A DNA stretch of 32,000 bases from Candidatus Nitrospira inopinata (GCF_001458695.1 NZ_LN885086.1:120001-152000), one strand, 5' to 3'; positions 1-32,000 are shown, counted from the first letter of the stretch. Notes: generated by a model from the sequence alone, not told the origin. Program-made: numbers and translations.

Positions 1-291
1 GCAAGGGTAACAACCGGGCTACTCATCGACAGAGGAGGCCAGTTATGCTGACCAGATTCCTCCGATGGGCGCTACAGTTCGGACAACACACCCCTCGAGT
101 TTGGTTGCTCCCCCCCAACGATGCGGCAGGCTTGGCCGTTCGTCGACTGCAACGGTGGAACATGCCCGCCCGTGCCGGACCGTGACGCGATTGAAAAAGG
201 CCGGCGCTACGGATCGAGAGCAGGAAGGAAAAAAATCACAGGAAACATCACAGAAATGGCAATCCAACCATCACTACCAGGAGGACGCACC

Positions 292-861
292 ATGAAGAGA
301 CGACGGTTCATGATGAGCGGAGTGTTGGGGCTTGCGGCTGCGGGACTATGCTTGTCAGGGGCCGAGTTGGCGCAAGCCGTCTCTTCGACCAAACTCTCCT
401 CTCCCGAACAGGCTGGGAAACCGCACCTCGTAGCCGCAACACGATTCATCGTTTTGCCGGACTGGTCTAAAGAAGCGGTCCTGGACCGTGAGACCGGACT
501 GGTATGGGAATTGTCTCCCTCGAAAGACCTGCTGGATTGGACTGCCGCTCAAGAATATTGCCTGAATCGAACCACAGGAGGACGGAAGGGCTGGCGGGTC
601 CCGTCGGTGCACGAACTGGCAAGTTTGGTCGATCCCTCCATCGCCCCTCCCGGTCCGACCTTGCGGGAAGGTCACCCCTTCACCAACGTTCAATCGGCCC
701 GTTATTGGGGAGCGGCGCCGAACCTCCAATTCGCGGCGCCGCCGTGGTTCGTGCTGTTCTCGAACGGCCGAACCGTCATCGCCGGAGAGAAAGGCGGCAA
801 AGCCCATGTATGGTGCGTCCGAACCGGCGGGTTCGACATGATGGACGTCAGCGAACAATGA
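292..861 (+). CDS. Exported DUF1566 (Lcl C-terminal-like) domain protein; the ORF-track start at 121 is probably too early
   Basis: ATG at 292 sits 7 nt after AGGAGGA (278-284). N-terminus MKRRRFMMSGVLGLAAAGLCLSGAELAQA looks like a Tat/Sec signal. Core DRETGLVWELSP...DWTAAQEYC...GWRVPSVHELASLVDP fits the DUF1566 pattern recalled from memory. Confidence 0.7.
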   Translation: MKRRRFMMSGVLGLAAAGLCLSGAELAQAVSSTKLSSPEQAGKPHLVAATRFIVLPDWSKEAVLDRETGLVWELSPSKDLLDWTAAQEYCLNRTTGGRKGWRVPSVHELASLVDPSIAPPGPTLREGHPFTNVQSARYWGAAPNLQFAAPPWFVLFSNGRTVIAGEKGGKAHVWCVRTGGFDMMDVSEQ

Positions 862-904
862 GCGGACGTTTACCGTAAACAAGAGAGCGTCTTAAGAATT
901 CCAT

Positions 905-938
905 GGCCGAGGGGATTGTGAGATCTCTCCCCTCGGCC
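905..938. terminator. GC-rich hairpin between convergent genes (possible bidirectional terminator)
   Basis: The 11-bp stem ggccgagggga (905-915) pairs with tcccctcggcc (928-938). It lies between the stop at 861 (+) and the stop at 979 (-). No clean T-tract on either side. Confidence 0.35.
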
Positions 939-978
939 GTGCATCGTTAGCGGTCGAAAGAAAAGTTGGGCGGTGGCG

Positions 979-1410
979 CTACTCCTTCGCCATCACCGCC
1001 GTCACGGAACAGGTCTTCTGTTCTTCGTCGATTTGATAGTCGACGATCGTGACTCCCAGCAAATATTCTTGAACGATTTCCTCGCGCGTGAGCTCGATAT
1101 CCTGCTCGGGTTCCTTTCCCGACCGTTCGCGCACCCGATCGACAAGATGCTCCTTGACCAACACTCGAATCTGTTTGGCCAGATCGGCGCGAGCCGACAG
1201 TTCGGCGACGCGGCGACACACTGCCCCTCCCTTGGTCAAATCGCCCTGGCCTTTGGCGATCCAGTACAGGTCGGACGGATAGCGATCACCCATGGTCTGA
1301 GCCGAAACCTGAACCGAGACTTGGGTTGACAGGATCAACGGTATCATCAAGGCCGAGACGCCCCACTCACGCGCCGCGATCGAGATTTTTCGCGCCGTTG
1401 TTCCGGTCAT
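979..1410 (-). CDS. Small exported LPP20-like protein
   Basis: 143-aa ORF with GGAGG 5 nt upstream of the ATG at 1410 and a hydrophobic N-terminal signal. The motif GQGDL...A...A...ARADLAKQIRVLVKE resembles the LPP20 lipoprotein family. Its start overlaps the upstream stop by ATGA. Confidence 0.65.
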   Translation of the reverse strand: MTGTTARKISIAAREWGVSALMIPLILSTQVSVQVSAQTMGDRYPSDLYWIAKGQGDLTKGGAVCRRVAELSARADLAKQIRVLVKEHLVDRVRERSGKEPEQDIELTREEIVQEYLLGVTIVDYQIDEEQKTCSVTAVMAKE

Positions 1411-2450
1411 CGAACCTCCGGATCTTCCTCAAGGGCCTTCTCGGCTCTATCCGGCTCCGCAGACAGGCGAGAGCGAGGTTCGGACTGTACCGACGAATCG
1501 TTCGCGCGCGATGTCGCCCTCTCGGGCGATCGGTAAACGATTTCGTTCAACGTGCGCGCGCCGCCTTGCGATCCCGGACCGGGCACAAGTTCGTGCCGCG
1601 GCATGAGGCCGGACTTCCGCGCAGGTATAACAGGTATAAAAGGAGCCGGCGACGGCTGCGAAACCGACTGGCGCCCATTCCCCGCGAGCTTGCTCTCTGC
1701 GGCACCCATATGCGGGTTATCGGGATAGAATTCGCGCGCCGCCTGAAGCAAATGAAGCCAATGCGCCGTATTGATCCCCTCTCGCGAGACAACCGAGGAA
1801 AGCCCCGAGAGGACCAACGCCCAATCGGTCCAGGCTTGCGACAATATGGCGTTGGATTGGACGCGATACAGTATCTCCCGCCGACGCGCCGCCGACCCCG
1901 CGCGGTCCGCCATTGGAGCATCGACTAACGCCCGGTTCGCCCGATCCAGCTCTTGCCGCAGCCGGTCGGTCTCCTGCTTCAATGCCGCCAACTGCACTCT
2001 GGCATCTTCGTTTTTCCGGAGGATCTCGATTGCTTCGATCACGTCCTCCGTGTTGATCTCCGCGAGCAGATCGACCTTGACCACGACGGTCCCACCGTCA
2101 ACCGATATCGTCAGACGTTGCTCCCGCACCAGCACGACACCGGCCGTGTACGTGCGGATTTCATCCTTGGTGAGGTCCATTCCCTTTGTCGCCGTGACGC
2201 TTTCCACATAGGTGGCGACCTGCTCCAGCGCGTTTCGCTTGGCCGACTCGGTCGCAAGACGGATCGCGTCTTCCTTCGTATCCCGCTCGTCCATCCGATG
2301 TTCCCCGCTGGCGGCGACCGTCTTGATCTCGGCGGACACCGACGAGGCAGCCGCAGACGCAGCGAGAAAAACGAGCGTCCAGGCCACGCCCCAGCGCGAC
2401 GACGGCCGCGAGCCTGACAAAGGAAGCCGCCGAGTTCTTCGCCCTTGCAT
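1407..2450 (-). CDS. Exported protein with an LPP20-like N-domain, a coiled-coil segment and a disordered C-terminus
   Basis: ORF 1407..2528. ATG at 2450 (MQGRRTRR...) lies 6 nt after GAGAGGG and is followed by the signal WTLVFLAASAAASSVSAE. EDAIRLATESAKRNALEQVATYVES is LPP20-like and QLAALKQETDRLRQELDRANRAL is coiled-coil. The start is uncertain (2456 or 2528 are also possible). Confidence 0.65.
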   Translation of the reverse strand: MQGRRTRRLPLSGSRPSSRWGVAWTLVFLAASAAASSVSAEIKTVAASGEHRMDERDTKEDAIRLATESAKRNALEQVATYVESVTATKGMDLTKDEIRTYTAGVVLVREQRLTISVDGGTVVVKVDLLAEINTEDVIEAIEILRKNEDARVQLAALKQETDRLRQELDRANRALVDAPMADRAGSAARRREILYRVQSNAILSQAWTDWALVLSGLSSVVSREGINTAHWLHLLQAAREFYPDNPHMGAAESKLAGNGRQSVSQPSPAPFIPVIPARKSGLMPRHELVPGPGSQGGARTLNEIVYRSPERATSRANDSSVQSEPRSRLSAEPDRAEKALEEDPEVR

Positions 2451-2579
2451 GATCATCCCTCTCTCGGCAAAAGACCCGCCTCTTACTCTCGGACTCCAAG
2501 GCTTTTTACAATCGCCCGGCTTCAGCATACCACCGGCAATCCAAAGCGACCAACAAAACGCGGTTCATTTTTCGCCGTC

Positions 2580-2609
2580 TTGCCTTCGAGAAAATTCACG
2601 TGTTAGGGT
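2580..2609 (+). promoter_or_regulatory. Sigma70-like promoter candidate TTGCCT-N18-TAGGGT with TGn extended -10
   Basis: The sequence ttgccttcgagaaaattcacgtgttagggt ends 42 nt before the ATG at 2652. In a gap-free hand alignment, 21/30 positions are identical to the 30-mer at 7378..7407. Confidence 0.4.
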
Positions 2610-2651
2610 ACCGGCCTGGCCGTTGACGTATTCAACTTGTAGGATATTTCC

Positions 2652-3662
2652 ATGGCGGACATCTTCTTGTCATACCGTTCCATCGCAGCCGGTCTTTTGC
2701 TGGCGGGCCACATGCTCGCGGCCGCCCAGACTTTTGCGACGCCGGTGCCGCCGGACTCGGCCACGGGAGCAACCCCACCGGCGGAGCATGTGATTCTGTT
2801 TGTCTTGGAGGGTTTTGATCGCGATTCGCTGAAAGACGGCCCCATGCCGAACCTCGGCAAGCTGGTCAAGGACGGATCGGTCACCTGGTCGGCCAGCGGC
2901 GTCACGCCCGCGCTCCGACTTCCCACGATGGCGTCGCTGATCACCGGCATGCCGGTCGAAAAGCACGGCATCACGTGGAACTTCTTTGAAATAAGCCGTG
3001 GCTACTACCGCGCGCCCAGCCTGTTCGATTATCTCGACGTCAGCGGCGGCCGGGACAGCGCCATCTTCTACATGGATGAATCCCTGTACCAACTGGCCAA
3101 GCCCGCGCCGTACACGGACCATCAACTGTGCGGCGCGTTGCGTCCGGAGTGCGATTCGACGAAAATCACGGCGTACATCGAGCAATATCTTGAAAAAGCC
3201 ACCAGCGGCCACGGATACGGCCACGCGACGCTTGCGGTGCCCGATCTTTTGCTGGTTCATCTTCCGGAAGCCGGTCGGGCAGGCGTCGCGCACGGATGGA
3301 ATTCAAAAGAGTACAAACAGGCGCTGCGCGCGGTCGACGGAGCGATTCGATCGGTCCTGGATTTGTTCAAACACTACAAGCTTTCCGATCGAACCGTCGT
3401 GGTTGTGACGGCCCTCAGCGGAAGAGGCTCCGATCCGGGCGCCGAGTCGGCGAACATCGAGTCGCCGACGGTTCCATGGATCGCATCGGGCTCGGGCATC
3501 AAGCCGGGGCAAGTCATCCGTCGGCCGGTCTCGATCATCGACACGGGCGCAACGGTCATGCGCATGCTCGGACTCGATACCCATACCGAATGGGACAGCA
3601 AGCCGATCGACGAAATTTTTCAGGTCACGGCTTCTTCGGCCGGACCGTCCAACATACGATGA
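2652..3662 (+). CDS. Exported alkaline-phosphatase-superfamily enzyme (nucleotide pyrophosphatase/phosphodiesterase-like)
   Basis: 336-aa ORF with an N-terminal signal peptide. ILFVLEGFDRD (metal-binding Asp region) and GVTPALRLPTMASLITGMPVEKHGI match the type I phosphodiesterase/NPP signature (nucleophile Thr, TG..P..HGI). Confidence 0.75.
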   Translation: MADIFLSYRSIAAGLLLAGHMLAAAQTFATPVPPDSATGATPPAEHVILFVLEGFDRDSLKDGPMPNLGKLVKDGSVTWSASGVTPALRLPTMASLITGMPVEKHGITWNFFEISRGYYRAPSLFDYLDVSGGRDSAIFYMDESLYQLAKPAPYTDHQLCGALRPECDSTKITAYIEQYLEKATSGHGYGHATLAVPDLLLVHLPEAGRAGVAHGWNSKEYKQALRAVDGAIRSVLDLFKHYKLSDRTVVVVTALSGRGSDPGAESANIESPTVPWIASGSGIKPGQVIRRPVSIIDTGATVMRMLGLDTHTEWDSKPIDEIFQVTASSAGPSNIR

Positions 3663-3668
3663 CGCATC

Positions 3669-4124
3669 ATGCTTTACCAACGCCCTGTACGGCATAGGCT
3701 TTCGATATACGGCGGATTATTGATCGGCGTCGCGGTACTGTCCGCCGGCGCGACGTCGGCCGGCAACCTCCCGCCGGCTCACCTCAAGGAATACCCGATC
3801 ACAATCGACGCCACCAGCCTGGTTCCCGCGTCATGGTGGCAAGTGCCGGGCGTCACGCCTTCGATTTGGGCGTCCGATCCGGAATCGCTCGACGCGCCGA
3901 AGACCTCCGAGCGTCGCCAACTGTCCTTGAGGCCGGGCAAGTACAAGTTCATCAGTTTTACCTTTGATTTTCCGTTCACCGTCACGTTGGACGGAACGCT
4001 TGAGTTCTCCCGATCGCTCGACCAATGTGTCGAAGGACGCGGGACGCAGACCCTCATCGTGCGGTGCAAGCGGATGTACCCCCACGGGGGCGAGCGGGAT
4101 GCGTACTACGATCAGACTCCTTGA
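3669..4124 (+). CDS. Small exported hypothetical protein
   Basis: 151-aa ORF starting 6 nt after the upstream stop. Signal-like LSIYGGLLIGVAVLSAGATSAG. Its stop overlaps the next start (TGATG at 4122-4126). No recognisable family. Confidence 0.55.
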   Translation: MLYQRPVRHRLSIYGGLLIGVAVLSAGATSAGNLPPAHLKEYPITIDATSLVPASWWQVPGVTPSIWASDPESLDAPKTSERRQLSLRPGKYKFISFTFDFPFTVTLDGTLEFSRSLDQCVEGRGTQTLIVRCKRMYPHGGERDAYYDQTP

Positions 4125-5485
4125 TGGCCTCTCCTACACTCCAAGACCTGCTGGATGCGCTCGAAGACGTCGATGACGCCACGCGCGAGGAAGCGGCCAA
4201 AACGTTGGCGGATCTGGCCGATCCCTCGACGAGGGACGCTTTGATTACCGCCTGCGGCGACGATTTCTGGTCCGTGCGCGCTCACGCCGTTTGGGGCTTG
4301 GCGAAGATAGGCGGTTCCACGACGGCCGAAGCCGTCATCGGCCTGTTCAACGACCCCATCATGGAGGTCAGAAACCGAGCGGTCGAAGCGGCCGTCCACA
4401 TGGGACCCGCCATTCTGGATCGATTGGTTGCCGCCCTCAAGGATGAACGGTGGCGCGTGCGTGAACACGCCGCCAAGGCGTTGGGCGGTATCAAAAATGC
4501 CAAGGCCGTCGATGCCTTGATCATCGCCTGCCGAGACCGTGACGGGGCCGTCAAGAGCGCGGCGGCGGAGGCGCTGGGCAAGATCGGCGAGCCCAAAGCC
4601 GTCCCCGCCTTGATCAAGCTCTTCCGCGATTCCTCGAAAATCGTGCGCGAGACGGCCGGCACCGCATTGGTGTACATCGGCGAGCCTTCCGTCGATGCCC
4701 TGATCGAAGGACTGGCGGACAAGGACTTCGTCGTGCGCTGCCACGCGGCCCGCGCGTTGGGCGGCATGACCACCGACTATCAAATCGGCCGGACCTGGGT
4801 ACGGGAGCTCAAGGTGGTCGACGCCTTGATCGCCGCCTTGAAGGACCCGGATCGGGCCGTGCGGGAGGATGCCACGATCGCGCTCGGCATGATCGGCGAC
4901 CCCCGGGCCGTTGACGCCCTGATCGAAGCCATGAGAGACGGCGCCGTCAAGCGGCATGCCATCGCCTCGTTGGGGATGATCGGCGATCCGCGCGCGCTCC
5001 CGGCCGTCCTTGACGCGTTGAAGGGCAAGGGAATCAAACAGCAGGGCTCTCCCACCCCCGGCTGCATCGTGAGCGAAGAAGCCCTCATCAAGGAAGCCGC
5101 GGCGACGGCGCTCGGCCAATTCCGCAATTCCCGGGTGATCCCCGATCTGATCATGTTGCTGAAGGACGGTGTCTTGCGGGAGAAAGCGGCGGCGGCGTTG
5201 ATCGTCATCGGGGATTCGGCCATCGAACCGCTGGTATCGTTTCTCCATGATCCGAAGGCGTCGGAAGTCGAAGCGGAAATGGAACGGGTGCTCTCCTACG
5301 CCTCGGTACGTCTGAGCGCCCAGGACGCGCTGAGGCTGATCGTGCTCCAGACGTTGGAACGGCTCGGCTGGACCCCGCCGGACGACGAAAAACTGGACGT
5401 CAGTTCCAGCAAGGCGGACAACCTCCGCGTCGATCGCCCGTTGGGTGTCACCGGCCGATTCGGACCGTCGGGCGACACTCTCTGA
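4124..5485 (+). CDS. HEAT-repeat protein (PBS lyase HEAT-like repeats), paralog 1, 453 aa
   Basis: ATG at 4124 (MASPTLQDLL) is translationally coupled to the upstream gene. About ten ~31-aa units of the type D..W.VR..AA.ALG.IGD.RAVDALI.AL.D are present. Confidence 0.85.
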   Translation: MASPTLQDLLDALEDVDDATREEAAKTLADLADPSTRDALITACGDDFWSVRAHAVWGLAKIGGSTTAEAVIGLFNDPIMEVRNRAVEAAVHMGPAILDRLVAALKDERWRVREHAAKALGGIKNAKAVDALIIACRDRDGAVKSAAAEALGKIGEPKAVPALIKLFRDSSKIVRETAGTALVYIGEPSVDALIEGLADKDFVVRCHAARALGGMTTDYQIGRTWVRELKVVDALIAALKDPDRAVREDATIALGMIGDPRAVDALIEAMRDGAVKRHAIASLGMIGDPRALPAVLDALKGKGIKQQGSPTPGCIVSEEALIKEAAATALGQFRNSRVIPDLIMLLKDGVLREKAAAALIVIGDSAIEPLVSFLHDPKASEVEAEMERVLSYASVRLSAQDALRLIVLQTLERLGWTPPDDEKLDVSSSKADNLRVDRPLGVTGRFGPSGDTL

Positions 5486-5548
5486 TTCTCTCCGGAAACG
5501 GTATCCGGACACAGTCTCCGTTGTCTTGTCGTCTTTGTCGTCTTTTTT

Positions 5549-5992
5549 ATGGACCAGGGGCAAGCCATCCGCATTCCCTCCGAGTGGGCCGAGCATGAGC
5601 GGATCATTCTGTTCGACGGAGTCTGCCGTTGGTGTGTGAAGTGGGTGGGATTCGTGATCCGGCATGACCCGCTGGGACGATTCAAATTTGCCCCGCTTCA
5701 ATCAGGTCCCGCGCAACAGCTCCTGGCTACCCTTGGACTCCCCACGCAAAACTTTGAAACATTTCTGCTTGTGGAACAGGGACGGATCTATACCAAGTCC
5801 GCCGCCGCCCTCCGGGTGGCAAAACAGTTGTCTGGGCTCGTTTCTTTGCTGTATCTCTGCATCCTGATCCCCCGCCCCTTCCGCGACGCCCTGTACGAGT
5901 ATGTGGCCCGCCATCGGTATCGGTGGATGGGGAACTCTGAAACATGTCCCATCTCACCCTCATCCCCATCACCCTCAGGTCGATTTCTCTAA
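5549..5992 (+). CDS. Thiol-disulfide oxidoreductase DCC family (DUF393) protein
   Basis: 147-aa ORF. ILFDGVCRWCVKWVGFVIRHDP carries the D-G-x-C-x-x-C motif characteristic of the DCC family. Confidence 0.75.
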   Translation: MDQGQAIRIPSEWAEHERIILFDGVCRWCVKWVGFVIRHDPLGRFKFAPLQSGPAQQLLATLGLPTQNFETFLLVEQGRIYTKSAAALRVAKQLSGLVSLLYLCILIPRPFRDALYEYVARHRYRWMGNSETCPISPSSPSPSGRFL

Positions 5993-6028
5993 AACATGCC
6001 GCGGCCCTCGGGGAATCGGCGTTCCCTG

Positions 6029-7282
6029 TTACTTTCTCACCGCAATCCCGTGCGGATCGGCGGTTTCTTTGCCGTCTTTCAGATTCGAAACCGTCGTCTG
6101 GCCCTTGTAACGGCCGCTTCGTCCCTCCTGTTCCACTTCGATCACCCCGACACCGGGCACCAGTCCCTGAGCATTGTGGGCATCCTTGTGGTCCCCGGTC
6201 AGCGGGCTGGAACCTCGCAGGGCCACGAATACATACCGGCCGTCTGGAGAAACATCCATCAAATCAGGCGCCGGGTCTCTGTTGGCGTCCGTCACCAAGT
6301 CGATCGATCCCACGCTCAGATTGCTGAACGTGTCGATGATCTCAATATCGTTGCCCGCTCGATCCGCGCTCCACACGTACCGCCCCACCGACGCCATGCC
6401 ATGGGAGTCGGCAAACCGACCCTCTCGATGTGAGACCAGCTTGGCCGAGATCGAGTGCGGCAGGTTCGTGAGATCAAGCGCGTAGATGTAATATGACAAC
6501 GGCGCCACGGGCCAGCCGCCCCCGGAATTGATATACATCGTGCCGCCGGACTCGATGCCGCCGCAGCCGGCCGGCTCAATCTGATGGTTGTTCAACGTCG
6601 CCACGACCTTGAGCGGCGTCGCCGTCACATCGATCACCAGCAATCCTCCGCCGCGCAAGGTCACAAAGGCATAGCGGCTTGAAGACTCGGTGATCGGGCA
6701 GATCGGAGCCGTGTCGGGCAGTTCCCCTCCCTCAACCGCAGTAAGATCCAGCACGTCCTTGGCAGGATCGAACCAGTATCGACGAGCGGCATAATCCGTC
6801 CAGATCCGAATAAACTTCTTGTCGGCGATGTTGGCGGTGATGGCCATGTTCTCATTTGGCGTCGGCCAGGCCGCATGGGCGTTTTTGCCGACCAGGAGAC
6901 AGGCCTCCGGCTTTTTCGTCGCCGCGTCCATGAAGAGCACGTGGCCGCTTAAAAACGACAGGATCACATGGTCCTGCTTGGCATTGAAAAACACCATGTG
7001 GGGACGGCGAACGGCCTTCTTCGTGGCCTCTTCGCAAAACGTGCCGATGGCTCCGGCAAAATCGATGGTCTGAACCAGCTTGGCAGACGAAGGATCGGCG
7101 GCCAGCTTGGCTCCATCATAGATATGCAGATAGCCTCCGCTTTCCTTCCCCGTGTCCGATTGATCGGTCACCCAGACTTCATACGCGTGGACGGCCGGCG
7201 CAGCCGCCCCCAACAATCCGACCAGCGCCACGGCAAGACTCGTCGGACGATTTCGCAATGTCGTGATTCTTTGATCGCTCAT
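6029..7282 (-). CDS. Exported beta-propeller repeat protein (YVTN/cd1-like), function unknown
   Basis: ATG at 7282 (MSDQRITTL) lies after AAGGAGG. Signal SLAVALVGLLGAAAPAVHA. Repeated strand-rich units, for example VSPDGRYVFVALRG and YAFVTLRGGGLLVIDV. Confidence 0.7.
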   Translation of the reverse strand: MSDQRITTLRNRPTSLAVALVGLLGAAAPAVHAYEVWVTDQSDTGKESGGYLHIYDGAKLAADPSSAKLVQTIDFAGAIGTFCEEATKKAVRRPHMVFFNAKQDHVILSFLSGHVLFMDAATKKPEACLLVGKNAHAAWPTPNENMAITANIADKKFIRIWTDYAARRYWFDPAKDVLDLTAVEGGELPDTAPICPITESSSRYAFVTLRGGGLLVIDVTATPLKVVATLNNHQIEPAGCGGIESGGTMYINSGGGWPVAPLSYYIYALDLTNLPHSISAKLVSHREGRFADSHGMASVGRYVWSADRAGNDIEIIDTFSNLSVGSIDLVTDANRDPAPDLMDVSPDGRYVFVALRGSSPLTGDHKDAHNAQGLVPGVGVIEVEQEGRSGRYKGQTTVSNLKDGKETADPHGIAVRK

Positions 7283-7377
7283 GATGGCCTCCTTGCGGAT
7301 CAACAAAGCAACGCGGCGTGAAATTATCGAACATCTTCCTCCTTATTTGCTAGGTCGGAATATCCCTGCCGCCCGCG

Positions 7378-7407
7378 TTGACCCTGCAAAAAATCCTGTG
7401 TTAGGGT
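7378..7407 (+). promoter_or_regulatory. Sigma70-like promoter candidate TTGACC-N18-TAGGGT with TGn extended -10
   Basis: The sequence ttgaccctgcaaaaaatcctgtgttagggt ends 31 nt before the ATG at 7439. It shares gtgttagggt and an A-run at the same register with 2580..2609. Confidence 0.45.
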
Positions 7408-7438
7408 CATCGACGCCTTTCATACAGAAGCAGCCCAC

Positions 7439-8563
7439 ATGGACGACCCCGTGACCCAACAGATTGCCGCCCTCACGGACCATGACTGGACCGTCCGTGA
7501 AGACGCCGCGGCCCGGTTGGGCCGACTGAAGGACCCGCGCGCGATCGAGCCGCTTGTCGCGACCCTTCGCGATCCGGATCGCTCCGTGCGGGAAGCCGCG
7601 ATTGAAGCCCTGCTGGCCATCGGCGCTCCCTCGACGACCGCGCTGAGCGCCTGTCTTGCCGATCCGAACCTTTCGATCCAGGAGGCGGCGTCGAAAATTC
7701 TGGCCTCGATCGCCGACGCCCGCGCGTTGGATCAGCTTCTACCGGCCCTGCGCAGCCCCGACTGGATCGTCCGTATGCACGCGGCCAAGGCCCTCGGGCG
7801 CATCAAAGACGCCGGTTCGGTCCGATCGCTGGTGCCGCTGCTCCAGGACGGCGTGAAAGCGGTGCGGGAGGAAGCTTCGGCGGCCTTGGCCGCGATCGGC
7901 GACGCCGCAATACCCTCCCTGCTCTCGGCGTTGACTCATCGGGATTGGCTTGTCCGCCTGCACGCGGTGGAATCGTTGGGAGCCGTCAAATCGCCGGAGG
8001 CGGTGCCGTCGCTCATTGCAATGGTTTTCAACGATACCGACTGCGCCGTTCGTGAAGACGCCGTTCGGGCCTTGGGCGCCATTGGAGATCCAAGGGCCGT
8101 CGAACCGTTGGCGTTCGTGGTTACAAAAGAACCGAAACTCCGTGTCCCGGCGATCGAAGCCTTGGGACGCATCGGGGATCGGCGGGCCGTGCCGGTATTG
8201 ATCGAAGCGGCCCGAGGCACGATGGAGCTGGCCGCGACACAGGCGTTGACAGGTTGCGGCGACCGGTGGGATCCGGCCATCCCGGAGCGAGCGGCGGCCG
8301 TGCGCGCGTTAGGCATGATCGGCGACGACGCCGCGATCCCGACCTTGACGGCAGCCCTGACCTCCGCCGCCACGCGAGCGGAAGCCGCCGAAGCCTTGAC
8401 CCGATTCGGAGCCAAGGCGGTACCCCATTTGCTTTCCGTGCTGAAGGACTCACAAGACGATTCCGTGCACCAAGCGGTGAAGAAAATTCTTGCGTCGGCG
8501 GGCCGGCTTGCTCGCGGCGGACAGGAAACGGCCGAGCCGTCATCATCAAGGAATTCCCTGTGA
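7439..8563 (+). CDS. HEAT-repeat protein, paralog 2, 374 aa
   Basis: Repeats such as DWTVREDAAARLGRLKDPRAIEPLVATLRDPDRSVREAAIEAL recur throughout the ORF. Confidence 0.85.
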   Translation: MDDPVTQQIAALTDHDWTVREDAAARLGRLKDPRAIEPLVATLRDPDRSVREAAIEALLAIGAPSTTALSACLADPNLSIQEAASKILASIADARALDQLLPALRSPDWIVRMHAAKALGRIKDAGSVRSLVPLLQDGVKAVREEASAALAAIGDAAIPSLLSALTHRDWLVRLHAVESLGAVKSPEAVPSLIAMVFNDTDCAVREDAVRALGAIGDPRAVEPLAFVVTKEPKLRVPAIEALGRIGDRRAVPVLIEAARGTMELAATQALTGCGDRWDPAIPERAAAVRALGMIGDDAAIPTLTAALTSAATRAEAAEALTRFGAKAVPHLLSVLKDSQDDSVHQAVKKILASAGRLARGGQETAEPSSSRNSL

Positions 8564-8565
8564 CC

Positions 8566-9669
8566 ATGGCGAAGGTGTCGATCGAAACCCTGGTCTCGGA
8601 ACTCGTCCACGAAGAGGAGTGGCGACGGATGCGGGCGACGGCGGCCTGTGTCCGCGGCGGGCCTCGTGCCGTGCAGGCGCTGATCGAGGCGCTCCGATCC
8701 GGCTCCCCGGAATTGAAACGGGAAGCGGCGGTCATGTTGGCCCGACTCAGAGATCCTGCCGCGGGCATCGCGCTGGTCCGCTTGCTGGAAGACGAGGACG
8801 ATGCCGTTCGTGAGGCGGGCGCCGCGGCGCTGGAGCAGATGGCCGGAGTGCTTGGAACGGATACGGCCGCCGAGCTGGTGGCTCTGCTTCCCATCACCGG
8901 CGACGAAGTTTCCAGACGGCGCCTGACACACTTGATCGGCGCCATTCCCACCGCCGTGGCACCGCTGTGTGCAATGCTGAAACACCAGGACCCGAACAGG
9001 CAAATTGCGGCGGCGACGATCCTGGATCACCTGTTGGATCCCCGTTCCATCGACGCCCTGATCGACGCGATGGGACAGCCGGCGATTCGGGATCTCGCCG
9101 TCGAGACCTTAAAAAAATTGGGCGCCGTTCGCGATCGAATCGACCAAGCGTTCAACGCGCTGCGTGAAGTCGAGGGCCCCGTCGAGCGAGAAGAAGCCCG
9201 GATGGCTACGGTGATCGATCTCCTCCACATCGGACGACCGGGCGTCGAGATTCTCCTTGAATATCTCGAGGACGAGGATTGGCTGGTGCGCGAGGCGGCG
9301 GCGGATTTGCTCGGAAAAATCGGGGACGTGCGCGCCGTCGAACCGCTCATGAGACGGCTCGAACGCGACAAGGATACCGGCGTGAAAGAGCTGGCCATCA
9401 AATCGCTGGGGCTGATCGGAGACGCGAGGCCGATTCGCCTGTACCTGGAGGCGATTCCCATCCGGCCGCTGCGGGTATCCGCCATGGAGGCCTTGGCCAA
9501 GATCAAGGACGTGGAGGCCCTGCGCCCGCACAAGGATCTGTTTGATCAATTGAGAGCGGACCGCGACGGATTAGTCGCTTACAATGCGGGGCTCATCGCT
9601 GATAAACTGGCCGCCTTGGCGGAGCCGGAAAGTCGGGGCGGGGAAGGGACGCGGGAAGACGATGAGTGA
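8566..9669 (+). CDS. HEAT-repeat protein, paralog 3, 367 aa
   Basis: ATG at 8566 (MAKVSIETLV) lies 2 nt after the upstream TGA. The ORF-track start at 8254 overlaps paralog 2 and is rejected. HEAT units include DWLVREAAADLLGKIGDVRAVEPLMRRLE. Confidence 0.8.
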   Translation: MAKVSIETLVSELVHEEEWRRMRATAACVRGGPRAVQALIEALRSGSPELKREAAVMLARLRDPAAGIALVRLLEDEDDAVREAGAAALEQMAGVLGTDTAAELVALLPITGDEVSRRRLTHLIGAIPTAVAPLCAMLKHQDPNRQIAAATILDHLLDPRSIDALIDAMGQPAIRDLAVETLKKLGAVRDRIDQAFNALREVEGPVEREEARMATVIDLLHIGRPGVEILLEYLEDEDWLVREAAADLLGKIGDVRAVEPLMRRLERDKDTGVKELAIKSLGLIGDARPIRLYLEAIPIRPLRVSAMEALAKIKDVEALRPHKDLFDQLRADRDGLVAYNAGLIADKLAALAEPESRGGEGTREDDE

Positions 9670-10450
9670 GAACGCGAAATCGGATCGAATCGACCAACTT
9701 CTTTCGGCCTTGCGGGACGACAACGAAGCCTTGCGAGACCATGCGATCGCCGGCCTCGGACAGGCCGGCCCCGAGGCCATTCCGCGCCTGATCGGGTTGA
9801 TGGCCGATGAAGATGCCGTGATCCGAGAAGCGGCCGCCGGCGCTGTCGTCAGAATCGGACCGGCGGCGGTCGAGCCCATGCTGGAAGCTCTGCGGGACGA
9901 CGAATGGGCGGTGAGGGAACAGGCGGCATCGGCCCTCGGCAAGCTCAAGGACCCTCGCGCGGTCGAACCGTTGGTGGCCGCCCTGCGCGACAAGGATGGA
10001 GCGGTGCGAACGGCGGCCGTCTGGGCGTTGGAGCGGATCGGCGACGCCAGAGCCGTCCCCGGCCTGATCGACGCGCTGGGTGACGGAACCCTGAGGGAAG
10101 ACGTCGCGCGGGTGCTCAAGAAAATCGGCGATGTCCGCGCAGTGGAGGCGCTGATCGACTGTCTGGCCGGCGCGAATTGGATGGTCCGCCGGCACGCGGC
10201 GGACGCCCTGGGACGCATCGGCGACCCGCGCGGGATCGTCCCCCTGATTGAAGCGCTGAAAGACGAGGACTGGCTGGTTCGCCGCAACGCCGCCGAATCC
10301 CTGGCCCGCCTCCATGCGACGGAAGCGGTCGAGCCGCTGCTGCCGCTCTTGGAAGATGAGAACGCTCTCGTGCAAGAAACGGTCGAGGCCGTCTTAGCCA
10401 GTCTCGGCTGGAAGCCTCCCGCTGAAAGACCGGAAACCTACACACAGTAA
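9662..10450 (+). CDS. HEAT-repeat protein, paralog 4, 262 aa
   Basis: ATG at 9662 (MSENAKSDRIDQLL) overlaps the upstream stop by 8 nt. There are seven to eight near-canonical units (EWAVREQAASALGKLKDPRAVEPLVAALRDKDGAVR...). Confidence 0.85.
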   Translation: MSENAKSDRIDQLLSALRDDNEALRDHAIAGLGQAGPEAIPRLIGLMADEDAVIREAAAGAVVRIGPAAVEPMLEALRDDEWAVREQAASALGKLKDPRAVEPLVAALRDKDGAVRTAAVWALERIGDARAVPGLIDALGDGTLREDVARVLKKIGDVRAVEALIDCLAGANWMVRRHAADALGRIGDPRGIVPLIEALKDEDWLVRRNAAESLARLHATEAVEPLLPLLEDENALVQETVEAVLASLGWKPPAERPETYTQ

Positions 10451-10471
10451 ACATACAATTAAGGACGGACC

Positions 10472-11182
10472 ATGCCGGAAGAAACTCCCATGACACTGAT
10501 TCAAATCACGCCCAAGGGCGGAGAGAGAAAAGACGGATTCAACCTGGTGACCGAACGGGTGGTGGCGGTCAATCCCGAAGCCAAGCAGGTGGAAGTCGAA
10601 TTGCTGGCCTACGACGGCAAGACCGTCGTGCTGGACGTGGCGGACGAAGCGCTCGAAGATCTCAAGAAACTCAAGGCGGGCGACGGCGCCACCATCCGCG
10701 TGGTGGAAGAAGGCGGAAAACGCATCGCCAAGAGCTTCAGGATTCGCCCCAAGGATCCCAACGCGGCCAAGGCCGACGCCATGTTGCTGGACCTGAAAGA
10801 TCCGCACTGGCTCAACCGCAAATACGCCGCCGAAGTGCTGGGCGAGCTGAAAGATCCGCGGGCCGTCGATCCCTTGGTCGAAGCGTTGACGGACGAGGTG
10901 GGGGATGTCCGGCAACGGGCTTATGACTCGTTGATCAAGATCGGCGGACCGTCGGTTCCCTCTCTCATTCCCCTGCTGGTATCGGAAGAGGATGAGATTC
11001 GGCAGGCCGCGACGGAGATTCTCCGCAAGATCGGCAAACCGGCGGTCGAACCCCTGGCTACTGCGCTCGCCGACGCGGACGACCGGCTGAAGACCAGGAT
11101 TCTGAAAGTCCTGGACCGGATGGGCTATAAGCCCAAATCGTCGAAGAGTGACGCGACGGTGGAGTTGCCCCGCTTGACGTAG
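10472..11182 (+). CDS. Protein with a ~95-aa non-HEAT N-terminal domain plus C-terminal HEAT repeats, paralog 5, 236 aa
   Basis: AAGGA lies 6 nt upstream of the ATG. The C-terminal half carries HWLNRKYAAEVLGELKDPRAVDPLVEALTDEVGDVRQRA. The N-terminal half (LIQITPKGGERKDGFNLV...IRVVEEGGKRIAKSFRIRP) looks beta-rich. Confidence 0.8.
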   Translation: MPEETPMTLIQITPKGGERKDGFNLVTERVVAVNPEAKQVEVELLAYDGKTVVLDVADEALEDLKKLKAGDGATIRVVEEGGKRIAKSFRIRPKDPNAAKADAMLLDLKDPHWLNRKYAAEVLGELKDPRAVDPLVEALTDEVGDVRQRAYDSLIKIGGPSVPSLIPLLVSEEDEIRQAATEILRKIGKPAVEPLATALADADDRLKTRILKVLDRMGYKPKSSKSDATVELPRLT

Positions 11183-11186
11183 GCCG

Positions 11187-12512
11187 TCACGCCGTCGGGT
11201 CCGTCTGCCGCGCGCGACGTCCCACCGACACGTGCGTGAACCCAGCCGCCGTCACTTTTTCCGGGTCATAGACGTTGCGCAGGTCGAGCAAGAGGGGGCG
11301 GCGCATCACGGCTTTGAGTCGATCAAAGTCCAGACTCCGGAACAGATTCCACTCGGTCATGATGATCAGGGCGTCCGCCCCCTCGGCCGCATGGTAGGCG
11401 TCCCGACAGGGCTGCAACTGGGGGAGGATTCGACAGGCCTCTTCCAACGCCTCGGGATCGTACGCGCGAACGGACGCGCCCTCCGCCAGCAGCTCCTTGC
11501 CGATCGCCAAGGCCGGCGCTTCCCGAAGGTCGTTGGTGTTGGGCTTGAACGAGAGGCCCAGCAGCCCCACCGTTTTCCCCTCCAGCCCCCCAAGGGCCTC
11601 GCGGATTTTCACGGTCATGCGCTTCCGCTGCGCCTCGTTGACGCGAGAGGTGGCCATGGCGATCTGCATGGGATGGCCGTACCGCTCGCCGGTCTGGATG
11701 AGAGCGGCCAGATCCTTCGGAAAACACGATCCGCCGAAGCCGGGCCCCGCGTGAAGAAACTTCGAGCCGATCCGATTGTCGAGCCCCATCCCCTTGGCGA
11801 CATGTTGGACGTTCGCGCCGACCAGCTCGCAGAGGTTGGCGATCTCGTTGATGAACGAAATTTTCGTCGCGAGGAAGGCGTTCGAGGCGTATTTGATCAA
11901 CTCGGCGGTCGGAATATCCGTCACGACGAACGGCGTTTCGATCAGATACAGGGGCCGGTAGAGATCTTTCATGATCGCGACGGCCTGTTCGCTGTCCGCT
12001 CCCAGCACGACGCGATTCGGTCGCATGAAATCCTCGATGGCCGAGCCTTCGCGCAAAAACTCGGGGTTGGAGACAATGTCGAATCGATGGGGAACCGGTT
12101 GCGTGGCCTTGATCACCTCGCGGAGCTTCTCTCCCGTTCCCACCGGCACGGTCGATTTCGTGACGATGACCTTGTAGTCCGTCATGTGGCGGGCGATGCC
12201 CCTGCCCACTTCCTCGACGTAGGACAAGTCCGCCGAACCGTCGCCGCGCGGCGGGGTTCCGACGGCGATAAAGATCACCAGCGCCTTCTCGACGGCCTTG
12301 GCGATGTCCGTCGTAAAACTCAGCCGGCCTTCCCTGACCCCCTTGGCCACCAATTCCGTAATGCCCGGCTCATAGAAGGGGACCTTGCCCTTCTCCAGTT
12401 TCTCGATCCGTCCGGGATCATTATCCATACAGGTGACGTTGACGCCGAACTCCGCGAAGCACGCCCCCGTGACCAGCCCGACATAGCCCGTGCCAATAAT
12501 GCTGATGTGCAT
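11187..12512 (-). CDS. ugd: UDP-glucose 6-dehydrogenase
   Basis: MHISIIGTGYVGLVTGACFAEFG (NAD-binding GxGxxG), GGSCFPKD active-site Cys motif, 441 aa, GAGGAGGAG upstream of the ATG at 12512. Confidence 0.9.
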   Translation of the reverse strand: MHISIIGTGYVGLVTGACFAEFGVNVTCMDNDPGRIEKLEKGKVPFYEPGITELVAKGVREGRLSFTTDIAKAVEKALVIFIAVGTPPRGDGSADLSYVEEVGRGIARHMTDYKVIVTKSTVPVGTGEKLREVIKATQPVPHRFDIVSNPEFLREGSAIEDFMRPNRVVLGADSEQAVAIMKDLYRPLYLIETPFVVTDIPTAELIKYASNAFLATKISFINEIANLCELVGANVQHVAKGMGLDNRIGSKFLHAGPGFGGSCFPKDLAALIQTGERYGHPMQIAMATSRVNEAQRKRMTVKIREALGGLEGKTVGLLGLSFKPNTNDLREAPALAIGKELLAEGASVRAYDPEALEEACRILPQLQPCRDAYHAAEGADALIIMTEWNLFRSLDFDRLKAVMRRPLLLDLRNVYDPEKVTAAGFTHVSVGRRARQTDPTA

Positions 12513-12650
12513 GAGTCTCCTCCTCGCCGACCCCTTTCAAAGCAGTTTTAAGCCTGTTCGGTCGTCGGGCAGTATAGCAACAGGTCCCATACCGGGCAAC
12601 GAATCACCGGCAATGCTTGCGTCTCCGGCCGGATCGGCCCCGGCCTTTGG

Positions 12651-12680
12651 TTGACTCCCAAGAAACCCGATGAGTACAAT
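12651..12680 (+). promoter_or_regulatory. Sigma70-like promoter candidate TTGACT-N18-TACAAT
   Basis: TTGACT at 12651-12656 and TACAAT at 12675-12680, in the divergent spacer about 100 nt upstream of the 12780 start. Confidence 0.45.
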
Positions 12681-12779
12681 CCGGCGCCCATGGGGTGTCG
12701 TGATCATGTGTCGGTTGACGATGCTCACTTTTGACTCCACAGTCACATTCCCCTCTTCCGCCTCTCCGCTTCATTATTG

Positions 12780-14342
12780 ATGACTCATCCCGCCTCACAC
12801 GTTTCTCGCGGCTTTTTGCTGTTCACGGCCCTGGTGACCGGCGCCGTCGTGATGGCGCTGGAGATCATCGGAAGCCGTCTCCTGGCGCCTGTCTTTGGGA
12901 ACTCGCTCTACGTCTGGGGAGCCTTGATCGGCGTGATCCTGGCGGCGATGAGCAGCGGCTATGCCTTCGGAGGCTGGATGGCCGACCGTTACACGGGCGG
13001 CGGCGTGTTGGCCGCCCTCCTGCTTGGCTCCGGCAGTTGGACCTTTCTTGTCGCCTGGGGGAACCAGCCGGTGCTCTTCGAGATCGAGAAGCTCGTGCAA
13101 GACCCTCGGTGGGGCCCTTGCCTGGCTGCGACCGTGCTGCTTGCGCCGCCGGCGTTCGGACTGAGCGGCGTGCTGCCGGCCATGCTCCGATTGGCCGTCT
13201 CGGACATGGCCCACATGGGATTCCACGCGGGCCGCATGATCGCCCTTTCGACGGTCGGCAGTTTAGCCGGCACCTGGGGAACGGCTTTTTTTCTCCTCTC
13301 GTGGATCGGCACCCAGTCGCTCCTCACGTGGCTGGGGATCATTCAGATCCTGCTCGGCCTCCGGTGGTTGATCACGGGAACGGCGGCTCGCGCATCCATA
13401 CGACTGGTGGCGATGGGCGGCTCCGTCATCATCGGCATCCTGCCCTGGTTCCCGATCCAGCGACTCAATCAACCGATCTATCAAGAAGATAGTCCGTACC
13501 AACAGGTGCGGATTCGCGATGACGAGCTGTTTCGGTATTTGATCCTGGACCGCACGTTCCACGCCACCATGTGGAAAGCCGATCCGGCGGCCCTCTTCCT
13601 CCCCTACAGTCAACTGATGGTGGCAGCGCTCGCCCTCACGCCAGAGCCCAAACGGGCACTCATCCTCGGCCATGGAGGAGGTTCGATTGCCAAGTGGCTC
13701 GCGCGCCAGTGGCCGACGCTGGACGTGGACGTCGTGGAGGTCGATCCCGCCGTCGTCCGGATGGCGGAGATCTATTTCGACTATCACCCTTCGGCCAATC
13801 ACCATGTCTTCGTCAAAGACGCCAGAGCCTTCTTAAGAAGCACGGATCGGACCTACGACGTCATTTGGATCGATGCCTTCGCGCGAGACATGATCCCGTT
13901 TCATTTGACGACTGTTGAGTTTTTTGCTCTGGTGCGAGCGCACTTGGCACCGGAGGGAATCGTGGCGGTCAATCTCGCGTCATCCGGCACGGAGGGAGAC
14001 CTAGCCAGGGCTGCATCGGTCGTTCAGACCATGAAACGGAGCTTTCCGACGATCGAAACCTTTGCAGTCGAAGGTCCCTGGAAGACCGGCATGACCCTGG
14101 CCAGAAATCTGATCTTTTTCGGAGGGCGTCCGATCGAAACCGGCTCGATCGACGAGATCGTGAACAAGATCACCAACATGGCCATGCAACGGCGAGTGCC
14201 GATCGAAGCCATCGCGCTCCTCAGCACCCACCGAACCGAACCCTGGCCGGCCGGCATCGAATTGACCGATGATTTCGCGCCGTACGATCTGCTGATCGGA
14301 CGGGAACAGGGAGCGCATCAACGGGAGGACCGGGGCTCCTAA
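12780..14342 (+). CDS. Fused polytopic membrane domain / spermidine-synthase-like (class I methyltransferase fold) protein
   Basis: The N-terminal ~200 aa has several hydrophobic helices. The C-terminal half has LILGHGGGSIAKWL...VDVVEVDPAVV...YDVIWIDAF, typical of the spermidine synthase fold. ATG is at 12780; the track start at 12777 is TTG. Confidence 0.8.
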   Translation: MTHPASHVSRGFLLFTALVTGAVVMALEIIGSRLLAPVFGNSLYVWGALIGVILAAMSSGYAFGGWMADRYTGGGVLAALLLGSGSWTFLVAWGNQPVLFEIEKLVQDPRWGPCLAATVLLAPPAFGLSGVLPAMLRLAVSDMAHMGFHAGRMIALSTVGSLAGTWGTAFFLLSWIGTQSLLTWLGIIQILLGLRWLITGTAARASIRLVAMGGSVIIGILPWFPIQRLNQPIYQEDSPYQQVRIRDDELFRYLILDRTFHATMWKADPAALFLPYSQLMVAALALTPEPKRALILGHGGGSIAKWLARQWPTLDVDVVEVDPAVVRMAEIYFDYHPSANHHVFVKDARAFLRSTDRTYDVIWIDAFARDMIPFHLTTVEFFALVRAHLAPEGIVAVNLASSGTEGDLARAASVVQTMKRSFPTIETFAVEGPWKTGMTLARNLIFFGGRPIETGSIDEIVNKITNMAMQRRVPIEAIALLSTHRTEPWPAGIELTDDFAPYDLLIGREQGAHQREDRGS

Positions 14343-14386
14343 CGTCACCCCTGTTGCCGACGGCATAGCGACAGCTCCCGTGACAC

Positions 14387-15199
14387 ATGGACAGCACTAG
14401 AAAGAAACGCCCCAGCGCACCCCTTTTCGACCGCTATATCGGCATCGACTATTCCGGCGCGAAGACCCCGACCGAAAGCCTGAAGGGGTTACGGATTTAC
14501 CTCGCCGACCATGACCACGATCCGGCAGAGATCCTCCCCCCACCAAGCAGGCGCCGCTATTGGACACGCAAGGGTGCCGCACAATGGTTGCTTGAACGAT
14601 TGAGCGAACCAATCAGAGCTCTGGTCGGCATCGATCATGGCTTTTCTTTCCCTCTGCAATATTTTAAGCAACACCGGTTGCCGTTCGATTGGCCGGCGTT
14701 TCTCGAAGATTTTCACCGCCACTGGCCGACCGACGAAGACCATGTCTCGGTTGATGATGTCCGATACGGCGGAGTCGGCACGGGGCAGGCTCGCTTGGGC
14801 CATCCCCGGTGGCTGAGACTGACCGAGCAACGGGCTCGCGCGGCCAAATCGGTCTTTCGGTTCGACGTGGAAGGATCGGTCGCCAAATCCACCCATGCTG
14901 GTTTGCCGTGGCTGTTGATGATCCGCCGGCTGGCTGGAACACACGTCCACTTCTGGCCCTTCGATGGATGGGAGATTCCCTCCGGGCTCTCAGTCATCGC
15001 GGAGGTCTATCCCTCGCTCTGGCGGCGAGAAATCCCAACAGAGAGACGGACCTCTGATCAACAGGACGCCTATGCCGTCGCCGCATGGATGAGGAAGAGT
15101 GACCAGGCTGGCACCTTGGCCGGCTATTTCTCACCGACCTTGACATCGGCGGAACGAGCGCAGGCCTCTATTGAAGGCTGGATCCTCGGTGTTCGCTGA
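14387..15199 (+). CDS. Hypothetical protein, possibly an RNase-H-fold (DUF429/COG-type predicted nuclease) protein
   Basis: 270-aa ORF with coding-like composition. YIGIDYSGA near the N-terminus, VGIDHGFSFP, EVYPSLW and QQDAYAVAAWM near the C-terminus resemble the acidic-residue layout of DUF429-like RNase H fold proteins. The assignment comes from motif memory only. Confidence 0.6.
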   Translation: MDSTRKKRPSAPLFDRYIGIDYSGAKTPTESLKGLRIYLADHDHDPAEILPPPSRRRYWTRKGAAQWLLERLSEPIRALVGIDHGFSFPLQYFKQHRLPFDWPAFLEDFHRHWPTDEDHVSVDDVRYGGVGTGQARLGHPRWLRLTEQRARAAKSVFRFDVEGSVAKSTHAGLPWLLMIRRLAGTHVHFWPFDGWEIPSGLSVIAEVYPSLWRREIPTERRTSDQQDAYAVAAWMRKSDQAGTLAGYFSPTLTSAERAQASIEGWILGVR

Positions 15200-15223
15200 G
15201 TGGAACTCAATAGATGTTCATCC

Positions 15224-15252
15224 GCATGGACAAAGGTCATTCTTGTCCATGC
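15224..15252. terminator. Hairpin between convergent genes (weak terminator candidate)
   Basis: The 10-bp stem gcatggacaa (15224-15233) pairs with ttgtccatgc (15243-15252) around a 9-nt loop. It overlaps the stop at 15237. No adjacent T-run. Confidence 0.3.
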
Positions 15253-15473
15253 CGACGTAGGTACGTTTTCAACCGGTCAAAACGCTGGTCGGCTTCGAGG
15301 TTAGGCGCCGCAGCCTGGATTGCTTCCAGGCAGGCGCCAAGCTCACTGGGCGGCCACTGGGCCTGGTCGCCGACCACGCGACTCAACAAGTCAAGAGCCG
15401 CTTCAGGGAACCGGCCACAGAGACCGGATTCATGAAGCTTATAGACAAGATCTTCAGGGTAGTCCAGCGGTTT
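15237..15473 (-). pseudogene. Displaced C-terminal tail (77 codons) of the SIR2 giant protein, reachable only by a +1 shift; alternatively a separate small ORF
   Basis: The distal part of ORF 15237..15650 reads PLDYPEDLVYKLHESGLCGRFPEAALDLLSRVV...RLKTYLRRHGQE, which is protein-like. The proximal 60 codons overlap the SIR2 frame and look non-coding. There is no RBS for an internal start. Confidence 0.5.
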
Positions 15474-18400
15474 GCAGCCAGTCTCGCAGTTGGGCCACTG
15501 CCTCCGGCAAGGCATCACCAGCCGCCACACACAGGCGGCCGAAACACTCCGCAACAACGGGCGATGCATGGACCTTGTTCTTCGGCCAAATGTCTCGCAA
15601 GTACGGCACAACGCGATTGGTCCAGAAATCGCTCCGTTGATCGCCGGCACCCTCCAATTCCCTCACTAAGGCCCGTGCCGCCTCGTGCAAGCCATCTTGC
15701 GGCAAGGCACGGGTCGCGGTTGCCAGTTCGTCCACGGTAAAGATGTCGCCTGGATCGAGGGCGGCAAACGTCAGCACGGCCGCGTACTGTTTTCCGTCCC
15801 TGCCGAGTTGCCCATAGTGGCTGGCGGTGTCGAGAAACGCAGTCTTGAATGCCTTCATCTCCATCAAGGGGCGGTACAGTCGCGGCGACCAGAGGAACCC
15901 CTCCCACGCAGCCCGTGCTTCAGCCTCGGACCGCTGCCAATCGAAGAGAGGCAGCAAGTGCTGCAGGGTCCAGTCACGGTCCACGCGAAACAAGGTGATA
16001 ACATGGGCAGCCAGCAAAACGCGGCCATGCCGGAACTTCTCGATAGTGGTGTTGCACAGATCCGTAAAGATGCGCTTTACCTCCTCCGGCAACCCTTGGC
16101 CGTCTTCCAGTCCTTGACGTTCCCACCAGCGTAAAAGTGCCTCGGTCACGTGACCCACCGGGTGATTGATGGCGATCTCAACCATGTCGTCGGTTGTCGT
16201 GCCTTCATGATCCTCATCTCTCAGCTCCAGAATACGTCGCGCAAGCGCGAAAAACCGTTGCTCATGCTCTTTGAAGTCCCCGGCAACCTCCTTGAGCCAA
16301 TAACTCATAGGATGGGTCAATGCCTGCAACGGCGCATCAGGAGCCTCGGCCAACACTGCTGCCAGAAGACGCCGCGGCCGGTTGAGGTGAGTTTTCTTGG
16401 GCCAAGCGTAGAACGCTTCTTCCCACCGATCGACCGGCCACACTCCCTCCTTGGCCAAGGCATACAAGGCGCACACGACGGTCGGGAATTTCTTTTGACA
16501 GAGCTGTTTCCAGTCGTCTTGTCGCCAACGGTCCCTGGCGGGGTGCCGCTTGAGCCATTCGACCAACTCTTTGCGGCGACGGGGTGTTGCGTGGAACGTG
16601 CGCCACTCACTCCCATCACCCATCCGAACAGGAAACTCGTCTCGCTCATCTGCGGCCAAGGTCCATTGCGGATACTGAGCCGACAGGGCATCCAGGCGAT
16701 CTTTGGCATCGCCGTCCAGCGGTACCCCGGTAGCGGCGACCTTGGCCAGGCGTAGCCAGACCCCCCAGTCCACGATCCTCGTCCAACGCTCGGGCTCGAT
16801 ATCGTCTTTGAACATCGCACGCGGTGGGCCGGCGAGGATGGCATCCACCAACACACGGCGCATGGGCTCGTCGAGTCGCGGTGCCAGCGAAACCAGCAAG
16901 CGCATGGTCTCGCGCTGGGTCTCCACCGACCAGAGCCACCAGCGATCATCCGCCAGTAGCCAGTCGAGTGCGCGGCGAGGCGGAATCACTCCGTCCTGCG
17001 CGGCGGCGAAGAAAGCCAACCGCTTAAACAGTGGGTACGGGATGTGCCTCCAGGGTTCCGCAACCAGCGCGGCTTGCTCCGGCGATTGCTGGACGGTGGC
17101 AAGCCAGGCATCTCTGGTCAGCTCGATCAACACGGTCCAATCATAGGAACCATGGTTCTGTGGATGCTGGCTGATCGATGGTTGATGTATGTAGGACAGG
17201 TCGCTTCGATCCTGCGTGCCGCCCAGTTCGCGCATCAGATCCAGCGCATCGCGCAACAGCATGGTGAAGTCCGGCAGCAGCTCCGGCAAAGCGGCTGTCC
17301 AGCGTTCATCCTTGGCCAGATCCCGTGAGGTGGCGCGGACATCTTCGGCCGAAAGCACGATCTCCCATTCGACGAGATCTCTCATGCCCTGCGGCCGGGC
17401 AGCCTCCACCCCATCCGATGGCCTACCGAATGGCTCGCGCAGCATTACCTGTGGGGTCAGGATGTTGCGCAGCTCCAGTCGCAAGGTGGCTGTGAGTCCT
17501 TGGTGTTTGAAATGGTTGCGCCAACGGACGAGAACGAACTGGTGACGCCACGACTTGACCCGCCCGGTCAGCAGCAGCAACCACAGTGTGCGCATCAGAG
17601 GGCTGGGGATCGCCTGGGGCGCGCCTTCTTGGATGCGCGCCAGCTCGCCCGTGTTGCCCTCACGCTCGTACTTCGCGATCTCGTTCAGGCGGCACTCGAT
17701 TTGCCGGACGAATTCGTCGTGCAATCGGCCACCACGCTCGACCAGCCACAACAGCAGTGCGGGATCGCCGAGATGGCGCGTCAGCCAGCGCGCCAGGTGG
17801 CGCATCACGGCATCCCATCGGCTGCCATGTGCGCCCACATCCACGACGCACATCGAAGGTGCCAACGGATACGGCGACGGGCGGCACATCAGGCTAAACG
17901 ACAGCTTGTCATCGACCACCGGCTGGGGCGCGGCCCCAAAGCGCGCGAGATCGGCAGAGCCAAATCGCTTTTCGCTCAGTGGCGCCAACCAATCCAGTGA
18001 CGGCACGGGGTTCAGCTCGGCGAAACGCTTGGCAGGCAGGCCGCTCGGATCGCTGAGCGCCCACAGCATGCGGGGAACAAAATAGTCCTGCTTCGTGCTT
18101 GCCAAGGGGCGGACCATCGCGCTTTCCACCACGATGCTTTCCTTGCCGCGCAGACCGTCCCGGTAGGTTTTCGCCCATTCCCACAGGGTCTTGTGCAGGT
18201 AGGCATGGCGTTTATGTTCACGGTACAAGATGGGTGTGACGTTCTTGGCGCGCCACTCGTTGGCGCGCTCGTCCTCTTTGCCTTTTGAATAACTGCCGAA
18301 TGCGAACATCTCCGGCGGCGATTCGCCGAGCAGGCGGTCGGCAGCAAGGGCGTCCATCATGTAGCACAGCACGGGGTCGTTGATGCTGTAGCCAACGAAG

Positions 18401-19032
18401 CACACCGTATAGCTGCGGAACAGCTCGCTCACGAAGCGTGAGGCCCAGCGCTCGGTTAGGTAGGCCAACCCAAAATCGCCGCTGGAGACAACCAGCCGGT
18501 CCAAGTCGCTCGGCGTGGGGGATGGGGTGAGCAGGCCGTGCAGATAGACCAGGCCATTCCACCGGTTCTTCGGTACCGGCAGCAGTGGGGCTTGAAAACG
18601 CTCGATCGCCCAGCCCTTTGTGGCGATAACCTCCTCGAAGAGTCGATCGAAGTTGGTAGTGATGAGTCGCGTGCGGCCATCGCGGGTCCTGCCCAGAGTC
18701 AGCAAGGCCTCATGGGTGGCCGTCGCGGTGGGTGCGGCGAGGTTCGGCGTCAGAATGCTTGCCAATTCCCGGCGTACCGCTTCACGCCCTCTGACGATGT
18801 CGCCTTCCAGCAAGCCGATGGCCGTGTCGAACTGTCCGGCCTTGATGGCCGTCGCCTGCACCGCATTGGGCGTGACGGACAGCCTGGCGTAGAGCTCGCG
18901 CACCAGCCCGCCGAATCCCGGTAGTCCCGCGGGGTAGGAGATGCCGGCTCCGCAGAAGAACACGACGCGTCCTTCTTCATGCGCTTGGAGGAGCTGTTCG
19001 GGAACGTCTGGACCGTTGCGGACGAACTGCAT
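15454..19032 (-). CDS. Giant SIR2-family protein (N-terminal SIR2_2-type NADase-like domain plus ~900 aa helical region); DSR-like defence sirtuin candidate
   Basis: 1192-aa ORF. Motifs: VVFFCGAGISYPAGLPGF, TTNFDRLFE, LVYLHGLL, VVSSGDFGLAY, VCFVGYSINDP. The long W/L/R-rich C-terminal region has no motif I can name. Confidence 0.85.
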   Translation of the reverse strand: MQFVRNGPDVPEQLLQAHEEGRVVFFCGAGISYPAGLPGFGGLVRELYARLSVTPNAVQATAIKAGQFDTAIGLLEGDIVRGREAVRRELASILTPNLAAPTATATHEALLTLGRTRDGRTRLITTNFDRLFEEVIATKGWAIERFQAPLLPVPKNRWNGLVYLHGLLTPSPTPSDLDRLVVSSGDFGLAYLTERWASRFVSELFRSYTVCFVGYSINDPVLCYMMDALAADRLLGESPPEMFAFGSYSKGKEDERANEWRAKNVTPILYREHKRHAYLHKTLWEWAKTYRDGLRGKESIVVESAMVRPLASTKQDYFVPRMLWALSDPSGLPAKRFAELNPVPSLDWLAPLSEKRFGSADLARFGAAPQPVVDDKLSFSLMCRPSPYPLAPSMCVVDVGAHGSRWDAVMRHLARWLTRHLGDPALLLWLVERGGRLHDEFVRQIECRLNEIAKYEREGNTGELARIQEGAPQAIPSPLMRTLWLLLLTGRVKSWRHQFVLVRWRNHFKHQGLTATLRLELRNILTPQVMLREPFGRPSDGVEAARPQGMRDLVEWEIVLSAEDVRATSRDLAKDERWTAALPELLPDFTMLLRDALDLMRELGGTQDRSDLSYIHQPSISQHPQNHGSYDWTVLIELTRDAWLATVQQSPEQAALVAEPWRHIPYPLFKRLAFFAAAQDGVIPPRRALDWLLADDRWWLWSVETQRETMRLLVSLAPRLDEPMRRVLVDAILAGPPRAMFKDDIEPERWTRIVDWGVWLRLAKVAATGVPLDGDAKDRLDALSAQYPQWTLAADERDEFPVRMGDGSEWRTFHATPRRRKELVEWLKRHPARDRWRQDDWKQLCQKKFPTVVCALYALAKEGVWPVDRWEEAFYAWPKKTHLNRPRRLLAAVLAEAPDAPLQALTHPMSYWLKEVAGDFKEHEQRFFALARRILELRDEDHEGTTTDDMVEIAINHPVGHVTEALLRWWERQGLEDGQGLPEEVKRIFTDLCNTTIEKFRHGRVLLAAHVITLFRVDRDWTLQHLLPLFDWQRSEAEARAAWEGFLWSPRLYRPLMEMKAFKTAFLDTASHYGQLGRDGKQYAAVLTFAALDPGDIFTVDELATATRALPQDGLHEAARALVRELEGAGDQRSDFWTNRVVPYLRDIWPKNKVHASPVVAECFGRLCVAAGDALPEAVAQLRDWLQTAGLP

Positions 19033-19253
19033 GGCGCGATCCTACCCCTGTTGCGAGCCCTTGTCATCAGTCACACAGGCCGCTTCCACCGAACGCCAAA
19101 GGTATCGTCGAACGCACGTCGCGCAAGACATGAAGCGCCTTGGCGGCAATCACAGACCGGCAATGAAATTTTCTCGACGAGCTGCCGGCAGCAGAGTGGT
19201 TGCCGGATGTGAGGCGCCGAGACGCCACGGCGGTGCATGCCAGGCAAAGTTCC

Positions 19254-19288
19254 ACAAATAAAAAGGGGGAGCCCGAAGGCTCCCCCTT
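19254..19288 (-). terminator. Rho-independent terminator of the RRM gene
   Basis: The 9-bp stem gggggagcc (19265-19273) pairs with ggctccccc (19278-19286) around a cgaa loop. On the minus strand it is followed by TTTTTATTT (19256-19264). It lies 25 nt downstream of the stop at 19313. Confidence 0.8.
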
Positions 19289-19312
19289 TCGCTCACAGCT
19301 CTCGTCGGCCGT

Positions 19313-19615
19313 TTAGAAGCGGCTACGCCGCTCGCCGCCGCCGAATCGCTTTCCGCCGGAACGCGGTTCCTGCGGTTTCGCCTCGTTCACGGTCAGGGTG
19401 CGTCCGTCCATCTGAGAGCCGTTCAGCGCGCTAATCGCCGCCTCGGCTTCCTCTCGCGTGGACATTTCCACGAAGCCGAAGCCCCGCGACTGCCCGGTGA
19501 ACTTATCCGCGATGACGCGGGCGGATTCGACCGTCCCGTGCGTCGCAAACAAGGTGGTGAGTTGTGAATCGGTCGCCGAATACGGCAACCCGCCGACGTA
19601 AATTTTTGAACCCAT
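19313..19615 (-). CDS. rbp: RRM-type RNA-binding protein with a Gly/Arg-rich tail, 100 aa
   Basis: MGSKIYVGGLPYSATDSQL (RNP2) and SRGFGFVEM (RNP1). GAGGAGG lies upstream of the ATG at 19615. The track start at 19720 is rejected. Confidence 0.9.
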   Translation of the reverse strand: MGSKIYVGGLPYSATDSQLTTLFATHGTVESARVIADKFTGQSRGFGFVEMSTREEAEAAISALNGSQMDGRTLTVNEAKPQEPRSGGKRFGGGERRSRF

Positions 19616-19887
19616 CTGGGTCCCTCCTCGTAAAATGAGATGACATTGCCTGTGACGCGAGAACTTGCACGAGAGGAAAGCAGGAACCACAGACGCGAGT
19701 GTTGAAGCGGCTAGGATCACCCTTCCGGTCGGACTCTCGGTACCAACAACATCGATAATGGGCCTTCGCCAATACCATCTTCCTTCAGGCCCGACTCAGG
19801 AAGACTGTTGCACCATAACAGAACGCACGGCGAATAGCTACTCCGATATGCTGCGCCGCGCACGACCGAATCCAGAGGATACACCGA

Positions 19888-20199
19888 TCAGTAGAGCGGC
19901 TCTTGCGGCCCCCATCGCAGTCCGGCCAGATCGGGATCTTCTCCGTCGCGCGGCGCGGGCCTCGCGTTTTTCTCCGCCTTGCGAAGGGCGCGCCTTGCTT
20001 CTTTCTCCTTGCGGATGTTCTGCAAGGCTTTTTCACGGTCTCGCTTCGCCGACGTGGTTTTTCCTCCGCGTCCGATATGTCCCTCCTTGGCGCTCTCTGC
20101 CGATCTTCCGTCAGATGACGGCCGCGTATGATTACTCGGTCGCCCCTCGGCGTCCGACTCCCCGGACACCGTCCTGCCGAGCGTCTTCCGATTCGACAC
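19888..20199 (-). CDS. Hypothetical basic low-complexity ORF (may be the frameshifted continuation of 20132..20404)
   Basis: 103-aa ORF. The C-terminal part GGKTTSAKRDREKALQNIRKEKEARRALRKAEKNARP looks like a charged helix. No family recognised. Confidence 0.3.
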   Translation of the reverse strand: MSNRKTLGRTVSGESDAEGRPSNHTRPSSDGRSAESAKEGHIGRGGKTTSAKRDREKALQNIRKEKEARRALRKAEKNARPAPRDGEDPDLAGLRWGPQEPLY

Positions 20200-20404
20200 C
20201 CTTCGTACGGGAACGCACTCCTTGTCCCAACCCTCTGCTTGCCATCAAAGACACCGCTTGCCGGATCGACTCAATTGAAGCCGGCTCTCTTCCTTCATCA
20301 GGCGCGGACAGCCCCAGCAGTTCCCACCGAATGTTCGGTTTTCGCGCGGGGGCGCGTTTCCGTTTTTTGGCCTGCATGCCTTTAATAAACGCCGTCCTGT
20401 TCAT
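20132..20404 (-). CDS. Hypothetical basic protein, 90 aa
   Basis: AGGAG lies 8 nt upstream of the ATG at 20404 (MNRTAFIKGMQAKKRKRAPARKPN...). The rest is low-complexity and overlaps the next ORF out of frame. Confidence 0.35.
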   Translation of the reverse strand: MNRTAFIKGMQAKKRKRAPARKPNIRWELLGLSAPDEGREPASIESIRQAVSLMASRGLGQGVRSRTKGVESEDARQDGVRGVGRRGATE

Positions 20405-20698
20405 GGCCATATCTCCTAGGGTGACTCGCATGAGACATCCGACCGCCGATGCGCTCATTGCCTGGCACCGCGGCTTTCGCGCGGTACTGAGGAGCTTTCT
20501 CCTGAAAACCGGACAGTCCGTGGATCGCCACACACGCCGGAGAGACGATAACGATTCGCGCAAGAACCGTCGCAGGGGGGAAGGCGCGAGACGTGCCGCT
20601 CGTTCGTAGCGTAGGACACTTTACCATGCGCAACGATCGGAGTCCAATCCCCCGCAGCAGCTTCCTTCCGACACGCCGCCAGGCTAGAAACCAGAACA

Positions 20699-21217
20699 GC
20701 AGAAAGAAAACAGGCTACTTTTCTGGGATTTCCGTGGCCGGATGCGCGGGTGCATGGTCGATTCCAAGCCCCAGGGTGATGCACTCATCGCTTGCCAGTC
20801 TGCTCTGTCGAAAGATTGCGGCGATTCCCGCAAGGGCGCAGCGTGGCACATTCATGATCAACGATGGACTGCGCCATCCACACCAGCTGGTCGGGAGAGC
20901 TGTGGAAGGGAGCAGGATCGCACAGATGTGGCAATCGCAGGCTCGCCCAGGGGGCAGTCCATCTCACATGCACCAGCCCGGCTCCGAAGTGCGGAGCCGG
21001 GGAGAGACAGCCGTTAGGTTGGAGCGGGACACTTTATGAAACGGCTTGGCCACAGACGCCTGTGGCTTCAGTCGTGACGCGGGGAGCGGCGGACATGGCT
21101 GGCCATCTACCACTGTATCGATGAGTCAAGGACTGCCTCGGTGGCTAGCTGATGATTGGGCATGAGGCAAACACCGAAGCGCTCTAACGGGAAGTGGCGT
21201 TCGGGGGCCAGTCGAGA
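20699..21217. repeat. Direct repeat copy A: 252-bp module 1 (20701-20952), 205-bp variable insert, ~60-bp module 2 (21158-21217)
   Basis: Hand alignment to 23060-23311 at a constant offset of 2359 gives 8 mismatches in 252 nt and no gaps. Module 2 aligns to 23338-23401 with several substitutions and two small indels. Confidence 0.9.
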
Positions 21218-21864
21218 CAAACGCTGGAGTCGCTGGCCTTATGGAAGACCGTGGCGCCACCGTTGCCGCGATTCAGCACATGATAGACGTATCCACCCAC
21301 TTGCCCGCGAAGCATCCGAGGCAGAGCAGAAGTCCGGCCCTCCACACGGAGGCCATGACAGAAGCGGTGCGCAAGGAAACAAGACCGAAGGTGGAGAAGG
21401 CTGTGAGGAATACAGACTCCGCCCAGAAAGGGCTTGACGAGCCTGAGAGATCAGACAACAATCCGGTCTACATGGTCCTCACGGACCGGGTAAGGACGGA
21501 GGATTGACGATATGAACCGATCCGATTCGGACGAAGCTGGGGAAAGCGGGAACATTGGCAGTCCAGTCCCCTCCGTCTCCGGACCATATGGCGAAGATCA
21601 AGATGGCAGCAGGGCATCACTGGCATGCCCAAGCTCAGGCCACAGATTACACCTTCGAGCATGCTTTTACGACGCATCCAATCGAATACGACGATATTCT
21701 AACGGCTCACGAACTGCTCGGTCACACGGCTGTCGACACCGCCAACAGAAAGAGATATTCACATGAAGTTGAACAAAGGCCGCTACAGGATGAGAAGTCC
21801 GGTTAACAATCTATAAAAGTGTTTATACAGACTGTCCCAACACTAGTTAGGTAACAACTAGGCA

Positions 21865-22173
21865 ATGGGCTTCAGATTTCGCATAGGCCCGTTTACGTTC
21901 GGACGCACCGGAATCCGGTTGAGTCTATGGCGTTTCGGGGCTGGTATCTCAGTGCCCTTGTTCGGAAAAGGCCGCTCTTATGGCAAGATAGGCTTCGGTC
22001 CACTAAGCTGGCATTTCGGCAGCTCGCGTCGAGCAAAGGACGGCTGGAGAAATGATCCAGCGACCGAACGACAAAAGAGCTTCGCCGATGAATTGGGAAT
22101 CAAGTACCCAGAAAACGTAACCAAAGGTCAGCTGGTAGACATGATTTCCCAGGCAATGCGGAGCAATAGATGA
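21865..22173 (+). CDS. DUF4236-like small protein
   Basis: MGFRFRIGPFTFGRTGIRLSL...GISVPLFGKG matches the N-terminal DUF4236 pattern as I recall it. The C-terminus ATERQKSFADELGI...TKGQLVDMISQ is a helical motif common in phage/island proteins. It sits in the AT-richer DNA. Confidence 0.55.
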   Translation: MGFRFRIGPFTFGRTGIRLSLWRFGAGISVPLFGKGRSYGKIGFGPLSWHFGSSRRAKDGWRNDPATERQKSFADELGIKYPENVTKGQLVDMISQAMRSNR

Positions 22174-22261
22174 TCGCGAAAAAACAAGCGCCGTGGCAAC
22201 CGCCACCTGGCAATCACATTAGACGGCGCTGCGTGCCGCCACTGATGCTGGGAGATTAGCC

Positions 22262-22486
22262 TCAATGCCGGAAGACGGCGCATGGCTCGCACAACGTGAC
22301 ATTTAGGATGCCGGAGCGATCGCTGAAAAGGCCGATCGTAAGTTCAATGTCAAATGTAACGGCGAGATGGTCAGCCAGTTGAAAGTATCCAATGGAACGC
22401 GTGCCTGAGTTCCTAAGAATGGCCCATTCGGCTACAAACTCGGCTGGGTCAAGTTCGACGAACTGATGTAAGAGCGCGAGAAGCAT
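22262..22486 (-). CDS. Hypothetical ORF or gene remnant
   Basis: It is the only ORF in 22.2-22.5 kb (MLLALLHQFVELDPAEFVAEWAILRNSG...). No RBS and no recognisable family. The longer track version overlaps the toxin start. Confidence 0.25.
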   Translation of the reverse strand: MLLALLHQFVELDPAEFVAEWAILRNSGTRSIGYFQLADHLAVTFDIELTIGLFSDRSGILNVTLCEPCAVFRH

Positions 22487-22504
22487 GAGAAGGGCTGAGC
22501 CGCC

Positions 22505-22849
22505 ATGGCTTTCAGGATTACGATCACGGAAGACGCGGACAGGCAACTGCGGTCCTTGCCGGTGCGCGAGCAACGAATCCTGGAAGCGGCAATCTTGTCC
22601 CGACTACAGCACCAGCCCACGATAGCCACGAAAGCAATCAAGCTCCTGAGGTCGAATCCTCTGGCCGAGTTTGAGCTACGGGCAGGTGACCTGCGAGCCC
22701 TGTATAATGTCGAAGGAGACGAAGTTGTCATCCTGGTCGTCGGGCGAAAGGTCGGCAATACGTTGATTGTGGAAAGTGAGGAGTTTCATGGCCATCAAAA
22801 CGATCCCGCTGAGCCGCTTGGAAACGGATTTGAAAAAGACACTGAATGA
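22505..22849 (+). CDS. RelE/ParE-superfamily type II toxin
   Basis: MAFRITITEDADRQLRSLPVREQRILEAAILSRLQHQP...EFELRAGDLRALYNVEGDEVVILVVGRK follows the RelE/ParE fold pattern (..yRlRvGdyRviY.v....v.il.vg.R). Confidence 0.75.
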   Translation: MAFRITITEDADRQLRSLPVREQRILEAAILSRLQHQPTIATKAIKLLRSNPLAEFELRAGDLRALYNVEGDEVVILVVGRKVGNTLIVESEEFHGHQNDPAEPLGNGFEKDTE

Positions 22850-23042
22850 GTGCGCCGAGTCGGGTGAGACCATCGTCGTCGAAATGCCGGATCAACGGCT
22901 GTTGGCAATCCAGTCATTGGACCCCCAGCAAGACGACAGTCTCACCGATGAACTGCTAGCGACTAATCCAAAGTTCCAGGCTTTAGTAGCGAAATCGAAG
23001 GCCAGCCCGCGCAAGCCCTTCGCTGCGGGAAGCGGAGGCTAA
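22788..23042 (+). CDS. Phd/YefM-type antitoxin
   Basis: The ATG at 22788 lies after GTGAGGAG. MAIKTIPLSRLETDLKKTLNECAESGETIVVEMPDQRLLAIQSL matches the Phd/YefM N-terminal domain pattern. It overlaps the toxin ORF by 62 nt. Confidence 0.7.
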   Translation: MAIKTIPLSRLETDLKKTLNECAESGETIVVEMPDQRLLAIQSLDPQQDDSLTDELLATNPKFQALVAKSKASPRKPFAAGSGG

Positions 23043-23057
23043 CAAACGGCTGAAGGG

Positions 23058-23401
23058 GCAGAAAGAAAACAGGCTACTTCTCTGGGATTTCTGCGGCCGG
23101 ATGCGCGGGTGCATGGTGGATTCCAGACCCCAGAGTGATGCACTCATCGCTTGCCAGTCTGCTCTGTCGAAAGATTGCGGCGATTCCCGCAAGGGCGCAG
23201 CGTGGCACATTCATGCTCAACGATGGACTGCGCCATCCACACCAGCTGGTCGGGAGAGCTGTGGAAGGGAGCAGGATCGCACAGATGTGGCAATCGCAGG
23301 CTCGCCCAGGGCCAGCCCCTCGCACATTCGACGCCTGGGGCATGAGGCAGACGCCGAAGCGCTTTAACGGGGGGAAGTGGCTTTCGGCGAGCCAGTCGAG
23401 A
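23058..23401. repeat. Direct repeat copy B: module 1 (23060-23311), 26-bp spacer, module 2 (23338-23401)
   Basis: See copy A. This copy ends 70 nt from the tmRNA 3' end. Confidence 0.9.
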
Positions 23402-23470
23402 GTTGGGGATATGTTCCGCGGGTTGGTGTCGAGACTTCGATAAAGAGCCCACAACTCGAGAGATTGGAAA

Positions 23471-23820
23471 TGGTGGAGGCGCCGGGAGTTGAACCCGGGT
23501 CCGAAGATCGTCAGTGCACTGGTTCTACATGTGTAGCCGGTGTTTTGAATTCGCCGCCGCCCACGCCCATCGGCAGGCTTAGAACGGCCGCTAGCCCAGT
23601 ATTGTCTCGTCCTCGGCCGCTGAGCACCGACCTTGGACCAGCCCGCTGCATCGCGCCGTTCCACCCCCGCGGGCCTCAGATGGAACGACGTCACGGCTTA
23701 ATTAAGCCGCGAGTGCCAGTTCTTGATTGGCAGTTGCTTGTTTCCCGGAGGTTTAACGAGTCCCCGAGAGCTCGACATGCGACAGTGACCTCAGTATCCC
23801 CGTCGAAACCGGTCGCCCCC
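23471..23820 (-). ncRNA. ssrA: tmRNA (transfer-messenger RNA)
   Basis: The minus strand starts GGGGGCGACCGGTTTCGACGGGG and ends GGACCCGGGTTCAACTCCCGGCGCCTCCACCA (acceptor/T-arm with encoded CCA). The internal tag frame GCA ACT GCC AAT CAA GAA CTG GCA CTC GCG GCT TAA encodes ...ANQELALAA. Confidence 0.95.
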
Positions 23821-23970
23821 TTTCATGAAAATCGTGAGCATCACCCGTCATTCGTGAAACGTAAGCCACTATATCTTCCAAGTCACGCTTCACCTTATCA
23901 TGAACGACGTGGTTTACAGATGCTCATCATACCGCACCGGTCAAGGGGATGCCAGGGATCGGCCGGACTC

Positions 23971-25605
23971 TCAGGCGCTTTTGAAACGAGAGATCTTGGC
24001 GAACAGAATCGCGGCAAGCGGGAGGGCCAATCCCAAAAGCAGTTGCGCGACCAAGAGATGGCCAAGCCGGCTGTAGTCGGCTGGCACTTGAATCCCCCCG
24101 GTCGTTGCGTCTCTCACTTCGCGGGTCACGACGAAGATCTCGTTGAGATACTTGGTGCCGAGTTGGCTCAACGAGAGGGCCAGGTTGGTAAACGACGCCA
24201 TGACCGCAAAAAATGTCGCCTTGAGATTGGCCGGCGCGGAGTTGGCGATCCAGGTCAACATGGGGATCATCGAAATTTGCCCCAAGGGCGACTCCAGCGC
24301 CGTGTCGATGATCGCGATGAACCGCGCATCGACGACCCCGCCGGTCATGCGCGCCGTCCATTCGTGCAGGCCGTAGTACATGCTGACGACAGGGAGACTC
24401 AAGACCGACCCCACGATCGTCAAAAATCCCACCACATAGGCGATCGACCGTTCAGCCATGAACCGCCGAAAGACGAACATGCCGACCAGCGCCAACGTGT
24501 TGCCGATCAACGACAGCACGGAGAGAAACTGCTGATCGAACCGCAGGTGATCGATCATCCACCAGGTCGTGCCGGGACCGGTTCCGGGGATGGCGCGAAA
24601 CACGAACACCACCACGGCCGTTCCGACCAAGGTCATCCTCTTGTCCGGCTCCAATTCCTTGACCAACCTCCCCATGAGAAACAGCACGATCCCCATGGAA
24701 CCGGCAAAGACGATCTCTTCCCGATAGGGAAGGCTGCTCATGCCGACCGTGACCGTGAACAAAACGAACAAGAGGCTCCCCGCCAAGATCCACCAGTTGG
24801 GCTTGGTCGCTTCTTCCGCCCGCTCCCTCACCTCGACCATCCGCTCCGCCTGTTCGACGGTAAATCCCTGTCGGATAAGTTGCTCGCGGTGACGCCGTCG
24901 GATCACCCACGCCGCCGCCAACCCCAAGACCGAGATGAACGGGATGACCAGCGCCGACAGATAAACCCGCTGATAAATCGTGACGAGCGCCTCTTGCGGC
25001 AAGCCTTCCGTGCCGCTGAAGATGGAAACATTGACCAGCGCCACGATGATCCCGCCGCCCACGATCGCCACGCGGCCGAGCGTCTGCATCGTGGTGTGCA
25101 TGAGTTTGCGCTCTTCCTCAGAGAATGGCAGGCCCCGCTCGTTCACGCGGGGGACGGCCTCCACCGTCATGGCGTCCGCCACCGCGTCCTGAATGACGTA
25201 GCCGATCGGCGCGAGCAACACGCTGATGACGAACCAGACCTCAGCCGGCAGGATGGCCGTCATCGCGTCCCGCTGGCCGATCAACGCCGCCATAATGCTC
25301 AAACTGGCCGCAAGCAGACAGGCGCCCAGACCGACCAACCAGCCCTTCCATCGCCACAGCAGATCCACCGTGTGACCGATCGGCATTTTGAGCGCCCAGG
25401 GGATCCCGGCCCAAAACCCAAGCGCGGCCAGGAACGAGGCGGAGAGACCGAGGTAGTCCTTGACGAAAAACGTGCCGACGATGCCGGTGAGGCCGGAAAT
25501 CCCGTAGGCCATATAGACCATCAGCGGCGGAAGATACGAGAACCGCATCTCCCGACCGAGTGACAGGATGTTCCGATCAATCCATTGAAACAGGCCGGTG
25601 TTCAC
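23971..25605 (-). CDS. BT1-family (folate/biopterin transporter-like) MFS membrane protein
   Basis: 544-aa polytopic ORF. The N-terminal LPPLMVYMAYGISGL...FVKDYLGLS and overall layout resemble the BT1 family. The track start is a GTG at 25605, so the start is uncertain. Confidence 0.7.
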   Translation of the reverse strand: MNTGLFQWIDRNILSLGREMRFSYLPPLMVYMAYGISGLTGIVGTFFVKDYLGLSASFLAALGFWAGIPWALKMPIGHTVDLLWRWKGWLVGLGACLLAASLSIMAALIGQRDAMTAILPAEVWFVISVLLAPIGYVIQDAVADAMTVEAVPRVNERGLPFSEEERKLMHTTMQTLGRVAIVGGGIIVALVNVSIFSGTEGLPQEALVTIYQRVYLSALVIPFISVLGLAAAWVIRRRHREQLIRQGFTVEQAERMVEVRERAEEATKPNWWILAGSLLFVLFTVTVGMSSLPYREEIVFAGSMGIVLFLMGRLVKELEPDKRMTLVGTAVVVFVFRAIPGTGPGTTWWMIDHLRFDQQFLSVLSLIGNTLALVGMFVFRRFMAERSIAYVVGFLTIVGSVLSLPVVSMYYGLHEWTARMTGGVVDARFIAIIDTALESPLGQISMIPMLTWIANSAPANLKATFFAVMASFTNLALSLSQLGTKYLNEIFVVTREVRDATTGGIQVPADYSRLGHLLVAQLLLGLALPLAAILFAKISRFKSA

Positions 25606-25656
25606 CGAACGGCATCGCTTTCTGAACGGTCCTGGGGAGGAACGGACATCGTCGAA

Positions 25657-26388
25657 TCACATGACGACGCCGCCGCCGACTTGAATCGTCTGTCCGGTCA
25701 GCCAGCGGGCCCGCTCGCTCACGAGAAACGCCACCACGTCGGCAATGTCTTGCGGAAGGCCGAGCCGCTTGAGCGGCGAGAGTTCAATGCCCATCTGCCG
25801 GTAGGACTCGGTCATCATGCCGGTTTCGGTAAAGCCGGGCGAGACCGTATTGACCGTGATGCCGCGCGGCGCCAGTTCATGAGCCAATCCCTTCGTGTAT
25901 TGCTCCAACGCGGCCTTGCTCCCCAGATACGCCGTCGCTCCGGGAAAACTCATGCGGGTGGCGCAGGTCGAAATATTGATGATACGTCCTCCGTCTTTCA
26001 GCGCCTGCGCCGCCTCCTGCATGGCGAAGTACGGCCCCTTGGCGTGCAGCGCCATCAGCAGATCGAATTCCTCTTCAGTGGTTTCGGCCATCGGCTTCGG
26101 CACGAACTTCCCGGCGTTGTTGACCAGAATGTCCAACCGGCCGAACTGCGCGACCGTCTCGCGCACCAGCCGCCTCGCCTCGGAGACTCGGCTCATGTCC
26201 GCTTGGAAAGCCAAGGCCTTGCCTCCTTTGGCCTGAATGCCGATCACCACCTGCTGCGCCTTCTCGGGACTTTTGGAATGATTGACGACGACAAGGGCTC
26301 CGTCTTCGGCAAACCGCTCCGCGATCGCTCGCCCGATGCCGCTGGAGGCTCCCGTCACGATCGCCACTTTGCCGGTGAGTAACGCCAT
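25657..26388 (-). CDS. Short-chain dehydrogenase/reductase (FabG-like)
   Basis: GKVAIVTGASSGIGRAIA (TGxxxGIG), NNAG, and the YxxxK region (AYLGSKAAL). Confidence 0.9.
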   Translation of the reverse strand: MALLTGKVAIVTGASSGIGRAIAERFAEDGALVVVNHSKSPEKAQQVVIGIQAKGGKALAFQADMSRVSEARRLVRETVAQFGRLDILVNNAGKFVPKPMAETTEEEFDLLMALHAKGPYFAMQEAAQALKDGGRIINISTCATRMSFPGATAYLGSKAALEQYTKGLAHELAPRGITVNTVSPGFTETGMMTESYRQMGIELSPLKRLGLPQDIADVVAFLVSERARWLTGQTIQVGGGVVM

Positions 26389-26444
26389 CTGCCCGTTCCT
26401 TTCTGTTAGAGAGCCGCCCGCTCACATCCTGTCTCTCAGCGACG

Positions 26445-27134
26445 TCAGGTCTTCTTGCGCCCCGTTGTGCTCCGATCCCCTTTCGCCCGATCAACGGCGC
26501 GCCAGAGATACCACGCCGCGACCGTGCGGTGAGGTTTCCATCGTTCGCCGTGTCGCCCCACGCGCTTGGGCGCCGGCATCGTTCGGAGACCGTAGGCGAT
26601 GCGGAACCCATTCCGCACGCCGAAGTCGGTGACCGGCAAAATATCGGGGCGACCCAAATGAAAAATCAAGAGCATTTCGACCGTCCACCGGCCGATTCCC
26701 CGCACCGTCGTGAGCCGCTCGACGATCGCCTCGTCGTCCATGCGCGCGAGAGCCCGTTTTGTGGGCACCGTCCCGTCCAACGTCTTCTCGGCCAGATCGC
26801 GCAACGCCGCGATTTTCGCGCTCGAAAAACCCGCGTCTCTGAGCGGTCCTTCCGGCATCGACAGCACCTGCTCGGGCCCCGGAAACCCTCGCCCCCGGCA
26901 GAGCGCGATGAAGCGCCGGAGGATGCTCTCCGCCGCCTGCGCATGGAGTTGTTGGTAGGCGATCGCGCGGACCAATGATTCAAAGAGCGGCCGACGGGGT
27001 TGGGGCGTCAGCGTGCAGGGACCGACGTCGCGGATCAATCGACCCATCACCGGATCGACACGAGCAAGGTATTCTTCGGCCGAGCGGTGTTCTCCCATTG
27101 CCGTCAAACCAGCAACGAGGAGGGCGTTCCCCAT
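26445..27134 (-). CDS. alkA: DNA-3-methyladenine glycosylase II-like HhH-GPD protein
   Basis: LTTVRGIGRWTVEMLLIFHLGRPDILPVTDFGVRNG is the HhH-GPD motif with the catalytic Asp. The start is either 27134 or 27098; the former overlaps the upstream gene by 31 nt. Confidence 0.8.
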   Translation of the reverse strand: MGNALLVAGLTAMGEHRSAEEYLARVDPVMGRLIRDVGPCTLTPQPRRPLFESLVRAIAYQQLHAQAAESILRRFIALCRGRGFPGPEQVLSMPEGPLRDAGFSSAKIAALRDLAEKTLDGTVPTKRALARMDDEAIVERLTTVRGIGRWTVEMLLIFHLGRPDILPVTDFGVRNGFRIAYGLRTMPAPKRVGRHGERWKPHRTVAAWYLWRAVDRAKGDRSTTGRKKT

Positions 27135-27706
27135 TCTCCAGAAAAGACGAACGATGACGCCGGATGTCGGCGGCGGGGAGCGACTTCGCGTTCGTGAAGC
27201 GTGCCGGACAGGAGACTCGGATCACCGGGATACCCGATGGCGATCATGGCGACCGGCTCATACTCGGATGGAATTTTCAGGTCCTTGCGCGCCTGTTCGG
27301 CATCGAAGCCCGCCATTTGATGGACGATCAGGCCCAACGCCGTCGCCTGAATCGCCAGATTCTGGACCGCCATGCCGGTGTCGTGCATCGCATGTCGGTT
27401 CGGCGCGCCGGTTTTCCCGAAATAGAGACTCGCCACGGACAGAACCAGGACGGGAGCGCGAAACGCCCACGCCCGATTGCCTTCCACCAGGCAGGCAAAC
27501 AGACGGTTCCATTGCGTTTCATCGGCCTTCTTCGCCACAATGAACCGCCACGGCTGTTCGTTATTCGAGGACGGGGCCCAACGGGCCGCCTCGAACAGAC
27601 TTTGGAGTTTTTCTGGTTCAATCGGCCGTTCCGCAAAGGCGCGGGGGCTCCAGCGACGGGCCAGTAACTCATGGATCGGAGAGTCCGTCGGCGCAGGTTT
27701 TTCCAT
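27104..27706 (-). CDS. Nitroreductase-family protein
   Basis: ATG at 27706 (MEKPAPTDSPIHELLARRWSPRAF...APSSNNEQPWRF), the classic nitroreductase N-terminal signature. Confidence 0.85.
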   Translation of the reverse strand: MEKPAPTDSPIHELLARRWSPRAFAERPIEPEKLQSLFEAARWAPSSNNEQPWRFIVAKKADETQWNRLFACLVEGNRAWAFRAPVLVLSVASLYFGKTGAPNRHAMHDTGMAVQNLAIQATALGLIVHQMAGFDAEQARKDLKIPSEYEPVAMIAIGYPGDPSLLSGTLHEREVAPRRRHPASSFVFSGEWGTPSSLLV

Positions 27707-27714
27707 CTCAGATC

Positions 27715-29133
27715 CTATCCTTTTTTGATCCCACCATCCCCAGCCTCCACCGATTCCGGAGACCATCCTCCGCCCAACGCCTTATACAACTGCACGATCG
27801 ACGCCAGGTGCAACCGTCTTGTCGCGATCAGCCCCAATTCCGCTTCGAAGAGATTTCGGCGCGCGACGAGGACGTCCAGATAATTGGCCAGCCCGCCCTT
27901 GTATCGCAATTCGGCCAACTTCAACGAGGATTGCAGCGCCGCTACTTGCTGTTGCTGCGCTTCGTTCTGCGCCCGAGCCGTACCGACCGCCGCGAGCGAA
28001 TCCTCCACTTCTCGAAAAGCCGTCAGCACCGCCTGTTCGTATTGAGCGGCGGCCTGTCTCGCCTGCGCCTCGACGGCCTCTTGCTGAAACCCCAGCACTT
28101 GGGCGTTCAGCAACGGACCGGCGATCCCCGCGCCGGCCACGCCGAAGAGAGCCGGATCGGTAAACAGCAGCGACAGTTCGGGGTGCGCCACGCCCAACAG
28201 ACCCGTCAACGTGATCTTGGGAAACCGTTCCGCCTGGGCCACGCCGATGCGGGCGGTGGCCGCCGCCAGTTGTTGTTCGGCGGCCAACAGATCGGGGCGC
28301 CGCTGCAACAGCTCGGAGGGCAGGCCGGCGGGAACCGCCGGGGGGACCAGTTGATCGCGCAATCCCTTTCCACGCGGAATCGCGGACGGCTTGCGCCCCA
28401 CCAACACGCTTAAGTGATTTTCCGTCTGCGCCACCTGCCGTTCCAATTCGGCGATACGCGCCTCCGCGTTGGCTCGCTCGGATTCGAATTGATCCAGATC
28501 CAATCGGGAGCTCAAGCCCTGGTTGAGGCGCGCCCGCGCGATGCGGACCGACTCTTCCCACGACTGCAGGGTCCGTTTCGCGATGTCGAGTTGGGCGTCA
28601 AGCTGAAGGAGCGTAAAGTACGCTTCTCCCACGGCGCTGACGAGCTGAATCGCCACCGCGCGGCGATTTTCCTCTTTGGCGAGCAGGTCGGCGCGAGCCG
28701 CTTCGTTGGATCGTCTGACTCGACCCCACAGATCGACCTCCCACGCCAGATTGCCCAACAGATAATAGTTAAAAGGACTGGCGAACCCCGGGAACAGGAA
28801 GTCTGCCTTGCGACCCGCCGGCAGACTGGCCGAGACCGTTACGCCCGGCATAAAGTCCGATCGGGCGATCAACGCTCGGGCGCGAAACTCATCGACGGCG
28901 GCGACGGCCCGCTGAAGATCCCTGTTTTCCGCCAGCGCCATTCGAATCAGAGCCTGCAACTGCTCATCCTGCAACAGATCCCACCAGGCCACGTTGGCCA
29001 AGGACGGCAGGTCCGCCGATCCCTCGGCCATGCGGAAGCGATCGTCCCCCTCCGTTTTAGGACGAGAATAGGTCGGTCCCAGAGAGCAGGAGGCGACCGC
29101 CAACGAGAGCACAATGGTCAGGATCGTCCGCAC
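27715..29133 (-). CDS. RND efflux outer-membrane factor lipoprotein (NodT family)
   Basis: Lipobox LAVASC, then GPTYSRP... and two TolC-like repeats. The GTG start lies 2 nt after the RND pump stop. Confidence 0.9.
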   Translation of the reverse strand: MRTILTIVLSLAVASCSLGPTYSRPKTEGDDRFRMAEGSADLPSLANVAWWDLLQDEQLQALIRMALAENRDLQRAVAAVDEFRARALIARSDFMPGVTVSASLPAGRKADFLFPGFASPFNYYLLGNLAWEVDLWGRVRRSNEAARADLLAKEENRRAVAIQLVSAVGEAYFTLLQLDAQLDIAKRTLQSWEESVRIARARLNQGLSSRLDLDQFESERANAEARIAELERQVAQTENHLSVLVGRKPSAIPRGKGLRDQLVPPAVPAGLPSELLQRRPDLLAAEQQLAAATARIGVAQAERFPKITLTGLLGVAHPELSLLFTDPALFGVAGAGIAGPLLNAQVLGFQQEAVEAQARQAAAQYEQAVLTAFREVEDSLAAVGTARAQNEAQQQQVAALQSSLKLAELRYKGGLANYLDVLVARRNLFEAELGLIATRRLHLASIVQLYKALGGGWSPESVEAGDGGIKKG

Positions 29134-29135
29134 GG

Positions 29136-32000
29136 CTACGATGTCCGTTCCGCCGACAGTGACGGCGCCGATTGAGGGCGCCGTCCGCTCAGCTTCTTGA
29201 GCAACACGTAAAACAGCGGTACGAAAAAGATCGCCAAGAACGTGGCGGACAACATGCCGCCGAGCACGCCGGTGCCGATCGATTGGCGACTGGCAGCCCC
29301 CGCTCCCTTGGCGATCACCAGCGGGAACATGCCGAAGATAAACGCCATCGAGGTCATGATGATCGGCCGGAACCGGAGACGGGCCCCCTCGATCGCCGCT
29401 TCGATCAAGGGTCGCCCCGCTTCATATCTCGTATTGGCGAACTCGACGATCAGAATCGCGTTTTTCGCCGAGAGCCCGATCAGCGTCACCAGACCGATTT
29501 GAAAGTAAATGTCGTTCTCGAATCCTCGCAGCCACACCGCCGTCAGCGCGCCGAAGACGGCGAACGGCACCGCCAAAATGACCGCGAAGGGCACGACCCA
29601 GCTCTCGAACTGCGCCGCCAACACCAGGAAGACCATCAGCAATCCGATCGCGAACACCTGCCCCGACTGTCCCCCGGCCCGCCGCTCCTGGAACGAAATA
29701 TTGCTCCAATCGATGGCGTAACCCTGTGGAACCAACACCTCCTTGGCGACCCGATCCAAGGCGTCGAGCGCCTGACCCGAGCTGTAGCCAGGCGCGGCGG
29801 CTCCCAGCACCAACGCGGTATTGTAACCGTTAAAGTGGTTGACCGGGTCCGGTCCACTCTGAAATTCGGTCGTGACGACCGTATCGAGCGGAACCATATA
29901 GGTACCCCGCGCGTTGCGCGCCCGCACATAAACTTTCGACAAGTCCTGGGGCGTCGACCGGTATTCCTCATCCGCTTCCGTCTGGACGTGATAGACGCGG
30001 CCGAATTTGACGAAGTCGTTGATGTAGAACGTGCCGAAGTACGCTTGCAACGTGTCGAAAATATCGGAGATGGGGATGCCCAACGCCTTCGCCCGCTCGC
30101 GATTCACATGGGCGAAGAGCCGCGGAGACGACACCCGAAAATTGGTTCCGATTCGTCCGATTGCCGGCTCTTGCTGCGCCCGCTCCACGAACTGTTGCGC
30201 CACGGCGGCGAACTGCTTGAAGTCGCCCCCGGTCGGGTCCTGCAATTGAGCCGAGAACCCTCCGACCACGCCCACGCCGCGAATCGGGGGCGGATTGAAG
30301 GCCAGGAGCAACGCCTCGGGGATCTTCGCGAACTCGCCATAGGCCGCCCCCACCATCGCCTTGGCGTGATACTGAGGCTCGGGCCGTTCATCCCACAGCA
30401 CCAGCGGCACGAACATGGTCGCCGCGTTGGGCCCCCTGGTGCCGAACACGAAGTTCTGGCCCGACAGCGCGTCCGTCGAATGGACGGCTGGAATCGCCTG
30501 GAAGAACCGTTCGACCCGCTCAAGCACCGCGTCGGTGCGTTGCTTGGACGCGCCGTCCGGCAATTGCGCCACCACGATAAAGTACCCTTGATCTTCCTCC
30601 GGCAGGAAACTTTGCGGAAGCCGCTCAAACAGTCCGACGGACAGAGTCACAAGCCCGCCGAACGTCAACATCACCAACACCGGCCTCGCCACCAACTTGC
30701 CGACCGACCAGGCGTATCCCTGTTGCGCCCGGCCGAAGACGCGATCGAAGAAGCGCCAAAACCAACTCCGCTCTCCAGGGTGGTGAGTCAGAACCACCGC
30801 GCACAGGGCCGGGCTCAACGTCAAGGCCACGAACCCCGAGACCGTCACCGAGATGGCGATCGTCGCCGCGAACTCCTTGTACAGCGCCCCGGTCACTCCG
30901 CCGATAAAGCCGACGGGCACAAAGACGGAAACGAGCACCAGCACGATGGAGATGATCGGCGTGGTCACTTCGGTCATGGCCCGCTTGGCCGCTTCTTTGG
31001 GCGACAGCCGATCCTCCCGCATGTGGCGCTCGACGTTCTCCACGACCACGATCGCGTCATCGACGACGATCCCGATGGCCAAGACCATGCCGAACAGCGT
31101 GATGGTGTTGATGGAAAAGCCCAGGGCGGCCAACCCGATGAATGTCCCGATCAACGAAACCGGCACGGCCAGGATGGGAATAACCGTGGCGCGCCAACTC
31201 TGGAGAAACAGATACACGACGAGAACGACGAGCATCATCGCCTCGCCCAGCGTCTTGACCACTTCCTTGATGGAAATCTCGATAAACCTGGTCGTGTCGT
31301 AGGGAACGTCGTAGGACATGCCGGGAGGAAAATGTTTGGCCAGCTCGTCCATCTGCTCGCGCGTGCGACGCACCGTATCGAGCGCGTTCGCCCCCGGCGC
31401 AAGGAACGTCAAGATGAACGTGGTGGGTTTGCTGTTCCAACGACCCTCCAGCGAGTAGGACTGCGCTCCCAACTCGACTCGAGCCACGTCCTTGAGCCGG
31501 ACGAGCGAGCCGTCCGGCAGCGCCCGCACGATCAGCTCCTCGAATTCTTTGACGTCCGTGAGCCGTCCCTTGGTGATGATGGGAATCGTCAGTTCCGTTC
31601 CCTTCGGAGCCGGCTCGCGCCCGATCGTTCCCGCCGGATAGTCCCGATTCTGTTCGCGGATCGTGTTGATGATGTCGCTCGGCGTGAGGTCAAGCCGCGC
31701 CATGAGGATCGGATTCAGGATGATCCGCATGCTGTATTGCTGCTGGCCGAACACCAGCGCGTCGCCGACGCCTTTGACCCGTTTCAAATCGTCGACGAGT
31801 CGCAGCGTCGCGTAGTTGGAAAGATACACGGCGTCGTGCGTCGGATCGGTGGACTTGAGCGCGATGACGATCACCAGGTCCGGAGACAGTTTTTTGACCG
31901 AGATGCCCTGCCGGACCACTTCGGGCGGAAGCTGCGGCTCGGCCAGCTTCTGCCGATTTTGCGTCTGCACCTGCGCCATGTCAGGATCCGTCCCGATCTC
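29136..32000 (-). CDS. RND multidrug efflux permease (AcrB/HAE1 family), 5' end outside the window
   Basis: The frame is open to the window edge (EIGTDPDMAQVQTQNRQKLAEPQLPPEV, compare AcrB GTDADIAQVQVQNKL). Twelve-TM RND layout. About 100 N-terminal codons are missing. Confidence 0.9.
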   Translation of the reverse strand, partial: EIGTDPDMAQVQTQNRQKLAEPQLPPEVVRQGISVKKLSPDLVIVIALKSTDPTHDAVYLSNYATLRLVDDLKRVKGVGDALVFGQQQYSMRIILNPILMARLDLTPSDIINTIREQNRDYPAGTIGREPAPKGTELTIPIITKGRLTDVKEFEELIVRALPDGSLVRLKDVARVELGAQSYSLEGRWNSKPTTFILTFLAPGANALDTVRRTREQMDELAKHFPPGMSYDVPYDTTRFIEISIKEVVKTLGEAMMLVVLVVYLFLQSWRATVIPILAVPVSLIGTFIGLAALGFSINTITLFGMVLAIGIVVDDAIVVVENVERHMREDRLSPKEAAKRAMTEVTTPIISIVLVLVSVFVPVGFIGGVTGALYKEFAATIAISVTVSGFVALTLSPALCAVVLTHHPGERSWFWRFFDRVFGRAQQGYAWSVGKLVARPVLVMLTFGGLVTLSVGLFERLPQSFLPEEDQGYFIVVAQLPDGASKQRTDAVLERVERFFQAIPAVHSTDALSGQNFVFGTRGPNAATMFVPLVLWDERPEPQYHAKAMVGAAYGEFAKIPEALLLAFNPPPIRGVGVVGGFSAQLQDPTGGDFKQFAAVAQQFVERAQQEPAIGRIGTNFRVSSPRLFAHVNRERAKALGIPISDIFDTLQAYFGTFYINDFVKFGRVYHVQTEADEEYRSTPQDLSKVYVRARNARGTYMVPLDTVVTTEFQSGPDPVNHFNGYNTALVLGAAAPGYSSGQALDALDRVAKEVLVPQGYAIDWSNISFQERRAGGQSGQVFAIGLLMVFLVLAAQFESWVVPFAVILAVPFAVFGALTAVWLRGFENDIYFQIGLVTLIGLSAKNAILIVEFANTRYEAGRPLIEAAIEGARLRFRPIIMTSMAFIFGMFPLVIAKGAGAASRQSIGTGVLGGMLSATFLAIFFVPLFYVLLKKLSGRRPQSAPSLSAERTS

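Follow-up and report, generated by a model that had tools for sequence, protein, structure and literature searches.

A probably frameshifted dsr1 gene, encoding an anti-phage defence-associated sirtuin, at a variable locus of Candidatus Nitrospira inopinata

What kind of SIR2-domain protein is encoded next to ssrA in Candidatus Nitrospira inopinata, and is its gene still intact? The window analysed is a stretch of 32,000 nt from this organism (GCF_001458695.1 NZ_LN885086.1:120001-152000), in which positions 15237-19032 on the minus strand encode a giant protein with a SIR2 domain. The initial annotation saw a defence-type SIR2 in a single-protein DSR architecture, left the ~900 aa that follow without an assignment, and proposed that this sensor might be a new variant. 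The architecture is supported by matches to DSR1 profiles, and the gene is almost certainly DSR1 (defence-associated sirtuin 1). The correct label for the locus is dsr1 (anti-phage defence-associated sirtuin) with a frameshift; a new family of SIR2 sensors it is not.

The interval spans the frameshifted gene, as was already implied by talk of repaired and native alleles. At position 15237 a second ORF ends (15237..15650, minus strand), which lies in another frame, is open for 137 codons and encodes the final 77 aa of the profile of the family; the repaired DSR1 is 1264 aa long. The main frame contains the following features:

15454..19032, minus strand: DSR1 main reading frame, 1192 aa, made up of 1187 authentic residues and 5 out-of-frame residues (TAGLP) before a premature stop
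18163..19032, minus strand: predicted N-terminal SIR2 NADase domain, aa 1-290, a region that aligns to the KomC SIR2 NADase
18652..18654, minus strand: codon of Asn127 (TTNFD), the predicted catalytic Asn
18538..18540, minus strand: codon of His165 (YLHG), the predicted catalytic His
15474..18162, minus strand: DSR1 helical sensor upstream of the frameshift, aa 291-1186

All the motifs that had been listed as a complete SIR2_2-type set are present: VVFFCGAGIS at aa 23 (GAGIS itself at aa 28-32), TTNFD at 125, YLHG at 163, VSSGDF at 182 and GYSINDP at 214. Pfam SIR2_2 covers aa 122-268 (18229-18669; E 1.6e-23) and is the sole family found in the protein by a Pfam scan at E<=0.01; DUF4020, named in the initial annotation as a frequent fusion partner of SIR2_2, did not appear in it. 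The SIR2 motif residues, including N127 and H165, are invariant in 40 homologs (alignment A2). In a PDB sequence search, H165 is aligned to H146 of KomC, the residue mutated in PDB entry 9xvc, “KomC(H146N)”. The common SIR2 motif suggests that Asn127 is the equivalent of DSR2 N133, the role of which is described in PMC10981675. An AlphaFold2 model of aa 1-420 from alignment A2 had a mean pLDDT of 45.1 and was unusable.

The rest of the protein is indeed rich in Trp, Leu and Arg, as first noticed, with 4.0%, 12.9% and 9.7%, respectively, over the 975 aa that follow the SIR2 domain in the repaired numbering. Its AlphaFold2 model is essentially all-helical, with a mean pLDDT of only 65.9, and Foldseek comparison with the PDB retrieves only generic HEAT/ARM-type solenoids (PP2A-A, importins, CAND1) at TM 0.15-0.24. 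The model thus suggests an α-solenoid for which the fold search names no specific relative. A structural likeness to DSR1 or DSR2 had been put forward as a check; the helical solenoid was recovered, but the DSR2 likeness was not, as DSR2 is not among the 50 Foldseek matches listed. The PDB sequence search (E<=0.01) likewise retrieved no chain of DSR2, and PADLOC gave no match to Dsr2.

The family assignment comes from sequence profiles. Even the truncated ORF scores 1808.9 bits with the NCBIfam equivalog NF041818 (Dsr1), against a cutoff of 1400, and spans positions 1-1193 of the 1263 in that profile; PADLOC PDLC02183 (Dsr1) gives 1517.8 bits over positions 1-1201 of 1275. The HMM and PADLOC searches that had been recommended are thus positive for SIR2_2 and for both Dsr1 profiles. 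The E. coli Dsr1 annotated in RefSeq (WP_104681761.1) is 52% identical over aa 1-1187, so the region once left unassigned belongs to the known DSR1 sensor. There are 4,225 homologs from several phyla, typically 1260 aa long and about 70% identical, many of which carry the NCBI name “anti-phage defense-associated sirtuin Dsr1”. A search with the sensor only retrieved 2,569 cluster representatives, and the best 150 of these are mostly proteins of ~1230-1290 aa in which the match starts from ~aa 290, together with shorter fragments. With curated profiles that cover the full length and this many relatives of the sensor, the idea of a new variant has to be given up. Judged by sequence, the gene is a canonical, ordinary DSR1 member over the whole protein, and the family was already known.

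The copy has the sequence features expected of a DSR1, with one exception. A SIR2 domain with its NAD-binding Gly motif and the predicted catalytic Asn and His lies at the N-terminus, followed by a C-terminal helical sensor of ~970 aa that is homologous to that of characterised Dsr1. What is missing is the uninterrupted frame of ~1260 aa including the C-terminal tail, as a 1-nt insertion leaves the tail in another frame. The copy is a probable pseudogene of the DSR1 family, still a member by descent. It is also a single-gene system without a conserved partner, since the neighbours are wholly different in the window and at the loci L002-L004, L035 and L036. The adjoining gene, p270, has no relative in Pfam or the PDB. 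It was considered as a partner and rejected, as tblastn finds no match to it in L002-L004 and it is present without DSR1 in L010.

Compared with E. coli Dsr1 and its family, the protein shares collinear homology over the whole length, the SIR2 residues (GAGxS, Asn, His), the sensor and the 77-aa tail, as well as the single-gene organisation and variable contexts associated with mobile elements. It differs from E. coli Dsr1 in being only 52% identical, in its Nitrospira host, and in having lost the tail to the additional A at codon 1188. On infection, NAD+ is depleted by DSR1 (bioRxiv 10.1101/2021.12.14.472415). DSR2 of Bacillus subtilis, for which cryo-EM structures have been solved, is a SIR2 NADase activated by a phage tail-tube protein (PMC10981675). 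It follows the same logic, with an N-terminal SIR2 NADase, Asn and His as catalytic residues and a large C-terminal α-solenoid that senses a structural protein of the phage, but there is no detectable sequence similarity and the reported triggers are unlike.

A 2026 preprint (PMC12803255) reports that the toxicity of EcDsr1 is triggered by a major capsid protein and that the Dsr1 sensor is homologous to that of Avs7, a STAND NTPase that senses the major capsid protein through TPRs. According to the same preprint, the Avs7 sensor recognises the HK97-fold major capsid protein. The effector is SIR2 here and a Cap4 nuclease in Avs7, and the family-conserved sensor region follows SIR2 directly, without the central NTPase of Avs7/AVAST; the Pfam scan of the DSR1 protein gave no NTPase family. 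With ThsA of type I Thoeris and with KomC, the only protein retrieved by the PDB sequence search (which gave no DSR1 or DSR2 structure), the likeness is confined to a SIR2 NADase domain with an aligned catalytic His. PADLOC ThsA matches are weak (27.9 bits) and restricted to SIR2 (aa 13-264). Unlike these systems, the protein has no SLOG/STALD, no ThsB partner and no sensor for a signalling molecule. The flanking genes are p270, without a family, and an RRM_1 protein, so neither a ThsB (TIR) neighbour nor an adjacent HerA-like ATPase gene, as in SIR2-HerA, is found.

The interruption of the frame involves two features:

15471..15473, minus strand: frameshift site, AAA here and AA in relatives (CTGCAAACCGCTGGAC vs CTGCAACCGCTGGAC), a 1-nt insertion after codon 1187
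15237..15470, minus strand: out-of-frame C-terminal tail of DSR1, 77 codons and a stop (PLDYPEDLVYKLHESG...RRHGQE)

Relatives read CTGCAACCG at this site, and the extra A moves the frame at codon 1188. It is seen by comparison with the DNA of L021 and L008, two Nitrospira loci that both lack the added base, and the frameshift is the derived state. The displaced tail matches positions 1178-1274 of PDLC02183 and 1192-1263 of NF041818; of 124 full-length representatives of the family, 113 have a recognisable tail, and it contains many nearly invariant residues. Relative to L008, overall dN/dS is 0.23, and the SIR2 part gives 0.055, which indicates that the gene was under constraint until recently; values below 1 do not fit long-term neutral decay. 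We consider it probable that the frameshift is genuinely present in the DNA. From the truncation, loss of function is somewhat favoured, and the most likely reading of the copy is a defence gene that was inactivated, or if not that impaired, in the recent past. Only 6% of the length is missing, and some activity might remain. A count of deviations from residues that at least 97% of homologs share gives 33 for the window, compared with a median of 6 and with 22 in the nearest relative; this count was rejected as evidence of decay because the set was picked by similarity to the window, which is its outgroup.

The extra A could be an artefact of sequencing or assembly, in which case the gene would be intact and functional and the full 1264-aa protein would be made. 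The tail frame is fully open for its 77 aa and, by eye, still looks very similar to the corresponding end of P0008, a Nitrospira homolog; dN/dS values, at 0.23-0.31, point to purifying selection, and single-base indels in homopolymers are a common type of error. However, the run has only three bases, the remaining copies at the locus also look damaged or missing, and an independently built second assembly, a Logan contig (L005, SRR22137117), carries the extra A within 3,633 bp of 100% identity, which leaves an artefact unlikely. The Logan contig may come from the same reads, and an assembly error could explain the extra base in both. Neither form of the junction, with or without the extra A, was matched when JGI metagenome contigs were scanned for the exact pattern.

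If the frameshift is real, the truncated 1192-aa protein could still work, alone or with a tail peptide translated on its own from the frame at 15237..15650, so that regulation or specificity would be altered and defence not abolished. Neither catalytic motif is affected, 92% of the sensor is intact, and the overlapping ORF with the tail stays open throughout. Nevertheless, essentially all family members keep the tail, relatives without the extra A are contiguous, and there is neither a ribosome-binding signal nor a known precedent for a split DSR1, so we regard a working truncation as improbable. Programmed frameshifting, by a ribosomal +1 shift or by transcriptional slippage, would also give the full-length protein, and the shift does sit in a short run of A. 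It was rejected as highly improbable, since the homologs whose sequences were inspected and the DNA of L021 and L008 pass the site without an extra base; CAA-ACC is not known as a slippery site, and A3 is too short for slippage. Least credible, to the point of being hardly conceivable, is a housekeeping sirtuin or protein deacylase, or an unrelated new SIR2 sensor family outside the known defence systems. The SIR2 fold is common to deacetylases, but the Pfam match is to SIR2_2 and not to classical SIR2, the DSR1 profiles are matched over their full length, presence at the locus is variable, and homologs lie beside restriction-modification and mobile-element genes.

The reading that we prefer, and hold to be likely, is that of a horizontally acquired DSR1 that has been frameshifted and most likely inactivated or impaired. 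By homology, an intact DSR1 would be inactive until its sensor meets a phage protein, which by analogy with E. coli Dsr1 would be an HK97-fold major capsid protein; the E. coli protein from which a capsid trigger is carried over is only 52% identical. The SIR2 domain, through Asn127 and His165, would then deplete NAD+ and halt phage replication, an NADase activity likewise ascribed by analogy. Within one Nitrospira subclade, the cassette would have arrived horizontally in the variable interval that runs from a spermidine-synthase-like gene to ssrA, and insertion of the single A at codon 1188 would then have cost this genome the conserved last 77 aa.

The surroundings of the gene are as follows:

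19039..19067, minus strand: two promoter-like hexamers (ATGACA, 17 nt, TAGGAT) immediately 5' of the ATG, a weak consensus match
19261..19290, minus strand: intrinsic terminator of the upstream RRM-protein gene, with a 13-bp stem, 8 GC pairs and a T-run, kept in L010
19313..19720, minus strand: RRM-protein gene (Pfam RRM_1), upstream of DSR1
15203..19255, no strand given: DSR1 cassette as a presence/absence unit, ~4.05 kb, replaced in L010 by ~113 unaligned bp
23471-23820, minus strand: tmRNA gene (ssrA)

The upstream terminator and the spacer of about 220 bp were correctly recognised at the outset; the spacer from the terminator to the ATG at 19032 measures ~228 bp, which supports DSR1 being its own transcription unit, set apart from the RRM gene. 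One promoter-like pair was found and 1.2 were expected in shuffles, so that on its own it is no evidence. A permissive Rfam scan of 14300-23500 gave only the tmRNA and a sub-threshold sRNA match on the terminator. The ORFs 22505..22849 and 22767..23042, read by eye as a RelE/ParE-type toxin-antitoxin pair, were rejected, without Pfam or NCBIfam support.

Comparison of 28 Nitrospira loci confirms that the segment ending at ssrA is accessory: DSR1 is variably present and is not a syntenic core gene, and the SpdSyn-ssrA interval is a variable cargo site in Nitrospira. In more distant Nitrospira, the tmRNA comes immediately after SpdSyn, or other cargo lies in between. Among close relatives, L010 and L009 lack DSR1; in L010, a MAG locus, the RRM terminator comes within ~45 bp after the p270 stop codon. 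L021 (SZTDM-2_Bin289) has an internal 1,958-bp deletion in DSR1, with its junction at 17023/18982, that takes away the SIR2 domain, and L008 (JZ-3_Bin7) has a different 1-nt frameshift (-1 C) at codon ~107. The lesions in L021 and L008 are on MAG contigs with a titled coverage of ~1.6-3 and could be artefacts.

The tract from p270 to DSR1 is 97.5% identical to that of L021, with dS at 0.3-1.0 in the core genes on its flanks. It is conceivable, though doubtful, that all the lesions are real, that the cassette was lost repeatedly and independently in one Nitrospira subclade (the window, L008, L021, L010 and L009), and that the p270-DSR1 tract was exchanged between lineages. If true, this would be a natural example of how a defence gene that depletes NAD+ decays quickly, driven by its cost, at a hot spot next to ssrA. 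If the lesions hold up in reads, the differently damaged copies make a small case study of defence-gene turnover. Nitrospira, a lineage of nitrifiers with few characterised phages, is added to the hosts of DSR1; beyond correct annotation, the importance of the locus is small.

Elsewhere, a homolog with 79% identity has a type I R-M system on one side and RadC/Mrr/HNH genes on the other, with TrwC/TrwB conjugative-transfer genes on the same contig, and one E. coli dsr1 copy adjoins an integrase near tRNA-Leu.

The giant SIR2 gene of the window, with the neighbours that bear on it, comprises the following features:

15454..19032, minus strand: main DSR1 (defence-associated sirtuin 1) ORF, ATG start, 1192 aa
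15237..15650, minus strand: second ORF in another frame, carrying the end of the DSR1 family profile
15471-15473, minus strand: frameshift site, with one extra A (AAA) relative to the Nitrospira copies and homologous proteins
14387..15199, plus strand: p270, the convergent downstream neighbour of DSR1, 270 aa
19313..19720, minus strand: RRM_1 RNA-binding protein gene (Pfam), upstream of DSR1
19290-19261, minus strand: terminator of the RRM gene, 13-bp stem
23471-23820, minus strand: tmRNA (ssrA)

By sequence, the main ORF encodes a canonical DSR1 over its entire length, beyond the SIR2 part. The SIR2 motifs quoted in the initial annotation are all found in it: VVFFCGAGIS (aa 23), TTNFD (aa 125), YLHG (aa 163), VSSGDF (aa 182) and GYSINDP (aa 214). 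The HMM searches proposed at that stage both gave matches, Pfam to SIR2_2 (PF13289, aa 122-268, E = 1.6e-23) and PADLOC to Dsr1 (1517.8 bits, aa 1-1188); SIR2_2 is the single Pfam domain, and the DUF4020 fusion mentioned earlier is absent from the Pfam result. With the NCBIfam equivalog NF041818, “anti-phage defense-associated sirtuin Dsr1”, the score is 1808.9 bits, well above the cutoff of 1400. Among 5.8 billion proteins, 4,225 homologs were found at E ≤ 1e-10. Most of the best 120 have lengths of 1250-1266 aa and identities of 69-80%; many carry the NCBI name Dsr1, and their sources are Pseudomonas, Stenotrophomonas, Dokdonella, Alcanivorax, Rhizobium, Desulfobulbus, Terriglobales and Nitrospira. 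Sequence identity of about 70% between phyla indicates that DSR1 has spread horizontally. One 79% identical homolog (P0002) has a type I R-M system on one side and RadC/Mrr/HNH genes on the other, and its contig codes for TrwC/TrwB conjugation proteins as well. Annotated dsr1 genes were matched by blastn in 76 of 5,426 complete E. coli genomes; E. coli Dsr1 WP_104681761.1 (1275 aa), whose gene adjoins an integrase in the vicinity of tRNA-Leu genes, shares 52% identity with the window protein and is collinear with it over residues 1-1187.

The part following the SIR2 domain is rich in Trp (4.0%), Leu (12.9%) and Arg (9.7%), and its AlphaFold2 model is almost wholly helical, as had been surmised. 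When this region alone (aa 290-1192) was searched against 1.84 billion representatives, 2,569 matches were obtained at E ≤ 0.001, 773 of them reaching E ≤ 1e-30; within the top 150 of the 2,569, the full-length proteins are about 1230-1290 aa and match from about residue 290, the rest being shorter fragments. Together with the DSR1 profiles and the E. coli identity, these matches identify the supposedly unassigned region as the standard DSR1 sensor. The initial annotation had the protein class right, but nothing points to a new sensor variant. The system is already known, and automatic annotation would give “frameshifted dsr1”.

Asn127 and His165 of the window protein are shared by all 40 aligned homologs, and their presumed DSR2 counterparts, N133 and H171, are needed for NADase activity (PMC10981675). 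In a phmmer alignment, His165 lies opposite His146 of the KomC SIR2 NADase, which is the position changed in PDB entry 9xvc, “KomC(H146N)”. The sensor model is of moderate quality (pLDDT 65.9) and resembles generic α-solenoids alone in the PDB (TM ≤ 0.24); the N-terminal model reached pLDDT 45.1. Neither the PDB sequence search (E ≤ 0.01) nor the 50 listed matches of the fold search with the sensor model contained a DSR1, DSR2 or Avs7 structure.

DSR1 cloned in B. subtilis confers phage defence with NAD+ depletion upon infection (Garb et al., bioRxiv 10.1101/2021.12.14.472415); the NAD+ loss is transient and the culture does not collapse (same preprint). Phage NARP1 rebuilds NAD+ and overcomes DSR1 (bioRxiv 10.1101/2024.02.11.579819). 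Lee et al. (PMC12803255, a preprint of 2026) report homology between the Dsr1 sensor and that of the STAND protein Avs7, a TPR sensor, and describe AlphaFold3 models in which the sensor is bilobed and sharply bent. Of the genes in their 73-gene phage library, the one for the major capsid protein was alone in triggering EcDsr1-mediated cell death, and cryo-EM of Avs7 showed an HK97-fold capsid protein enveloped by the sensor (PMC12803255). From these published results we infer, by homology, that the intact ancestor of the window DSR1 would have sensed a Nitrospira phage capsid protein and responded by hydrolysing NAD+.

The window DNA reads CTGCAAACCGCTGGAC at the frameshift site, where CTGCAACCGCT(G/A)GAC stands in the two closest Nitrospira copies and homologous proteins run uninterrupted through ...DWLQPLDHPEYL...; the A is considered extra because the DNA and proteins of relatives continue without it. 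Beyond codon 1187 the DSR1 frame reads TAGLP-stop, leaving untranslated a 77-aa tail (PLDYPEDLVYKLHESG...RRHGQE). The tail lies in the second ORF, which matches NF041818 positions 1192-1263 of 1263 and PADLOC PDLC02183 positions 1178-1274 of 1275 and whose stop is the lower boundary, 15237, originally assigned to the gene. Removal of one A yields a 1264-aa protein with zero internal stops.

The frameshift is probably real in the DNA. A Logan contig (L005, run SRR22137117) matches the window at 100% over 3,633 bp without gaps and so has the extra A as well, though it may share the window's reads. The dN/dS of DSR1 is 0.23 against the copy in L008 (0.055 for the SIR2 portion; 0.06-0.15 for flanking genes) and 0.31 against that in L021 (45 differences), which implies constraint over most of the gene's history and a frameshift that is either recent or an artefact. 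An artefactual A in an intact gene is the less probable of these, perhaps a one-in-five matter. A truncated protein that is still active is improbable: although the catalytic residues are in place, the tail is detectable in 113 of 124 full-length representatives of 50%-identity clusters, with many nearly invariant alignment columns, and by sequence is more than a dispensable decoration. Programmed frameshifting would also join the two ORFs and is very improbable, given relatives that read through in one frame. On balance, the window copy seems to have been inactivated recently and to be non-functional.

In the close subclade, defined by a SpdSyn (fused MFS/spermidine-synthase) gene at least 90% identical, the site takes these forms:

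Window: order p270, DSR1, RRM; DSR1 carrying the extra A (+1) at codon 1188
L008 (=L001, JZ-3_Bin7): order as in the window; DSR1 80% identical, apparently split at codon ~107, where a CCC run has lost 1 nt, around 15930 (=L001 9672-10004)
L021 (SZTDM-2_Bin289 MAG): p270, then DSR1 without window 17024-18981; extra A absent
L006: contig end within the DSR1 tail
L010: DSR1 absent; RRM terminator ~45 bp past the p270 stop
L009: p270 and DSR1 both absent

The apparent L021 deletion (1,958 bp, a length indivisible by 3; junction 14243/14244) takes out the SIR2 domain. Coverage by contig titles is about 3 for L008 and 1.6 for L021, making both lesions provisional. If the assemblies are taken as they stand, all three copies readable at this site are damaged and two genomes lack DSR1; these absences and varied states show that DSR1 is not a conserved core gene, in line with the variable presence originally expected. 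The p270-DSR1 tract is 97.5% identical between window 14300-17023 and L021 11521-14243, against a dS of 0.32 for the adjacent SpdSyn gene and 1.04 for the UDP-glucose dehydrogenase gene, which are far more diverged. This mosaic divergence suggests, at the sequence level, that the accessory tract was recently recombined or transferred between Nitrospira lineages. Recurrent cassette decay with lateral exchange within one subclade is a possible, mildly interesting leftover. Cassette GC (0.59-0.63) is the same as that of the flanks.

The proposal that DSR1 is its own transcription unit holds, with the RRM terminator and a spacer of ~228 bp before the ATG at 19032. For p270, no relatives were found in Pfam or PDB; it has a weak NCBIfam match to an unknown C-terminal domain of a MobB fusion protein (E = 3.6e-7), and its presence varies (missing in L009, kept without DSR1 in L010).

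Window genes were mapped onto 28 Nitrospira loci around the SpdSyn ortholog (window 12777..14342). In more distant Nitrospira (L011, L014, L016, L019, L022) the tmRNA lies ~200-700 bp past SpdSyn; elsewhere the interval holds unrelated cargo, namely a GT20 trehalose-phosphate-synthase-like gene and a BrnT toxin in L017 (11531-19868) and an AcrB-type efflux pump in L032 (868-8473), with a further cargo interval in L015 (11531-15350). The SpdSyn-tmRNA interval is thus a general variable site across the genus, which bears out the accessory segment ending at ssrA that had been described.

Between RRM and the repeats described below, ~19850-20650 (~0.8 kb) is ~85% conserved in L008 and L009, with zero family-matched ORFs and zero Rfam matches; its 314-aa plus-strand ORF has the appearance of a high-GC artefact. 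Directly 3' of ssrA, ~2.1-2.4 kb of GC 0.52-0.55 is flanked by a 254-nt direct repeat pair (20699-20952 and 23058-23311, 97% identical) and a 34-nt pair (21158-21191 and 23338-23371), and looks like a small insertion with flanking-sequence duplication; the repeat sequence occurs once in L021 and not in L008. Within this low-GC segment, an 83-aa ORF (21555..21806, plus) matches the C-terminal part of a tyrosine recombinase, integron integrase TIGR02249 (E = 1.6e-5, profile positions 251-301 of 315), and a 53-aa ORF (21184..21345, minus; ...GYVYHVLNRGNGGATVFHK...) resembles by eye an IS200/REP-type Y1 transposase N-terminus. Both look like mobile-element remnants at ssrA.
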